Sequence record: MW286157.1
Direction: 5' to 3' (one strand)
Length of the DNA stretch: 64,000 bases
DNA from: Escherichia phage vB_EcoM-BECP11
Positions within the stretch are counted from its first letter, which is position 1; each line of letters opens with the position of its first letter. Below the pieces are notes generated by a model. That model saw only the letters and a program-made list of their open reading frames with translations, ran no database searches and was not told where the DNA came from. The position numbers and the translations under genes are program-made. This document shows, one piece after another, positions 1 through 64,000 of the stretch.

Positions 1-1
1 T

Positions 2-1597
2 AATGTTACCATTAAAAATAATCAGGTGACAGTTGAAGATAACGGTCGCGGTATTCCACAAGCGATGGTTAAAACACCTACTGGTGAAGAAATTCCTGGT
101 CCTGTTGCTGCGTGGACTATTCCAAAAGCAGGTGGTAACTTTGGTGATGATAAAGAACGTGTCACCGGTGGTATGAATGGTGTTGGTTCTAGTTTAACTA
201 ACATTTTTTCTGTGATGTTTGTCGGTGAAACTGGCGATGGTCAAAATAATATTGTAGTTCGTTGTTCAAATGGCATGGAAAATAAATCATGGGAAACTAT
301 TCCAGGAAAATGGAAAGGAACTCGTGTTACTTTCATTCCTGATTTTATGTCATTTGAAACTAATGAGCTGTCCCAAGTTTATCTTGACATTACACTAGAT
401 CGTCTTCAGACACTTGCTGTTGTTTATCCTGATATTCAATTTACTTTTAATGGTAAAAAGGTTCAGGGCAATTTTAAGAAATATGCACGGCAGTATGATG
501 AACATGCTATTGTTCAAGAACAAGAAAATTGTTCTATTGCGGTTGGTCGTTCACCTGATGGTTTTCGTCAATTAACTTATGTGAATAACATTCACACTAA
601 GAATGGTGGCCATCACATTGACTGTGTTATGGATGATATTTGTGAAGACCTTATTCCACAAATCAAACGTAAGTTCAAAATTGATGTAACTAAAGCACGT
701 GTCAAAGAATGTTTGACTATCGTTATGTTTGTTCGTGATATGAAAAACATGCGATTTGATTCTCAAACTAAAGAACGACTTACTTCTCCTTTTGGTGAAA
801 TTCGTAGTCATATTCAACTTGATGCTAAAAAGATTTCACGCGCTATTCTAAATAATGAAGCAATTTTAATGCCGATTATTGAAGCTGCTTTAGCACGTAA
901 ATTAGCAGCAGAAAAAGCAGCAGAAACTAAAGCAGCTAAAAAGGCTTCTAAAGCTAAGGTTCATAAACATATCAAAGCGAATCTTTGCGGTAAAGATGCT
1001 GACACTACTCTTTTCTTGACTGAGGGTGATTCTGCTATCGGATATCTTATTGATGTTCGTGATAAAGAACTTCATGGTGGTTATCCATTGCGTGGTAAAG
1101 TTCTCAACAGTTGGGGTATGTCATATGCTGATATGCTTAAAAACAAAGAACTATTTGATATTTGCGCAATCACTGGATTAGTTCTTGGTGAAAAAGCTGA
1201 AAACTTGAATTATCATAATATTGCTATTATGACCGATGCTGACCATGATGGTTTAGGAAGCATTTATCCTTCTCTGCTCGGATTTTTTAGTAATTGGCCA
1301 GAACTGTTTGAACAAGGAAGAATTCGCTTTGTCAAAACTCCTGTAATCATCGCTCAGGTCGGTAAAAAACAAGAATGGTTTTATACAGTCGCTGAATATG
1401 AGAGTGCCAAAGATGCTCTACCTAAACATAGCATCCGTTATATTAAGGGACTTGGCTCTTTGGAAAAATCTGAATATCGTGAGATGATTCAAAACCCAGT
1501 ATATGATGTTGTTAAACTTCCTGAGAACTGGAAAGAGCTTTTTGAAATGCTCATGGGAGATAATGCTGACCTTCGTAAAGAATGGATGAGCCAGTAG
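2..1597 (+). CDS. 39: DNA topoisomerase II large subunit, C-terminal ~530 aa; 5' end lies outside window; gene-60-equivalent region fused in frame
   Basis: ORF open to window start; GHKL motif DNGRGIP and Toprim motif IAIMTDADHDGLGSIYPSLLGFF; C-terminus matches T4 gp60 as recalled. Confidence 0.9.
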   Translation, partial: NVTIKNNQVTVEDNGRGIPQAMVKTPTGEEIPGPVAAWTIPKAGGNFGDDKERVTGGMNGVGSSLTNIFSVMFVGETGDGQNNIVVRCSNGMENKSWETIPGKWKGTRVTFIPDFMSFETNELSQVYLDITLDRLQTLAVVYPDIQFTFNGKKVQGNFKKYARQYDEHAIVQEQENCSIAVGRSPDGFRQLTYVNNIHTKNGGHHIDCVMDDICEDLIPQIKRKFKIDVTKARVKECLTIVMFVRDMKNMRFDSQTKERLTSPFGEIRSHIQLDAKKISRAILNNEAILMPIIEAALARKLAAEKAAETKAAKKASKAKVHKHIKANLCGKDADTTLFLTEGDSAIGYLIDVRDKELHGGYPLRGKVLNSWGMSYADMLKNKELFDICAITGLVLGEKAENLNYHNIAIMTDADHDGLGSIYPSLLGFFSNWPELFEQGRIRFVKTPVIIAQVGKKQEWFYTVAEYESAKDALPKHSIRYIKGLGSLEKSEYREMIQNPVYDVVKLPENWKELFEMLMGDNADLRKEWMSQ

Positions 1598-1626
1598 TTT
1601 ACTTTACCACAAGGATGTGGTATAAT
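1597..1626 (+). promoter_or_regulatory. T4-type early promoter (GTTTAC, 18 bp, TATAAT) for rIIA.1/rIIA
   Basis: GTTTAC at 1597-1602 and TATAAT at 1621-1626, immediately after the gene 39 stop. Confidence 0.6.
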
Positions 1627-1651
1627 TAATTGGGCAAATGAGGATATTGGA

Positions 1652-1855
1652 ATGAAATCATATAAAGTAAATTTAGAACTTTTTGATAAAGCAGTTCATC
1701 GAGAATATAGAATCATTCAACGCTTTTTCGATATGGGAGAAGCCGAAGAATTTAAAAACCGCTTTAAAGATATTAGAGATAAAATTCAATCCGACACCGC
1801 AACTAAAGATGAACTACTAGAAGTTGCTGAAGTTATTAAGCGTAATATGAATTAA
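1652..1855 (+). CDS. hypothetical small protein (67 aa), in the position of T4 rIIA.1
   Basis: ORF with upstream GAGGA-like RBS, directly downstream of an early promoter; position between 39 and rIIA. Confidence 0.5.
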
Positions 1856-1865
1856 TGAGGAAATT

Positions 1866-4043
1866 ATGATTATCACCACTGAAAAAGAAACAATTCTTGG
1901 TAATGGTTCTAAATCAAAAGCATTTAGCATCACAGCATCTCCTAAAGTATTTAAAATTCTGTCATCTGATTTGTATACAAACAAAATTCGCGCAGTAGTC
2001 CGTGAATTGATTACTAACATGATTGATGCCCATGCACTCAATGGAAATCCTGAAAAATTTATCATTCAAGTTCCTGGACGTTTAGATCCACGATTTGTTT
2101 GCCGAGATTTTGGTCCGGGTATGAGTGATTTTGATATTCAAGGTGATGATAATTCTCCTGGTTTGTATAATTCATACTTCAGTTCATCTAAGGCTGAATC
2201 TAACGATTTCATTGGCGGATTTGGTTTAGGTTCTAAATCTCCGTTTAGTTATACTGATACATTTAGTATTACTTCGTATCATAAAGGTGAAATTCGTGGT
2301 TATGTAGCTTACATGGATGGCGATGGTCCACAAATTAAACCTACATTCGTGAAAGAAATGGGTCCAGATGATAAAACTGGTATTGAAATCGTAGTTCCAG
2401 TTGAAGAAAAAGACTTTAGAAACTTTGCTTATGAAGTTTCTTATATCATGCGACCGTTCAAAGATTTGGCTATCATTAATGGTCTTGACCGCGAAATTGA
2501 TTATTTTCCGGATTTTGATGACTATTACGGTGTAAATCCAGAAAGATACTGGCCAGATCGTGGTGGATTATATGCTATCTATGGCGGTATTGTATATCCT
2601 ATCGATGGCGTTATTAGAGAGCGTAACTGGCTAAGCATTCGCAATGAAGTGAATTACATTAAGTTTCCAATGGGTTCGCTGGATATTGCTCCATCACGCG
2701 AAGCTCTTTCATTAGATGATCGCACTCGTAAAAATATTATTGAACGAGTTAAAGAACTCAGTGAGAAAGCATTTAATGAAGATGTAAAACGATTTAAAGA
2801 ATCTACATCTCCTCGTCATACATATCGTGAATTGATGAAGATGGGGTATTCTGCTCGAGATTATATGATTAGTAATTCAGTCAAATTCACGACTAAAAAT
2901 CTGTCATATAAGAAGATGCAGAGCATGTTTGAACCTGACAGTAAGTTATGCAATGCAGGAGTTGTGTATGAAGTAAATCTTGACCCTCGACTGAAACGCA
3001 TTAAGCAAAGTCATGAAACTTCAGCCGTTGCATCAAGTTATCGTCTGTTTGGCATTAATACAACAAAAATTAATATTGTTATTGATAATATTAAAAATCG
3101 TGTTAATATTGTCCGTGGATTAGCACATGCGCTAGATGATAGTGAATTTAATAACACTTTAAATATTCATCACAATGAGCGTCTTCTGTTTATTAATCCG
3201 GAAGTAGAATCGCAGATTGATTTACTACCTGATATTATGGCAATGTTTGAAAGTGATGAAGTTAACATTCATTATTTGTCAGAAATTGAAGCTTTAGTTA
3301 AAAGCTATATTCCAAAGGTAGTTAAAAGTAAAGCTCCTCGTCCTAAAGCTGCTACAGCATTTAAGTTTGAAATTAAAGATGGGCGATGGGAAAAAGAGGA
3401 ACTATTTACACTTACGTCAGAAGCAGATGAAATTACTGGTTATGTAGCGTACATGCATCGTTCTGATATTTTCTCTATGGATGGTACTACATCGCTTTGT
3501 CATCCATCTATGAATATTTTGATTCGTATGGCTAATCTTATTGGCATTAATGAATTTTATGTTATTCGTCCGCTTTTACAGAAAAAGGTAAAAGAACTCG
3601 GTCAGTGCCAATGTATTTTTGAAGCTTTGCGTGATTTATATGTAGATGCTTTTGATGATGTAGATTATGATAAGTATGTAGGTTATTCAAGTTCAGCTCA
3701 ACGATATATTGATAAAATTATCAAGCATCCTGAATTAGATTTTATGATGAAGTACTTCAGTACAGATGAAGTTTCTGAAGAATATACACGACTCGCTAAT
3801 ATAGTTAGTTCATTGCGCGGTGTATATTTTAATGGTGGAAAAGATACCATCGGTCATGACATCTGGACAGTAACTAATCTTTTTGATGTATTATCAAATA
3901 ATGCTTCAAAAAACAGTGATAAAATGGTTGCTGAGTTTACCAAGAAATTCCGTATTGTTTCCGACTTCATCGGTTATCGCAGCTCTTTAAGCGATGATGA
4001 AGTCTCCCAAATCGCTAAAACTATGAAGGCCCTTGCGGCCTAA
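1866..4043 (+). CDS. rIIA: rIIA membrane-associated protein (725 aa)
   Basis: 725 aa, same length as T4 rIIA; GHKL-ATPase-like N-terminus; RBS GAGGAAATT before ATG; synteny 39-rIIA-rIIB. Confidence 0.9.
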
Positions 4044-4054
4044 TAAGGAAAATT

Positions 4055-4993
4055 ATGTACAATATTAAATGCCTGACCAAAAATGAACAAGCTGAAATTG
4101 TTAAACTGTATTCAAGCGGTAATTATACTCAGCAAGAATTGGCTGATTGGCAAGGTGTATCGGTTGATACAATCCGTCGTGTTTTGAAAAATGCTGAAGA
4201 AGCTAAACACTCTAAAATTACTATTAGCGGTGATATTACAGTTAAAGTTAATAGCGATGCAGTTATTGCTCCAGTTGCTAAATCTGACATTATTTGGAAT
4301 GCATCTAAAAAATTCATTTCGATTACTGTTGATGGTGTAACTTATAATGCAACACCTAATACTCATTCAAACTTCCAGGAAATTCTTAATCTGCTCGTAG
4401 CGGATAAGCTGGAAGAAGCAGCACAAAAAATTAATGTTCGCCGCGCTGTTGAAAAATATATTTCCGGCGATGTTCGAATTGAAGGTGGAAGCTTATTCTA
4501 TCAAAATATTGAATTGCGGTCTGGTTTGGTTGATCGTATTCTTGATTCGATGGAAAAAGGCGAAAACTTTGAATTTTATTTTCCGTTCTTGGAAAATCTG
4601 CTGGAAAATCCAAGCCAGAAAGCGGTATCTCGACTCTTTGATTTCTTGGTAGCAAACGATATTGAAATTACAGAAGATGGTTACTTCTATGCTTGGAAAG
4701 TAGTTCGTAGCAATTACTTTGATTGTCACTCAAACACTTTTGATAACAGTCCTGGTAAAGTAGTTAAAATGCCGCGTACTCGCGTAAATGACGATGATAC
4801 ACAAACTTGTTCTCGCGGTTTGCATGTATGTTCTAAATCTTATATTCGTCACTTCGGTGGTTCAACTAGTCGAGTTGTAAAAGTTAAAGTTCATCCACGT
4901 GATGTAGTATCAATTCCGATTGATTACAACGATGCTAAAATGCGTACCTGCCAATACGAAGTAGTTGAAGACGTTACTGAACAATTTAAATAA
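4055..4993 (+). CDS. rIIB: rIIB protein (312 aa)
   Basis: 312 aa, same length as T4 rIIB; immediately follows rIIA; RBS AAGGAAAAT. Confidence 0.9.
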   Translation: MYNIKCLTKNEQAEIVKLYSSGNYTQQELADWQGVSVDTIRRVLKNAEEAKHSKITISGDITVKVNSDAVIAPVAKSDIIWNASKKFISITVDGVTYNATPNTHSNFQEILNLLVADKLEEAAQKINVRRAVEKYISGDVRIEGGSLFYQNIELRSGLVDRILDSMEKGENFEFYFPFLENLLENPSQKAVSRLFDFLVANDIEITEDGYFYAWKVVRSNYFDCHSNTFDNSPGKVVKMPRTRVNDDDTQTCSRGLHVCSKSYIRHFGGSTSRVVKVKVHPRDVVSIPIDYNDAKMRTCQYEVVEDVTEQFK

Positions 4994-5007
4994 GGGCTTC
5001 GGCCCTT
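4992..5007 (+). promoter_or_regulatory. intercistronic RNA hairpin (UUCG tetraloop) after rIIB
   Basis: AAGGGC-TTCG-GCCCTT. Confidence 0.55.
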
Positions 5008-5021
5008 AACTAAGGAAAATT

Positions 5022-5216
5022 ATGTTAGGTTATCAAGCACGAGTAAAAGAAGAATACGATCAATTAATGCTCAAAATTAATGCACTGAGCAAATTTTTAG
5101 AAAGCACAAAGTTTCTAACAGTTAGTGCAGTTGAGCAAGAATTACTGCTTTCACAGTTCATCTCAATGAAATCTTATGCTGAATGTCTAGAGAAAAGAAT
5201 TGCACAATTCAAATAA
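5022..5216 (+). CDS. hypothetical protein (64 aa)
   Basis: ORF with RBS AAGGAAAAT, bracketed by two GGGCTTCGGCCC hairpins. Confidence 0.4.
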   Translation: MLGYQARVKEEYDQLMLKINALSKFLESTKFLTVSAVEQELLLSQFISMKSYAECLEKRIAQFK

Positions 5217-5218
5217 AT

Positions 5219-5240
5219 AAGGGCTTCGGCCCTTTTGTTT
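5219..5240 (+). terminator. hairpin with U-rich tail (terminator-like)
   Basis: AAGGGC-TTCG-GCCCTT followed by TTGTTTT; same hairpin sequence as 4992-5007. Confidence 0.5.
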
Positions 5241-5252
5241 TAAGGAAAAATT

Positions 5253-5582
5253 ATGATTTATTGTATGAATATCGGCGATTCCGACATAAAAGAGATTAAA
5301 CTGCACGGAAATCATCACGCTAATATTGTGTACTGTAATAAATTTGAGTTTGGTCACGAAAAACTTGGGTTTCTTTACTGTAATGATGTTATAGTCATGG
5401 ATAAAAAGGAGCTCGATGAACTTGACCTCGAGTCTTTAGATGAAAATGACCGAATTTATTATGGTACTCTTAAAGTATATAACGCTTATCTCGGTGGTAA
5501 AAAGGAAAGTCTAAATGCAGAAAACGAATCCGGGTTTACAGAGACTATTTCAGATTCCGACATTTACCCTATCGAACAGTGA
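5253..5582 (+). CDS. hypothetical protein (109 aa)
   Basis: ORF with RBS AAGGAAAAAT; 3' end overlaps the next ORF if that starts at 5515. Confidence 0.4.
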   Translation: MIYCMNIGDSDIKEIKLHGNHHANIVYCNKFEFGHEKLGFLYCNDVIVMDKKELDELDLESLDENDRIYYGTLKVYNAYLGGKKESLNAENESGFTETISDSDIYPIEQ

Positions 5583-6072
5583 TTTGACTAGTGAAATGAA
5601 GGTCAAAATTGCTGATACTGCGAGATACTCTTTAAAACAAAATCCAAACCAGGATAAGGCTGAGGTCATCGAAAGATGTCGTATCGCAGTGTATGCTGAG
5701 TATGTTGTAGCAGATTGGTTAAGTGGGTATGTTAACAAAGGTCAAGAAGACGTCGATGATCCGTATACATATGCATGGGATGTTTTAGCACATCCAAAAT
5801 ACTGCGGGCTTCGGGTAGAAGTTAAAACACACCAAACTGACTCTCGATGGATTTCAGTAACGACAGGACACAGCGGAGAGTATCCATACGGTTCTGGAAT
5901 AAATCTAGGGCCCATTCTAAATCATCAAGTCGCTGACTGTATAATTATATTCAACACTAAAGAAATTCATCCAGGTGTCATCCAGTACACTCCGAAGTTC
6001 ATCGGTGACAGAGAAGACCTTCGTAAGGTTGTAAGAAAAAGCAACTACAACGGATGGTATCTTTCCATTTAA
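5515..6072 (+). CDS. denB: putative endonuclease IV (DenB-like); start uncertain (alternative ATG at 5596)
   Basis: 185-aa ORF, the length I recall for T4 EndoIV, in the expected position between rIIB and ndd; assignment by length and synteny only. Confidence 0.4.
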   Translation: MQKTNPGLQRLFQIPTFTLSNSDLTSEMKVKIADTARYSLKQNPNQDKAEVIERCRIAVYAEYVVADWLSGYVNKGQEDVDDPYTYAWDVLAHPKYCGLRVEVKTHQTDSRWISVTTGHSGEYPYGSGINLGPILNHQVADCIIIFNTKEIHPGVIQYTPKFIGDREDLRKVVRKSNYNGWYLSI

Positions 6073-6091
6073 AAAATTTTTTCACAAAACG

Positions 6092-6121
6092 GTTTACATA
6101 CCACAAGGACCGTGGTACTAT
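6092..6121 (+). promoter_or_regulatory. T4-type early promoter
   Basis: GTTTAC 6092-6097, 18-bp spacer, TGGTACTAT extended -10; AT-rich UP-like tract upstream. Confidence 0.6.
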
Positions 6122-6152
6122 TACCCTATCAACTACGGAGGAGCGGAAAATG
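6111..6152 (+). repeat. promoter-leader repeat, copy 1
   Basis: CGTGGTACTATTACCCTATCAACTACGGAGGA...AAAATG, near-identical to 6617-6658; partial third copy at 27161-27180. Confidence 0.7.
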
Positions 6153-6413
6153 AAATTTAAATTTTATTACGCTAAACATAAAATAACTGATGAGTTTGTG
6201 TCAGTTGAATATTCTAGCGACGATGAAGGTATGATTTATACTCGCTTGGGACTATCGCATTGGGAGTCTGATCAGCCTTATTTTTCAACTCCTGAAGAAA
6301 TTACACGCTTAGTTAGTGGTCATATGAATGACCATTGGAATGTAATTCTTTCAGATAGTCTTAAAGCGGCTATTAATAGTAATGAAATGAAAATCGCTGA
6401 GATTGAGCTGTGA
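6150..6413 (+). CDS. hypothetical protein (87 aa)
   Basis: ATG 8 nt after GGAGGA, downstream of early promoter 6092-6121; the longer upstream ORF start reads through the promoter and is unlikely. Confidence 0.5.
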   Translation: MKFKFYYAKHKITDEFVSVEYSSDDEGMIYTRLGLSHWESDQPYFSTPEEITRLVSGHMNDHWNVILSDSLKAAINSNEMKIAEIEL

Positions 6414-6492
6414 GTTCACTATGGTGGTGTTTTGTTTGGTTAATTAGTATTCCAGTAATTTGTTTAACATTTACTTTTGTAATGAGGTTATT

Positions 6493-6591
6493 ATGAAAAT
6501 TTTGAATTCTGTACTTATTGCTTGCGCGTGGTGGGTTGCACAGGTTTCAGCGGTAGTAGTTGGTATTCACATTTATTACGAATATTTTTAA
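6493..6591 (+). CDS. predicted small hydrophobic peptide (32 aa)
   Basis: RBS GAGG then ATG; MKILNSVLIACAWWVAQVSAVVVGIHIYYEYF has one predicted TM helix. Confidence 0.35.
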   Translation: MKILNSVLIACAWWVAQVSAVVVGIHIYYEYF

Positions 6592-6597
6592 AAAGTT

Positions 6598-6627
6598 GTT
6601 TACAAGACTGTTCTTCCGTGGTACTAT
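6598..6627 (+). promoter_or_regulatory. T4-type early promoter (repeat copy)
   Basis: GTTTAC 6598-6603, 18-bp spacer, TGGTACTAT; the -10 and leader are identical to the copy at 6111-6152. Confidence 0.6.
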
Positions 6628-6658
6628 TACCCTATCAACTACGGAGGAACAGAAAATG
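6617..6658 (+). repeat. promoter-leader repeat, copy 2
   Basis: 32 of 32 nt identical to copy 1, then 2 mismatches up to the ATG. Confidence 0.7.
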
Positions 6659-6769
6659 AAAAAGATTGTTAAAGCTATATGGAATGTAGTTATAATACTA
6701 ATAGTTTTGAGTATATTCCCAATCGTTTTAATGATTGATGTATTAAACGCTTACTTTGGATTTATGTGA
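6656..6769 (+). CDS. predicted small membrane peptide (37 aa)
   Basis: GGAGGA RBS after early promoter 6598-6627; hydrophobic core VVIILIVLSIFPIVLMI. Confidence 0.45.
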   Translation: MKKIVKAIWNVVIILIVLSIFPIVLMIDVLNAYFGFM

Positions 6770-6776
6770 GGAAAAT

Positions 6777-6974
6777 ATGAAGCGTAAACGCAGTGCTTTT
6801 ACATTTATTGAATGGTTTTTCGATAATATTTTTCCGGCTTTATTCATTTTTATGCTGATTTTTGCCTTAGGTTCAGTTGTAGTTGGAATCTATTTGATGA
6901 CAGTAGTCGGAATTGATATTCATCAAAATGGTTTAAAATCTGTGGTTGAAACAATTTGGAATGGTGTAAAATGA
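6777..6974 (+). CDS. predicted small membrane protein (65 aa)
   Basis: RBS GAGGAAAATATG; hydrophobic stretch FPALFIFMLIFALGSVVVGIYLMTVVGI. Confidence 0.5.
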   Translation: MKRKRSAFTFIEWFFDNIFPALFIFMLIFALGSVVVGIYLMTVVGIDIHQNGLKSVVETIWNGVK

Positions 6975-7081
6975 TGAATTTGTTGAGCGGTTGGTTTTAT
7001 ATTCTTATGTTTTACATTGGTGCAAATTTTCCATATTGGATGGGATGGTCAACAACTGCATTCGGATTTTATACTCCTTGA
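6971..7081 (+). CDS. predicted small membrane peptide (36 aa)
   Basis: ATGA overlap with upstream stop; aromatic-rich hydrophobic sequence GWFYILMFYIGANFPYWMGW. Confidence 0.35.
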   Translation: MMNLLSGWFYILMFYIGANFPYWMGWSTTAFGFYTP

Positions 7082-7089
7082 GGTGAATT

Positions 7090-7305
7090 ATGAAAAGTTT
7101 TAAAGATGTAAAAGTTGGTGAAATTTTCTGTTTAGATAACGGTGATCAGTTAATTCGTATTTCACCTCTTAAGAGCACTAGCGAGAAACTGACAGTTAAT
7201 GCTACTTTAGCAAATAACAGTAATGAACGTTTCTGTATTGAAAATGATACTGAAACTTATACTGTAGAAGAGTTTTGGGAATTGAGCGTCGACTGCGACG
7301 ATTAA
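7090..7305 (+). CDS. hypothetical protein (71 aa)
   Basis: RBS GAGGTGAATT before ATG; followed by hairpin 7313-7332. Confidence 0.5.
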   Translation: MKSFKDVKVGEIFCLDNGDQLIRISPLKSTSEKLTVNATLANNSNERFCIENDTETYTVEEFWELSVDCDD

Positions 7306-7312
7306 TTTAATG

Positions 7313-7332
7313 GCCGCGTATTCATGCGGCCT
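7313..7332 (+). promoter_or_regulatory. intercistronic RNA hairpin upstream of ndd
   Basis: GGCCGC-gtattcat-GCGGCC. Confidence 0.5.
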
Positions 7333-7364
7333 TGGAGTAGAAAATAATTTTAGAGGAAATTAAT

Positions 7365-7823
7365 ATGAAATATATGACTGTTACTGATCTGAATAATGCG
7401 GGCGCTACTGTTATTGGTACAATCAAGGGTGGTGAGTGGTTTTTGGGAGTTCCACATAAAGACTTTTTATCTAAACCTGGATTTTACTTTTTAGTGAGTA
7501 AATTAGATGGTCGTCCATTTAGTAATCCATGTGTGTCTGCACGATTTTATGTAGGTAATCAGCGTTCTAAGCAAGGATTCAGCGCGGTTCTAAGTCATAT
7601 TCGTCAACGTCGGTCTCAGCTTGCACGTACTATTGCAAATAACAATGTTCCATACACAGTGTTTTATCTGCCTGCTTCTAAGATGAAACCTCTGACGACG
7701 GGATTTGGAAAAGGACAGTTAGCTTTAGCGTTTACTCGTAATCATCATTCTGAGTATCAAACACTTGAAGAAATGAACCGTATGTTGGCTGATAACTTTA
7801 AATTCGTTTTGCAGGCATATTAA
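7365..7823 (+). CDS. ndd: nucleoid disruption protein Ndd
   Basis: N-terminus [28 protein letters not shown] matches T4 Ndd as recalled; RBS GAGGAAATTAAT. Confidence 0.85.
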
Positions 7824-7903
7824 TGAGTAATTTCCATAACGAACATGTGATGCAGTTCTATCGTAATAATTTTAAAACTAAAGGCGTCTTCGGACGCCAG
7901 TGA
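7823..7903 (+). CDS. stp: Stp peptide (26 aa), activator of the host PrrC anticodon nuclease
   Basis: [26 protein letters not shown] matches the T4 Stp peptide as recalled; start overlaps ndd stop (TAATG). Confidence 0.8.
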
Positions 7904-7910
7904 GGAAAAT

Positions 7911-8063
7911 ATGAAATTTGTTTATGGTATAGCCTTTTTCTGCTGGTCCTTTTTATTCGCCGGAACAGTAATAACTGGAGAAACTTCAGTATTTTTACAA
8001 GCAACAGCTCAAGGCGTATTAGCAATTTTATCATTGTTTTGGCTATTAAATGAAAATGATTAA
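7911..8063 (+). CDS. ac: small membrane protein (50 aa), Ac-like (acridine sensitivity)
   Basis: position stp-ac-52 as in T4; hydrophobic 50-aa product; RBS GAGGAAAATATG. Confidence 0.55.
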   Translation: MKFVYGIAFFCWSFLFAGTVITGETSVFLQATAQGVLAILSLFWLLNEND

Positions 8064-8196
8064 GAAAATCTTGGGCTATTCATTAGCCCTTGCTACTTTA
8101 TTAGTAGCACTATATTATGGAGTAATGTTCGGATTAATTCAAGTCGTGCTTTTCATTTCTGATGTTATTATGGCACTACATTCACTAGTATGGTAA
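8056..8196 (+). CDS. small membrane peptide (46 aa), in the position of T4 52.1
   Basis: ORF overlapping ac stop; product almost entirely hydrophobic. Confidence 0.4.
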   Translation: MIKKILGYSLALATLLVALYYGVMFGLIQVVLFISDVIMALHSLVW

Positions 8197-8200
8197 ATTT

Positions 8201-9529
8201 ATGCAACTGAATAATCGCGATTTAAAAAGTATCATTGATAATGAAGCATTGGCTTATGCTATGTACACGGTTGAAAATCGTGCCATTCCAAATATGATTG
8301 ACGGATTTAAGCCAGTTCAACGATTTGTTATTGCTCGAGCTCTTGATTTGGCACGAGGAAATAAAGATAAGTTTCACAAACTCGCTTCTATTGCAGGTGG
8401 TGTAGCGGACCTTGGATATCACCATGGCGAAAACTCTGCACAAGACGCAGGTGCTTTGATGGCTAACACTTGGAATAATAACTTTCCTCTGTTAGATGGT
8501 CAAGGAAACTTTGGTTCTCGTACCGTCCAAAAAGCAGCAGCAAGTCGTTATATTTTTGCTCGTGTAAGTAAAAATTTCTATAACGTATATAAAGATACTG
8601 AATATGCTCCGGTACATCAAGATAAAGAACACATTCCGCCTGCTTTCTATTTGCCTATTATTCCTACTGTTCTTCTTAATGGTGTTTCCGGTATTGCAAC
8701 TGGTTATGCAACTTACATTCTTCCTCATAGTGTTTCTTCTGTTAAGAAAGCTGTATTACAAGCTCTTCAAGGAAAGAAAGTAACTAAACCGAAGGTAGAA
8801 TTCCCAGAATTTCGTGGTGAAGTCGTTGAGATTGATGGCCAATATGAAATTCGTGGAACATATAAGTTTACTTCACGAACTCAAATGCATATCACTGAGA
8901 TTCCGTATAAGTATGATCGTGAAACTTATGTGAGTAAAATCTTAGACCCACTTGAAGATAAAGGCTTCATTACATGGGATGATGCTTGTGGTGAGCATGG
9001 TTTTGGATTCAAAGTTAAATTCCGTAAAGAATATTCTTTGAGCGATAACGAAGAAGAACGCCATGCAAAAATTATGAAAGACTTCGGGTTGATTGAGCGT
9101 CGTTCTCAGAATATTACGGTTATTAATGAGAAAGGAAAACTACAAGTTTACGATAACGTAGTTGATTTAATTAAAGACTTTGTTGAAGTTCGTAAAACTT
9201 ATGTCCAAAAACGAATTGATAACAAAATCAAAGAAACTGAGTCAGCTTTTCGTTTAGCCTTTGCCAAGGCACATTTCATTAAGAAAGTAATTTCAGGTGA
9301 AATCGTTGTGCAGGGTAAAACTCGCAAAGAACTGACCGAAGAACTTTCGAAAATCGATATGTATTCTTCTTATGTTGATAAACTAGTTGGAATGAATATT
9401 TTTCATATGACTTCCGACGAAGCAAAGAAACTTGCTGAAGAAGCTAAAGCTAAGAAAGAAGAAAACGAATATTGGAAAACTACTAATGTAGTTACCGAAT
9501 ACACTAAAGATTTAGAGGAAATCAAATGA
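8201..9529 (+). CDS. 52: DNA topoisomerase II medium subunit (GyrA-like), 442 aa
   Basis: MQLNNRDLKSIIDNEALAYAMYTVENRAIPNMIDGFKPVQRFV, GyrA N-terminal signature; matches T4 gp52 as recalled. Confidence 0.9.
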   Translation: MQLNNRDLKSIIDNEALAYAMYTVENRAIPNMIDGFKPVQRFVIARALDLARGNKDKFHKLASIAGGVADLGYHHGENSAQDAGALMANTWNNNFPLLDGQGNFGSRTVQKAAASRYIFARVSKNFYNVYKDTEYAPVHQDKEHIPPAFYLPIIPTVLLNGVSGIATGYATYILPHSVSSVKKAVLQALQGKKVTKPKVEFPEFRGEVVEIDGQYEIRGTYKFTSRTQMHITEIPYKYDRETYVSKILDPLEDKGFITWDDACGEHGFGFKVKFRKEYSLSDNEEERHAKIMKDFGLIERRSQNITVINEKGKLQVYDNVVDLIKDFVEVRKTYVQKRIDNKIKETESAFRLAFAKAHFIKKVISGEIVVQGKTRKELTEELSKIDMYSSYVDKLVGMNIFHMTSDEAKKLAEEAKAKKEENEYWKTTNVVTEYTKDLEEIK

Positions 9530-9675
9530 GTCCATTCATAGGTATTACAAGCGCTGCATTAGTATCCGGTAGCATTTTACTGGCGGGTTTAGGTGTTGTT
9601 CCAGCCGTAGCAGGAGGTCTTCTTGCGTTCGGCATTCAACGTGTTATCATGACAGTTATCACAGTCATGCAGTAA
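9526..9675 (+). CDS. small membrane peptide (49 aa)
   Basis: ATGA overlap with gene 52 stop; Gly/Ala-rich hydrophobic product; followed by terminator 9682-9707. Confidence 0.4.
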   Translation: MSPFIGITSAALVSGSILLAGLGVVPAVAGGLLAFGIQRVIMTVITVMQ

Positions 9676-9681
9676 TTTTTA

Positions 9682-9707
9682 GGGAGAGCCTCGGCTCTCC
9701 CTTTTTT
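9682..9707 (+). terminator. rho-independent terminator after gene 52 and the small ORF
   Basis: GGGAGAG-CCTCGG-CTCTCCC hairpin followed by TTTTTT. Confidence 0.7.
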
Positions 9708-9733
9708 ATTTCAAAAATTTTTTTCACAAAACG

Positions 9734-9763
9734 GTTTACAACCAAAGCATACTGTGGTACTAT
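9734..9763 (+). promoter_or_regulatory. T4-type early promoter for motA
   Basis: GTTTAC 9734-9739, 18-bp spacer, TGGTACTAT; follows terminator 9682-9707. Confidence 0.6.
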
Positions 9764-9804
9764 ACAACTATCAACTACTGATACAGAATTACGGAGATTA
9801 GAAA

Positions 9805-10440
9805 ATGTCTAAAGTAACTTACATCATCAAAGCTTCTAACGATGTTCTGAATGAAAAAACTGCTGCGATTTTAATTACTATTGCTAAGAAAGATTTCATT
9901 ACAGCTGCAGAAGTTCGTGAGGTGCATCCAGATTTAGGTAACGCAGTAGTTAATAGTAATATTGGGGTGTTGATTAAAAAAGGCCTGGTGGAGAAATCTG
10001 GTGATGGATTAATCATTACTGGTGAAGCTCAGGATATTATTTCAAACGCAGCAACTTTATACGCACAGGAAAATGCTCCTGAACTGCTGAAAAAACGAGC
10101 AACTCGTAAAGCTCGCGAAATTACTTCTGATATGGAAGAAGATAAAGACTTCATGTTAAAACTTTTAGATGAAAATGGATTTGTTCTTAAAAAGGTTGAA
10201 ACTTATCGTAGTAACTATCTCGCTATTTTAGAAAAACGTACTCACGGAATTCGTAATTTTGAAATTAACAACAATGGAAATATGCGAATTTTTGGATACA
10301 AAATGATGGAACATCATATTCAGAAATTTACTGATATCGGAATGTCATGTAAAATTGCTAAAAACGGTAATGTGTATCTTGACATTAAACGCTCGGAAGA
10401 AAACATTGAAGCAGTAATCACTGTAGCATCTGAACTGTGA
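9805..10440 (+). CDS. motA: MotA middle-transcription activator (211 aa)
   Basis: MSKVTYIIKASNDVLNEKTAAILITIAKKDFITAAEVREVHPDLGNAVVNS matches T4 MotA as recalled; preceded by early promoter. Confidence 0.9.
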   Translation: MSKVTYIIKASNDVLNEKTAAILITIAKKDFITAAEVREVHPDLGNAVVNSNIGVLIKKGLVEKSGDGLIITGEAQDIISNAATLYAQENAPELLKKRATRKAREITSDMEEDKDFMLKLLDENGFVLKKVETYRSNYLAILEKRTHGIRNFEINNNGNMRIFGYKMMEHHIQKFTDIGMSCKIAKNGNVYLDIKRSEENIEAVITVASEL

Positions 10441-10450
10441 GGAATAAATA

Positions 10451-10780
10451 ATGAACAAGTTAGAAATTATCAATGAACTTCGTCGTTGTGCAGAACCTAC
10501 TCAAGAGGGTTGGGATATTTGGTACCATGGAGCTTATCTTGGAACTATTGTAAAGATTAAGACTGGTAAATACATGATTATTCGTGAAAGTAAAGATGCT
10601 CCAGTAGGTATTCGCAATAATTTCATGGCAGCGATAAGTTCCTTTACAGATGCAGCTTACGAAATTTACCTTGCCGATTATAAAGAATTCCAGGAATCTC
10701 AACCAGTTATTCGCTCAATTGGTGTTAACAAAGCTCAACAGAAAACTTTGTGGCAACGTATTAAAGGATGGTTTAAATGA
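10451..10780 (+). CDS. hypothetical early protein (109 aa)
   Basis: RBS GAGGAATAAATA; in the motA-to-arn early block. Confidence 0.5.
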
Positions 10781-11238
10781 ACCCATTTATCAATCGTTTA
10801 AAAATGCTGAATGTTCCTTTATCTCGTGAAACTCCAGAAAGTCTTGCTGAAAAATTTAAAGCGCATGGTTATAAATGCACAGAAGAAGATATTCTAAAAG
10901 AAGTTCCTGAAATATGTTGGCAGACTGCGTATTGGGATGAAAACCAAAAGTATCAGCGACGAATTGTCTGTGCAGCCAACCGTTTTAAATTAAAAGATGG
11001 ACGAACTCTTATTATTCCAGGTGCTCGTCATTATTCTAAAGATATGGCAGAAGTTTTAGATGTAGTTAAACCTCAATTAGTTACTCAACAAGTTTGTGAT
11101 GATGACCAAGGGTTTATTGACCAATATAGTAATTATTGGACACGTGAAGAAGCAATGATTATTGCAACTTACGCTGGACAAGTACGTATTGAACGTGGTG
11201 GTAGTGAAAAAGAACTTTACTCTGAGGACCTTTACTAA
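10777..11238 (+). CDS. hypothetical early protein (153 aa)
   Basis: ATGA overlap with upstream gene; no motif I can assign. Confidence 0.5.
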
Positions 11239-11534
11239 TGAATATTAAAAAGTTTCAAATCGATGGGATTATGAATCAAATTCAGGCACTGGAATATGCC
11301 AATAAAATGATGTCAACTAATTGGGGAATTTATGCGAATGAGCCAGCATTTAAATTTTGTGATATGGAATTTACCAAAAAGCTTGTAGGAAAAGATTATG
11401 TATGCCCATTTAGTTCTCCGGTAAATGGAATGCTAAAACCTGCTTTACGCGATCTTTATATTGCGATGAACGAAGAAATGATAAAAGAATTAAAACGTCA
11501 ACTGAAGGTGATTCAATTTGGCCAGGGAAATTAA
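11238..11534 (+). CDS. hypothetical early protein (98 aa)
   Basis: TAATG overlap with upstream gene (translational coupling). Confidence 0.5.
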   Translation: MNIKKFQIDGIMNQIQALEYANKMMSTNWGIYANEPAFKFCDMEFTKKLVGKDYVCPFSSPVNGMLKPALRDLYIAMNEEMIKELKRQLKVIQFGQGN

Positions 11535-11736
11535 TTCAAAATCTGATTATTTTAATTCTCTCAATGATAAAGATAAAAATCTAATAAGGCATTTTATTGT
11601 TGAGATGGGATATACTGATACACGTGATTTAAGAGAACATATATTTGAATGCGGTGTAGCTAAAAAGTTTTCATTCACATGCAAATGTTTAAGAGAGGTA
11701 ATTCAGCACTATGAACAATTTAGTCGCAAAACATAA
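11518..11736 (+). CDS. hypothetical early protein (72 aa)
   Basis: ORF overlapping the end of the previous gene; Cys-containing C-terminus. Confidence 0.4.
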   Translation: MAREINSKSDYFNSLNDKDKNLIRHFIVEMGYTDTRDLREHIFECGVAKKFSFTCKCLREVIQHYEQFSRKT

Positions 11737-11819
11737 TTTTAATAAAGCTTCTGTTCATAAGGATAAGAAGAAAGCGTTTAAAGAATCTAATCGCAAACAG
11801 AAACATAAGGGGAAGGTCT

Positions 11820-12098
11820 ATGATTATTGATTCTCAGTCTGTGGTTCAATACACAATCAAAATTGATATTCTAGAAAAGCTATATAAGTTTCTACCAAAT
11901 TTATACCACTCAATTGTTAATGAATTAGTTGAAGAACTACATCTCGAGAATAATGATTTCTTGATTGGAACTTATAAAGACCTCTCAAAAGCAGGATATT
12001 TTTACGTAATTCCAGCTCCAGGAAAAAGTATTGATGATGTATTAAAAACTATAATGATTTATGTCCATGATTATGAAATTGAAGATTATTTCGAATGA
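11820..12098 (+). CDS. arn: Arn anti-restriction protein (92 aa; McrBC inhibitor in T4)
   Basis: MIIDSQSVVQYTIKIDILEKLYKF... matches T4 Arn as recalled; RBS AAGGGGAAGG. Confidence 0.85.
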   Translation: MIIDSQSVVQYTIKIDILEKLYKFLPNLYHSIVNELVEELHLENNDFLIGTYKDLSKAGYFYVIPAPGKSIDDVLKTIMIYVHDYEIEDYFE

Positions 12099-12247
12099 GT
12101 CATAATCTTGAAAAAGTAATCGAGCATAATGTAGCTCAGGAACGTGAGTCGTTCAAGGAATTCGTAGAAAAAATTTTTGAAGAAAATAGCACAGACCAGT
12201 TTACAAATCAAACGTCTGATGATATTATAACAAAGTCAACTAATTGA
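12095..12247 (+). CDS. hypothetical small acidic protein (50 aa)
   Basis: ATGA overlap with arn stop; below the ORF-track length cutoff; overlaps the asiA promoter, so uncertain. Confidence 0.3.
   Translation: MSHNLEKVIEHNVAQERESFKEFVEKIFEENSTDQFTNQTSDDIITKSTN
12199..12228 (+). promoter_or_regulatory. T4-type early promoter for asiA
   Basis: GTTTAC 12199-12204, 18-bp spacer, TATTAT 12223-12228. Confidence 0.55.
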
Positions 12248-12259
12248 GTGGTATAGTTA

Positions 12260-12532
12260 ATGAATAAAAATATTGATACAGTTCGTGAAATTATTACTGT
12301 TGCGTCTATTTTGATTAAATTTTCCAGAGAAGATATTGTTGAGAATCGTGCTAATTTTATTGCATTTCTGAATGAGATTGGAGTAACACATGAAGGTAGA
12401 AAATTAAATCAGAATTCATTCCGTAAAATTGTTTCTGAATTAACTCAAGAAGATAAGAAAACCCTCATCGACGAATTCAACGAGGGTTTTGAGGGTGTAT
12501 ATAGATATTTAGAAATGTATACAAACAAATAA
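12260..12532 (+). CDS. asiA: AsiA anti-sigma-70 factor (90 aa)
   Basis: MNKNIDTVREIITVASILIKFSREDIVENRANFIAFLNEIG matches T4 AsiA as recalled; early promoter 12199-12228 upstream. Confidence 0.9.
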   Translation: MNKNIDTVREIITVASILIKFSREDIVENRANFIAFLNEIGVTHEGRKLNQNSFRKIVSELTQEDKKTLIDEFNEGFEGVYRYLEMYTNK

Positions 12533-13189
12533 TTATTTAGCCCTTCCTAATATTCTGGCCGCCTGAGCACATATTGATTCAAGGCGGTCATTACTTATAT
12601 GATCATTTCTATACCAGTACATGGTTATTGTTCCAGCATAGATATTATCCAAATTAAAATATGGACAACTGTACATGTAGTTTATTTCGGGAGTAGGCTT
12701 TTTAGTTGGTAAAAAAGCAAATTTTGAGTTGGAATAATAATGACGTCCATTTAAATGAACTGCATATTCATCCATAGTTTTATCAACAGGATATCCTCCA
12801 AGTGATTTTTCACTTATTGTTGAAGGTAATTTTCCTTCATATGCTATAATATCAACAAAATAGTTTAAGTTTTTAGGGCGGAAAGAATACACCGCACTAA
12901 AGTCTGCCTCAGATGATATGTGAACTATCTGGAGTTGTTCCAGGGCGACAGATTCAAAGCGTGCATTTCTTTCCTTTTCAATAATTTCACTGTATGTTTC
13001 ATACTTTGATTGCTTATAGTACTCAAAGAAACTATCTCCCCTATACCAAACAATCGCCATCATAAACAAAAGAATTACGACAGCTACCCGGGAAGCAAGA
13101 ACTTTCCCGGTAGCGTTATCTTTGAACAAGCGATCTAGAACACCAAATAGAATATCAGAGGGCGAAAATGATATTCTAGGTGCTGCCAT
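12533..13189 (-). CDS. t: holin T (218 aa)
   Basis: 218 aa with one N-terminal TM helix (VAVVILLFMMAIVWY) and a large periplasmic domain; matches T4 holin as recalled. Confidence 0.9.
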   Translation of the reverse strand: MAAPRISFSPSDILFGVLDRLFKDNATGKVLASRVAVVILLFMMAIVWYRGDSFFEYYKQSKYETYSEIIEKERNARFESVALEQLQIVHISSEADFSAVYSFRPKNLNYFVDIIAYEGKLPSTISEKSLGGYPVDKTMDEYAVHLNGRHYYSNSKFAFLPTKKPTPEINYMYSCPYFNLDNIYAGTITMYWYRNDHISNDRLESICAQAARILGRAK

Positions 13190-13219
13190 AGACCCTCCTT
13201 TTAAGGATATTTATTCAAA

Positions 13220-17360
<4,141 letters not shown>

Positions 17361-17368
17361 AAGTCCTC

Positions 17369-18025
17369 TTAATAATAGCCGAAATCTTGAACAGAATCCT
17401 TAATTACGATTTGGTCAAATCGCGGAACATGCGAGGGTTGAGATGCAGGATTCTGTGAAAAAAGGTTTGGCGCAGTTAAATTTCCTGTCATAGTGTCTCC
17501 AGAGCGTAATACTCTAGAGTTTACATTTGTTGTAACAATATTTATTGCTCCATCAACATAATCTTTTCTCGTAAGGTCATAATTATTTACTGGTGATAAC
17601 GAAGTTGCGCGTATTTGTGATGCTTCAATTACACCCTTTGAGCTAATATCTCCGTTTCGTGTGTTAATTACTACAGTTCTACCTGCTGCCCCTTGTGATG
17701 ATTTAAAGCCGATACCATACCATGAAACAATATCCATATTTGTAGTATCATATGTGGCATTATCACCAGGACCGGCAAAAATACCGTTGTCACCTGACCC
17801 AGCACCAGGAACAGTCATTCCTTTATTAAAAATTACTTTATTTAAATATGTACCACCATTAGCTTTAGAAACGAAATCGTTATCAGCAGCTTGTGGTTTA
17901 TTATATTCTGAATATATTTTAAATGATTTATAGAGTACATCGTCACCGGCTGGATTCAATGGAAAATTTCCTTGATGCCAAATGACAGAGCCTCCAGTTG
18001 TTGAACCTACTTTTAAATCAGCCAT
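17369..18025 (-). CDS. 36: long tail fibre distal connector gp36 (218 aa)
   Basis: synteny 34-35-36-37; size close to T4 gp36; late promoter upstream. Confidence 0.85.
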   Translation of the reverse strand: MADLKVGSTTGGSVIWHQGNFPLNPAGDDVLYKSFKIYSEYNKPQAADNDFVSKANGGTYLNKVIFNKGMTVPGAGSGDNGIFAGPGDNATYDTTNMDIVSWYGIGFKSSQGAAGRTVVINTRNGDISSKGVIEASQIRATSLSPVNNYDLTRKDYVDGAINIVTTNVNSRVLRSGDTMTGNLTAPNLFSQNPASQPSHVPRFDQIVIKDSVQDFGYY

Positions 18026-18048
18026 TGTATGCCCCTTTATTTTAATAG

Positions 18049-18056
18049 TATTTATA
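18049..18056 (-). promoter_or_regulatory. late promoter (TATAAATA on minus strand) for gene 36/37
   Basis: plus-strand TATTTATA about 25 nt upstream of the gene 36 start; preceded on the transcript by hairpin 18065-18082. Confidence 0.55.
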
Positions 18057-18064
18057 AAGAAAAA

Positions 18065-18082
18065 GGGAGCCCGAAGGCTCCC
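18065..18082 (-). promoter_or_regulatory. RNA hairpin after gene 35
   Basis: GGGAGCC-UUCG-GGCUCCC on the minus-strand transcript, between the gene 35 stop and the gene 36 late promoter. Confidence 0.55.
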
Positions 18083-18087
18083 TCAAT

Positions 18088-19203
18088 TTAAACTTCTCTA
18101 AATTCTTGCCCAAACACTTTACCAGTTTTAGACGATGCTTGCGTAGGAAGTACCATTATATCTGGAGGTGAAGCAGATTCGCAGATATAATTAACTCGAA
18201 TACCATTGACGCCAAACTCAGCAGGTTTTGAAATGCCGCCATTTCTTGACACTTCAGAAAAGCTTAAATTTCTCATACCGCCTTGACCCGCTTGTGCAGT
18301 TCTCTGTGCGTATATCGTAAATCCTACTGCATTTTCAGGAACAACTACATAATCTTCTTTTAATTCCCAAGACCCAGCTTGTCCGGTAAACTCAGCTTGT
18401 GTCGAGGAAATATATCCATTTGATGCATTATAAAAACGGATAGATATATTTGTAGTTCCAAGAGCAAGTAAATCAGCATCAGCATATAGTTGTGCTTTAA
18501 GATAAAGAACATCTCCAGGAATTAAATTATAGTCAGAAAGTTTACTTATTGCAGATGCTGTAGGTAGACGTGCAATTTCGTTATTAGTTCCACCAACAGC
18601 TGACATAAATTGCTCAACGCTTTCATATGTTCTTTTAGGAAATCCTGTCGCTCCAACATCTTCTAAACTGTCAAATACTACATCTAATATAGTTTGATAG
18701 TCATCTGTGCTTTTTCTGTTACTCAGTTTAACATGCTCTAGTGCGATAGCTCTTTTAGAAGAAGTGTAAAAGGCAGCATATGATACATCAAATCTTGACA
18801 ATAAAGAATCAGATGGAAAAGCAGATGTTCCTGCCGTTCTTAACCAAGATACTACTTCAGGAGGAAAATTAACCTTTCCGCTAGTTAATATGGCAACAAG
18901 TCTATTGCTTGAAAAAGAATTCATGAAACTAACAAAAGCAGCTGATGTAGTATCATTTGAAGTCGAAAAAACATATGACTTACTATCAACCAATGCTCCC
19001 GTGGAAGGGTCAAAAACTCTTAAATGAAGACCTGCACTAAATGTTTGACTTCCTACAGGATTATCCTGAAATTTAACGTATGGTCCTGCGGTAGAAAGCG
19101 GGCAAGAACCCGCTATACTTATTTTATATCTTACTGAATTGCTTTCCGATAAAAATGGCGTTTGGACATATCCTTGTCCAAACTCTGCCATAAATTTTTC
19201 CAT
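18088..19203 (-). CDS. 35: long tail fibre hinge gp35 (371 aa)
   Basis: synteny and size (T4 gp35 is about 372 aa). Confidence 0.85.
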   Translation of the reverse strand: MEKFMAEFGQGYVQTPFLSESNSVRYKISIAGSCPLSTAGPYVKFQDNPVGSQTFSAGLHLRVFDPSTGALVDSKSYVFSTSNDTTSAAFVSFMNSFSSNRLVAILTSGKVNFPPEVVSWLRTAGTSAFPSDSLLSRFDVSYAAFYTSSKRAIALEHVKLSNRKSTDDYQTILDVVFDSLEDVGATGFPKRTYESVEQFMSAVGGTNNEIARLPTASAISKLSDYNLIPGDVLYLKAQLYADADLLALGTTNISIRFYNASNGYISSTQAEFTGQAGSWELKEDYVVVPENAVGFTIYAQRTAQAGQGGMRNLSFSEVSRNGGISKPAEFGVNGIRVNYICESASPPDIMVLPTQASSKTGKVFGQEFREV

Positions 19204-19211
19204 AATACCTC

Positions 19212-22200
19212 TTATTCAACCCATTCAAATTTAACAGTTTTATTCACTGGGTCAGGAATAATGCGAACATTACCAATTCGTAAGAAATCACGAATAGTAA
19301 GATTACCCATTGTAGCATTATCAGATGGTAAAGCACCGATATCAGACGGTTGAGGAGGGTTACCTCCATCAAATACCTGAACAAAACTTGACCAAGAATT
19401 TTTGGTTTTCTGCCATGTACGTGTCCAGCGAGTGGTACGCGCTTCTGGCGTCGTTGGATAAGTAATCCAATCTTGGTAAAGCGAATCAAGTGTGTTACCA
19501 AACTGAGTCAGTGTACCAGGAGATTTAACTTCTTCGCCACGTTCTAAATATGGAAGACCAGTCACTTCATTAGTTTTTTCAACCATTTTAAAATAACCTG
19601 GGAACTGGTTATAAGTAGCTGAATCGTTAATATCAATTGACCAGAATCCTACAGTATCAGATGTTGGCGCACGTGTATATAAGTCAGATGTTTTAGTACC
19701 TTGAGAACGAATTCTCGAGTTAACAGTCAAACCACCTGAATTTATAGTAGCACCTTTGGCAATGATTAAGCCTTCACCAATCGTTACTTGGCCAGATGCA
19801 TTATTAATAGCTAATGGGCGTAATCCATTAAATCCACCAGTCTGATCACCCGATGCAGTAAGCATAAAATTCGTTACTGATCCATCATTGCGAACAATGA
19901 AACCGTAATTTCCGTTAATAGCACGGAAAGCATTTGCGCTTCGAGAAATAATTTCACCAGTTGCAGTGACTGAATTACCAAATGTTGCTACGCCATTTGC
20001 ATTCAATGTTCCTGAAGCATTAACATTTATCGGTGTTACTGTACCGTTGATATTAAATGTTATATTTCCGGCTTTATTGCGCTGAGAATAAAAATGACTA
20101 GATGTTTCATCACTAACTTCAAATACGGTAGAACGTGTTGTATCTAATTCCCCACTAAATTGATTTCCCCACACTCTAACAGTCATCGTTTGGGCTGGGT
20201 TTGTTCCAGTTTGAGGTCCTTTCTCAAAAATCAATCGAGTTGCTGTTCCAGCATTAGAAATAGTTAATGTACTATTTGCTGAAACTGATCCACCGAACGT
20301 AGCAGTACTAGATGATACAAGAGGGGCACTCAGATTCGTTTGTTGAGTTAAGGTTAGTGAACCATTAACCGTCTGCGCAATATCCCTACGAATGAACTGA
20401 GATGAATCTAGACCATCCAATAAATTACTATCTGCAGCTTTTGCTTTTAATGGCAAATAATTTGCTAATACACGGTTTAATTCATATGGTGATACTGCAT
20501 AGCTATTTTTCTCGTATAGCTCTAAGTCCTGAGTAGAACCGGCTGTATCATTACCAACGAATGTAATTGAACCAGATGAAGTTTTAACAAAGCCTCTTAC
20601 TGCAGTAGTAGCTGCCCAAGTAGGTTCACTCTGCACAATCCATTTTAAATTTTTTGGAGATACAGCAGTATTTGCCGATGTTCCAGCAACAGTTTCGGTT
20701 TGTGTTGCAACTTTAATAACACCTTCTTGTGCTTCAGTAGATTTAGTACCTAAAAGCTTTTTAGGAGTTATTAAAACATTATCTAATTTTCCAGCAGCAG
20801 CTTCAACTTGTGTAGCCACACGAAGTGTACCACGTTGTGTCTCATTTGCTTCAAGAATATTAAGGGTATAATGGTCCCAGAGAGTTCCTGATTCAACTAA
20901 TCCAGATAGAGCAACAACAGAAGTACGATCAGTACTATTAAATCTAGTTTTAATTTTTAATGGTGTAGAGATACGAGTATCGTCGACGCCTGCGTCGAAT
21001 TCAACTTGTGTAGCAATTTCAGCTATACCACTTAAACTTTCAGTTGCTCTACGGTCATTTAAAGTTTTAGGAGTGACTGCACGAGTATAATCAGTTCCTG
21101 TATTAACTTCACTTTGCGTAGCAATTTCAATTAAACCAATTCTTCCATCAGTTGATGTCTTTTTGTGTAACGTTTCTGGCGTTACAACCGCATTTGCCCA
21201 TCCTTCTTGACTTTGACCAGCAATTACTTCACTTTCAACTGCTAAAATTACTGCACCTTGCTGTGTTGGAGTAGCTTTATACTGATCCAAGGCTTTAGGT
21301 GAAACAACTAAGTTATTGGTGTTTTTATTATAAACATTCGTACCATTTAATTCGCGGCTAGAAGCTGGAGTAGCTCCTGCAGTAGATACAAAAGTTACAA
21401 TACCAGATAATGATTCAGAACCTTGGCGAGCTTGAAGCTTTTTAGGAGTGATGATTGTCGTATCATCGGTTCCTGCATTAGTTTCTTGCTGCGTAGCAAT
21501 TTCGGCAACACCTCTGCGAGTTTCAGTAGCTGTTCTTTCATTCAGCTTTTTAGGAGTGATGATAATATCATCAGCAAAAGAGAATGTAGTATCCTGGTTA
21601 ACTTGAGCAGTAGTTGCTATTCTTGCAATACCTCTACGAGTTTCTGTAGCAGTACGATTAGCTAACGTTTCTGGAGTAATTGCCAGTTCTTTTTGTGGAG
21701 AATTTTCTAGATCAGCATTAGCTTGAGCCTGTGTAGCTAAAGCAATTACGCCTAATCTTGCTCTAGTAGAATTATTTAAAGAGTCTACTCTTTCTACAGT
21801 TGGAACATTTTGCTGTACAACCCAATATTTTCCATCGGAATCTTCGATATAAGCAAGCTGTAAAACTGGAACATAATTGGTTTCGCCATTAAAAACTAAT
21901 TCTTGAACAGTCACCCATTTAGTTTCAGGTGGGTATTCTGAACGTTTTGGAAATTGCAGCAATTGAACTGAAGAAGCAATTTTATCTTCACCGGCAGCTT
22001 TGATTTTAACTGTTTGTCCTTTTCTCATATAATTCATGGAAATCTTAACAGTATCACCGATAGAAATATCAGTTGGAAGCTGAAGTTCAATTGTTTGGGT
22101 TGTTCCATTATTCGCGCCAAATACCATGACTTCTTCATTTGGACGAATATTAGAATTAGTCGTTATAATGCGTAAACGTGCTTTACTATCCCCGTCAAAC

Positions 22201-23081
22201 AATCTCCACAATTTCTCATTATCATCAAACATTAAGAAACCATCAATAGATGTACGGCCTTCAATAGAATGAGTTCCAACTTCTTGTACTGAAGTCGTTT
22301 CATCGTATGTAGTAACGATAGTATGATATAACGGATTTAATTTATCTAAATCAACAAAATTAATAATATCCCCATGATTAGCAAATCTAGGAAGTTTAAT
22401 ATTAATTGCTGAAGCAGAAGTAAATCTACGCACGATAAAATCGTTTGATTGCGCTTGATAAAGACTTGCTGGTGTTACAACTGCCGCTTCTCTGCTATAA
22501 TCAGCAACATACATTTGCCACAGACGATTACTAAAAATTAAAACTATCTGTGATTTTGGATGAGTCATTAGTACTGAGCGTACTTGTTGACCTCTAAAGT
22601 TTACAATGCTTTGTACCGGAGCTGTAATTAAAACCTGGTTAACTCCAGGTTTTCCTCCAATATCTTGGAGAACGATAGTATCACCATCAATTGGAGAAGA
22701 TGGCAAAGTAAATGTAATGTCATTACCCGCTGCGGTGTTAACTGAAATCGATTCGCCTGATTTTAATTGATAAGGTCCTGACGAAACAGTTGTCCAGTTT
22801 GCATCAGTGCGTAACGCTCTCCATCGTACGCTATTAAAAGCTCCTGCTGGTTTTGGAATATCATTTATAGCAGCCCAAAAGCGGTTATCATAAATGATTA
22901 CAAAATCTTTTAAATATCCACGAGTTGGATCATATTGTTGAACTGTGTTTTCTTGAATTAAGTAATCAACGTTTACACCGTCAGTTCCTACGGCACGATC
23001 AGCTAAAGCTACGTTGATTATTTTATCACCACCTGCGTCCAGACCATCTTCTGCTCTGAACTTTCTTTTAATCTCGGCCAT
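19212..23081 (-). CDS. 34: long tail fibre proximal subunit gp34 (1289 aa)
   Basis: MAEIKRKFRAEDGLDAGGDKIINVALADRAVGTDGVNVDYLIQENTVQQYDPTRGY, near-identical to T4 gp34 as recalled, same length. Confidence 0.95.
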   Translation of the reverse strand: MAEIKRKFRAEDGLDAGGDKIINVALADRAVGTDGVNVDYLIQENTVQQYDPTRGYLKDFVIIYDNRFWAAINDIPKPAGAFNSVRWRALRTDANWTTVSSGPYQLKSGESISVNTAAGNDITFTLPSSPIDGDTIVLQDIGGKPGVNQVLITAPVQSIVNFRGQQVRSVLMTHPKSQIVLIFSNRLWQMYVADYSREAAVVTPASLYQAQSNDFIVRRFTSASAINIKLPRFANHGDIINFVDLDKLNPLYHTIVTTYDETTSVQEVGTHSIEGRTSIDGFLMFDDNEKLWRLFDGDSKARLRIITTNSNIRPNEEVMVFGANNGTTQTIELQLPTDISIGDTVKISMNYMRKGQTVKIKAAGEDKIASSVQLLQFPKRSEYPPETKWVTVQELVFNGETNYVPVLQLAYIEDSDGKYWVVQQNVPTVERVDSLNNSTRARLGVIALATQAQANADLENSPQKELAITPETLANRTATETRRGIARIATTAQVNQDTTFSFADDIIITPKKLNERTATETRRGVAEIATQQETNAGTDDTTIITPKKLQARQGSESLSGIVTFVSTAGATPASSRELNGTNVYNKNTNNLVVSPKALDQYKATPTQQGAVILAVESEVIAGQSQEGWANAVVTPETLHKKTSTDGRIGLIEIATQSEVNTGTDYTRAVTPKTLNDRRATESLSGIAEIATQVEFDAGVDDTRISTPLKIKTRFNSTDRTSVVALSGLVESGTLWDHYTLNILEANETQRGTLRVATQVEAAAGKLDNVLITPKKLLGTKSTEAQEGVIKVATQTETVAGTSANTAVSPKNLKWIVQSEPTWAATTAVRGFVKTSSGSITFVGNDTAGSTQDLELYEKNSYAVSPYELNRVLANYLPLKAKAADSNLLDGLDSSQFIRRDIAQTVNGSLTLTQQTNLSAPLVSSSTATFGGSVSANSTLTISNAGTATRLIFEKGPQTGTNPAQTMTVRVWGNQFSGELDTTRSTVFEVSDETSSHFYSQRNKAGNITFNINGTVTPINVNASGTLNANGVATFGNSVTATGEIISRSANAFRAINGNYGFIVRNDGSVTNFMLTASGDQTGGFNGLRPLAINNASGQVTIGEGLIIAKGATINSGGLTVNSRIRSQGTKTSDLYTRAPTSDTVGFWSIDINDSATYNQFPGYFKMVEKTNEVTGLPYLERGEEVKSPGTLTQFGNTLDSLYQDWITYPTTPEARTTRWTRTWQKTKNSWSSFVQVFDGGNPPQPSDIGALPSDNATMGNLTIRDFLRIGNVRIIPDPVNKTVKFEWVE

Positions 23082-23115
23082 TCTCCCGGGCTCCTATTGT
23101 GTTTTCAATAATAAG

Positions 23116-23123
23116 TATTTATA
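23116..23123 (-). promoter_or_regulatory. late promoter (TATAAATA on minus strand) for gene 34
   Basis: plus-strand TATTTATA about 35 nt upstream of the gene 34 start. Confidence 0.6.
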
Positions 23124-23126
23124 CTT

Positions 23127-23156
23127 GTTTACTTTAAGATTTGGATGGTATATAAT
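23127..23156 (+). promoter_or_regulatory. T4-type early promoter for rnh
   Basis: GTTTAC 23127-23132, 18-bp spacer, TGGTATATAAT. Confidence 0.6.
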
Positions 23157-23185
23157 AGAAATCTCACTAATTGAACGAGGTTCAT

Positions 23186-24103
23186 ATGGATTTAGAAATG
23201 ATGCTGGATGAAGATTACAAAGAAGGAATTTGCTTTATTGACTTTAGTCAAATTGCGCTTTCAACTGCTTTGGTAAACTTTCCAGATAAAGAAAAAATTA
23301 ATTTATCAATGGTTCGTCATTTGATATTGAACTCAATTAAGTTTAATGTCAAAAAAGCAAAAACTCTTGGATACACTAAAATTGTACTGTGTATTGATAA
23401 TGCGAAATCTGGATATTGGCGTCGTGATTTCGCGTATTATTATAAGAAAAACCGTGGAAAAGCACGAGAAGAATCTACTTGGGACTGGGAAGGTTATTTT
23501 GAATCCAGTCATAAAGTTATAGATGAATTGAAAGCTTATATGCCATACATTGTTATGGATATCGATAAGTATGAAGCAGATGACCACATTGCTGTTCTTG
23601 TTAAAAAGTTCTCTTTAGAAGGACACAAGATTTTAATCATTTCATCTGATGGTGACTTTACGCAGCTTCACAAATATCCAAATGTTAAGCAATGGTCACC
23701 GATGCATAAGAAATGGGTTAAAATTAAAAGCGGTTCTGCTGAAATTGACTGTATGACTAAAATCCTTAAAGGTGACAAAAAGGATAACGTTGCTTCAGTT
23801 AAAGTACGATCTGACTTTTGGTTTACCAAAGTTGAAGGTGAACGAACTCCTTCAATGAAAACTTCAATCGTTGAAGCTATTGCTAATGACCGTGAACAAG
23901 CTAAGGTGCTTCTCACAGAATCTGAATATAATCGTTATAAAGAAAATTTAGTTCTAATTGATTTTGATTATATTCCTGATAATATTGCTTCAAACATTGT
24001 GAATTACTATAATTCATATAAATTACCACCGCGTGGCAAAATTTATTCTTATTTTGTAAAATCTGGTCTTTCTAAATTAACTAACAGCATTAATGAATTT
24101 TGA
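23186..24103 (+). CDS. rnh: RNase H / 5'-3' flap exonuclease (305 aa)
   Basis: MDLEMMLDEDYKEGICFIDFSQIALSTALVNFP matches T4 RNase H as recalled; ATG after GAGG RBS (the track start is an upstream TTG). Confidence 0.9.
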   Translation: MDLEMMLDEDYKEGICFIDFSQIALSTALVNFPDKEKINLSMVRHLILNSIKFNVKKAKTLGYTKIVLCIDNAKSGYWRRDFAYYYKKNRGKAREESTWDWEGYFESSHKVIDELKAYMPYIVMDIDKYEADDHIAVLVKKFSLEGHKILIISSDGDFTQLHKYPNVKQWSPMHKKWVKIKSGSAEIDCMTKILKGDKKDNVASVKVRSDFWFTKVEGERTPSMKTSIVEAIANDREQAKVLLTESEYNRYKENLVLIDFDYIPDNIASNIVNYYNSYKLPPRGKIYSYFVKSGLSKLTNSINEF

Positions 24104-24111
24104 GGTGAATA

Positions 24112-24381
24112 ATGGCTAAAAAAGAAATGGTTGAATTTGATGAAGCTATCCATGGCGAAGACTTGGCTAAATTTATTAAAGAAGCATCTGATCATAAACT
24201 GAAAATTTCCGGTTATAATGAACTGATTAAAGATATTCGAATTCGTGCCAAAGATGAACTTGGCGTTGATGGTAAGATGTTTAATCGTCTATTAGCTTTG
24301 TATCATAAAGATAACCGTGATGTGTTTGAAGCTGAAACTGAAGAGGTAGTTGAACTTTATGACACAGTTTTCTCTAAATGA
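24112..24381 (+). CDS. dsbA: DsbA double-stranded DNA-binding protein (89 aa)
   Basis: 89-aa product between rnh and 33, as in T4. Confidence 0.8.
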   Translation: MAKKEMVEFDEAIHGEDLAKFIKEASDHKLKISGYNELIKDIRIRAKDELGVDGKMFNRLLALYHKDNRDVFEAETEEVVELYDTVFSK

Positions 24382-24697
24382 TATTCGTCCGGTCGATGAG
24401 ACCGGTCTTTCAGAAAAAGAACTTTCAATTAAGAAAGAAAAGGATGAAATTGCAAAGCTTCTTGACCGCCAAGAAAATGGATTTATTATTGAAAAAATGG
24501 TAGAAGAGTTTGGAATGAGTTATCTTGAAGCTACGACAGCATTCTTAGAAGAAAATTCTATTCCTGAAACTCAATTTGCTAAATTTATTCCTTCGGGTAT
24601 AATTGAAAAAATTCAGTCAGAAGCTATTGACGAAAATCTTTTACGTCCTTCTGTTGTTCGTTGTGAAAAAACTAATACATTAGATTTTCTACTATGA
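24359..24697 (+). CDS. 33: late transcription co-activator gp33 (112 aa)
   Basis: MTQFSLNDIRPVDETGLSEKELSIKKEKDEIAKLL matches T4 gp33 as recalled; ATG inside the dsbA 3' end. Confidence 0.85.
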   Translation: MTQFSLNDIRPVDETGLSEKELSIKKEKDEIAKLLDRQENGFIIEKMVEEFGMSYLEATTAFLEENSIPETQFAKFIPSGIIEKIQSEAIDENLLRPSVVRCEKTNTLDFLL

Positions 24698-25347
24698 TTA
24701 AACTCCGCATGCCTGCTGGTGGTGAAAGATACATTGATGGTAAATCAGTTTATAAATTATACTTAATGATAAAACAGCATATGAATGGAAAGTATGATGT
24801 TATTAAGTATAATTGGTGCATGCGGGTGTCTGATGCCGCTTATCAAAAGCGAAGGGATAAGTATTTTTTTCAGAAGTTATCAGAAAAATATAAATTAAAG
24901 GAACTTGCTTTAATCTTTATAAGTAATTTGGTTGCTAACCAAGATGCTTGGATTGGTGACATCTCTGACGCTGATGCACTTGTGTTTTATCGTGAATATA
25001 TCGGACGCTTAAAGCAAATTAAATTTAAGTTTGAAGAAGATATTCGCAACATTTATTATTTTAGTAAAAAAGTTGAAGTTTCTGCTTTTAAAGAAATTTT
25101 TGAATATAATCCAAAAGTTCAATCAAGTTATATTTTTAAACTTCTGCAATCGAACATAATTTCGTTTGAGACGTTTATCTTGCTTGATTCATTTTTAAAT
25201 ATAATTGATAAACATGATGAACAAACCGATAATTTAGTTTGGAACAATTATTCTATAAAGTTAAAAGCTTATAGAAAAATTTTAAATATCGATTCACAGG
25301 AAGCTAAAAAAGTTTTTATTGAAACTGTGAAATCTTGTAAGTATTAA
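24694..25347 (+). CDS. 59: helicase loader gp59 (217 aa)
   Basis: MIKLRMPAGGERYIDGKSVYKLYLMIKQHMNGKYD matches T4 gp59 as recalled. Confidence 0.9.
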   Translation: MIKLRMPAGGERYIDGKSVYKLYLMIKQHMNGKYDVIKYNWCMRVSDAAYQKRRDKYFFQKLSEKYKLKELALIFISNLVANQDAWIGDISDADALVFYREYIGRLKQIKFKFEEDIRNIYYFSKKVEVSAFKEIFEYNPKVQSSYIFKLLQSNIISFETFILLDSFLNIIDKHDEQTDNLVWNNYSIKLKAYRKILNIDSQEAKKVFIETVKSCKY

Positions 25348-25355
25348 TTGCTTAT

Positions 25356-25363
25356 TATAAATA
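25356..25363 (+). promoter_or_regulatory. late promoter (TATAAATA) upstream of gene 32
   Basis: exact TATAAATA; a MotA-box-like TGCTTA lies just upstream. Confidence 0.5.
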
Positions 25364-25380
25364 AATTATAATTATCTCAC

Positions 25381-25446
25381 TGACCAGCTATGAGGTCATA
25401 CATCGTCATAGCACCAACTGTTAATTAAATTAAAAAGGAAATAAAA
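25381..25446 (+). promoter_or_regulatory. gene 32 translational operator: 5' pseudoknot plus AU-rich unstructured leader
   Basis: TGACC(25381-85)/GGTCA(25394-98) and GCTATGA(25387-93)/TCATAGC(25406-12) interleave as an H-type pseudoknot, followed by AACTGTTAATTAAATTAAAAAGGAAATAAAAATG. Confidence 0.7.
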
Positions 25447-26355
25447 ATGTTTAAACGTAAATCTACTGCTGAACTCGCTGCACAAATGGCTAAACTGGCT
25501 GGAAATAAAGGTGGTTTTTCTTCTGAAGATAAAGGCGAGTGGAAACTGAAACTCGACAATGCGGGTAACGGTCAAGCAGTAATTCGTTTTCTTCCGTCTA
25601 AAAATGATGAACAAGCACCATTCGCAATTCTTGTAAATCACGGTTTCAAGAAAAATGGTAAATGGTATATTGAAAACTGTTCATCTACCCACGGTGATTA
25701 CGATTCTTGCCCAGTATGTCAGTACATCAGTAAAAATGATCTGTACAACACTGACAATAAAGAGTACGGTCTTGTTAAACGTAAAACTTCTTACTGGGCT
25801 AACATTCTTGTAGTAAAAGACCCAGCTGCTCCAGAAAATGAAGGTAAAGTATTTAAATACCGTTTCGGTAAGAAAATCTGGGATAAAATCAATGCAATGA
25901 TTGCAGTTGATGTTGAAATGGGTGAAACTCCGGTTGATGTAACTTGTCCGTGGGAAGGTGCTAACTTTGTACTGAAAGTTAAACAAGTTTCTGGTTTTAG
26001 TAACTACGACGAATCTAAATTCCTGAATCAATCTGCGATTCCAAACATTGATGATGAATCTTTCCAGAAAGAACTGTTTGAACAAATGGTTGACCTTTCT
26101 GAAATGACTTCTAAAGATAAATTCAAATCGTTTGAAGAACTGAGCACTAAGTTCAGTCAAGTTATGGGAACTGCTGCTATGGGTGGTGCCGCAGCGACTG
26201 CCGCTAAGAAAGCTGATAAAGTTGCTGATGATTTGGATGCATTCAATGTTGATGACTTCAATACAAAAACTGAAGATGATTTTATGAGCTCAAGCTCTGG
26301 CAGTTCATCTAGTGCTGATGACACAGACCTGGATGACCTTTTGAATGACCTTTAA
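25447..26355 (+). CDS. 32: single-stranded DNA-binding protein gp32
   Basis: [50 protein letters not shown]; zinc-site residues; acidic C-terminal tail; matches T4 gp32 as recalled. Confidence 0.95.
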
Positions 26356-26377
26356 TAGATTATATTACTAATTAATT

Positions 26378-26402
26378 GGGGACCCTAGAGGTCCCCTTTT
26401 TT
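26378..26402 (+). terminator. rho-independent terminator after gene 32
   Basis: GGGGACC-CTAGA-GGTCCCC hairpin followed by TTTTTT. Confidence 0.7.
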
Positions 26403-26426
26403 ATTTCAAAAATTTTTCATAAAACG

Positions 26427-26456
26427 GTTTACATCCTTGTCCTTCCATGGTACTAT
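26427..26456 (+). promoter_or_regulatory. T4-type early promoter
   Basis: GTTTAC 26427-26432, 18-bp spacer, TGGTACTAT; follows the gene 32 terminator. Confidence 0.6.
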
Positions 26457-26499
26457 ACAACTATCGGCAATACTGCTGATAATTAAAGAGGAAAATAAT

Positions 26500-26730
26500 A
26501 TGGCTAAAGTTGATATTGACATCGTTGATTTTGAATATATTGAAGAAATTATTCGTAATCGTTATCCTGAACTTAGTATCACAAGTATTCACGATGATCC
26601 CAATTATTGCAATTTTTCTATTGTCATTGAAGGTCCTCTTGAAGACCTCACCCGCTTTATGGCTAATGAATATTGTGATGGTATGGATTCTGAAGACGCA
26701 GAATTTTACATGGGATTGATTGAACAATAA
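26500..26730 (+). CDS. hypothetical protein (76 aa)
   Basis: ATG after RBS AAGAGGAAAATAAT, downstream of early promoter 26427-26456; the longer track start reads through the promoter. Confidence 0.5.
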
Positions 26731-26737
26731 TTATCAA

Positions 26738-26755
26738 GGGGCTATTACAAGCCCC
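26738..26755 (+). promoter_or_regulatory. intercistronic RNA hairpin
   Basis: GGGGC-tattacaa-GCCCC. Confidence 0.45.
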
Positions 26756-26775
26756 GTTAAAATGAGGAAAACGTA

Positions 26776-27141
26776 ATGTATATTGGCAAAAAGTATGAGC
26801 TTGTTCCAAGACTTATTGATACATTTATTAATTATCGCCCACGTTCTAATTCATCAATAGTTAAAATTATTCAAGAAAATGGTGGATGGTTTGAAGTTAA
26901 AGAAGCTTTCTTTGTTGATGGATTTAGAGTAATAAAACACATTGAATGCGCAAATGGAAAGCATTTTTACTTTAACGTTTGTGAAGACGAATTTCATTGT
27001 TTCCGCGAATATAAAGAACCTACTTCTGAAGAGGATGAAGTTAAAGACAAGGTTTCTGGCGTAACAAAAATTCACTGCATTGTTGACGAAAATAATGTAG
27101 ATGAAATCATTGAACTTTTGCGAAAAACTTTCAAAAAGTAG
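26776..27141 (+). CDS. hypothetical protein (121 aa)
   Basis: RBS GAGGAAAACGTA; preceded by hairpin 26738-26755. Confidence 0.5.
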   Translation: MYIGKKYELVPRLIDTFINYRPRSNSSIVKIIQENGGWFEVKEAFFVDGFRVIKHIECANGKHFYFNVCEDEFHCFREYKEPTSEEDEVKDKVSGVTKIHCIVDENNVDEIIELLRKTFKK

Positions 27142-27170
27142 TTTACAACAGGGTAGTAGTGTGATACTAT
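27141..27170 (+). promoter_or_regulatory. T4-type early promoter
   Basis: GTTTAC 27141-27146, 18-bp spacer, TGATACTAT; shares the TACTATTACCCTATCAA leader with the copies at 6111 and 6617. Confidence 0.55.
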
Positions 27171-27200
27171 TACCCTATCAAAACTAATGGAGAAAAGAAA

Positions 27201-27269
27201 ATGTTCGCACCTTATATTATGGCAGCAGTTATGTTGGTCTGTTTATATCTTTTGATTAAAGCTTGCTAA
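27201..27269 (+). CDS. possible micro-ORF, hydrophobic peptide (22 aa)
   Basis: ATG after GGAGAAAAGAAA, downstream of early promoter 27141-27170; MFAPYIMAAVMLVCLYLLIKAC. Confidence 0.25.
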   Translation: MFAPYIMAAVMLVCLYLLIKAC

Positions 27270-27279
27270 GGAGAATAAA

Positions 27280-27522
27280 ATGAGATTACAACGCCAGAGC
27301 ATCAAAGATTCAGAAGTTAAAGGTAAATGGTATTTTAATATCATCGGTAAAGATTCTGGGCTTGTTGAAAAAGCTGAACATCTTTTACGCGATATGGGGT
27401 GGGAAGATGAATGTGATGGATGTCCTCTTTATGAAGACGGAGAAAGCGCAGGATTCTGGATTTATCATTCTGATGTTGATCAGTTTAAAGCTGATTGGAA
27501 AATTGTGAAAAAGTCTGTTTGA
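27280..27522 (+). CDS. hypothetical protein (80 aa)
   Basis: RBS AAGGAGAATAAA. Confidence 0.5.
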   Translation: MRLQRQSIKDSEVKGKWYFNIIGKDSGLVEKAEHLLRDMGWEDECDGCPLYEDGESAGFWIYHSDVDQFKADWKIVKKSV

Positions 27523-27532
27523 GGAAAATAAT

Positions 27533-27865
27533 ATGTCTGACATTCATGTAACTGGAATTGCTCAAGTAAACATCCGCTGCCAATTTAAAACTGTACCTGG
27601 GGTGACTCATATTACTTTATCACACGACCCATATTCTCGTGGAAGACAGTTAACTGGTGTAATTAAGTTTTTCGGTGGAATTGGTGGTAATGAATTTACT
27701 ATAGGCGATGAAGAAATTGTTGGATGTAAATTAAAAGTTCAGAAGGGCGTGTTAGAACTTTTTAGTGATGAAGTTTTTGATGAAATCTCACGAGCAGTTA
27801 ACAAAGGAATGTTAACGTTAATTAAAATGATTAAAGCTAGCGGATATGTTCCTGATCCTTTTTAA
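27533..27865 (+). CDS. hypothetical protein (110 aa)
   Basis: RBS GAGGAAAATAAT. Confidence 0.5.
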   Translation: MSDIHVTGIAQVNIRCQFKTVPGVTHITLSHDPYSRGRQLTGVIKFFGGIGGNEFTIGDEEIVGCKLKVQKGVLELFSDEVFDEISRAVNKGMLTLIKMIKASGYVPDPF

Positions 27866-27876
27866 TAGGAGATAAT

Positions 27877-29073
<1,197 letters not shown>

Positions 29074-29118
29074 TTATTTAGCTTCATAAAATGTATTATA
29101 ATTTATATAAGGTACTAA

Positions 29119-29979
29119 ATGAAACAATACCAAGATTTAATTAAAGACATTTTTGAAAATGGCTATGAAACCGATGATCGCACAGGCACAGGAACAATTG
29201 CTCTGTTCGGTACTAAATTGCGTTGGGATTTAACTAAAGGCTTTCCTGCAGTAACAACTAAAAAGCTCGCCTGGAATGCATGCATTGCTGAGCTAATATG
29301 GTTTTTATCAGGAAGCACAAATGTCAATGATTTGCGATTAATTCAACATGATTCATTAATTCAAGGCAAAACAGTCTGGGATGAAAATTACGAAAATCAA
29401 GCAAAAGATTTAGGATACCATAGCGGTGAACTTGGTCCAATTTATGGAAAACAGTGGCGTGATTTTGGCGGTGTAGATCAAATTATAGAAGTTATTGATC
29501 GTATTAAAAAACTGCCAAATGATAGGCGTCAAATTGTTTCTGCGTGGAATCCAGCTGAACTTAAATATATGGCATTACCGCCTTGTCATATGTTCTATCA
29601 GTTTAATGTGCGTAATGGATACCTTGACCTTCAGTGGTATCAACGTTCGGTAGATGTTTTCCTCGGTCTTCCATTTAATATTGCATCATATGCTACGTTA
29701 GTTCATATTGTAGCTAAAATGTGTAATCTTATTCCTGGAGATTTGATATTTTCTGGTGGTAATACTCATATCTATATGAATCACGTAGAACAATGTAAAG
29801 AAATTTTACGCCGTGAACCTATGGATTTATGCGAATTACAATTAAAATTTCCAGATGAATTTGATGAATGGGACACAGAATCGCAGGTATTTTGGTTGAG
29901 TCAATTTGCAAAGCCTCATAATTTTGTTCTTAACAACTATGTATCTCATCCGTCAATTAAAGGAAAGATGGCGGTATAA
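29119..29979 (+). CDS. td: thymidylate synthase (286 aa), uninterrupted, no intron
   Basis: MKQYQDLIKDIFENGYETDDRTGTGTIALFG ... ALPPCHMFYQF ThyA motifs; single continuous ORF. Confidence 0.95.
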   Translation: MKQYQDLIKDIFENGYETDDRTGTGTIALFGTKLRWDLTKGFPAVTTKKLAWNACIAELIWFLSGSTNVNDLRLIQHDSLIQGKTVWDENYENQAKDLGYHSGELGPIYGKQWRDFGGVDQIIEVIDRIKKLPNDRRQIVSAWNPAELKYMALPPCHMFYQFNVRNGYLDLQWYQRSVDVFLGLPFNIASYATLVHIVAKMCNLIPGDLIFSGGNTHIYMNHVEQCKEILRREPMDLCELQLKFPDEFDEWDTESQVFWLSQFAKPHNFVLNNYVSHPSIKGKMAV

Positions 29980-30002
29980 TTTTAATTTAATTGAGAGGAT
30001 AT

Positions 30003-30266
30003 ATGATTTTACGATTTAAAGATACTTCTGGTGTAGTTCTTTTTACACTTCCTAATCCAAGTGAGTTAGAAGTTCCAGGACCAAATCAGCCTATTATCAT
30101 TTATGGCAAAAAATATTATACTCATAAAATGACTCGTGAGTATTTTGATAATAAAATTTCCACAGTTAAAACTTCTTCTGACTGTTACTACGATATTACT
30201 GTTTTAACGGAAGAACAATATGAACACCTACAACCGCGCAGGCCGTATATGCCGAGTAGTGAATAA
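30003..30266 (+). CDS. hypothetical protein (87 aa)
   Basis: ATG after GAGAGGATAT (the track start is an upstream TTG). Confidence 0.5.
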
Positions 30267-30546
30267 ATATAAATCCGACTTTGATGTTAATATTCACCGT
30301 GGTACATTTTGGGGAAATTACGTCGGTAAAGATGCTGGCAGCCGGGAGGCTGCCATTGAATTATTCAAAAAAGATTTTATACGTCGAATTAAATCCGGAG
30401 AAATAACTAAAGCACATTTAGAGCCTTTACGTGGAATGAGGCTAGGATGCACATGTAAACCAAAGCCGTGTCATGGTGATATAATAGCTCATATAGTTAA
30501 CCGATTGTTTAAAGACGATTTTCAAGTTGAGGACTTATGCAATTAA
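30220..30546 (+). CDS. hypothetical protein (108 aa), DUF4326-like by motif
   Basis: motif [23 protein letters not shown] resembles the Cys-x-Cys...CHGD signature of DUF4326 as recalled. Confidence 0.5.
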
Positions 30547-32801
30547 TTAATGTTATCAAAAGTAGTGGTGTTTCTCAGAGCTTTGACCCGCAAAAAATTA
30601 TTAAAGTTTTATCCTGGGCAGCTGAAGGAACATCTGTAGATCCTTATGAATTATATGAAAATATTAAATCATATCTCCGTGATGGAATGACCACTGATGA
30701 CATTCAAACCATTGTAATTAAGGCTGCTGCGAATTCGATTTCAGTTGAAGAGCCTGATTATCAATACGTAGCCGCTCGCTGTTTAATGTTTGCTCTTCGT
30801 AAGCATGTTTACGGACAATATGAACCACGTTCATTTATTGACCATATTTCTTACTGTGTAAATGAAGGTAAATATGACCCTGAACTGCTGTCAAAATATT
30901 CAGCAGAAGAAATTACATTTTTAGAATCAAAAATTAAGCACGAGCGGGATATGGAATTTACTTATTCCGGGGCGATGCAATTAAAAGAAAAATATCTAGT
31001 TAAAGATAAAACCACTGGTCAAATTTATGAAACTCCTCAGTTTGCATTTATGACTATTGGAATGGCATTGCATCAAGATGAACCTGTTGATAGATTAAAA
31101 CATGTTATTCATTTTTATGAAGCAGTATCTACTCGACAGATTTCACTGCCAACCCCTATTATGGCTGGTTGCCGTACTCCAACTCGGCAGTTTAGTTCAT
31201 GCGTTGTTATTGAGGCAGGTGATTCATTAAAGTCTATCAATAAGGCTTCTGCTTCAATTGTTGAATATATCTCCAAACGCGCTGGAATTGGTATTAACGT
31301 TGGTATGATTCGTGCCGAAGGTTCTAAGATTGGAATGGGTGAAGTGCGTCATACTGGTGTTATTCCTTTTTGGAAACATTTTCAGACTGCAGTTAAATCA
31401 TGTTCACAGGGTGGAATTCGTGGCGGCGCTGCTACTGCTTATTATCCTATTTGGCATTTGGAAGTTGAAAATCTTCTCGTTTTGAAAAATAACAAAGGTG
31501 TAGAAGAAAACCGTATCCGTCATATGGATTATGGCGTCCAGCTGAATGATTTGATGATGGAACGATTCGGAAAGAATGATTACATTACTTTGTTCAGTCC
31601 GCATGAAATGGGTGGCGAACTTTATTATTCTTATTTTAAAGACCAAGACCGTTTCCGTGAATTATACGAAGCCGCAGAAAAAGACCCTAATATTCGTAAA
31701 AAGCGTATTAAAGCCCGTGAACTGTTTGAATTACTCATGACTGAACGCTCAGGAACAGCAAGGATTTATGTGCAGTTCATTGATAATACGAATAACTATA
31801 CGCCATTTATTCGTGAAAAGGCACCTATTCGTCAGAGTAACTTGTGTTGTGAAATTGCTATTCCAACAAATGATGTGAATAGTCCTGATGCTGAAATTGG
31901 ATTGTGCACGTTATCTGCATTTGTGTTAGATAACTTCGATTGGCAAGACCAAGATAAAATTAATGAATTGGCAGAAGTCCAAGTTCGTGCTCTTGATAAT
32001 CTTTTGGACTACCAAGGATATCCAGTTCCTGAAGCAGAAAAAGCTAAAAAGCGTCGAAACCTTGGCGTAGGTGTTACTAACTATGCAGCTTGGCTGGCAA
32101 GTAATTTTGCTTCTTATGAAGATGCTAACGATTTAACACATGAACTATTTGAGAGATTACAGTATGGACTCATTAAAGCATCCATTAAGCTCGCCAAAGA
32201 AAAAGGACCTTGCGAATATTATTCAGACACTCGTTGGTCTCGAGGCGAATTACCTATCGACTGGTACAATAAAAAGATTGACCAAATCGCAGCTCCAAAA
32301 TACGTTTGTGACTGGTCGTCGCTGCGGGAAGACCTTAAGCTCTTTGGCATCCGTAATAGCACATTATCAGCACTTATGCCATGTGAGTCATCTTCCCAAG
32401 TTTCTAACAGTACAAACGGTATCGAGCCTCCACGTGGACCAGTCTCTGTTAAAGAATCAAAAGAGGGCTCCTTTAATCAAGTCGTGCCCAATATTGAGCA
32501 TAACATAGACCTCTATGATTATACATGGAAATTAGCTAAGAAAGGTAATAAACCTTATCTTACGCAGGTAGCTATTATGCTGAAATGGGTATGTCAATCA
32601 GCTTCAGCGAATACATATTATGACCCGCAGATTTTTCCAAAAGGAAAGGTTCCAATGTCAATAATGATTGATGACCTTTTATATTTTTGGTATTTTGGCG
32701 GAAAAAATTTCTATTATCATAATACACGCGACGGTTCTGGTACTGATGATTATGAAATAGAAACTCCAAAAGCTGAAGATTGTTCATCCTGTAAATTATG
32801 A
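30537..32801 (+). CDS. nrdA: aerobic ribonucleotide reductase large subunit (754 aa)
   Basis: ATP-cone N-terminus, active-site region NLCCEIAIP and C-terminal Cys pair; same length as T4 NrdA. Confidence 0.95.
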   Translation: MQLINVIKSSGVSQSFDPQKIIKVLSWAAEGTSVDPYELYENIKSYLRDGMTTDDIQTIVIKAAANSISVEEPDYQYVAARCLMFALRKHVYGQYEPRSFIDHISYCVNEGKYDPELLSKYSAEEITFLESKIKHERDMEFTYSGAMQLKEKYLVKDKTTGQIYETPQFAFMTIGMALHQDEPVDRLKHVIHFYEAVSTRQISLPTPIMAGCRTPTRQFSSCVVIEAGDSLKSINKASASIVEYISKRAGIGINVGMIRAEGSKIGMGEVRHTGVIPFWKHFQTAVKSCSQGGIRGGAATAYYPIWHLEVENLLVLKNNKGVEENRIRHMDYGVQLNDLMMERFGKNDYITLFSPHEMGGELYYSYFKDQDRFRELYEAAEKDPNIRKKRIKARELFELLMTERSGTARIYVQFIDNTNNYTPFIREKAPIRQSNLCCEIAIPTNDVNSPDAEIGLCTLSAFVLDNFDWQDQDKINELAEVQVRALDNLLDYQGYPVPEAEKAKKRRNLGVGVTNYAAWLASNFASYEDANDLTHELFERLQYGLIKASIKLAKEKGPCEYYSDTRWSRGELPIDWYNKKIDQIAAPKYVCDWSSLREDLKLFGIRNSTLSALMPCESSSQVSNSTNGIEPPRGPVSVKESKEGSFNQVVPNIEHNIDLYDYTWKLAKKGNKPYLTQVAIMLKWVCQSASANTYYDPQIFPKGKVPMSIMIDDLLYFWYFGGKNFYYHNTRDGSGTDDYEIETPKAEDCSSCKL

Positions 32802-32852
32802 TATAATTTGACTCACGGACGAGTCACTATCTATTAACTAAGCGGAAAATTT

Positions 32853-34031
32853 ATGAGCACAGTTTTTAATACAAATCCAGTTGATGTTTTAAAAGAACCT
32901 ATGTTCTTCGGTTCAGGTCTTGGTATTGCGCGTTATGATATTCAACGTCATAAAGTTTTTGAAGATTTAACCGAAAAGCAATTGTCATTTTTCTGGCGTC
33001 CTGAAGAAGTAAACTTGATGATGGATGCTGCACAATTTAACAAGCTTCCCCAGTATCAGCAAGATATTTTTACTAATAACTTGAAGTATCAATCACTTCT
33101 AGATAGCATTCAGGGTCGTGCACCGTCTGCTGTACTTATGTCATTAATTTCAGACCCAAGCCTTGATACATGGGTTGCTACATGGACTTTTAGTGAAACT
33201 ATTCACAGTCGTTCATACACTCATATTATGCGGAATCTTTATACTGATCCGTCAAAGGTATTTGATGAGATTGTATTAGATAAAGCTATCATGAAACGTG
33301 CTGAATCTATTGGTCGTTATTATGATGATGTTATTAAGAAAACTAGATATTGGCAGAATGCTAAAGCTGATATTGAGTACCAAAAAGAAATTAACGCAGA
33401 CGAAGATGATATTAAAGATGCCATAGAGCATGAAATGTATTGGAAACGTGAACTAATGCGCTCTCTTTACCTCTGCCTGCACGTAATCAACGCATTGGAA
33501 GCTATTCGTTTTTATGTATCTTTCGCATGTACCTTTAACTTCCATAAAAACATGGAAATCATGGAAGGTAATGCCAAGATTATGAAGTTCATTGCACGTG
33601 ATGAGCAGCTTCACCTTAAAGGCACCCAATATATTATTCGTCAACTTCAACTTGGCACTGATGGTGATGAATGGGTTAAAATCGCCCAAGAGTGTGAACA
33701 AGAAGCAGTTGATATTTTCATGGAAGTTAACCGCCAAGAAAAAGATTGGGCAGTTCATTTATTTAAAGATGGCGATGTTCCTGGATTAAATACAAATAGC
33801 ATGTGGAGCTTTATTGATTACTTAACTGTATCTCGTATGAAACAGTGCGGTCTTCCATGCCCAATTACCGATGCTCCGGTTAAACATCCGTATCCTTGGA
33901 TTCGTGAATATCTTAATTCTGATAATGTTCAATCCGCGCCACAAGAAGTAGAACTATCATCTTACCTTGTAGCACAGATTGATAATGATGTTGATGATAA
34001 AGTTATGATGAGTTTTAAAAAATATTTTTAA
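32853..34031 (+). CDS. nrdB: ribonucleotide reductase small subunit (392 aa), uninterrupted
   Basis: di-iron/tyrosyl-radical ferritin-like motifs; single continuous ORF with no intron. Confidence 0.95.
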   Translation: MSTVFNTNPVDVLKEPMFFGSGLGIARYDIQRHKVFEDLTEKQLSFFWRPEEVNLMMDAAQFNKLPQYQQDIFTNNLKYQSLLDSIQGRAPSAVLMSLISDPSLDTWVATWTFSETIHSRSYTHIMRNLYTDPSKVFDEIVLDKAIMKRAESIGRYYDDVIKKTRYWQNAKADIEYQKEINADEDDIKDAIEHEMYWKRELMRSLYLCLHVINALEAIRFYVSFACTFNFHKNMEIMEGNAKIMKFIARDEQLHLKGTQYIIRQLQLGTDGDEWVKIAQECEQEAVDIFMEVNRQEKDWAVHLFKDGDVPGLNTNSMWSFIDYLTVSRMKQCGLPCPITDAPVKHPYPWIREYLNSDNVQSAPQEVELSSYLVAQIDNDVDDKVMMSFKKYF

Positions 34032-34036
34032 GGAGT

Positions 34037-34050
34037 GGGCCGCAAGGCCC
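34037..34050 (+). promoter_or_regulatory. RNA hairpin (GNRA loop) between an SD-like AGGAG and the denA start codon
   Basis: AGGAG(34031-35), 1 nt, GGGCC-GCAA-GGCCC, 8 nt, ATG(34059). Confidence 0.5.
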
Positions 34051-34058
34051 ATTTTATT

Positions 34059-35646
<1,588 letters not shown>

Positions 35647-35649
35647 GCT

Positions 35650-35679
35650 GTTTACAAGTCCCTCGTGTTGTGTTATAGT
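35650..35679 (+). promoter_or_regulatory. T4-type early promoter for alc
   Basis: GTTTAC 35650-35655, 18-bp spacer, TGTTATAGT. Confidence 0.55.
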
Positions 35680-35703
35680 AATCTTACTGACATAACATGA
35701 GGA
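35650..35703 (+). repeat. 54-bp promoter-leader repeat, copy A (upstream of alc)
   Basis: GTTTACAAGTCCCTCGTGTTGTGTTATAGTAATCTTACTGACATAACATGAGGA. Confidence 0.7.
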
Positions 35704-35707
35704 CTTT

Positions 35708-36214
35708 ATGATGGATTTGCAGCTTATTACTACTGAGATGGTCGTTGAAGCATACGGTGATACTACAGATGGGATTTCTGTATTTAAAGGAAATCGTCGA
35801 GTTGGATATATCACCGATCTTAAGAAAGATTTAGCTAAGCAAGTCAAGCGGAAAACGACCATTAAAGAATATCGAAATCGTCGTCTTGAGCAAGCCCGTG
35901 ATATGCTTCCTGATGCGGTTGAGGAGATGAAAGTCTTTTTAGAAAATCAGCTTGCGAAATATGATTGTGATGTGTTCATTAATCAGACTCAACCTAATGT
36001 TCATATTAACAACTGTAAATGCTATATCATCGTTAATCCTTTAACGGGAAAACATCGTCTTGGAATTAGTAATCCAAATCGTAGCGCATCAGATATGGCA
36101 GAAGATGTTGAGGCATGCTTTAAAATTTCTAAATCTCCAGCTGAACATCATATTTTAATTAACGGTCTTTCTCAAGACGATATTATAGAGGTTATTAAAA
36201 CTTTATGCAATTAA
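35708..36214 (+). CDS. alc: Alc, inhibitor of host transcription on cytosine-containing DNA
   Basis: MMDLQLITTEMVVEAYGDTTDGISVFKGNRRVGYIT matches T4 Alc as recalled; early promoter 35650-35679 upstream. Confidence 0.85.
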   Translation: MMDLQLITTEMVVEAYGDTTDGISVFKGNRRVGYITDLKKDLAKQVKRKTTIKEYRNRRLEQARDMLPDAVEEMKVFLENQLAKYDCDVFINQTQPNVHINNCKCYIIVNPLTGKHRLGISNPNRSASDMAEDVEACFKISKSPAEHHILINGLSQDDIIEVIKTLCN

Positions 36215-36558
36215 GTAATACGACAACAGGCTTGCTATTAATTGTAATTGCATTGGGCGGAACTTCTTTAATTTTAAAAGATAAAATTGAAAGATTAGAA
36301 ACGTCTGTTGTAGAAATTACAAAAACGGCCAATGAAAACGCTTTAGCATTAAATAATTTGCGAATTCAGTATAATTATATTGATGCGATGAATAATAAAA
36401 ATCGTGAGGCAATTGCTGCTATTGAGCGTGAAAATGAAAAACTGTGCAAAGACGCAAAGAAGGCGGATGTGGTGGCTCATAAGCCAGGATTGGTTGAAAA
36501 ACAAATCAACAACTCCTTCAACAAGTTCGCAGAAGACATCCAGGACCTTTCTAAATGA
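36205..36558 (+). CDS. pseT.3: inner-membrane spanin (i-spanin, Rz-like; T4 pseT.3 position)
   Basis: N-terminal TM helix TGLLLIVIALGGTSLIL then a coiled-coil-like periplasmic domain; paired with a downstream lipoprotein ORF. Confidence 0.7.
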   Translation: MQLSNTTTGLLLIVIALGGTSLILKDKIERLETSVVEITKTANENALALNNLRIQYNYIDAMNNKNREAIAAIERENEKLCKDAKKADVVAHKPGLVEKQINNSFNKFAEDIQDLSK

Positions 36559-36854
36559 TTAAACTGTCGGCAGTAATATTATCTATTGGTCTTCTAGTTG
36601 GTTGTTCGACAAAGCCTCTAGAAGTAAAGAAAGAAACAGTTCATCCTAATTGGCCAGTACAAATAAAGTCATATGATGAAGCTAAACTATCCTGGCAAGT
36701 TAAAGTTATTGATGGTAAAGCTTGGGTCGGTATGCTATTCGAAGATTCCCAGGAATTTCGTATTTGGCTTAATGATGTAAAACGATATGTACATGACCAG
36801 AAAACTATGATATGTTATTATCGCCAAGAGTTAAAAGAGGATAAATGCAAATGA
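36555..36854 (+). CDS. pseT.2: outer-membrane spanin lipoprotein (o-spanin, Rz1-like; T4 pseT.2 position)
   Basis: signal peptide with lipobox MIKLSAVILSIGLLVGC-S; ATGA overlap with the i-spanin gene. Confidence 0.7.
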   Translation: MIKLSAVILSIGLLVGCSTKPLEVKKETVHPNWPVQIKSYDEAKLSWQVKVIDGKAWVGMLFEDSQEFRIWLNDVKRYVHDQKTMICYYRQELKEDKCK

Positions 36855-37075
36855 TTTCATGGCATCAATTTGAACATCTCAAAGGATTGATTTATGAATC
36901 CGAGATGGCTGCAATGATTTACGGACGCCAGATTCAGCGGTTAGAATCTTTACCTCCAACTAATGATGTTTTATTAGCTCAATCACGTGCTAATCTTAAA
37001 AATGAATACCAAAATAAGTGGGGCAAAGCATCTAAAGACCTGCATGATTATATTCAATCATTGGTTGAGAAATAA
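36845..37075 (+). CDS. hypothetical protein (76 aa)
   Basis: ORF overlapping the upstream stop. Confidence 0.45.
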   Translation: MQMISWHQFEHLKGLIYESEMAAMIYGRQIQRLESLPPTNDVLLAQSRANLKNEYQNKWGKASKDLHDYIQSLVEK

Positions 37076-37078
37076 TAA

Positions 37079-38300
<1,222 letters not shown>

Positions 38301-38301
<1 letters not shown>

Positions 38302-38498
38302 TGGCGTGGCATCATGAAACTTGGGCTATTATTATTGTAAATAGTGGTTTAGTCGGTACTAGTAATGGGCAATTTTGTGTATTCACTAGTGAAATCAGAG
38401 CTTGGGAGGAATGCCTTAAATTAAGAGAAAAGAATCCTGATGTTGAACTAACAGTAAAGAAAACTAAACTGCCTTTACCATGGAAAACTTATGAATAA
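38301..38498 (+). CDS. hypothetical protein (65 aa)
   Basis: TAATG overlap with pseT stop. Confidence 0.4.
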
Positions 38499-38691
38499 CA
38501 TAGAAAAGATTTATCGTCTTTGTGATAAAATTGAAAAAGAAAAGAAATATCTATTTTGTTTATGGCCTATTGTTGATGGAAGAGTAGGCTTAGATGTTCT
38601 TGATTATGAAACAGAAGACAAAGTAGATGGTTCAACTTTTGATAATGCGTTGGATGTTATTGATTGGCTCGAAGAAAATTATGTGAGGTAA
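38491..38691 (+). CDS. hypothetical protein (66 aa)
   Basis: ORF overlapping the upstream gene. Confidence 0.4.
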   Translation: MNNIEKIYRLCDKIEKEKKYLFCLWPIVDGRVGLDVLDYETEDKVDGSTFDNALDVIDWLEENYVR

Positions 38692-38693
38692 AT

Positions 38694-38969
38694 ATGTTTC
38701 CGACTTATTCTAAAATTGTAGAAGTAGTGTTTAGTCAAATTATCGCTAATAATATGTTTGAAAAGCTTGATAACGCAGCCGAGCTTCGAATTCATGCTCA
38801 AGTGACTCATGTATTGAACACTTTGCTTCCAGACCAGGTGGATTCTGTTGCCATCACGTTGTATCCAGGTTCCGCGCATATCATTGTTGTATTCGGTCTT
38901 GATGCTGAGCTAGTTATCAAAGGCGACATTCGTTTTGAATCACAGACATCAGAATTCAAAGCAATTTAA
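38694..38969 (+). CDS. hypothetical protein (91 aa)
   Basis: ATG after GAGGTAAAT; the longer track start overlaps the upstream gene. Confidence 0.45.
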   Translation: MFPTYSKIVEVVFSQIIANNMFEKLDNAAELRIHAQVTHVLNTLLPDQVDSVAITLYPGSAHIIVVFGLDAELVIKGDIRFESQTSEFKAI

Positions 38970-38971
38970 TA

Positions 38972-39001
38972 GTTTACTTTACGGTAGAGTTGTGATATTA
39001 T
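38972..39001 (+). promoter_or_regulatory. T4-type early promoter
   Basis: GTTTAC 38972-38977, 18-bp spacer, TGATATTAT. Confidence 0.5.
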
Positions 39002-39032
39002 AGCTCTACCAAAAACAAACGAGGAAATTGAA

Positions 39033-39560
39033 ATGAGCGAATGGTTTGAAGAAGATAAGGTTTATCGCTTTAAAACTGGGTATAAAGATATTTTTAATGA
39101 AACTTGCGGGGCTAATAAACGAATTGCCCAGTTTATTGGGGAAAATTCATTTAAAGTAAAAATAGATCCTGCGAAAAATGTTATTAGCATTAAACGCGAA
39201 ATTGATGACTGTTGGTATAAAGCTGTTGATGTAATGGGCGAATCCTATAAAGTTAGCCCGTTATTTTCAATTGCTTATATGTTAGAATATTCTTTTTTCG
39301 AAGAAGTTCAAAAAGATGATTCTGTCAGTAAATTTGAAATTAAAACTGATAAAGAAATTAAGTGGAAAGTAGTAGGTATTACTGGTTGTATGTTTTATAT
39401 CTATGCTCAAACTGATACGAAGGAAGAAGCTAAAAAGAAAGCTCTAGAATATCTTGAAGAGTATGAAGAAGGTCCAGTAATGATTACCCAAGATGCTGAA
39501 TTAGTTTCTGTCAAATTAGTTAAAAACGTTGAAAGTAAGGAGCTGGGATCAACATGCTAA
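39033..39560 (+). CDS. hypothetical protein (175 aa)
   Basis: RBS GAGGAAATTGAA, downstream of early promoter 38972-39001. Confidence 0.5.
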   Translation: MSEWFEEDKVYRFKTGYKDIFNETCGANKRIAQFIGENSFKVKIDPAKNVISIKREIDDCWYKAVDVMGESYKVSPLFSIAYMLEYSFFEEVQKDDSVSKFEIKTDKEIKWKVVGITGCMFYIYAQTDTKEEAKKKALEYLEEYEEGPVMITQDAELVSVKLVKNVESKELGSTC

Positions 39561-39790
39561 GTGAAAAACCAATTACTGTTAAAGAATTTCAAGAAAAAGT
39601 TAAACTATTTGCGCAGGAATTAGTAAATAAGGTTTCTGAACGATTTCCTGAAACATCGGTTCGTGTTATTACCGAAACTCCTCGTTCAGTATTAGTAATT
39701 GTGAATCCAGGTGATGGCGATCAAATATCGCATCTTAAATTGGATTTTGATGGATTAGTTGAAGCACAAAGGGTGTATGGCGTACTATGA
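39554..39790 (+). CDS. hypothetical protein (78 aa)
   Basis: ORF overlapping the upstream stop. Confidence 0.45.
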   Translation: MLSEKPITVKEFQEKVKLFAQELVNKVSERFPETSVRVITETPRSVLVIVNPGDGDQISHLKLDFDGLVEAQRVYGVL

Positions 39791-40125
39791 TGAATTTAAC
39801 TGATATAATTGATAATTGTCTTGAAAATGATACTGGCGATCATAGAGCGCTTGACTCTGAAACAGCACAGTTCATTAGAATAACTTTAATGAATGACACT
39901 CTGGTAAATAGTATTCATCCTTCTGTATATGATGCTATTATTGTGACGAAGTATCCAGTTGAGCTTCACAAAAAGATGGTTGGTGCAATTTTTATTGATA
40001 AGAAAAACCGCTTTAAAGATGGGCAGAATATAATTAGTTCTGTTATTAAAAGTATAACTAAACTTCGTCACGAAATTTATCGTGTTGAAACTGCTAAATC
40101 TGCTTATCTGGTGATTATGAAATGA
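39787..40125 (+). CDS. hypothetical protein (112 aa)
   Basis: ATGA overlap on both sides. Confidence 0.5.
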   Translation: MMNLTDIIDNCLENDTGDHRALDSETAQFIRITLMNDTLVNSIHPSVYDAIIVTKYPVELHKKMVGAIFIDKKNRFKDGQNIISSVIKSITKLRHEIYRVETAKSAYLVIMK

Positions 40126-40703
40126 AAGCGAGTACAGTACTTCAAATTGCATATTTAGTATCGCAGGAATCAAAATGTTGCTCCTGGAAGGTAGGAGCAG
40201 TAATTGAAAAGAATGGACGTATTATTTCTACCGGATATAATGGTTCACCTGCTGGTGGTGTGAACTGTTGTGATTATGCTGCTGAGCAAGGTTGGTTGCT
40301 GAATAAGCCTAAACATACTATCATCCAAGGTCATAAGCCCGAATGTGTATCATTTGGTTCAACTGATCGTTTTGTCTTGGCAAAAGAACACCGGAGCGCT
40401 CACTCTGAATGGTCGTCTAAAAATGAAATTCATGCTGAACTAAATGCAATTTTGTTTGCTGCACGAAATGGTTCTTCTATTGAAGGTGCTACTATGTATG
40501 TAACACTTTCTCCTTGTCCAGATTGTGCAAAAGCGATAGCTCAATCTGGTATTAAAAAACTGGTTTATTGCGAAACATACGATAAAAATAAACCTGGCTG
40601 GGATGATATTCTGCGAAATGCGGGTATTGAAGTGTTTAATGTTCCTAAGAAAAACTTAAATAAGTTAAATTGGGAAAATATCAACGAATTCTGTGGTGAA
40701 TAA
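40122..40703 (+). CDS. cd: dCMP deaminase (193 aa)
   Basis: zinc-binding deaminase motifs HAELNAILFAA and SPCPDCAKAI; same length as T4 Cd. Confidence 0.9.
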   Translation: MKASTVLQIAYLVSQESKCCSWKVGAVIEKNGRIISTGYNGSPAGGVNCCDYAAEQGWLLNKPKHTIIQGHKPECVSFGSTDRFVLAKEHRSAHSEWSSKNEIHAELNAILFAARNGSSIEGATMYVTLSPCPDCAKAIAQSGIKKLVYCETYDKNKPGWDDILRNAGIEVFNVPKKNLNKLNWENINEFCGE

Positions 40704-40939
40704 TGAAATTTCGTTTGGTACAGCTCACAGCAATTAGTTCTTATTCTAACGAGAACATTTCATTTGCTGTAGAGTATAAGAAATATTTTTTCTCTAAATG
40801 GAAGCAGTATTATAAGTCAGAATGGGTTTGTATTGATAGACCGTATAGTTGGAAATCTGATTTAGAAAAATGCCAAAAATTGCTTTCCACTCTTAAAGAA
40901 CGTGGAACAACCCATATTAAAACTGTAATAGGTAAATAA
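40703..40939 (+). CDS. hypothetical protein (78 aa)
   Basis: TAATG overlap with cd stop. Confidence 0.45.
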   Translation: MKFRLVQLTAISSYSNENISFAVEYKKYFFSKWKQYYKSEWVCIDRPYSWKSDLEKCQKLLSTLKERGTTHIKTVIGK

Positions 40940-41248
40940 ATGAAATTGACAACTGAACAGAAAGTAGCAATTCGTGAAATTTTGAAAACTAAATTGTCCA
41001 TGGGTATTTCAAACGTGGTTTTTGAAAAGTCTGATGGTACTATTCGTACTATGAAAGGCACTCGTGATGCTGACTTTATGCCAACTATGCAAACCGGTAA
41101 ATTGACTGAATCTACTCGGAAAGAATCTACTGATATGATTCCGATATTTGATGTTGAACTCGGTGCATGGCGAGGTTTTTCTATTGACAAATTGATTTCT
41201 GTTAATGGTATGAAAGTTGAGCATTTACTCCAATTTATTGGTAAATAA
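40940..41248 (+). CDS. hypothetical protein (102 aa)
   Basis: ORF immediately after the upstream stop. Confidence 0.5.
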   Translation: MKLTTEQKVAIREILKTKLSMGISNVVFEKSDGTIRTMKGTRDADFMPTMQTGKLTESTRKESTDMIPIFDVELGAWRGFSIDKLISVNGMKVEHLLQFIGK

Positions 41249-41304
41249 ATGCTTTAAGAATTATTTGTTATTATTAATTCATCTGTTAACAAAAAGGAAA
41301 AACG

Positions 41305-41640
41305 ATGTCTGAAGTACAACAGCTACCAATTCGTGCTGTCGGTGAATATGTTATTTTAGTTTCTGAACCTGCACAAGCCGGTGATGAAGAAGTTACAGAA
41401 TCAGGACTTATTATTGGTAAACGTGTCCAAGGTGAAGTTCCTGAACTGTGTGTAGTTCACTCTGTTGGTCCTGATGTTCCTGAAGGTTTCTGCGAAGTCG
41501 GTGATTTGACTTCTCTTCCAGTTGGTCAAATTCGAAATGTTCCGCATCCTTTTGTAGCTCTGGGTCTTAAGCAGCCAAAAGAAATTAAACAAAAATTCGT
41601 CACTTGCCACTATAAAGCTATTCCATGTCTTTATAAGTGA
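41305..41640 (+). CDS. 31: co-chaperonin gp31 (GroES analogue, 111 aa)
   Basis: [39 protein letters not shown] matches T4 gp31 as recalled. Confidence 0.9.
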
Positions 41641-41648
41641 TATAAATA
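41641..41648 (+). promoter_or_regulatory. late promoter (TATAAATA) between 31 and rIII
   Basis: exact TATAAATA immediately after the gene 31 stop. Confidence 0.45.
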
Positions 41649-41787
41649 ATAATATGAATTGGGTGTCGGAATAATAAGTTAACCGAACAATTCTATGTGG
41701 TAGTCTACAACTGAGAGATCTGTCGAAAGAAGATGAAATTCAGAAGAACGTGACTACCGAGTTTTAATCTCTAACGAGAATTTTTAA

Positions 41788-42036
41788 ATGATTAAACAAT
41801 TACAACACGCTCTTGAACTGCAACGAAACGCATGGAATAATGGTCACGAAAACTATGGCGCATCTATTGATGTTGAAGCCGAAGCTCTTGAAATCCTGCG
41901 TTATTTCAAACATCTAAATCCTGCTCAAACTGCATTAGCTGCTGAGCTTCAGGAAAAAGATGAACTTAAGTATGCTAAGCCTCTGGCTTCTGCTGCACGA
42001 AAAGCAGTTCGTCACTTTGTGGTAACATTGAAGTAA
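41788..42036 (+). CDS. rIII: rIII lysis-inhibition accessory protein (82 aa)
   Basis: MIKQLQHALELQRNAWNNGHENYG... matches T4 RIII as recalled. Confidence 0.85.
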   Translation: MIKQLQHALELQRNAWNNGHENYGASIDVEAEALEILRYFKHLNPAQTALAAELQEKDELKYAKPLASAARKAVRHFVVTLK

Positions 42037-42281
42037 TTTATTGGAGATTCACTGCCTTAGTGTGAGCTAAAATCGAGGAGCCATCGAACTGTCTGATTAA
42101 TGATTTGCGAATCATTATAGTTTTAAGACCCCGGCAGTTTTATGGTGTACCTCTTGAATGTGAATGATGACGGGTTTATGGTTATCCTGGTCGTTAAATA
42201 CCCAAAAACCTATGTTCCCCTTAAGGGCTTGCGCAGGCAATGCCAATAAGTCCTGCATTTTCATTTAAAAGAGAATTTATA

Positions 42282-42458
42282 ATGGCAAAACAAGCTAAAG
42301 CAAAGAAAGCAGTTGAAAAGAAAGTTGGTGATTCTAAACGCGCTGGCTACAAGCGTGGGTCGAACTCTCGTATCAATCAAACTGTTGAGAAGATCATGCG
42401 CCGAGCACGTGCGGTTCTTCGAGATGATGCTTCTCGTTTTGGTAAGCAGAAAGCATAA
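42282..42458 (+). CDS. small highly basic protein (58 aa); alternative start 42240
   Basis: MAKQAKAKKAVEKKVGDSKRAGYKRGSNSRINQ... Lys/Arg-rich; followed by terminator 42465-42488. Confidence 0.45.
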   Translation: MAKQAKAKKAVEKKVGDSKRAGYKRGSNSRINQTVEKIMRRARAVLRDDASRFGKQKA

Positions 42459-42464
42459 GTTGAG

Positions 42465-42488
42465 GACTCCTTCGGGAGTCCTTTTTTA
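42465..42488 (+). terminator. rho-independent terminator
   Basis: GGACTCC-TTCG-GGAGTCC hairpin followed by TTTTTT. Confidence 0.7.
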
Positions 42489-42512
42489 TTTTCCAAAGAT
42501 TGCATAAAGTTG

Positions 42513-42542
42513 TTTACAGTATGGTTCCTTTGTGATAGTATT
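42513..42542 (+). promoter_or_regulatory. T4-type early promoter
   Basis: GTTTAC 42513-42518, 18-bp spacer, TGATAGTAT; follows terminator 42465-42488. Confidence 0.5.
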
Positions 42543-42568
42543 ATCTTACACAAACAAAGGAGAATAAA

Positions 42569-42901
42569 ATGAAAACGATTAATCTGAACGCTGCAGTTAA
42601 AGCTAAATGCTTCAATGGTGAATATAACGAAACTATGTGGTTCTTAATGGCAGTTGAAGGTGATATTATTGAAGTAGAAACAACAGAAGGTATGGGAACA
42701 GATTTCACCTTTACAATTCAAGTTCATAATTTCTTTACTGGTTGGATTTATGAATTGAATACAGTAATCGTTGGAAAAATTGAACAAAATGAATTAGGTG
42801 AATGGTATTATGTTACAGCTCGCCAACGTGCCGAACGCTTAATTGAGAAGATGAAAAAAGTCGGTAAACTTGACATGAAGCACTGGAAAGTAGTAAAATA
42901 A
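42569..42901 (+). CDS. hypothetical protein (110 aa)
   Basis: RBS AAGGAGAATAAA after early promoter 42513-42542. Confidence 0.5.
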   Translation: MKTINLNAAVKAKCFNGEYNETMWFLMAVEGDIIEVETTEGMGTDFTFTIQVHNFFTGWIYELNTVIVGKIEQNELGEWYYVTARQRAERLIEKMKKVGKLDMKHWKVVK

Positions 42902-42903
42902 TT

Positions 42904-42932
42904 GTTTACTTTGGTACAGGATATGATATTAT
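42904..42932 (+). promoter_or_regulatory. T4-type early promoter
   Basis: GTTTAC 42904-42909, 17-bp spacer, TGATATTAT. Confidence 0.5.
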
Positions 42933-42969
42933 ATACCTGTACCGCAATTAAACATCTCGGAGAACAAAA

Positions 42970-43335
42970 ATGAACTACATCAACTTTGAACGTAAATATG
43001 TTTCTAATGGTATTGCAGGTTCTATTGATACTATTTGCCTTTGGAAACATCAAAATGGATCAGTATGCGAAATTGAACAGTATATGACTCCTAACTACGT
43101 TTATATGCGATTTGAAAATGGCATCACGGTTTCAATCACAATGGAAGGTTCAAATTTTAAAATCGCTTTAGATGATGATTTTCGTCAACGCGATTTAGGG
43201 ACTCATCCTTGCTGGAATGGTGATAATCGCAAGCTTTTGGTTAAAACTTGGATTCGTCATATTCTGAGTAACAGAGCTAAACCTGAGCATCTTGAAGCAA
43301 TCTTTGATGTAGTTCTTAACGAATTTGATATTTAA
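42970..43335 (+). CDS. hypothetical protein (121 aa)
   Basis: RBS GGAGAACAAAA after early promoter 42904-42932. Confidence 0.5.
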   Translation: MNYINFERKYVSNGIAGSIDTICLWKHQNGSVCEIEQYMTPNYVYMRFENGITVSITMEGSNFKIALDDDFRQRDLGTHPCWNGDNRKLLVKTWIRHILSNRAKPEHLEAIFDVVLNEFDI

Positions 43336-43345
43336 AATAAAATGA

Positions 43346-43359
43346 GGGGCTTCGGCCCC
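43346..43359 (+). promoter_or_regulatory. intercistronic RNA hairpin
   Basis: GGGGC-TTCG-GCCCC followed by RBS. Confidence 0.5.
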
Positions 43360-43376
43360 TTACTGAGGAAAATATT

Positions 43377-43664
43377 ATGTTTATGACTACTTATTTTGAC
43401 ACCCGCAAAAATTTTTGTGAAGTGGTTTTCTCAAAGGCACCTAAAGACCTTCCTGCTCATTTGCAGCCTACCAGTGAATCGATTAAAAATTACGTTGATG
43501 TGGTTTGTCCTTTAGAATTCCGTACAGTAAATGGGCGTGATACTTTAGCTATCGCTAAACTTAATCGTGAAATTGACATTGACCCTTCAATTGCGCGTGA
43601 AATTAATATTTCTGATATTGGCGGCGGTAATGTTAAATCGCATGGTCTTCAGATGAGGTTCTAA
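43377..43664 (+). CDS. hypothetical protein (95 aa)
   Basis: RBS GAGGAAAATATT after hairpin 43346-43359. Confidence 0.5.
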   Translation: MFMTTYFDTRKNFCEVVFSKAPKDLPAHLQPTSESIKNYVDVVCPLEFRTVNGRDTLAIAKLNREIDIDPSIAREINISDIGGGNVKSHGLQMRF

Positions 43665-43861
43665 TGAAATTCTTTTTAGGTCAAACTGTTGAATTAAAGG
43701 GAGTTGGTATACCTGGATTAATTTCTAAGGTTCTACCTCCATTTAAATGGAGTGGTGTTCAAATAAAAGAGGCTTATATTGTTTCCTGGGTAGATGGAAA
43801 TGAAGACCTTCGTATGGGTGATGAATTGTCTCCTATTTACGGATTAAAGGAATTAGTATGA
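43664..43861 (+). CDS. hypothetical protein (65 aa)
   Basis: TAATG overlap with upstream gene. Confidence 0.4.
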   Translation: MKFFLGQTVELKGVGIPGLISKVLPPFKWSGVQIKEAYIVSWVDGNEDLRMGDELSPIYGLKELV

Positions 43862-44064
43862 ATATAATTAATAAGATTTTTGGAATTCAGTACATTAAGG
43901 TCACATATAAAGTAACAGATAAAAATCCATATACTGATGAACATGAAGAACCACAAGTTGAGTCTATTATATTAGAAAAGGACCCTAACTGGCCAGTTGA
44001 ATTTCGTCTTCCTTGCTATGGTCATTGGGCTGATGTTGAAATTATAAGTATTGAAAATGTCTGA
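43858..44064 (+). CDS. hypothetical protein (68 aa)
   Basis: ATGA overlap with upstream gene. Confidence 0.4.
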   Translation: MNIINKIFGIQYIKVTYKVTDKNPYTDEHEEPQVESIILEKDPNWPVEFRLPCYGHWADVEIISIENV

Positions 44065-44515
44065 GTTAGAGATTAGAAGCAATTTTAGATGGCCATCGTG
44101 TGCATTAAGTAATTTCGCCCAATGGCCTTTCGTCATGGATGGTATTCAATTCGGAGGTCTTGAAGGATTCCTCCAAGGATGCAAGGTGAAAAATGTTGAA
44201 CAACAAAAACGTATATTTGGGCTCTCCGGCTTGGCCGCCCAGCAAAGTGGAAGAGCTTATGCAAGAGCTGCGGACCGTGGGACGCTTTTCTGGCTTGGAA
44301 TTCCCTTTTCAAGATACTCTGCAGCATGGAAAGAGTTGTATACAAATGCATATTTTGAAGCAGCGATTCAAAACAAGGGGTTTCGTGATGCCTTACAAGC
44401 CTCTAAAGGAAAAATTTTGAAGCATAGCATGGCTAGTGGTCTAACAAAAGATGATACAATACTAACCGAAGCTGAATTTATTGATGTGTTAAACCTATTA
44501 AGAGACTCTCTATGA
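44051..44515 (+). CDS. NADAR-like (DUF1768/YbiA-like) protein (154 aa), assigned by motif only
   Basis: LSNFAQWPFVMDGIQFGGLEGFLQGCKV resembles the YbiA/NADAR signature FSNFAAWP..DG..........E.YFQA.K as I recall it; locally GC-richer codon usage. Confidence 0.45.
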   Translation: MKMSELEIRSNFRWPSCALSNFAQWPFVMDGIQFGGLEGFLQGCKVKNVEQQKRIFGLSGLAAQQSGRAYARAADRGTLFWLGIPFSRYSAAWKELYTNAYFEAAIQNKGFRDALQASKGKILKHSMASGLTKDDTILTEAEFIDVLNLLRDSL

Positions 44516-45348
44516 AGCCTACTATTTTGACTGATATTGACGGGGTGTGTTTAAGCTGGCAATCGGGCCTTCCTTATTTTGCCCAAAAATATAATCTTCC
44601 GTTGGAACATATTTTAAAAATGATTCAGGACGAAAAATTTATTTCTCCTGGTAAGCTCTTTAATTGCGATGAAGAACTTGGTGTTAAATTAATCGAAAAG
44701 TATAATCGTTCAGATTTTATTCGCTATTTGTCTCCATATAAAGATGCCCTGTGTGTAATTAACAAATTAAAAGAAGATTATAATTTTGTAGCTGTTACAG
44801 CACTGGGTGATTCTATTGACGCTCTGCTGAATCGTCAATTTAATTTGAATGCTCTTTTTCCTGGTGCCTTCTCAGAAGTATTGATGTGTGGTCATGATTC
44901 TTCAAAAGAAGAGTTGTTCAAAAAGGCAAAAGAGAAATATAACGTAATTTGTTATATTGACGATCTCGCTCACCACTGCGATCATGCGAGTGAAATATTA
45001 AATGTTCCTGTTTATTGGATGGCTCGAGGGGAGCGTGACAGTATTCCAAAAACTGCACAGCGAGTTTATACATGGAATGATGTAGAGAATAAGCTTTTTC
45101 CATCGAATGAAAATAAAGAAAGTTTTGATAGTGAAAAAGCTATAAAAGATGTAATTGAAAAGATGATTAAAAATGATTCTTTTCCTTGGAACACTACCTG
45201 GAGAACTCCTGGATTTAATCCTTATAATCTATATCATCCATATCAGACGCATCCGTTTCAGACATGGAACTATATTAAACCCGGTGGCATAGAGTATTTG
45301 TATAATAGACCTACTAGTGGTGATAATATTTTCCAAGGAGCATTCTAA
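44512..45348 (+). CDS. HAD-superfamily phosphatase-like protein (278 aa), putative nucleotidase
   Basis: N-terminal HAD motif I ILTDIDGV and a later acidic motif ICYIDDLAHH; function inferred from motifs only. Confidence 0.5.
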   Translation: MKPTILTDIDGVCLSWQSGLPYFAQKYNLPLEHILKMIQDEKFISPGKLFNCDEELGVKLIEKYNRSDFIRYLSPYKDALCVINKLKEDYNFVAVTALGDSIDALLNRQFNLNALFPGAFSEVLMCGHDSSKEELFKKAKEKYNVICYIDDLAHHCDHASEILNVPVYWMARGERDSIPKTAQRVYTWNDVENKLFPSNENKESFDSEKAIKDVIEKMIKNDSFPWNTTWRTPGFNPYNLYHPYQTHPFQTWNYIKPGGIEYLYNRPTSGDNIFQGAF

Positions 45349-45617
45349 TGTTTGTCGTTCACACTATTTATGAAAATGAAGGTAATACTACACGTGATTA
45401 CGGTCACGTAAATCAATTTTTTAGATGCAATCCAGAATTCCGAGCTCAAAAAGACGAACGAATTTTTAAAAAATGTGTAGAGCAAGGTTTCATTTACGTC
45501 AAGCACTGGATGCAAGGAAATAAAGTTAGAACCACGTACCACAGGTCTTTGACTGAGCTTAATGATGAATTGATTTATAATAGAGCTGTAAACCAAACTC
45601 TAAAGGATGAACAATGA
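45348..45617 (+). CDS. hypothetical protein (89 aa)
   Basis: TAATG overlap upstream; ATGA overlap with gene 30. Confidence 0.45.
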   Translation: MFVVHTIYENEGNTTRDYGHVNQFFRCNPEFRAQKDERIFKKCVEQGFIYVKHWMQGNKVRTTYHRSLTELNDELIYNRAVNQTLKDEQ

Positions 45618-47077
45618 TTCTTAAAATTCTGAATGAAATAGCATCTATTGGTTCAACTAAGCAAAAGCAAGCAATTCTTGAAAAGAATAAAGATAATGAA
45701 TTGCTCAAACGAGTATATCGTCTGACTTATTCTCGTGGGTTACAGTATTATATCAAGAAATGGCCTAAACCTGGTATTGCTACCCAGAGTTTTGGAATGT
45801 TGACTCTTACCGATATGCTTGACTTCATTGAATTCACATTAGCTACTCGGAAATTGACTGGAAATGCGGCAATTGAGGAATTAACTGGATATATTACTGA
45901 CGGTAAAAAAGATGATGTTGAAGTTTTGCGTCGGGTGATGATGCGAGACCTTGAATGCGGTGCATCAGTATCTATTGCAAACAAAGTTTGGCCAGGTTTA
46001 ATTCCTGAACAACCTCAAATGCTGGCAAGTTCTTATGATGAAAAAGGCATTAATAAGAATATCAAATTTCCAGCCTTTGCCCAATTAAAAGCTGATGGAG
46101 CTCGGTGCTTTGCTGAAGTCAGAGGTGATGAATTAGATGATGTTCGTCTTTTATCACGAGCTGGTAATGAATATCTAGGATTAGATCTTCTCAAGGAAGA
46201 GTTAATCAAAATGACTGCAGAAGCTCGCCAGATTCATCCAGAAGGTGTGTTAATTGATGGCGAATTGGTATACCATGAGCAAGTTGAAAAGGAGCCAGAA
46301 GGCCTAGATTTTCTTTTTGATGCTTATCCTGAAATTAGTAAAGCTAAAGAATTCGCCGAAGTAGCTGAATCACGTACTACTTCTAATGGAATCGCTAATA
46401 AATCTTTAAAGGGAACTATTTCAGAAAAAGAAGCTCAATGCATGAAGTTTCAGGTCTGGGATTATGTTCCGTTGGTAGAAATATACGGTCTTCCGGCGTT
46501 TCGTTTAAAATATGATGTACGTTTTTCTAAACTAGAACAAATGACATCAGGCTATGATAAAGTAATTTTAATTGAAAACCAAGTAGTAAATAACCTAGAT
46601 GAAGCTAAGGTAATTTACAAAAAGTATATTGACCAAGGTCTTGAAGGTATTATTCTCAAAAATATCGATGGATTATGGGAAAATGCTCGTTCAAAAAATC
46701 TTTATAAATTTAAAGAAGTAATTGATGTTGATTTAAAAATTGTAGGAATTTATCCTCACCGTAAAGACCCTACTAAAGCAGGTGGTTTCATTCTTGAATC
46801 AGAGTGTGGAAAAATTAAAGTAAATGCTGGTTCAGGCTTAAAAGATAAAGCCGGCGTAAAATCACATGAACTTGACCGTACTCGCATTATGGAAAACCAA
46901 AATTATTATATTGGAAAAATTCTAGAGTGCGAATGCAACGGCTGGGTAAAATTAGATGGACGTACTGATTACGTTAAGCTATTTCTTCCAATTGCAATTC
47001 GTTTACGTGAAGATAAAACTAAAGCTAATACGTTCGAAGATGTATTTGGCGATTTTCATGAGGTAACTGGTTTATGA
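45614..47077 (+). CDS. 30: ATP-dependent DNA ligase (487 aa)
   Basis: adenylation motif KADGAR (FAQLKADGARCFAEV); near-identical to T4 DNA ligase as recalled, same length. Confidence 0.95.
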   Translation: MILKILNEIASIGSTKQKQAILEKNKDNELLKRVYRLTYSRGLQYYIKKWPKPGIATQSFGMLTLTDMLDFIEFTLATRKLTGNAAIEELTGYITDGKKDDVEVLRRVMMRDLECGASVSIANKVWPGLIPEQPQMLASSYDEKGINKNIKFPAFAQLKADGARCFAEVRGDELDDVRLLSRAGNEYLGLDLLKEELIKMTAEARQIHPEGVLIDGELVYHEQVEKEPEGLDFLFDAYPEISKAKEFAEVAESRTTSNGIANKSLKGTISEKEAQCMKFQVWDYVPLVEIYGLPAFRLKYDVRFSKLEQMTSGYDKVILIENQVVNNLDEAKVIYKKYIDQGLEGIILKNIDGLWENARSKNLYKFKEVIDVDLKIVGIYPHRKDPTKAGGFILESECGKIKVNAGSGLKDKAGVKSHELDRTRIMENQNYYIGKILECECNGWVKLDGRTDYVKLFLPIAIRLREDKTKANTFEDVFGDFHEVTGL

Positions 47078-47259
47078 AAGCTTACTTAGAAACAATTGTC
47101 GTGGCTCAAAAAGAAGGTGGAGATGTTTCCACTGCGGTATCGCAGGTTATTCTTGAATTCCCAGATAAACTAGCATATGATGAATTCACGGAAAGATTTG
47201 ATCCATATGAAAAAGGTCCAAAGTTTGAAGTATATCGTACTCTTTTAGCTCTCTATTAA
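47074..47259 (+). CDS. hypothetical protein (61 aa)
   Basis: ATGA overlap with ligase stop; followed by hairpin 47263-47278. Confidence 0.4.
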   Translation: MKAYLETIVVAQKEGGDVSTAVSQVILEFPDKLAYDEFTERFDPYEKGPKFEVYRTLLALY

Positions 47260-47262
47260 TTA

Positions 47263-47278
47263 AAGGCCTTCGGGCCTT
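47263..47278 (+). promoter_or_regulatory. intercistronic RNA hairpin upstream of alt
   Basis: AAGGCC-TTCG-GGCCTT. Confidence 0.5.
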
Positions 47279-47315
47279 TAATTTTATAAATAGAATAAAC
47301 ACTAGAGAGGATAAC

Positions 47316-49409
47316 ATGGAACTTATTACAGAATTATTTGACGAAGATACTACTCTTCCGATTACAAACTTAAATCCAAAGAAGAAAATACCACAAATTT
47401 TTTCAGTTCATGTTGATGATGCAATTGAACAACCAGGCTTTCGTTTATGTACCTATACATCTGGAGGTGATACTAATCGCGATTTAAAGATGGGCGATAA
47501 AATGATGCATATTGTTCCTTTTACATTAACTGCTAAAGGCTCAATTGCTAAATTAAAAGGTCTTGGTCCAAGCCCAATTAATTATATCAATTCAGTTTTT
47601 ACTGTTGCAATGCAAACGATGCGTCAATATAAAATTGATGCCTGCATGCTTCGTATTCTTAAGTCTAAAACTGCTGGCCAAGCTCGACAAATTCAAGTTA
47701 TTGCTGATAGACTTATCCGTAGTCGTTCAGGTGGCAGATACGTCCTTCTTAAGGAACTCTGGGATTACGATAAAAAGTATGCATATATTCTTATACATCG
47801 CAAAAATGTATCATTAGAAGACATTCCAGGAGTTCCAGAAATTAGCACTGAACTCTTTACTAAAGTTGAATCGAAGGTCGGTGATGTTTATATCAATAAA
47901 GATACTGGAGCTCAAGTAACTAAAAATGAAGCAATTGCAGCATCTATTGCACAAGAAAATGATAAACGTTCTGACCAAGCTGTAATCGTTAAAGTTAAAA
48001 TTTCCCGTAGAGCAATTGCACAAAGTCAGTCATTGGAATCTTCTAGATTTGAAAGTGAATTATTCCAGAAGTATGAATCTACAGCAGCCAATTTTAATAA
48101 ACCAGCTACTGCACCTTTAATTCCCGAAGCAGAAGAAATGAAAATTGGAATTAATTCATTAGCTTCTAAAACAAAGGCAGCAAAAATTATTGCTGAAGGA
48201 ACGGCAGATGAACTTCACTATGATTATAAATTCTTTCCAATGAGTCAAGTCGGTGAAGTTTCAGAAAAAATTAAAGAAGTAATTTTTAATGCAATTAAAA
48301 ATGAACCAACTACTTCAATAAAATGTTTAGAGAAATACGCAGCAGCTGTAAATCAATTCTTTGAAGATTATAAAGATAAATGGCTTGCTAATCATAATAA
48401 AAATCGTAAAGGACAACCAGATGAAGTCTGGGAAGAAATAACTAAAAATTCCTGGAACGCAGCAAAAACTAAATTCCTCAAACGAATGATTTACAGTTTT
48501 TCTGGAATTGGTGCTGGTCCAATGATTGATATTACTATTGCCCGCGATGGTTCTAAATATACTCCATCACAAAAGCGTGGCATTAGAGAATATTGCGGTT
48601 CAGGATATACTGACATCAATAATCTTCTTTTAGGTCGTTACAATCCAGAACGATACGATGTAATGAGTGAAAAAGAAATTGAATCTGCTATAAATAACTT
48701 AGATTCAGCTTTTGAAAATGGTGACCGTATACCAGAAGGCATTACAGTTTATCGTGCTCAAAGTATGACTGCTCCTATATATGAAGCGTTAGTTAAAAAT
48801 AAAGTGTTCTACTTCAGAAATTTTGTATCTACTTCTTTAACTCCTATCATTTTTGGACGTTTTGGAATCACACATGCTGGTATTGGTCTTTTAGAACCAG
48901 AAGCTCGCAATGAATTAACAGTTGATAAAAATGAAGAAGGAATAACTATTAATCCAAACGAAATAAGAGCGTATAAAGAAAATCCTGAATATGTTAAAGT
49001 TCAAATAGGATGGGCAATTGATGGAGCTCATAAAGTTAATGTTGTATATCCAGGAAGTCTCGGAATAGCAACAGAAGCTGAAGTTATTCTACCACGCGGA
49101 TTGATGGTCAAGGTTAATAAAATAACTGATGCTTCTAATAATGACGGAACAACATCTAATAATACAAAACTCATTCAAGCTGAAGTTATGACCACGGAAG
49201 AGCTCACCGAATCGGTAATCTATGATGGAGACCATTTAATGGAAACTGGTGAATTGGTTGCAATGACAGGTGATATTGAAATAGAAGACAGAGTTGACTT
49301 TGCATCATTTGTTTCATCAAATATTAAACAGAAAGTAGAATCATCTCTTGGAATTATTGCGTCTTGCATAGATATTACAAACATGCCTTACAAGTTCGTT
49401 CAAGGATAA
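47316..49409 (+). CDS. alt: Alt, capsid-packaged mono-ADP-ribosyltransferase (697 aa)
   Basis: N-terminus MELITELFDEDTTLPITNLNPKKKIPQIFSVHVDD matches T4 Alt as recalled; ART motifs YRAQ, FVSTSL, EAEVILPRG. Confidence 0.9.
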   Translation: MELITELFDEDTTLPITNLNPKKKIPQIFSVHVDDAIEQPGFRLCTYTSGGDTNRDLKMGDKMMHIVPFTLTAKGSIAKLKGLGPSPINYINSVFTVAMQTMRQYKIDACMLRILKSKTAGQARQIQVIADRLIRSRSGGRYVLLKELWDYDKKYAYILIHRKNVSLEDIPGVPEISTELFTKVESKVGDVYINKDTGAQVTKNEAIAASIAQENDKRSDQAVIVKVKISRRAIAQSQSLESSRFESELFQKYESTAANFNKPATAPLIPEAEEMKIGINSLASKTKAAKIIAEGTADELHYDYKFFPMSQVGEVSEKIKEVIFNAIKNEPTTSIKCLEKYAAAVNQFFEDYKDKWLANHNKNRKGQPDEVWEEITKNSWNAAKTKFLKRMIYSFSGIGAGPMIDITIARDGSKYTPSQKRGIREYCGSGYTDINNLLLGRYNPERYDVMSEKEIESAINNLDSAFENGDRIPEGITVYRAQSMTAPIYEALVKNKVFYFRNFVSTSLTPIIFGRFGITHAGIGLLEPEARNELTVDKNEEGITINPNEIRAYKENPEYVKVQIGWAIDGAHKVNVVYPGSLGIATEAEVILPRGLMVKVNKITDASNNDGTTSNNTKLIQAEVMTTEELTESVIYDGDHLMETGELVAMTGDIEIEDRVDFASFVSSNIKQKVESSLGIIASCIDITNMPYKFVQG

Positions 49410-49412
49410 ATC

Positions 49413-51470
49413 ATGGAACTTATTACAGAATTATTTGACGGCGCTTCGGCGCCGGTTGTTAACTTAAATCCTAAGCATAAAATACCTCAAATTTTTGCTA
49501 TTCAAGCAGGTGAAGAAAGCGTGCTTCCTGGATTTAGATTTTGTACATACACCTCTGGCGGTGATACGAATAAAAACGTTAAGCCAGGCGACAAAATGAT
49601 GCATATCGTAATGATAGGTGTTAATGAGAAACTATCATTAGTTAAGCTTAAAAACTTGGGTGGAAATCCAATTGGCGTCATTAATGCTGTTTTTGATACT
49701 GCTCTTCAAACAATGAAGCAGTATAAAATTGATGCATGCCTATTCCGCGTACTAAAAAGTAAAACAAATGGCGCAGCTCGTCAAATGCAAGTTATTGCTG
49801 ACCGTTTAGTACGTACTAAAGGAGCAGGTCGATATGTTCTTTTAAAGGAAATCTGGGATTATGATAAAAAGTACGCATATATTATGGTTTACCGTAAAAA
49901 TGCCAATTTAGAAGACATTCCAGGTGTACCTCCTATTTCAACCGAGTTATTCACAAAAGTTGAATCAAAGGTTGGTGATGTTTATGTAGACGTTAAAACA
50001 GGTAATGCTGTTCCTAAAGCTGTTGCTGTTGCTGCTTCTATTGCTTTAGAAAATGATAAGCGCACGGATCAAGCTGTTATTCAGAAAACTAAAATTAGTC
50101 GTCGATTAGCAGCACAAGCTCAATATTCTACTGTTGATGCTTCACTTCAGGGTGATAGCTTCGCTGCTAAGAAATATCAAGAGTTTGAATCTAAAGTTCC
50201 GGTATATAAAGCAGAAGGACCAATGAACTCTGGCGTTATTCAGGTTGGTTCAAACTTTAGCAAAGGAGCTATCGGTGGTATGAGAAGTGCTTCTCGTTTT
50301 AAATCTAGTGATTATGAACTCGAAAGCTTCCGAAATCATATTGCATTGGCCCATGCACGTTTACGCGATCCATCTATCAAGCTGCAGAGCGATATAACAT
50401 ATCAAGGTTCTCAAGAATATTTAAAGAATAAAGAATTCTTTGATTATAAAACTGATAAAATTTTAAGCGATCTTGCTGACATTAATATTTCTAATAGCTT
50501 TGATGTTATTAAGAAAATTGTCAATGATTTAGTTAAAGGTTCTAAAGCTACACCAGATGAAAAGACAGCTATTATTCAATTTGTAATGAACGGAATTTAT
50601 AAATTAATTGATGAATCTGCTGCTCAGGCATATGAATATGCAAGCACTGAAGTAACTCCAAAAGGATTAACTCAGGCTGAGTCTGATGTAATTGAAGATT
50701 ATTGCGCAGATTCATATGTTGAAATGAACTCGTTCCTTCTAGGTAAACCTGATTCTACCCGTGAAGAATATATGGAACGAGCTATTAAACATATTGAGAC
50801 GCTGGATTCTGCATTTTCTAAAGGTTCAGTTCTTCCTCCAGGAACTACTCTTTATCGTGGGCAAGAAGTTACCTTTAAAACTTTACGTCATAATATAGAA
50901 AATAAAATGTTCTATTTCAAGAACTTTGTATCTACTTCACTCAAGCCAAATATCTTCGGTGAATATGGTAAAAATTATATGGCCTTAGATGATTCCGGAG
51001 CAGTATTTTCTGGTGAAGGAGAAGGTTCAGTTGATGCTGAAGATTTAATGCATATGGGTAGTCATTCTACATATGCGAATGAAGACGCTGAAACTAATGT
51101 AGGTATGGTAATTAAAGGAGCTGAACGAGTTAAAGTTATCGTTCCAGGTCATTTATCAGGATTTCCATCCGAAGCTGAAGTTATTTTGCCGCGTGGAATT
51201 TTACTGAAGATTAATAAAGTAAGTACGTACATGATGAAAGAAACTGCTTATAACAAGTATCTAATCGAAGGTACAATCGTTCCTCCTTCTGAACAATTAG
51301 AAGAATCAGTATATGATGGCGACCATCTGATGGAAACTGGTGAAGTTCGTCCAATGGCTGGATTTAATCAATTCCTTGTAGAAGAATCAAAAGAAGAGGA
51401 AAACGAAGTTTCTCAAATCTTAGCTTCTTTGGTTAACATCAACGGAATGTCTAAAAAGTTCAAAATGTAG
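49413..51470 (+). CDS. second Alt-like ADP-ribosyltransferase, tandem paralogue (685 aa)
   Basis: MELITELFDGASAPVVNLNPKHKIPQIF...; retains YRGQ, FVSTSL and EAEVILPRG motifs; central region diverges from the first copy. Confidence 0.8.
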   Translation: MELITELFDGASAPVVNLNPKHKIPQIFAIQAGEESVLPGFRFCTYTSGGDTNKNVKPGDKMMHIVMIGVNEKLSLVKLKNLGGNPIGVINAVFDTALQTMKQYKIDACLFRVLKSKTNGAARQMQVIADRLVRTKGAGRYVLLKEIWDYDKKYAYIMVYRKNANLEDIPGVPPISTELFTKVESKVGDVYVDVKTGNAVPKAVAVAASIALENDKRTDQAVIQKTKISRRLAAQAQYSTVDASLQGDSFAAKKYQEFESKVPVYKAEGPMNSGVIQVGSNFSKGAIGGMRSASRFKSSDYELESFRNHIALAHARLRDPSIKLQSDITYQGSQEYLKNKEFFDYKTDKILSDLADINISNSFDVIKKIVNDLVKGSKATPDEKTAIIQFVMNGIYKLIDESAAQAYEYASTEVTPKGLTQAESDVIEDYCADSYVEMNSFLLGKPDSTREEYMERAIKHIETLDSAFSKGSVLPPGTTLYRGQEVTFKTLRHNIENKMFYFKNFVSTSLKPNIFGEYGKNYMALDDSGAVFSGEGEGSVDAEDLMHMGSHSTYANEDAETNVGMVIKGAERVKVIVPGHLSGFPSEAEVILPRGILLKINKVSTYMMKETAYNKYLIEGTIVPPSEQLEESVYDGDHLMETGEVRPMAGFNQFLVEESKEEENEVSQILASLVNINGMSKKFKM

Positions 51471-51499
51471 TTTACAAGTCCCTCGTATTGTGTTATAGT
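51470..51499 (+). promoter_or_regulatory. T4-type early promoter (repeat of the alc promoter-leader)
   Basis: GTTTAC 51470-51475, 18-bp spacer, TGTTATAGT; about 54 bp near-identical to 35650-35703. Confidence 0.55.
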
Positions 51500-51523
51500 A
51501 GTTTTACTGACATAACATGAGGA
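51470..51523 (+). repeat. 54-bp promoter-leader repeat, copy B (downstream of the alt pair)
   Basis: GTTTACAAGTCCCTCGTATTGTGTTATAGTAGTTTTACTGACATAACATGAGGA, about 4 mismatches to copy A. Confidence 0.7.
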
Positions 51524-51530
51524 ACACAAA

Positions 51531-51821
51531 ATGAAATCTTCTTTGCGCTTTTTAGGTCAAGAACTCGTCGTTGAAGGCGTTATTCCCGCTGATAACGCTT
51601 TCAATGAAGCAGTTTATGATGAATTTATTAAAATTTTCGGAACCGATAAAAAGTTTGGAATTTTTCCTTCTGAAAATTTTTCAAAGCCAGAACAGACTGA
51701 AAGTATTTTCCAAGGTGTAGTAACAGGTAAATTTGAGTCAGAAGCTCCGGTAAAAATTGAGGTTTATATTGAAGAAACCTCTGTTGCTTCAGTTGCTGCT
51801 TTTATTTCATTCCGTAAATAA
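51531..51821 (+). CDS. hypothetical protein (96 aa), in the position of T4 alt.-1
   Basis: RBS GAGGAACACAAA after early promoter 51470-51499; followed by hairpin 51828-51845. Confidence 0.5.
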   Translation: MKSSLRFLGQELVVEGVIPADNAFNEAVYDEFIKIFGTDKKFGIFPSENFSKPEQTESIFQGVVTGKFESEAPVKIEVYIEETSVASVAAFISFRK

Positions 51822-51827
51822 AAATAT

Positions 51828-51845
51828 GGGGACCTTTCGGTCCCC
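51828..51845. promoter_or_regulatory. hairpin between convergent genes (ORF 51531-51821 and gene 54)
   Basis: GGGGACC-TTTC-GGTCCCC. Confidence 0.5.
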
Positions 51846-51849
51846 ATTG

Positions 51850-52815
51850 TTATATTGCTCCTAATATTTTACTCTGCGAATTGACAATTCCTGTCATAGT
51901 ATTAATATTTGAAATGCTTCCTGCAGTTCCCCCTAATCTACTAAGTCGTGAAAGCGAATTAGATAGTCCAGTAACACCTCCACTATTTCCGAGAACGCTT
52001 TGAATACCATTTATAGTAGCAGATTCAAGCCATTCAAGGGCAGCTTGTCTATCAACTGCTCCAGCCTGCATCACTCTATACGCAAAAGTAACGTCAAATG
52101 TAGTTATTTGGTTATCTCCATCATATGATAACTCAGGAGCGCTCACTGATATTGGAATGCATCCAGTGAACATCACCGCAGTATGAGGTAATCCATTACG
52201 AGCATGAAGATTAACCTGAATATCTGCCTCGACATCTTGCGGTAAAGCACGCAATCCAGTTACTGGGTCTTGAACAGCGTTAACCCAGTCTTGCATTGCA
52301 CGATAGTTACAAGCTTCTGAATCCATTCTGAATGAAATAACCAAAGGGTCTAATTCTCTTCCAGTTATACGAATATTAGGAGAATTATAGTTCCAGTCAG
52401 TTTCATAGGATAATCTATTCTCTGGCATTTTTACAGAGTATATCATCAATCCAGATGAGTTATATGCCATGTTAAAGAAGTCAATTAAATATGTACCAAC
52501 TGTAAATGAGCCTAATAAACTCTGAACAGTACGCTGACTCATAGCTCCAATAAGATATTTACTGACTCCCGATTTTCTTATTAGTTTTTGTGTGCCAGCG
52601 GTAATTAGCGTGGTAATTCCCTGATTAATATCACCTTGAGTTAATCCCAACCAATCTGAATTTAGACCCAAGTTATTATAAGCAAAGTTACTAATTGAGC
52701 TTATTAACGATGAGCTTTTAGTTGATGGAGTTGTAGCAAAAACACAGCTGAACATATTATTACGTTGGAAGTCTGCGTTTATTGCTTGATTATTAAATTC
52801 CTCTAAAGAATACAT
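51850..52815 (-). CDS. 54: baseplate tail-tube initiator gp54 (321 aa)
   Basis: synteny 51-27-28-29-48-54 and size (T4 gp54 about 320 aa). Confidence 0.85.
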   Translation of the reverse strand: MYSLEEFNNQAINADFQRNNMFSCVFATTPSTKSSSLISSISNFAYNNLGLNSDWLGLTQGDINQGITTLITAGTQKLIRKSGVSKYLIGAMSQRTVQSLLGSFTVGTYLIDFFNMAYNSSGLMIYSVKMPENRLSYETDWNYNSPNIRITGRELDPLVISFRMDSEACNYRAMQDWVNAVQDPVTGLRALPQDVEADIQVNLHARNGLPHTAVMFTGCIPISVSAPELSYDGDNQITTFDVTFAYRVMQAGAVDRQAALEWLESATINGIQSVLGNSGGVTGLSNSLSRLSRLGGTAGSISNINTMTGIVNSQSKILGAI

Positions 52816-53909
52816 TAGAAAGTCCCCGTATATAAAGAAGCACGGTTTAACGTAATAATCTCTCTCATAGTAATCTCGAGTGTAAAAGAACTTGGAAGGT
52901 TAGGAGCAATAGCTAATCCATTAAAGTTACCATTTGGTGTTTTATCAAATCTAATACTCTGTATTTGGCATGGACCGAATACTTCAGTCTTTCCATCAAA
53001 TTTAGAAGTTGCACCAAAGTTTTTCACCATCCAAATTGTCGGGTTTGAAACTACAAGAACGTTCGTTAAACTCGATGTCATTTTTTCAAATAACGTCTTG
53101 TTTTTAATCGCGTCTTCTGGCGTTAATGGTTCAATAAATGTAGAACGATACCACTCATCTAAATATCCTTTTATTTCAGCAGCATATTGAGATTTACCAG
53201 TTTCACCGTAAGAAAAATAGTTAAAATACTGATAGATATTAATAATAGCCATTAAATCTTCTGTTGAGCGCGGAGTTAAATCCCAGGTGAACACTTTAGT
53301 TCTATTTTCAGCACCGCCGTACATGCTTCTAGCTGTTGTATAGATCTGTTCATTATTATCAGCCATTATACCTTGTGTTATACTTTCCAACGCTCCAAAT
53401 ACTGCGGTTGAAGCCATATTGCTTAGCACACCAGTAGCAGTACCTCCGCCTTTTGTAATAAGACTATCTTGAACATCATTAAATCTATGTGATGACGTAT
53501 CGACGTCAGATTTAGATCTAGGTAAAAGAATATTTGCAACAGGAACTTTACTTATTGTTCCTGAATTATTATCTGATATTAGTCCATTTGATAGTTTTGA
53601 TACTGTATTACTGATAGTGTTTCTGGCTGTACGTAAAATACTCGAAGATGAAGAAGAGTAGTTAGATCTCATCGTTCTAAGACTTCCAGAATCCCTAGAT
53701 GACATATTGTATGCAGTAAATAATAATCCATTCTTATATAGATCTGTTACCTGGAAGTCCCCTGTAGTGTCATTACCACTAGCACGCCCAGTTGGAAACT
53801 GGGCTGTGTATGTTTTAGTTCCTACTTCTGATTTAGTACTCTGTCCGGCTGAAATTGTTTCACCGGACTTTTTAATTAAATCAGCAGTTATTTCTTTAAC
53901 AATTGCCAT
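52815..53909 (-). CDS. 48: baseplate tail-tube junction protein gp48 (364 aa)
   Basis: synteny and same length as T4 gp48. Confidence 0.85.
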   Translation of the reverse strand: MAIVKEITADLIKKSGETISAGQSTKSEVGTKTYTAQFPTGRASGNDTTGDFQVTDLYKNGLLFTAYNMSSRDSGSLRTMRSNYSSSSSSILRTARNTISNTVSKLSNGLISDNNSGTISKVPVANILLPRSKSDVDTSSHRFNDVQDSLITKGGGTATGVLSNMASTAVFGALESITQGIMADNNEQIYTTARSMYGGAENRTKVFTWDLTPRSTEDLMAIINIYQYFNYFSYGETGKSQYAAEIKGYLDEWYRSTFIEPLTPEDAIKNKTLFEKMTSSLTNVLVVSNPTIWMVKNFGATSKFDGKTEVFGPCQIQSIRFDKTPNGNFNGLAIAPNLPSSFTLEITMREIITLNRASLYTGTF

Positions 53910-53917
53910 ATTATTCC

Positions 53918-55690
53918 TTAATTAACTCCCGTCGCGCCAAATACACCAGGAGCAGTTGTGCTTGTGACAGGTGTCATATTATGAACGACAGTATTTTTCT
54001 TAATAACATTATTAGTATTATTGATTGAAGGAGATGCTTGTTGAACAGGAGCTTGTTGTGCTTTGTTCTTTTCAATCACCTGGACCTGTTTTGCTTCTGG
54101 TGATTTAGCAGAAGTTTCAGGTTTTGCTTCAGGTTGATTTTTCTTGAGCTCTTGATAAGTGGCATCAATTTTAGCAAATCTAGAAGCAAGTTCTTTTTTA
54201 ACTGCTGGTGAATTATTTAAATCCGGATCATTCATTCGTTTTTTAAGGTCTTCATGAGCAGCTTCAATTGATTTAACTGTCGAGTCTTTGCTCATATCAG
54301 CTGAATCAGCGTATTTTTCAAAACGAATCATCGCAGCACGAGCTTCATTAGCTTTCATTAAAGCATTTTTTCTTTCTTCCGGTGAAAGTTGTTTTAATTT
54401 TTCTTCTTCTGCTGCACGTTCTTCGTCAGTAGTCAATGCTTCTTTATTATCTACACCACGAATCCAGTTAGATGCACGAGTTTTCCAGTTCGCAATTTTG
54501 TCTAATCCTTTTGCTATTGGGCCAAGATCATCATTCATTCGTTTATCTTGATAATTTGCTACTTTTTCTTGGTCTTCTTTATTAAGAGATGCTCCAGTAG
54601 AATTTTGGAAATTTTCTAATGCTCTTCCTTCTACTTCATCAGCAGTATCCTTCATGCCAGGAATGACTCGAAGAATTGCTGCAGATAATTTAGCCATACC
54701 TAATTGAATAAGCTCTCCTAAATTATAAAGAACACTTCCAAGCCCTTCAACAATAGCTGCTGTTAATCCGCCCCAATCTCCAGCTTCCCAAAGTTGTTTA
54801 ATTTTATCAATAGAATCAAAGATGCTCTGTAATAAAGGACCCCATGTTCCAGTTTCGTTAGAGAATTTAGTAAAATTAGTACCAAATAAATCCCAGGCTT
54901 TTGAAAATTTATCTGACCAGTATTTAAAATGAACCATCAGCAGGTCTATTCCAATAACAACAGCCATTATCAATGCAACCATTTTAGCAGCTTCAATAGC
55001 AGCACTGACGGTATACTTAAATAGCATGCTAGATATTTTATCAGTAATTGAAATAGATTTCTTAAATCCGAAATCAACTGTCTTTGTTAATTTATCTAAT
55101 GCATTAGATATTTTTAAGTTAAATGCGTCTCTTTTTTGCTTCTCTTCTGGAGACTCTTGTTTTGGTTCAATTGGCTGAGGAGTAGGGAAAAAATCAGCAT
55201 CAGGATCATTATTAACTGCTTCAGGAGCCGGTAATAAAGGACCCACAGATTCAGCTGTATCATCCTCGACGACTTTAACAGGAATAGCATTTTCGACTAT
55301 TGCTAAACTCGTTCCAGTTTGCTGAATTCCAGCTGTCTGAATTTTTTGTTCCAGTAAACTTGTTAATTTATCTAATTTGCTTCCGAGCGATTCACCGATT
55401 TCTTTATTAATATTGTTGCCAATTTCAACAGTTTCAGCAATTAACTCAGAACCGGCAGTAGTATCACTTACTGCGCTTTCAACGTTATCAATTGCTCCAA
55501 CTATTTCATTCGATTTTTCTTCGACAGTTTGAGCTATTAATTCAGAGGCAGCTTGAGCATCATCCAATTTCGTAGATATGTCATTAAGTCCAGATAAAGT
55601 GTTAGAAGCGGATTTAGCCGCTTCCTGTGTTGGTTTATTATCTGAAATAATTTTTCTACGCATCGTTTGCATTTCTTGTGGCTTTTTCAT
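53918..55690 (-). CDS. 29: baseplate hub / tail-length determinator gp29 (590 aa)
   Basis: synteny and same length as T4 gp29; extended helical and low-complexity regions. Confidence 0.85.
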   Translation of the reverse strand: MKKPQEMQTMRRKIISDNKPTQEAAKSASNTLSGLNDISTKLDDAQAASELIAQTVEEKSNEIVGAIDNVESAVSDTTAGSELIAETVEIGNNINKEIGESLGSKLDKLTSLLEQKIQTAGIQQTGTSLAIVENAIPVKVVEDDTAESVGPLLPAPEAVNNDPDADFFPTPQPIEPKQESPEEKQKRDAFNLKISNALDKLTKTVDFGFKKSISITDKISSMLFKYTVSAAIEAAKMVALIMAVVIGIDLLMVHFKYWSDKFSKAWDLFGTNFTKFSNETGTWGPLLQSIFDSIDKIKQLWEAGDWGGLTAAIVEGLGSVLYNLGELIQLGMAKLSAAILRVIPGMKDTADEVEGRALENFQNSTGASLNKEDQEKVANYQDKRMNDDLGPIAKGLDKIANWKTRASNWIRGVDNKEALTTDEERAAEEEKLKQLSPEERKNALMKANEARAAMIRFEKYADSADMSKDSTVKSIEAAHEDLKKRMNDPDLNNSPAVKKELASRFAKIDATYQELKKNQPEAKPETSAKSPEAKQVQVIEKNKAQQAPVQQASPSINNTNNVIKKNTVVHNMTPVTSTTAPGVFGATGVN

Positions 55691-56220
55691 TCAAATAATC
55701 CAATAATATTGCCAATTCCGGTTATTGGACCATTAGGACCAGGAATTGCTAAAGTTGTAGAAATATCATTTGCCCATTTTAAAACAAATGCTGGCATCTC
55801 AAGAAAATTAATTTCTTTAACTTCATCATTGACCTTAAGCAAGCATTTGGATAACATATCGCTTACAGTTAAAAATTGTTCAAATTTTCCAGGAGGTCTA
55901 AAATAAAATGTATTTCCTTGGTATTGAAATTCCAATCTTTGACATACATAAACGTCATTAATATCATAAGTATAACCATCTATTTCTTTACGAGATTTAA
56001 TCTTTCCATTAAATTCTAGCAAATGAATAGAAACGAAATCAACTTCTGCCGGTGATAAATTTGGACAAATAGAATCAATAAGAAGCTTTAAATTTTCATC
56101 AGGACCTTTAACATCTTTTAAAATGTTATAATGTTTAAGACCCATCTTAGGAATAGAAACTTCTTTATTACTTATCGGAAGAACTACTTTCTTCAGTGGT
56201 AGTATCAGTTTTAAATTCAT
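55687..56220 (-). CDS. 28: baseplate hub distal subunit gp28 (177 aa)
   Basis: start set at the internal Met [11 protein letters not shown] to give 177 aa (T4 gp28 length as recalled); the longer track start overlaps gene 27 by 95 nt. Confidence 0.8.
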
Positions 56221-57340
56221 TTTTAACCTTAACTGGGTCAATTGTTTCCAGTTTCGTTGCATTAGTGAACATATAAAGATGAGTTACGGAATTATTATTT
56301 GATAATTCGTGAATAACTTCATCAACGTAAAATTCTGTTTTAAATTGGTTTTTACTATCATTAAAAATAATTTTAACGCCAGGAGTCAAGTTAAAATTAC
56401 CGACAGTAGAACATTTAGCGTAACCATCATACTGCGCCATAGTCTGAAGACGAATAGCTTCTTCATATCCATTTCTATAAGTCATTTCAGAATAAGCACC
56501 TGACCTTGACACTACAATAGAGTTTTCACCCTTTCCTGTAGTAATCATTGGTAATGAAGAATCTAAAAATGAATGAGCATAGATAGTAGCATTTTTCATT
56601 GGATCACGTTTATGCGGGTTTGATTTAGTCAACCAAACAAAATCATATGCTAATGGATATTTCAATTCTTGGACGAATTGACCTATTAAAGTTGGCTCAC
56701 CTACAATCATTGGATATGGTTCTTGATTTATCATCATATCATAGTCCATCATGTTAACTCCCATGATGTCTTGCCATACAAATACGAACTTATCGCTTCC
56801 TACCGCTAGAGCAACTTCTCTTACATATGACAAATAGTTTTCAAATGTGCTAGTCCATGGAATATCAGGAACATAAGCATTTATAGCATTTATTGCTGGA
56901 GTTAATAATGTGCGGTCTTGATAAATGACACCAAGCATTTCCTTTATAGATTCCCCGGCATCAGGGAAAAATGGTCTACCAAATTTAAGATTTTCTATAG
57001 AATGAATAGTTCCCAATTCAATAGCAATGATGTTATCGCCTTTTGAATCTACTGACACGGAAAAATGCTTGCATCCATAAATTCGTGTTTTAACATTATT
57101 AATATCGTTTGCATTAGCTACAGAAATCTGAATTATTTCATTTCCATCCATTTTTGTATGAATGTTTTTAGAATCATAAAATTGTAGCATTCCTTCATTT
57201 CGACCATAAAGAGAGTCACGCATAGTTAATGTGGTAATAGTAGCAGCTAATTCAACAAATCTATTATTACTCCAAGCGTCATAACTCTCAAATAATTTAA
57301 CGCTGAGATTTGGATATCCGGGGCGTTGCAACATACTCAT
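56168..57340 (-). CDS. 27: baseplate hub subunit gp27 (390 aa)
   Basis: synteny and size (T4 gp27 about 391 aa). Confidence 0.85.
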
Positions 57341-58089
57341 TATTGTTTATCCTTCTCAATCAGTTTTAATACGAATCCGCGCTCGGCAGGAATCATTTTC
57401 ATTATTGAATTTAAGCTATAATTACTTTTTACAAGCGTGTGATTAATTTGATAAAAAGTAAATATCTCATCTGGATTAACTAATAGCTTAAACACATCTA
57501 CTATATCAGTGTATTTTTTAATGTACTTATCACAACACGACATGTGCAATGTTAAATTAATAGGATTCATTGCATCGAGAATTTTTTCTAATGTTTCTAT
57601 CTCGATGGCGTCAACAAGTTCTATTTGACTTGATTCACTAATTTCCTTCCAATCATACCACATTTCATCGACTTGAACAGAATGAATATTTTCAGTAATC
57701 ATCTTTGCTTTATTTTCATAAAACTCAGAAGGAAAATTTAATTTAATTTTAACATTAGCTACATCAAAAATAGGTTCCTTTAATTCTTTTTGATATATTT
57801 CAAATGGAACTGTCTTTTCTTTTTTACATTTTGGACATACAAATGTGACTGGTACTTTAGTTTTACCTATTGAACCTACAAATACCTGCAAAAATATAAA
57901 TGGTTGCCAAGTCTTTGGATAGTCTCCAAAATAATCAGCAATTAAATCAGCAATTACTTCTTTTTGTTCTTGTGATGACCGATGTTCTATATCGTTTCGA
58001 ACTAACAAAAAATCTCGATAATCTTCTACCGTAAATGGTTTAAAACGATGAACACCATCAGGTAATTTACAACGAATAATGTTTGCCAT
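57340..58089 (-). CDS. 51: baseplate hub assembly catalyst gp51 (249 aa)
   Basis: synteny and same length as T4 gp51; AAGGAG RBS; late promoter upstream. Confidence 0.8.
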
Positions 58090-58106
58090 AGATGCTCCTT
58101 TTATTC

Positions 58107-58118
58107 TATTTATAAATA
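58107..58118. promoter_or_regulatory. palindromic divergent late-promoter pair for gene 51 (leftward) and gene 26 (rightward)
   Basis: TATTTATAAATA is its own reverse complement: TATAAATA on minus (58114 to 58107) and on plus (58111 to 58118), between divergent genes 51 and 26. Confidence 0.6.
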
Positions 58119-58139
58119 TGATAAATAAAGGAGCTAAAT

Positions 58140-58766
58140 ATGTATGAATACAAATTTGACGTGAGAGTTGGTTCTAAAATAATCAACTGTCGTGCATTTA
58201 CTCTTAAAGAATATCTAGAACTTATTACTGCCAAAAATAATGGTTCCGTAGAAGTAATTGTTAAAAAGCTAATCAAAGACTGCACAAATGCAAAAGATTT
58301 AAACCGCCAAGAATCAGAACTATTACTGATTCATTTATGGGCGCATTCTCTTGGAGAAGTTAATCACGAAAACTCCTGGAAGTGCACCTGTGGAACTGAA
58401 ATACCAACCCATATAAATCTATTACATACACAAATAGATGCACCAGAAGACCTCTGGTATACACTGGGTGACATTAAAATTAAATTCCATTACCCTAAAA
58501 TTTTTGATGATAAAAATATAGCCCACATGATAGTATCATGTATAGAAACGATTCATGCTAACGGTGAAAGCATTCCAGTTGAAGACTTAAATGAAAAAGA
58601 ATTGGAAGATTTATATTCTATCATCACAGAGTCAGATATTGTAGCTATAAAAGATATGCTTTTAAAGCCTACTGTTTATTTGGCTGTTCCAATTAAATGT
58701 CCAGAGTGTGGAAAAACCCACGCTCATGTAATAAGAGGACTCAAAGAATTCTTTGAGCTATTGTAA
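58140..58766 (+). CDS. 26: baseplate hub subunit gp26 (208 aa)
   Basis: divergent from gene 51; same length as T4 gp26; late promoter TATAAATA upstream. Confidence 0.8.
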
Positions 58767-59164
58767 TGGCAAATATTAATAAGCTTTATTCTGATATTGA
58801 CCCAGAGATGAAAATGGATTGGAACAAAGACGTTTCAAGATCACTTGGATTAAGGTCAATTAAAAATAGTCTTTTAGGAATTATTACAACAAGAAAAGGT
58901 TCAAGACCGTTTGACCCTGAATTTGGATGCGATTTATCTGACCAACTTTTTGAGAATATGACTCCTCTTACTGCTGACACGGTTGAGCGTAATATCGAAA
59001 GCGCAGTAAGAAACTATGAGCCACGTATTGATAAATTAGCAGTTAATGTAATACCGGTTTATGATGATTATACTTTGATAGTAGAAATACGCTTTTCAGT
59101 CATCGATAACCCTGATGATATTGAGCAGATAAAACTACAACTGGCTTCCAGTAATAGAGTATAA
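58766..59164 (+). CDS. 25: baseplate wedge protein gp25 (132 aa)
   Basis: [54 protein letters not shown] matches T4 gp25 as recalled. Confidence 0.85.
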   Translation: MANINKLYSDIDPEMKMDWNKDVSRSLGLRSIKNSLLGIITTRKGSRPFDPEFGCDLSDQLFENMTPLTADTVERNIESAVRNYEPRIDKLAVNVIPVYDDYTLIVEIRFSVIDNPDDIEQIKLQLASSNRV

Positions 59165-59190
59165 TGCTTCACGTATAAACGTGGTATAAT
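59165..59190 (+). promoter_or_regulatory. putative MotA-dependent middle promoter for uvsY
   Basis: TGCTTCA 59165-59171, 13 bp, TATAAT 59185-59190. Confidence 0.45.
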
Positions 59191-59230
59191 GAATTTAAGT
59201 CCATCCAATAACAATTGAATAGAGAACAAT

Positions 59231-59644
59231 ATGAGATTAGAAGATCTTCAAGAAGAATTGAAGAAAGATGTGTTTATAGATTCGACTAAATTACAGTATG
59301 AAGCAGCTAATAATGTGATGTTATATAGTAAATGGCTTAATAAGCATTCAAGTATTAAAAAGGAAATGCTTAGAATTGAAGCACAGAAAAAAGTTGCTCT
59401 TAAAGCTAAATTAGACTACTACTCGGGACGAGGAGATGGTGATGAATTTAGTATGGATCGTTACGAGAAATCAGAAATGAAAACAGTTCTATCAGCTGAT
59501 AAGGATGTTTTAAAGGTTGATACTTCATTACAATATTGGGGAATTTTATTAGATTTCTGTAGCGGAGCTCTTGATGCTATCAAATCACGCGGATTTGCTA
59601 TTAAGCATATTCAAGACATGCGGGCATTTGAGGCTGGAAAATAA
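59231..59644 (+). CDS. uvsY: UvsY recombination mediator (137 aa)
   Basis: MRLEDLQEELKKDVFIDSTKLQYEAANNVMLYSKWLNK matches T4 UvsY as recalled; middle promoter upstream. Confidence 0.9.
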   Translation: MRLEDLQEELKKDVFIDSTKLQYEAANNVMLYSKWLNKHSSIKKEMLRIEAQKKVALKAKLDYYSGRGDGDEFSMDRYEKSEMKTVLSADKDVLKVDTSLQYWGILLDFCSGALDAIKSRGFAIKHIQDMRAFEAGK

Positions 59645-59871
59645 TGAGATATAACATTGATGATGCTTTTAATTATGAAGAAGAATTTGAAACTGAGATT
59701 CAATTCTTAATGAAAAAGCATAATCTTAAGCGTCAGGATATTCGTATCCTGGCCGACCATCCATGCGGTGAAGATGTTCTTTATATTAAAGGAAAATTTG
59801 CCGGATATCTTGATGAATATTTTTATTCTAAAGATATGGGCATTGATATGCATATGAGAGATATGGGGTAA
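59644..59871 (+). CDS. hypothetical protein (75 aa), in the position of T4 uvsY.-1
   Basis: TAATG overlap with uvsY. Confidence 0.5.
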   Translation: MRYNIDDAFNYEEEFETEIQFLMKKHNLKRQDIRILADHPCGEDVLYIKGKFAGYLDEYFYSKDMGIDMHMRDMG

Positions 59872-59873
59872 AT

Positions 59874-59966
59874 ATGACAAATTATAAAGAAGTATTTAGA
59901 CTTTTAGCAGAAATGGAAGCATGTTTAAAGCGTGTACAAGAAATGCGCTTTAAGATGGGGTTATAA
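59874..59966 (+). CDS. possible micro-ORF (30 aa), in the position of T4 uvsY.-2
   Basis: ATG 2 nt after upstream stop; weak RBS. Confidence 0.35.
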   Translation: MTNYKEVFRLLAEMEACLKRVQEMRFKMGL

Positions 59967-59969
59967 ATA
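59962..59969 (+). promoter_or_regulatory. late promoter (TATAAATA)
   Basis: exact TATAAATA about 25 nt before the RBS of ORF 59995-60162. Confidence 0.4.
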
Positions 59970-59994
59970 GATATATAATTCAGAGGAGACAAGC

Positions 59995-60162
59995 ATGTCA
60001 GATAAGATTTGTGTTGTCTGTAAAACTCCAATCGATTCTGCATTGGTTGTTGAAACAGACAAAGGTCCTGTACATCCTGGGCCTTGCTATAATTACATTA
60101 AAGAACTACCAGTTTCAGAAAGTTCGGAAGAACAATTAAATGAAACACAACTTTTGCTATAG
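59995..60162 (+). CDS. hypothetical small Cys-containing protein (55 aa)
   Basis: RBS AGAGGAGACAAGC then ATG; CVVC...GPVHPGPC pattern; late promoter TATAAATA 59962-59969 upstream. Confidence 0.4.
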   Translation: MSDKICVVCKTPIDSALVVETDKGPVHPGPCYNYIKELPVSESSEEQLNETQLLL

Positions 60163-60185
60163 TGTGACCTTTAGTCTATAGTTTT

Positions 60186-60216
60186 GGCCCTTCCTTTTTT
60201 GGTTGGGCCTTTTTTA
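60186..60216 (+). terminator. putative terminator between convergent genes
   Basis: GGCCC ... GGGCC stem followed by TTTTTT, between ORF 59995-60162 (+) and the 60219-60449 ORF (-); large loop, so weak. Confidence 0.35.
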
Positions 60217-60218
60217 AT

Positions 60219-60449
60219 TTAAAAGCTTTCTTCTACTTCATCGTCTGAATCTTCTAATTCAGCTCTTTTTCCTGCCAAAGCATCTCTGACTGAGATGTCA
60301 TCAGTATCTTTTAATTCAGTTTCTTTAACTCTTTTCTTATAATAAGCTTCAAGTTCTTCTAAACCTTCTATCGTTTGGCAAGAGGCAATTTTACCCATAA
60401 ATTCATCAATAGAAGCTTCATAAAGAAATTGTTTAAATTCTAGTAACAT
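60219..60449 (-). CDS. hypothetical acidic protein (76 aa), in the position of T4 uvsW.1
   Basis: GGAG RBS after hairpin 60463-60474, then ATG at 60449 (the track start is an upstream TTG). Confidence 0.5.
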   Translation of the reverse strand: MLLEFKQFLYEASIDEFMGKIASCQTIEGLEELEAYYKKRVKETELKDTDDISVRDALAGKRAELEDSDDEVEESF

Positions 60450-60462
60450 CTTTTTCTCCAAA

Positions 60463-60474
60463 GGGCCGAAGCCC
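60463..60474 (-). promoter_or_regulatory. intercistronic RNA hairpin between uvsW and the downstream ORF
   Basis: GGGCUUCGGCCC on the minus-strand transcript, followed by GGAG RBS. Confidence 0.5.
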
Positions 60475-61986
60475 TTATAAATTAACTGTTTTCATTACGT
60501 AATTAAATTTTTCATCTGCGTAGCGCTGAATACGATCAATGCCGTGTTTTAAAAGATAGTTCAAATGAACATATTTCTTTTTCGTATTAGCAGATTTTGG
60601 CTTAACACCACAATCATCTATGAGGTCCCAGACTGTTGCTATTGTCTTAGAACCATGCTTACGTAATACACGACCGATTGTTTGTAATACAATGATTTTT
60701 GATTTAACACCGTGCGCTAAAACAACGTGATGCAGATTTTTAACTGAAATACCAGTAGAAAATACACCATAACTAGCTACTATAATTATTCCTTTACCAT
60801 TTTCAGCTAAGGTTTTCATTATATTGCGGGTTTCGGTATCAACTTCCCCTGATACGTAATAAACTTTATCGTATTCATTTTTAATTAAATCGAAAATAGC
60901 TTTACCATGCGATACATGTTTAAACATGACAAAAGCGTTTTCATCTTTTTGCGCAAGTTTAATAGCTAATTTAGCGATCCATTTATTTCTTTTACTGAGC
61001 CCAGTAATAATTTTTATTTCTTCTTGGTAAGTTTTTCCCTTTAATTTGGTAGTGAATTCATCGGGATAGCGAAGAAAAATACTATTAATTTTTAGCTCAG
61101 TTACTTGTCCATCTTCCATTAATTTAGAAGTCGTTACTGGCTTAAATATTTCACCAAACATTCCAACATACTGCATGATATTGGCTTTGCCATCACGTAA
61201 TGAACCAGATAGACCAAATTTGAACATGCAGTTATTTAAACCTGATATGATAGATGAAATACTTTTTCCTGTAGCAAGATGGCATTCATCATTCATCATC
61301 ATTCCAAACTGTGAGAACCATTCTTTTGGCTGTTTTACTACAGTTTGCCATGTACCAACAATGACTGGTGCATCATTTTTATATTTATCATCTTTTGATG
61401 CTCCGCCACCAATTTTCTTTATCATTGCATGACTGAATAAACGATAGTCAACGAAGTCATCAGCCATCTGAGTTGTTAGAGCAGTTGTTGGAACAATGAT
61501 AAGAATTTTACCTTCATAATTTTCCAAATAATAACGTGCAAGCAAAGCTTGAATTAAAGATTTACCTGCGGATGTTGGAAGATTAAGAATTCTACGACGA
61601 TTAACTAATCCTTCGAACACTGCATCTTTTTGATACCAGTGTGGTTCAATTCTTTTATTTCCTGAATAGATTTCTAATTTAGAAAGCCATTCATCAAAAT
61701 CTTTTCTTGATAATTCTTCTTTTTCGTTAATTTGTGGGTCAATCCAGGCTTTATAGCCAAAGTTATCACAGAACTTTTTAATTTGCCCGACTAAGCCGAA
61801 TGGAAGAAGACGATTATAATCTAAAAGACGGATTCGTCCATCCCAGTGGCCATATTTGTATTTCGGATTAAAACGATACCCATCAGCTTCAAAGCTAAAG
61901 AAATCACGGAGTTCATGAAATGTACTTTCTTCACAATCAATTCTCACGTGACTAAAATCATAAAAATGTACTTTAATGTCAGTCAT
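60475..61986 (-). CDS. uvsW: UvsW DNA/RNA helicase (503 aa)
   Basis: SF2 helicase motifs LNLPTSAGKS (Walker A) and DECH box MMNDECHLATG; near-identical to T4 UvsW as recalled. Confidence 0.95.
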   Translation of the reverse strand: MTDIKVHFYDFSHVRIDCEESTFHELRDFFSFEADGYRFNPKYKYGHWDGRIRLLDYNRLLPFGLVGQIKKFCDNFGYKAWIDPQINEKEELSRKDFDEWLSKLEIYSGNKRIEPHWYQKDAVFEGLVNRRRILNLPTSAGKSLIQALLARYYLENYEGKILIIVPTTALTTQMADDFVDYRLFSHAMIKKIGGGASKDDKYKNDAPVIVGTWQTVVKQPKEWFSQFGMMMNDECHLATGKSISSIISGLNNCMFKFGLSGSLRDGKANIMQYVGMFGEIFKPVTTSKLMEDGQVTELKINSIFLRYPDEFTTKLKGKTYQEEIKIITGLSKRNKWIAKLAIKLAQKDENAFVMFKHVSHGKAIFDLIKNEYDKVYYVSGEVDTETRNIMKTLAENGKGIIIVASYGVFSTGISVKNLHHVVLAHGVKSKIIVLQTIGRVLRKHGSKTIATVWDLIDDCGVKPKSANTKKKYVHLNYLLKHGIDRIQRYADEKFNYVMKTVNL

Positions 61987-62015
61987 GTCTAAATACCATG
62001 TAATAAATATATCTA

Positions 62016-62023
62016 TATTTATA
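62016..62023 (-). promoter_or_regulatory. late promoter (TATAAATA on minus strand) for uvsW
   Basis: plus-strand TATTTATA about 30 nt upstream of the uvsW start. Confidence 0.5.
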
Positions 62024-62036
62024 CTGAGGAAATATT

Positions 62037-62717
62037 ATGATAGATAAAGATTATATTGCAGAGCTGAAGGCTCTTGATGATAATAAAGAAGCTAAAGCTA
62101 AATTAGCTGAATATGCTGAACAGTTTGGTATAAAGGTCAAAAAGAATAAATCTTTTGATAATATCGTTGTTGATATTGAAGAAGCCCTCCAGAAGCTCGC
62201 TAGTGAACCTATGCCAGAGACTGATGGGTTATCTATTAAAGACTTAATTGATGCTGCTGATGCTGCAGAGGGATTAAAATATGACGATGAAGAAGTTAAT
62301 CCAGAAGCAGCACTTCTGATTGATTCTCCAGTTAAATCTGATATTAAAATTGAAGTGGTAGAAACGGATAAAATTCCTGAAAATACTGATGTTTTGATTG
62401 AAGACACTCCTTTTGTTGAAGAAAAGTTTGAACAAGCTATAGCTGAGATTATTGAATCTGAAAAGCCGTCTGTATTTACTCTTCCGGAAAACTTTAGCCC
62501 GAATCTTCAATTATTGGGGAAAAATCCAGGATTCTGTACGGTTCCTTGGTGGATTTATCAATGGATTGCTGAAACTCCTGATTGGAAATCTCATCCAACT
62601 AGTTTTGAACACGCGTCAGCACACCAAACTTTGTTTAGCTTAATTTATTACATTAATCGCGACGGATCAGTTTTAATTCGTGAAACACGCAATTCTTCTT
62701 TCGTAACATTAAAATAA
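62037..62717 (+). CDS. inh: putative Inh (prohead protease inhibitor, 226 aa); assigned by position and size only
   Basis: 226-aa acidic protein between uvsW and hoc, where I recall T4 inh lying; RBS GAGGAAATATT. Confidence 0.5.
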   Translation: MIDKDYIAELKALDDNKEAKAKLAEYAEQFGIKVKKNKSFDNIVVDIEEALQKLASEPMPETDGLSIKDLIDAADAAEGLKYDDEEVNPEAALLIDSPVKSDIKIEVVETDKIPENTDVLIEDTPFVEEKFEQAIAEIIESEKPSVFTLPENFSPNLQLLGKNPGFCTVPWWIYQWIAETPDWKSHPTSFEHASAHQTLFSLIYYINRDGSVLIRETRNSSFVTLK

Positions 62718-62726
62718 GGATAACTT

Positions 62727-64000
62727 ATGGCTTTTACAGTTGATATAACTCCTAAAACACCGACAGGGGTTATTGATGAAACCAAGCAGTTTACTGCTGC
62801 ACCCAGTGGTGAAACTGGAGGTGGAACTATTACTTATGCTTGGAGTGTAGATAATGCTCCACAAGATGGGTCTGAAGCAACTTTTGATTATGTATTAAAA
62901 GGTCCTGCTGGTCAAAAGACTATTAAAGTTGTTGCAACAAATACAGTTCCAGAATCTGAAGCTGAAACAGCAGAAGCTACTACAACTATCACAGTCAAAA
63001 ACAAAACTCAGACAACTACATTGGCAGTAACTCCCAATAGTCCCGCTGCTGGAGTAATCGGAACAGCTGTTAAATTTACTGCTGCCTTAGCTTCGCAGCC
63101 ATCAGGTGCATCTGCTACGTATCAATGGTACGTTGACGATTCTCCTGTAGACGAAGCGACTTCTGCTACATTTAATTACACTCCTGCCGCCAGCGGAGTT
63201 AAAAAAATCAAGTGTGTAGCTCAAGTAACCGCGACAAATTATGATGAAAAAACCGTTACTTCGAATGAAGTATCACTGACTGTTAATAAAAAGACACAGA
63301 CAACTACATTGGCAGTAACTCCTAATAGTCCTCCAGCAGGAGTAATTGGAACCCCAGTTCAATTTACTGCTACCTTAGCTTCTCAACCTGATGGAGCGTC
63401 TGCTACATATAAATGGTATGTAGATGATTCTCAAGTTGGTGGAGAAACTAACTCTACATTTAGCTATACTCCAACTACAAGTGGGGTAAAAAGAATTAAA
63501 TGCGTAGCCCAAGTAACAGCAGAAAATTACAATGAAAAGGAAGTTACTTCGAATGAAGTATCACTGACTGTTAATAAAAAGACAATGAATCCACAGGTTA
63601 CATTGACTCCTCCTTCTATTAACGTTCAGCAAGATGCTTCGGCTACATTTACTGCTAATGTCACTGATGCTCCAGAAGAAGCGCAAATTACTTATTCATG
63701 GAAGAAAGATTCTTCTCCTGTAGAAGGGTCAACTAACGTATATACTGTTGATACCTCATCTGTTGGAAGTCAAACTATTGAAGTTACTGCTGTCGTTACA
63801 GCAACTGACTATGATAGCAAAACAGTTAAAACAACAGGTCAAGTTCAGGTAACTGATAAAGTTGCTCCGGAACCAGAAGGTGAATTGCCTTATGTTCATC
63901 CTCTTCCACATCGTACTTCAGCTTATATCTGGTGCGGTTGGTGGGTTATGGATGAAATCCAAAAAATGACTGAAGAAGGTAAAGATTGGAAAACTGAAGA
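62727..64000 (+). CDS. hoc: Hoc outer capsid protein with tandem Ig-like domains; 3' end outside window
   Basis: MAFTVDITPKTPTG... followed by repeated ~95-aa Ig-like units (TLAVTPNSP.AGVIGT...WYVDDS...SLTVNKK); ORF open to window end. Confidence 0.8.
   Translation, partial: MAFTVDITPKTPTGVIDETKQFTAAPSGETGGGTITYAWSVDNAPQDGSEATFDYVLKGPAGQKTIKVVATNTVPESEAETAEATTTITVKNKTQTTTLAVTPNSPAAGVIGTAVKFTAALASQPSGASATYQWYVDDSPVDEATSATFNYTPAASGVKKIKCVAQVTATNYDEKTVTSNEVSLTVNKKTQTTTLAVTPNSPPAGVIGTPVQFTATLASQPDGASATYKWYVDDSQVGGETNSTFSYTPTTSGVKRIKCVAQVTAENYNEKEVTSNEVSLTVNKKTMNPQVTLTPPSINVQQDASATFTANVTDAPEEAQITYSWKKDSSPVEGSTNVYTVDTSSVGSQTIEVTAVVTATDYDSKTVKTTGQVQVTDKVAPEPEGELPYVHPLPHRTSAYIWCGWWVMDEIQKMTEEGKDWKTE
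63006..63581 (+). repeat. tandem direct repeat of about 288 bp inside hoc (duplicated Ig-like domain)
   Basis: unit boundaries share identical stretches AGACAACTACATTGGCAGTAACTCC and GTTACTTCGAATGAAGTATCACTGACTGTTAATAAAAAGACA; unit interiors are more diverged. Confidence 0.75.

Follow-up and report, generated by a model that had tools for sequence, protein, structure and literature searches.

Two intact tandem paralogues of the T4 internal head protein gene alt in Escherichia phage vB_EcoM-BECP11

Results

Two full-length alt genes lie head to tail

The 64,000-nucleotide stretch of Escherichia phage vB_EcoM-BECP11 analysed here (MW286157.1; the window) carries two alt genes head to tail on the plus strand, on which all features given below lie unless stated otherwise. 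The first, AltA (47316..49409; 697 aa), is the orthologue of T4 alt; the second, AltB (49413..51470; 685 aa), is another alt paralogue and the intact form of T4 alt.-1 plus alt.-2. A gap of 3 nt separates it from the AltA stop (49407-49409). An earlier note, made from the letters alone, had claimed two intact tandem alt genes of 697 and 685 aa; the coordinates bear this out exactly, and the MELITELFD start it described is found in both copies. It had also proposed a pairwise protein alignment as a check, and this gives 42% identity end to end (E = 7e-161), far above chance, so that the paralogues are related over their full length and not merely at the N-terminus. In a Pfam search both match PF03496 (ADPrib_exo_Tox) at 9.6e-38 (AltA) and 1.8e-20 (AltB), both match phrog_802 ('Alt-like RNA polymerase ADP-ribosyltransferase') at 2-674 of 674, and PF26846 (Tevenvirinae_ADPRT) together with PF03496 is recorded on AltB homologues; an NCBIfam search of the Alt proteins returned no matching model. 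Full-length homology, including an N-terminal domain absent from ModA and ModB, places AltA and AltB in the T4 Alt family. The locus encodes an ancient tandem pair of intact paralogues of Alt, an internal head protein of T4.

Neighbouring genes and expression signals

Gene order is the same as in T4 (30/alt.1/alt), with DNA ligase gene 30 (45614..47077) followed by alt.1 (47074..47259; 61 aa, Pfam Phage_blade) and AltA. After the alt.1 stop stands a terminator-like, GC-rich hairpin with a UUCG loop (47258..47283; -14.4 kcal/mol, z = -3.4), which is not among the hits of a consensus terminator scan; a conserved terminator upstream of alt has been reported (Nolan 2006). The AltA ATG is preceded, at a distance of 24 nt, by a candidate T4 late-promoter box, TATAAATA (47285..47292). 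Over the whole window this motif occurs no more often than chance would give, and therefore position is the sole argument for this box; the AltA-AltB junction holds no late-promoter box. Shine-Dalgarno elements, read directly from the sequence, precede both genes (GAGAGGA, 47305..47311, for AltA; AAGGA, 49402..49406, for AltB), the second within the last AltA codons, and the gap of only 3 nt suggests that AltB translation may be coupled to that of AltA. Beyond AltB, an early-type promoter-like site kept in T4, (G)TTTACA-17-TATAGT with TG (51471..51499), lies ahead of alt.-3 (51531..51821; 96 aa, DUF5498), whose product is 97% identical to T4 Alt.-3. We considered alt.-3 as an alt relative and rejected this, since comparison of the sequences reveals no relation to alt. 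Gene 54 converges on alt.-3, with a bidirectional intrinsic terminator (51826..51847, either strand) separating the two. The alt slot adjoins baseplate genes.

Catalytic residues are kept while the sequence beyond residue ~245 diverges

Identity between AltA and AltB is 65% over residues 1-244, 20% over ~245-420, 32% in the ART domain (~420-610) and 33% in the C-terminal tail, with the strongest divergence in the helical region (~175 residues). The statement in the earlier note that the central 300 residues differ strongly is right about the strength of divergence but imprecise about its extent, as everything beyond residue ~245 has diverged. Recent gene conversion can be rejected as the cause of the N-domain similarity: in this part, too, synonymous divergence of the paralogues has reached saturation (dS 1.4). 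A GNAT acetyltransferase fold for the N-terminal domain was likewise dismissed, the isolated domain giving no specific, top-ranking GNAT structural match.

Both proteins have the R-S-ExE catalytic residues of arginine-type mono-ARTs and an ART fold with the NAD-binding core of the R-S-E clade (C3/VIP2/iota-like). The motifs YR[AG]Q, FVSTSL and EAEVILPRG, which the note had read as kept in both copies, are indeed present: YRAQ/YRGQ with R480 in AltA and R482 in AltB, STS at 505-507 and 507-509, and ExE at E587/E589 in either protein. In AltB the respective codons are R482, 50856-50858; S507-T-S509, 50931-50939; E587, 51171-51173; and E589, 51177-51179. R, S, S, E and E of the R/STS/ExE set are invariant in 26 homologues, and a T4 Alt ExE mutant is inactive (PMC11404850). 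The published mutant is named E577A (PMC11404850); the ExE glutamates count as E574 and E576 in NP_049811, a numbering shifted by one. The ARTT loops of AltA and AltB are lineage-specific. Searching PDB sequences with Alt (phmmer) gave weak matches to binary-toxin ARTs only and no solved Alt structure. Because Alt is described in print as belonging to the core besides being an enzyme (PMC11404850), one might give AltB a mainly structural role in the prohead core, with vestigial enzymatic activity. To our minds this is very improbable given the invariant catalytic set, a dN/dS of 0.03-0.05 across the ART domain and the fact that T4 builds heads without AltB.

Both gp21 processing sites are conserved in AltB

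T4 Alt is cut by the prohead protease gp21 at ITE-6 and LTE-619, the former mapped by mass spectrometry (PMC5694885). Motifs for gp21 are kept at both ends of AltA (ITE-6, LTE-632), AltB (ITE-6, LEE-631) and five Dhakavirus paralogues. Both sites of T4 Alt are thus conserved in AltB, where cleavage is predicted. The putative N-terminal propeptide, MELITE (47316..47333 in AltA; 49413..49430 in AltB), would be released by a cut after E6 that in AltA is identical to ITE-6 of T4 Alt. At the other end, predicted propeptides of 65 aa in AltA (49212..49406, starting SVIYDGDHLMETGE, after LTE-632 in a context as in T4 Alt LTE-619) and 54 aa in AltB (51306..51467, starting SVYDGDHLMETGE, after LEE-631) may be removed. 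The P1 glutamates of AltB, E6 and E631, are invariant in 26 homologues, its C-propeptide shows zero nonsynonymous change, and in the predicted AltB structure residues 1-11 are of low confidence and confidence drops from residue 629 on. Where the earlier note spoke of capsid-targeting N-termini, the identical gp21 site in both copies stands but the targeting role does not carry over as such: it is known for the 6-residue propeptide of IPIII, and those who mapped the Alt sites leave the role of the Alt propeptide open (PMC5694885).

These sites bear on whether AltB might be an active ART that stays unpackaged and acts late inside the producing cell; the further ARTs of T4, ModA and ModB, likewise stay out of the virion. 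The presence of AltB in virions is indeed inferred rather than direct; yet AltB has the full Alt architecture with the N-terminal domain missing from ModA and ModB, it keeps both gp21 motifs with invariant P1 glutamates and an unchanging C-propeptide, and it sits in the presumably late-transcribed alt slot beside the baseplate genes. We therefore regard an unpackaged AltB as improbable.

In T4 the second copy has decayed

T4 alt.-1 (NP_049810) corresponds to AltB residues 1-56 at 95% identity and alt.-2 (NP_049809) to residues 62-116 at 98%, as against ~60% to AltA for the two; small PHROGs that match alt.-1/alt.-2 hit AltB at ~1e-40. Relative to AltB, T4 lost 1,699 bp between two copies of the 9-bp direct repeat CTAAAAAGT (left, 49752..49760; right, 51451..51459) and one base of an A-run: the A5 of AltB (49572..49576) is A4 in T4 and ACG-C40, a -1 frameshift that splits alt.-1 from alt.-2. 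Relatives of T4 have the deletion junction in common and differ in their secondary lesions, among them an extra nonsense codon at position 6 in T4-related phages, and hence the remnant is a decaying pseudogene. T4 alt.-1/alt.-2 is what remains of a full-length AltB, in contrast to the T4 record, where 'the first part' of alt is said to be duplicated. This agrees with the view in the earlier note that T4 has one alt gene plus short downstream ORFs and that two copies are the fuller state; and because alt.-1/alt.-2 derive from the second copy by deletion and frameshift, the two-copy state is also ancestral. AltB has been lost from the T4 lineage in ~91 records, from which it follows that AltB is dispensable on at least some hosts.

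Such decay, with nonsense and frameshift lesions piling up after the deletion, could be taken to mean that AltB in the window, too, is a non-functional duplicate heading for loss. Against this, its reading frame is intact in the window and five further orthologues, with no sign of a pseudogene; six orthologues are of identical length with dS up to 0.25 and dN ~0.01; and the segment is retained at >=95% identity in ~400 records. The pair as such is present in ~400 phage genomes on record, T2 and T6 among them. A non-functional AltB is effectively refuted.

Both copies are under strong purifying selection

AltB dN/dS is 0.03-0.08. In hundreds of genomes both copies have been held at dN/dS ~0.04, and they have been kept since a time that predates the divergence of Tequatrovirus and Dhakavirus. 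AltB is a functional gene under purifying selection as strong as that on AltA. There are natural A::B hybrid phages in which the AltB catalytic body alone is retained. Two of these, a 65-kb Logan contig and a 110-kb k99 contig, have different breakpoints and normal flanks; two others are ambiguous, their contigs ending just past the gene. Assembly chimeras are an unlikely explanation, given the two hybrids with normal flanks and that no exact 31-mer is common to AltA and AltB within the window. These natural fusions show the N-terminal module to be interchangeable.

That either catalytic body can be lost – AltB's in T4-type phages, AltA's in the hybrids, which kept only that of AltB – and that the catalytic residues are identical would suit an AltB that is packaged and active but redundant with AltA, serving the same targets as dosage or backup. 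Simple redundancy, however, seldom lasts as long as the two copies have been kept under such constraint, and identities of 20-32% outside the N-domain, along with the lineage-specific ARTT loops, speak against it. On balance we find redundancy unlikely, albeit less so than an unpackaged AltB.

Discussion

Taken together, AltA and AltB are probably late-expressed, gp21-processed and injected arginine mono-ARTs, with AltB targets at least partly different from those of AltA. As we picture it, the TATAAATA box ahead of AltA would drive late transcription of both genes, with translation of AltB coupled across the 3-nt gap. The pro-enzymes (~76-78 kDa each) would enter the prohead core, where gp21 may trim 6 residues from the N-terminus (ITE|L) and 54-65 from the C-terminus (LxE|SV(I)YDGD...), leaving mature enzymes of ~69-70 kDa in the head to be injected with the DNA and to use NAD+ for mono-ADP-ribosylation of arginines in host proteins. 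Packaging and ejection would be served by a module common to both, the N-terminal domain with its 65% identity; the diverged helical domain, together with the ART loops and the lineage-specific ARTT loop, may give AltB a substrate spectrum at least partly unlike that of AltA. For AltB, we infer packaging, processing, injection and activity from the sequence; a literature search for virion proteomics or enzymology of AltB or its orthologues found none, and virions of Morganella phage MP1 contain a single-copy Alt homologue. Our data are consistent with two injected enzymes that may have different targets, as the earlier note suggested, the argument for the targets being sequence divergence.

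A more speculative reading, which we put forward tentatively, sees AltB as a second injected effector that, through its diverged helical and ART module, hits host proteins other than those of Alt, perhaps those of a stress or defence system instead of RNA polymerase, and the N-domain plus propeptides as a generic 'pack-and-eject' cassette. The mosaic nature of the AltA allele, the A::B hybrids and arrays of one to three copies are our grounds for picturing this cassette as swappable, with bodies exchanged by recombination. If this were true, most wild relatives of T4, such as T2 and T6, would deliver an effector that T4 itself lacks, and some of the contrasts in how sensitive T4 and T2/T6 are to host defences could stem from this. 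T4, the reference for injected host-reprogramming enzymes, is a reduced case at the alt locus, and most Tequatroviruses, T2 and T6 among them, have a second, strongly conserved predicted enzyme of the Alt type. What we add is modest and leaves current understanding unchanged: the path of decay in T4 (one 1,699-bp deletion, then independent secondary lesions), selection on AltB that matches that on AltA, conservation of both processing sites in AltB and the natural A::B fusions.

Comparison with known systems

The earlier note implied that the two-copy arrangement is noteworthy, but it is the majority state of Tequatrovirus and is found in GenBank annotation and in print. The tandem pair is already known, and the window is one more instance. 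The second alt of T2, T6, RB68, UFV-AREG1, wV7 and 6phi13/SHFML-11 is AltB (685 aa, same position, 95-100%), and the second alt of Tequatrovirus at large (~400 records) does not differ from it materially; its orthologues are annotated as 'Alt-like RNA polymerase ADP-ribosyltransferase', as alt_1/alt_2 or as 'apparent insertion in alt.-2'. A 2026 paper gives a paralogue identity of 43.29% and proposes diverged targets (PMC13600099).

In relation to T4 Alt itself (NP_049811), an internal head protein and NAD+:arginine mono-ADP-ribosyltransferase of a family with RNA polymerase alpha (Arg265) and other host proteins as targets, AltA is the orthologue in the same slot after alt.1. It is 70.7% identical overall, 100% over residues 1-244 and 90% in the C-tail, with the same ITE-6 and LTE contexts, but is a different allele in the centre (31%) and in the ART domain (59%) and is 15 residues longer. 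AltB shares with T4 Alt the four-part architecture, catalytic residues and processing motifs, whereas identity is 41% overall and ~10-38% outside the N-domain. Further afield, 44RR has a full-length alt duplicate (Nolan 2006), and Dhakavirus MX01 has three tandem alt copies in the same slot, with 3-nt gaps and matching processing motifs: AltA groups with copy 1 (68%) and AltB with copy 3 (52%, shared C-terminus KFKM), and a third lineage lies between the AltA-like and AltB-like copies. C3-like and binary-toxin R-S-E ARTs (Vis, C3bot, Certhrax, CDTa, iota Ia, VIP2, SpvB) are 14-26% identical to the Alt proteins, which have in addition a helical domain, a phage-specific domain at the N-terminus (PF26846 Tevenvirinae_ADPRT) and, at either end, a propeptide that the protease removes, and which are delivered by ejection from the phage head rather than by a toxin B component.

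Results

The earlier note claimed two full-length alt genes lying head to tail, and ORFs of this kind are found: AltA, the first alt gene of the window (47316-49409, plus strand), encodes 697 aa and AltB, its adjacent paralogue (49413-51470, plus strand), 685 aa, with a gap of 3 nt between them. DNA ligase gene 30 (45614-47077) and alt.1 (47074-47259) lie upstream of AltA, alt.-3 (51531-51821) lies downstream of AltB and genes 54, 48 and 29 stand beyond alt.-3 on the opposite strand; this gene order around the pair is that of T4, and Escherichia phage vB_EcoM-UFV05/06, a Tequatrovirus, matches the 4.9-kb alt region at 99.7% identity. Both proteins start with MELITELFD and each carries the ADP-ribosyltransferase (ART) motifs YR[AG]Q, FVSTSL and EAEVILPRG, as had been claimed too. 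Both also match Pfam PF03496 (ADP-ribosyltransferase exoenzyme) and, across its entire profile, PHROG 802 ('Alt-like RNA polymerase ADP-ribosyltransferase'), and in the pairwise alignment proposed in the note they match over their full length with 42% identity (E = 7e-161). The observation thus holds in all its details.

Our data bear out the note's suggestion that T4 has one alt gene plus short downstream ORFs, and that an intact second copy is the fuller state. The T4 reference record holds alt (682 aa), then alt.-1 (61 aa), alt.-2 (67 aa) and alt.-3. With 70.7% identity of T4 Alt to AltA and 41% to AltB, AltA is the orthologue of T4 alt. While the record's own note traces alt.-1 and alt.-2 to the first part of alt, duplicated long ago, alt.-1 matches AltB residues 1-56 at 95% and alt.-2 residues 62-116 at 98%, as against only about 56-62% for either with AltA and T4 Alt; they are therefore remnants of AltB. 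T4 DNA is collinear with the window apart from one absent block, and the 9-bp repeat CTAAAAAGT found at 49752-49760 (left copy) and 51451-51459 (right copy) is present in T4 once only. This identifies the loss as a 1,699-bp deletion between direct repeats, which shifts the frame; one A fewer in the A5 run at 49572-49576 accounts for the alt.-1/alt.-2 split. The T4-type junction recurs in about 91 phage records, natural isolates RB55, RB59, ACG-C40, HY03 and SG1 included. In SG1 (locus L012, 3225-3660) it is accompanied by a nonsense codon at E6 (position 6) without the frameshift, in ACG-C40 (L011, 3225-3660) by the E6 nonsense codon and the A-run frameshift, and in T4 (L001, 5040-5465) by the frameshift only. 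Such a pattern, in which a single deletion came first and further lesions then arose independently, marks a decaying pseudogene, and the T4 ORFs alt.-1 and alt.-2 most likely represent fragments of a pseudogene rather than genes. As for alt.-3 (DUF5498; promoter plus gene 51471-51821), it is unrelated to alt, its name notwithstanding; in T4, mutants whose Alt.-3 is extended at the C-terminus evade the CmdTAC defence system (PMC11618068).

Intact AltB is under strong constraint. Among six orthologues of equal length, dS reaches 0.25 and dN about 0.01, dN/dS is 0.03-0.08 in each domain (AltA: 0.03-0.06) and the last 78 codons show zero non-synonymous change. Across 26 homologues there is no change at R482, S507, S509, E587 or E589. 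Mutation of the ExE motif inactivates T4 Alt, the published mutant being named E577A (PMC11404850); by our count of NP_049811, however, the two ExE glutamates fall at 574 and 576, an off-by-one difference in numbering. The AlphaFold model of AltB (pLDDT 75) divides into four: an alpha/beta N-domain covers about 12-225, a helical domain predicted with confidence spans about 240-440, the ART domain follows at about 450-628, and the two ends (1-11 and 629-685) are of low confidence.

Prohead protease gp21 cleaves T4 Alt at ITE-6 and LTE-619, as mapped by mass spectrometry, removing 6 N-terminal and 63 C-terminal residues to leave a mature 68.2-kDa protein (PMC5694885); our recomputation from sequence also gives 68.2 kDa. 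The N-terminal processing which the note had attributed to T4 Alt is hence documented, and ITE-6 is kept in both paralogues. AltA has cleavage contexts unchanged from T4 Alt (ITE-6, LTE-632), AltB has ITE-6 and LEE-631, and the P1 glutamate of either site does not vary among 26 homologues. The predicted AltB cut sites coincide with the borders of the ordered part of its model, and predicted mature masses are 70.1 kDa (AltA) and 69.1 kDa (AltB). We regard the conserved cut sites as good indirect evidence, short of proof, that AltB passes through the prohead. After the C-terminal cut, S/N-V/A-(V/I)-YDGDxLMETGE is found in all eight paralogues from two genera; in the window, the propeptides start with S-V-(I)-Y-D-G-D-x-L-M-E-T-G-E at 49212-49253 and 51306-51344, and its residues Y-D-G-D, E, G and E are the same in 26/26 homologues. 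The motif sits in the piece predicted to be cut off and discarded, and may serve for core binding or protease docking. The site-mapping authors left open whether the T4 Alt propeptides serve targeting, tethering or activity control (PMC5694885).

A UUCG hairpin (-14.4 kcal/mol, z = -3.4) lies 3' of the alt.1 stop, and a late-promoter box TATAAATA (47285-47292) stands 24 nt before the AltA ATG with a GAGAGGA Shine-Dalgarno between them. Across the window the box shows no statistical enrichment, so position alone argues for its function. The AltA-AltB interval has no promoter box, and the AAGGA Shine-Dalgarno of AltB falls within the final AltA codons, which suggests one late transcript with coupled translation. 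Downstream, alt.-3 is preceded by an early-type promoter of its own (51471-51499) and followed by a bidirectional terminator (51826-51847).

Tandem alt genes occupy the same slot in Dhakavirus: three in MX01 (L003, 1096-7356; 694, 681 and 707 aa, 3 nt between successive genes) and two in CLB_P2. MX01 copy 1 groups with AltA (68%) and the last copy with AltB (52%; C-terminus KFKM in common), so the A/B split is older than the two genera; the middle copy represents a third lineage, with 38-39% identity to AltA/AltB and about 50% to its flanking Dhakavirus copies. AltA and AltB have reached saturation at synonymous sites throughout (dS about 1-2.3), and non-synonymous divergence is 0.29 in the N-domain and 0.65-0.97 in other parts. 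Recent conversion of the N-domain is ruled out since dS is saturated there too; its low non-synonymous divergence reflects stronger constraint. Despite this saturation, the first 28 nucleotides of the two genes (47316-47343, 49413-49440) are identical, which suggests nucleotide-level constraint at the translation start region or very local conversion.

Either AltA allele occurs with either AltB state, which makes four combinations: the 697-aa form stands beside an intact AltB (window, T2, T6) or a deleted one (SG1), and so does the 682-aa form (intact in JK08, deleted in T4 and ACG-C40). Compared with T4 alt (L001, 5455-7503), AltA (47316-49409) is a sharp mosaic, their products being 100% identical over residues 1-244, 31% in the central region, 59% in the ART domain and 90% in the C-tail. 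Window-type AltA bodies (at least 90% identity) occur in 318 phage records and a third subtype (80-90%) in 34, and the T4-type body has about 47% identity to the window type; the first copy, too, therefore has exchangeable alleles of its effector part. In metagenomic contigs of 65 kb and 110 kb, the sole alt gene between alt.1 and alt.-3 is an A::B hybrid, of AltA type in its 5' part (which reaches about nt 550 in L014, 4001-6055) and of AltB type from there on (likewise in L015, 3501-5561). At least four different breakpoints occur, all inside the N-domain region. Because AltA and AltB have zero exact 31-mers in common, the hybrids are probably real products of unequal recombination between the tandem paralogues; those of L013 and L016 are ambiguous, as the contigs stop just past the gene.

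Discussion

Three observations, sequence-based as they are, favour different targets for AltA and AltB. Identity is low in the helical (20%) and ART (32%) domains, and indels separate the two between STS and ExE; the ARTT loops are specific to their lineages (AltA GSLGIATEAE, T4 Alt GGSLAPSNEME, AltB GHLSGFPSEAE); and both copies have long been retained under purifying selection. Loss of either catalytic body somewhere in nature - through T4-type deletions or in A::B hybrids - nevertheless allows partial redundancy. What we add here is the exact T4 decay path, the hybrid genes and, for AltB, the evidence from selection and from processing sites.

The tandem alt observation itself is real and was correctly described and interpreted, yet is already known. 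A total of 401 phage records have the AltB segment absent from T4 at an identity of at least 90% (nearly all 95-100%), and 356 records cover at least 80% of the two-gene query in one piece. A 697-aa Alt and a second gene of 685 aa occur in both T2 and T6; the T6 record describes the second gene as 'apparent insertion in alt.-2; also similar to alt', and in many records a pair of genes is already annotated as 'Alt-like RNA polymerase ADP-ribosyltransferase' or as alt_1/alt_2. Hence, the two-copy state is the ordinary, already annotated condition of this phage genus. In Nolan et al. 2006, alt.-1 and alt.-2 appear among the paralogous duplications, as copies of alt, and phage 44RR is noted to have an alt duplicate of full length (PMC1524935); a 2026 paper on phage 6phi13 describes two paralogous Alt-like proteins of 43.29% identity and proposes diverged targets for them (PMC13600099), so that finding and interpretation alike are already public.

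Follow-up and report, generated by a model that had tools for sequence, protein, structure and literature searches.

Phage T4's Hoc protein is a 180-Å fibre of three Ig domains and a C-domain, and one monomer is held by each gp23* hexamer through that C-domain (PMC10385173). Its homologues carry anything from one to ten Ig domains (PMC10385173), and domain-number variants have been published for PhiPNJ-9 with two Ig domains, for Klebsiella phage PMBT63 with one Ig domain more than T4, and for Serratia phage Muldoon with ten (PMC11853027, PMC13435897, PMC10385173). Binding of mucin glycans (fucosylated MUC2) by Hoc Ig domains rests on experiments for three phages only, T4, PhiPNJ-6 and PhiPNJ-9 (PMC9271167, PMC11150434, PMC11853027); in the two-Ig Hoc of PhiPNJ-9, from which domain 3 is missing, the site of MUC2 binding is displaced (PMC11853027).

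Using a combination of homology searches, structure prediction and comparison of repeat units across related phages, our work here describes a hoc gene with one Ig-like domain more than T4 and places the origin of that domain. The reading frame that starts at the ATG at 62727 of the window (the whole 64,000-nucleotide stretch of DNA analysed here), and whose plus-strand translation stays open to the window end, is hoc, as the preliminary description had supposed. Positions 62727-64000 are 100% identical to Shigella phage Sf23 (MF158046 / NC_054941; Tequatrovirus), whose record labels the gene 'Hoc-like head decoration', and T4 Hoc chains (5vf3_Z and four other entries) were matched by phmmer against PDB sequences at E = 1.7e-222. 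The locus is likewise that of T4: the gene order uvsW - inh - hoc - 24.3 - 24.2 - rnlB - gene 24 is common to the annotated regions of Sf23 and T4, with the uvsW and inh reading frames lying upstream in the window. T4 Hoc (376 aa; PDB 5VF3, 8T1X, 8T9R), encoded between inh and 24.3, shares with Sf23 Hoc a pI of 4.74, inside the acidic range of about 4-5 given for this protein (PMC10385173). The complete Sf23 gene measures 1419 bp and encodes 472 aa, against 1131 bp and 376 aa in both T4 and RB51, a difference of 288 nt (96 aa) that equals exactly one repeat unit. The coordinates of the features are collected in Table 1.

Table 1. Features of the hoc locus, by position in the window
Feature	Position	Strand	Remarks
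inh ORF	62037-62717		upstream of hoc
Shine-Dalgarno-like AAGGA	62716-62720	+	read from sequence; overlaps inh stop codon (62715-62717); 6 nt 5' of hoc ATG
hoc CDS, 5' part	62727-64000	+	1274 nt of 1419 = aa 1-424 of 472; cut by window end
Ig-like domain 1 (aa 1-93)	62727-63005	+	AF2 beta-sandwich, pLDDT about 87-94; 279/279 nt = RB51 domain 1
Repeat unit 1 = Ig-like domain 2, type A (aa 94-189)	63006-63293	+	'extra' domain relative to T4; clade A
Identical 5' ends of units, 26 nt	63009-63034 = 63297-63322	+	
Identical 3' ends of units, 39 nt	63255-63293 = 63543-63581	+	
Repeat unit 2 = Ig-like domain 3, type B (aa 190-285)	63294-63581	+	T4 domain 2 orthologue; clade B; Pfam PKD at 195-267
Ig-like domain 4 (aa 286-381)	63582-63869	+	T4 domain 3 orthologue (T4 Hoc 190-285); Pfam Ig_3 / I-set at 289-356; AF2 strands 290-376
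hoc 3' part inside window	63870-64000	+	full Sf23 gene matches T4 Hoc 286-376 almost identically; remainder past window end

The surroundings of the gene show several further traits. Between uvsW and hoc, the plus strand is free of exact matches to the T4 late-promoter box (TATAAATA); the minus strand has one at 62016-62023, some 30 nt upstream of where uvsW starts, and the 11 boxes counted across the whole window are not above the 9.5 expected by chance. An Rfam scan of 61900-64000 returned no matches. In T4, inh and uvsW are separated by segE, a homing endonuclease gene, in the interval corresponding to 61987-62036 of the window; segE is absent from Sf23 and RB51, which have only a short intergenic gap at its position. 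The uvsW region on the minus strand (60219-60461 and 60475-61986) consists of a 503-aa reading frame followed by a separate 80-aa one (UvsW.1), and the Sf23 record, too, gives uvsW as a helicase without its C-terminus plus a separate 'UvsW C-terminus' piece.

The repeat inside hoc was found by a direct-repeat search of the find_repeats type (62991-63278 / 63279-63566, 288 nt, in frame, 76%) and by TRF (63009-63584, period 288, 2.0 copies, 79% matches, score 733). Set in codon register, it resolves into the two units of Table 1, hereafter U2 (the first unit, type A) and U3 (the second, type B), which are identical at 225 of 288 nucleotides (78%). The tandem repeat at 63006-63581 and its long identical boundary stretches, as previously described, are real, but the protein identity of the units is 80% (77/96) and not the roughly 85% that had been given.

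Modelled with AlphaFold2 (mean pLDDT 88.4), the 424 residues encoded in the window fold into beta-sandwiches at about residues 1-91, 94-187, 190-283 and 288-376, which confirms the four Ig-like domains ahead of the C-domain; the C-domain has low pLDDT because it is truncated by the window end. The best Foldseek matches in the PDB are themselves four-Ig fragments (Sidekick Ig1-4, Dscam1 Ig1-4 and ICAM-5 D1-D4), and the Pfam matches in the protein are PKD, PKD_4 and Ig_3. Comparison of the full gene with T4 bears out the claim of one Ig-like domain more than T4 Hoc. The phmmer alignment falls into two segments, with Sf23 residues 1-113 aligned to T4 1-113 and residues 189-472 to T4 93-376, so that Sf23 Hoc equals T4 Hoc plus one extra copy, a paralogue, of T4 domain 2. 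T4 domains 1, 2 and 3 accordingly correspond to Sf23 domains 1, 3 and 4: U3 is aligned to T4 Hoc 93-189, the middle domain of T4 being itself of type B, and the addition in Sf23 is a 96-aa type A Ig domain between T4 domains 1 and 2. The capsid-binding C-domain, homologous to T4 Hoc from about 281 to 376, has almost no substitutions over the last ~95 residues of Sf23 Hoc, of which the window holds those up to residue 424. Since this domain is almost that of T4, we infer the same capsid decoration, in which Sf23 Hoc would bind the centre of gp23 hexamers as T4 Hoc does.

To place the two units among their relatives, middle units were cut from 117 Hoc proteins (114 cluster representatives plus Sf23, T4 and RB51) and grouped by average-linkage clustering into three types, A, B and C, classes that rest on mosaic sequences, visibly so in cases such as the T4 unit (in its 3' part) and unit 1 of teqskov. 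The lengths of Hoc across related isolates, a comparison suggested at the outset, fall into classes of 376, 472 and 568 aa. By unit type, 61 of the 117 proteins have the architecture B, 25 have A-B and 16 have A; the rest are A-B-C (4), A-B-B (3), A-C (3), C (3), B-C (1) and A-x (1), and reversed unit order was seen in none of the 117. T4 is thereby B only, and RB32 and RB14 are A only. When the unit-core DNA of 19 phages is placed in a neighbour-joining tree, drawn without an outgroup root, the units sort by position. All first units, together with the single units of RB32, RB14, Sf22, Shf125875 and one IMG/VR contig, form clade A; clade B unites second units with the lone units of T4, of RB51 and of a further IMG/VR contig; and the last units of pSs-1, ECP2301 and UGKSEcP1 form clade C. 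No outgroup has a recognisable A/B/C-type domain by which this tree could be rooted, the nearest other IMG/VR clade included, so that more than one ancestral copy number would fit. The distinction between A and B resides in the central third of the unit: all 15 of 15 diagnostic sites lie in its nt 93-207, and no fixed A/B difference occurs at the unit ends in any phage compared. The amino-acid differences between U2 and U3 of Sf23 are mostly in predicted loops. Domain-1 sequences of different types are combined with the unit architectures in shuffled fashion, and this shows frequent recombination.

How common the two-unit form is can be gauged from 60 of 678 matching phage records, taken at even spacing and representing database records and not a random sample of nature. 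Among these 60, 17 contain the contiguous 1274-nt two-unit form and 31 the 986-nt one-unit form, while 3 more have two units with a divergent domain 1; the two-unit form is thus found in about one third of the sampled Tequatrovirus-like genomes, and a few have three units. The 1419-bp architecture occurs in JY01, SfPhi01, NiC89 and ECML-363 as well as in PP01, phiD1, pSs-1, G28, teqskov, NBG2, ECP2301 and AlbertHofmann/Bas47. The 472-aa Hoc of the last eight is encoded by the same 1419-bp gene with two ordered units, at 87-100% DNA identity to Sf23; in pSs-1 and ECP2301 the second unit is of type C, as opposed to B in Sf23, and the identical ends of the Sf23 units (26 and 39 nt) are longer than those in most other 472-aa alleles. 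The 568-aa forms, exemplified by UGKSEcP1 and UGKSEcP2, combine the backbone and unit family of Sf23 with three middle units (A-B-C) and hence five Ig-like domains.

Database annotation of the gene is uneven. The records of SfPhi01 and vB_EcoM-UFV05/06/09/10/11 split the two-unit hoc region into two or more CDS ('x2', 'hypothetical protein x2'), the region in SfPhi01 measuring 1275 instead of 1274 nt; these split calls look like frameshifts or sequencing errors in the repeat region. One 472-aa Hoc cluster (P0012, 58 member sequences) bears the NCBI name 'endonuclease [Shigella sonnei]' and other Hoc clusters bear 'PKD domain-containing protein [Escherichia coli]', misleading names that stem from phage contigs inside bacterial assemblies.

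Related genes also extend beyond the genus. AlbertHofmann/Bas47 and Shigella phage Shf125875, both classed as Mosigvirus, have a Tequatrovirus-type hoc whose Ig part is about 90% identical in nucleotides to that of Sf23; in RB69 itself the match is confined to the final ~128 nt of the query, which fall in the C-domain region and are 97.7% identical. The pattern of these matches suggests that the Ig region of hoc has been exchanged across genus boundaries and that the DNA of the capsid-binding end is very strongly conserved. Another Tevenvirinae clade in IMG/VR has Hoc forms of 282 aa, 377 aa and 472/471 aa. There the extra 95-aa domain duplicates the last Ig domain, which the middle domains resemble; because it copies the last Ig domain and not domain 2, it represents an independent event of gain or loss.

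The preliminary description had read the repeat as a recent in-frame duplication, and an in-frame 288-nt tandem repeat with identical boundary stretches is indeed what would be expected if domain 2 had been duplicated de novo, and recently, in the lineage of Sf23. Such an event should, however, yield copies that are nearly identical at synonymous sites and each other's closest relatives, and neither is what we find. U2 and U3 differ at 63 of 288 nucleotides, with 29 codons changed only synonymously and 19 non-synonymously, and by the Nei-Gojobori method their dS is 0.95 (dN = 0.12, dN/dS about 0.13) over the whole unit and 1.96 (dN = 0.16) over its core. This is more than twice the dS of about 0.38-0.43 between orthologous hoc segments of Sf23 and T4, a pair that is among the more divergent in the sample. 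Nor is Sf23 peculiar in this respect, adjacent units being 75-83% identical in DNA in all 11 multi-unit alleles for which DNA was obtained. The copies cluster by position and not by genome: both Sf23 units have nearer relatives in other phages than in each other, with 95-100% identity between U2 and first units elsewhere and with the RB51 unit as the sister of U3, and the form with two units is too frequent among related genomes to fit a novelty of one lineage. Both the excess of dS and the grouping by position place the A/B split before the divergence of the phages compared and refute a recent duplication, which we consider very improbable. An error in the Sf23 assembly, with the repeat collapsed or expanded, is less credible still and may be practically dismissed; repeats of such size are open to short-read mis-assembly, but units that differ at 22% of positions are easy to assemble, and the same 1419-bp architecture, in identical or near-identical genes, recurs in many independently sequenced isolates and in metagenome contigs. 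What the sequence comparisons favour, with good confidence, is that the extra domain is an old and widespread variant, an anciently diverged type A paralogue lying just upstream of the T4-type B copy. A dN/dS around 0.1 indicates that both Sf23 units are under purifying selection and have been kept as working domains.

The identical ends of U2 and U3, which had hinted at recency, appear better explained by constraint together with exchange between the units. The 3' end of unit B in Sf23 equals that of its own unit A, yet it differs synonymously at several sites from the B units of RB51 and G28, which are the nearest orthologues. This pattern is consistent with local gene conversion, which would account for the identical boundaries, and the stretch at 63255-63293 is a likely site of unequal crossover or gene conversion.

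Three near-identical hoc backbones bear on how copy number changes: A-B in Sf23, A only in a phage contig of an E. coli assembly (GCA_033877295.1) and B only in RB51. The contig carries Sf23 hoc minus unit B, with 276 of 279 nt of domain 1, 288 of 288 nt of the unit (as U2) and all 564 of the remaining 564 nt identical to Sf23. RB51 hoc is Sf23 hoc minus most of unit A, its single unit matching U2 over the first ~50 nt and U3 over the remainder. An assignment of those first 50 nt to type A was considered and dropped, as there are no fixed A/B differences outside nt 93-207, and for the same reason the RB51/Sf23 difference can be read in either direction. Together, the one-unit and two-unit backbones point to gain or loss of 288 nt driven by recombination. 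The simplest reading of the RB51 and GCA_033877295.1 forms would be in-frame deletion of 288 nt by unequal crossover between the shared unit ends; alternatively, patch recombination with another two-unit phage could have brought unit A or B into Sf23. Under either loss or patch-recombination gain, no new duplication is needed.

How the ordered units came to stand side by side allows more than one account. A single illegitimate or unequal recombination could have joined a diverged A-type (RB32-like) allele of domain 2 to a B-type (T4-like) one, with homologous recombination then spreading the product. Single-unit A, B and C alleles are all found in nature, the multi-unit forms all share the same junction phase (...LTVNKK/TQTTTL..., the slash marking the junction), which fits one founding event, and the shuffling of domain-1 types speaks for rampant recombination. 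By itself, however, such a joining leaves the conserved order of A before B before C, maintained through the three-unit forms, unexplained; the single-unit A and B forms on a near-Sf23 backbone are more simply taken as deletion products, and the present data fit ancient duplication followed by divergence equally well. We regard this origin as unlikely. We posit, tentatively and with rather more doubt than conviction, that the middle of Tequatrovirus Hoc is an ancient ordered A-B-C array of Ig cassettes whose copy number is continually switched by unequal homologous recombination, T4 (B only) and RB32/RB14 (A only) being deletion derivatives. The coexistence of one-, two- and three-unit forms might then be kept by selection on fibre length or loop repertoire, for example in mucus or cell-surface binding or in antibody escape.

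In mechanistic terms, the middle of Hoc in Tequatrovirus-like phages consists of one, two or three ordered 96-aa units (A, B, C), a polymorphism that is probably of long standing. The sequence shared by the unit ends may supply the homology for recombination, and the in-frame addition or removal of exactly 288 nt would result from unequal crossover or from patch recombination when phages co-infect. For the virion, the expected result is an Sf23 Hoc fibre about one Ig module longer, by roughly 45 Å on top of the 180 Å of T4, that would present the domain-2 loops in a second version as well, with the acidic charge unchanged.

That Hoc proteins vary in domain number is already in the literature, and the Sf23 allele is deposited, annotated and common, the 472-aa form being present in hundreds of related genomes; our literature search found no explicit description of a four-Ig Tequatrovirus Hoc or of the ordered A/B/C domain-2 units. 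The Hoc proteins of PhiPNJ-9, PMBT63 and Muldoon resemble that of Sf23 in setting an Ig string of varying number on a conserved capsid-binding C-domain, but they belong to other lineages, in which other domains were gained or lost. That domain number may tune mucus binding, as the preliminary description proposed, is a hypothesis. The three-Ig Hoc of T4 is a poor default for Tequatrovirus-like phages used in therapy or display, about one third of which have a fibre lengthened by a second domain-2 module that is unlike the first. A repeat whose length varies by recombination is relevant both to the engineering of Hoc display and to any comparison of mucus adherence between isolates. The near-isogenic set that nature provides, with A-B in Sf23, B in RB51 and A in the A-only phage, offers clean material on how the number and type of domains relate to adherence.
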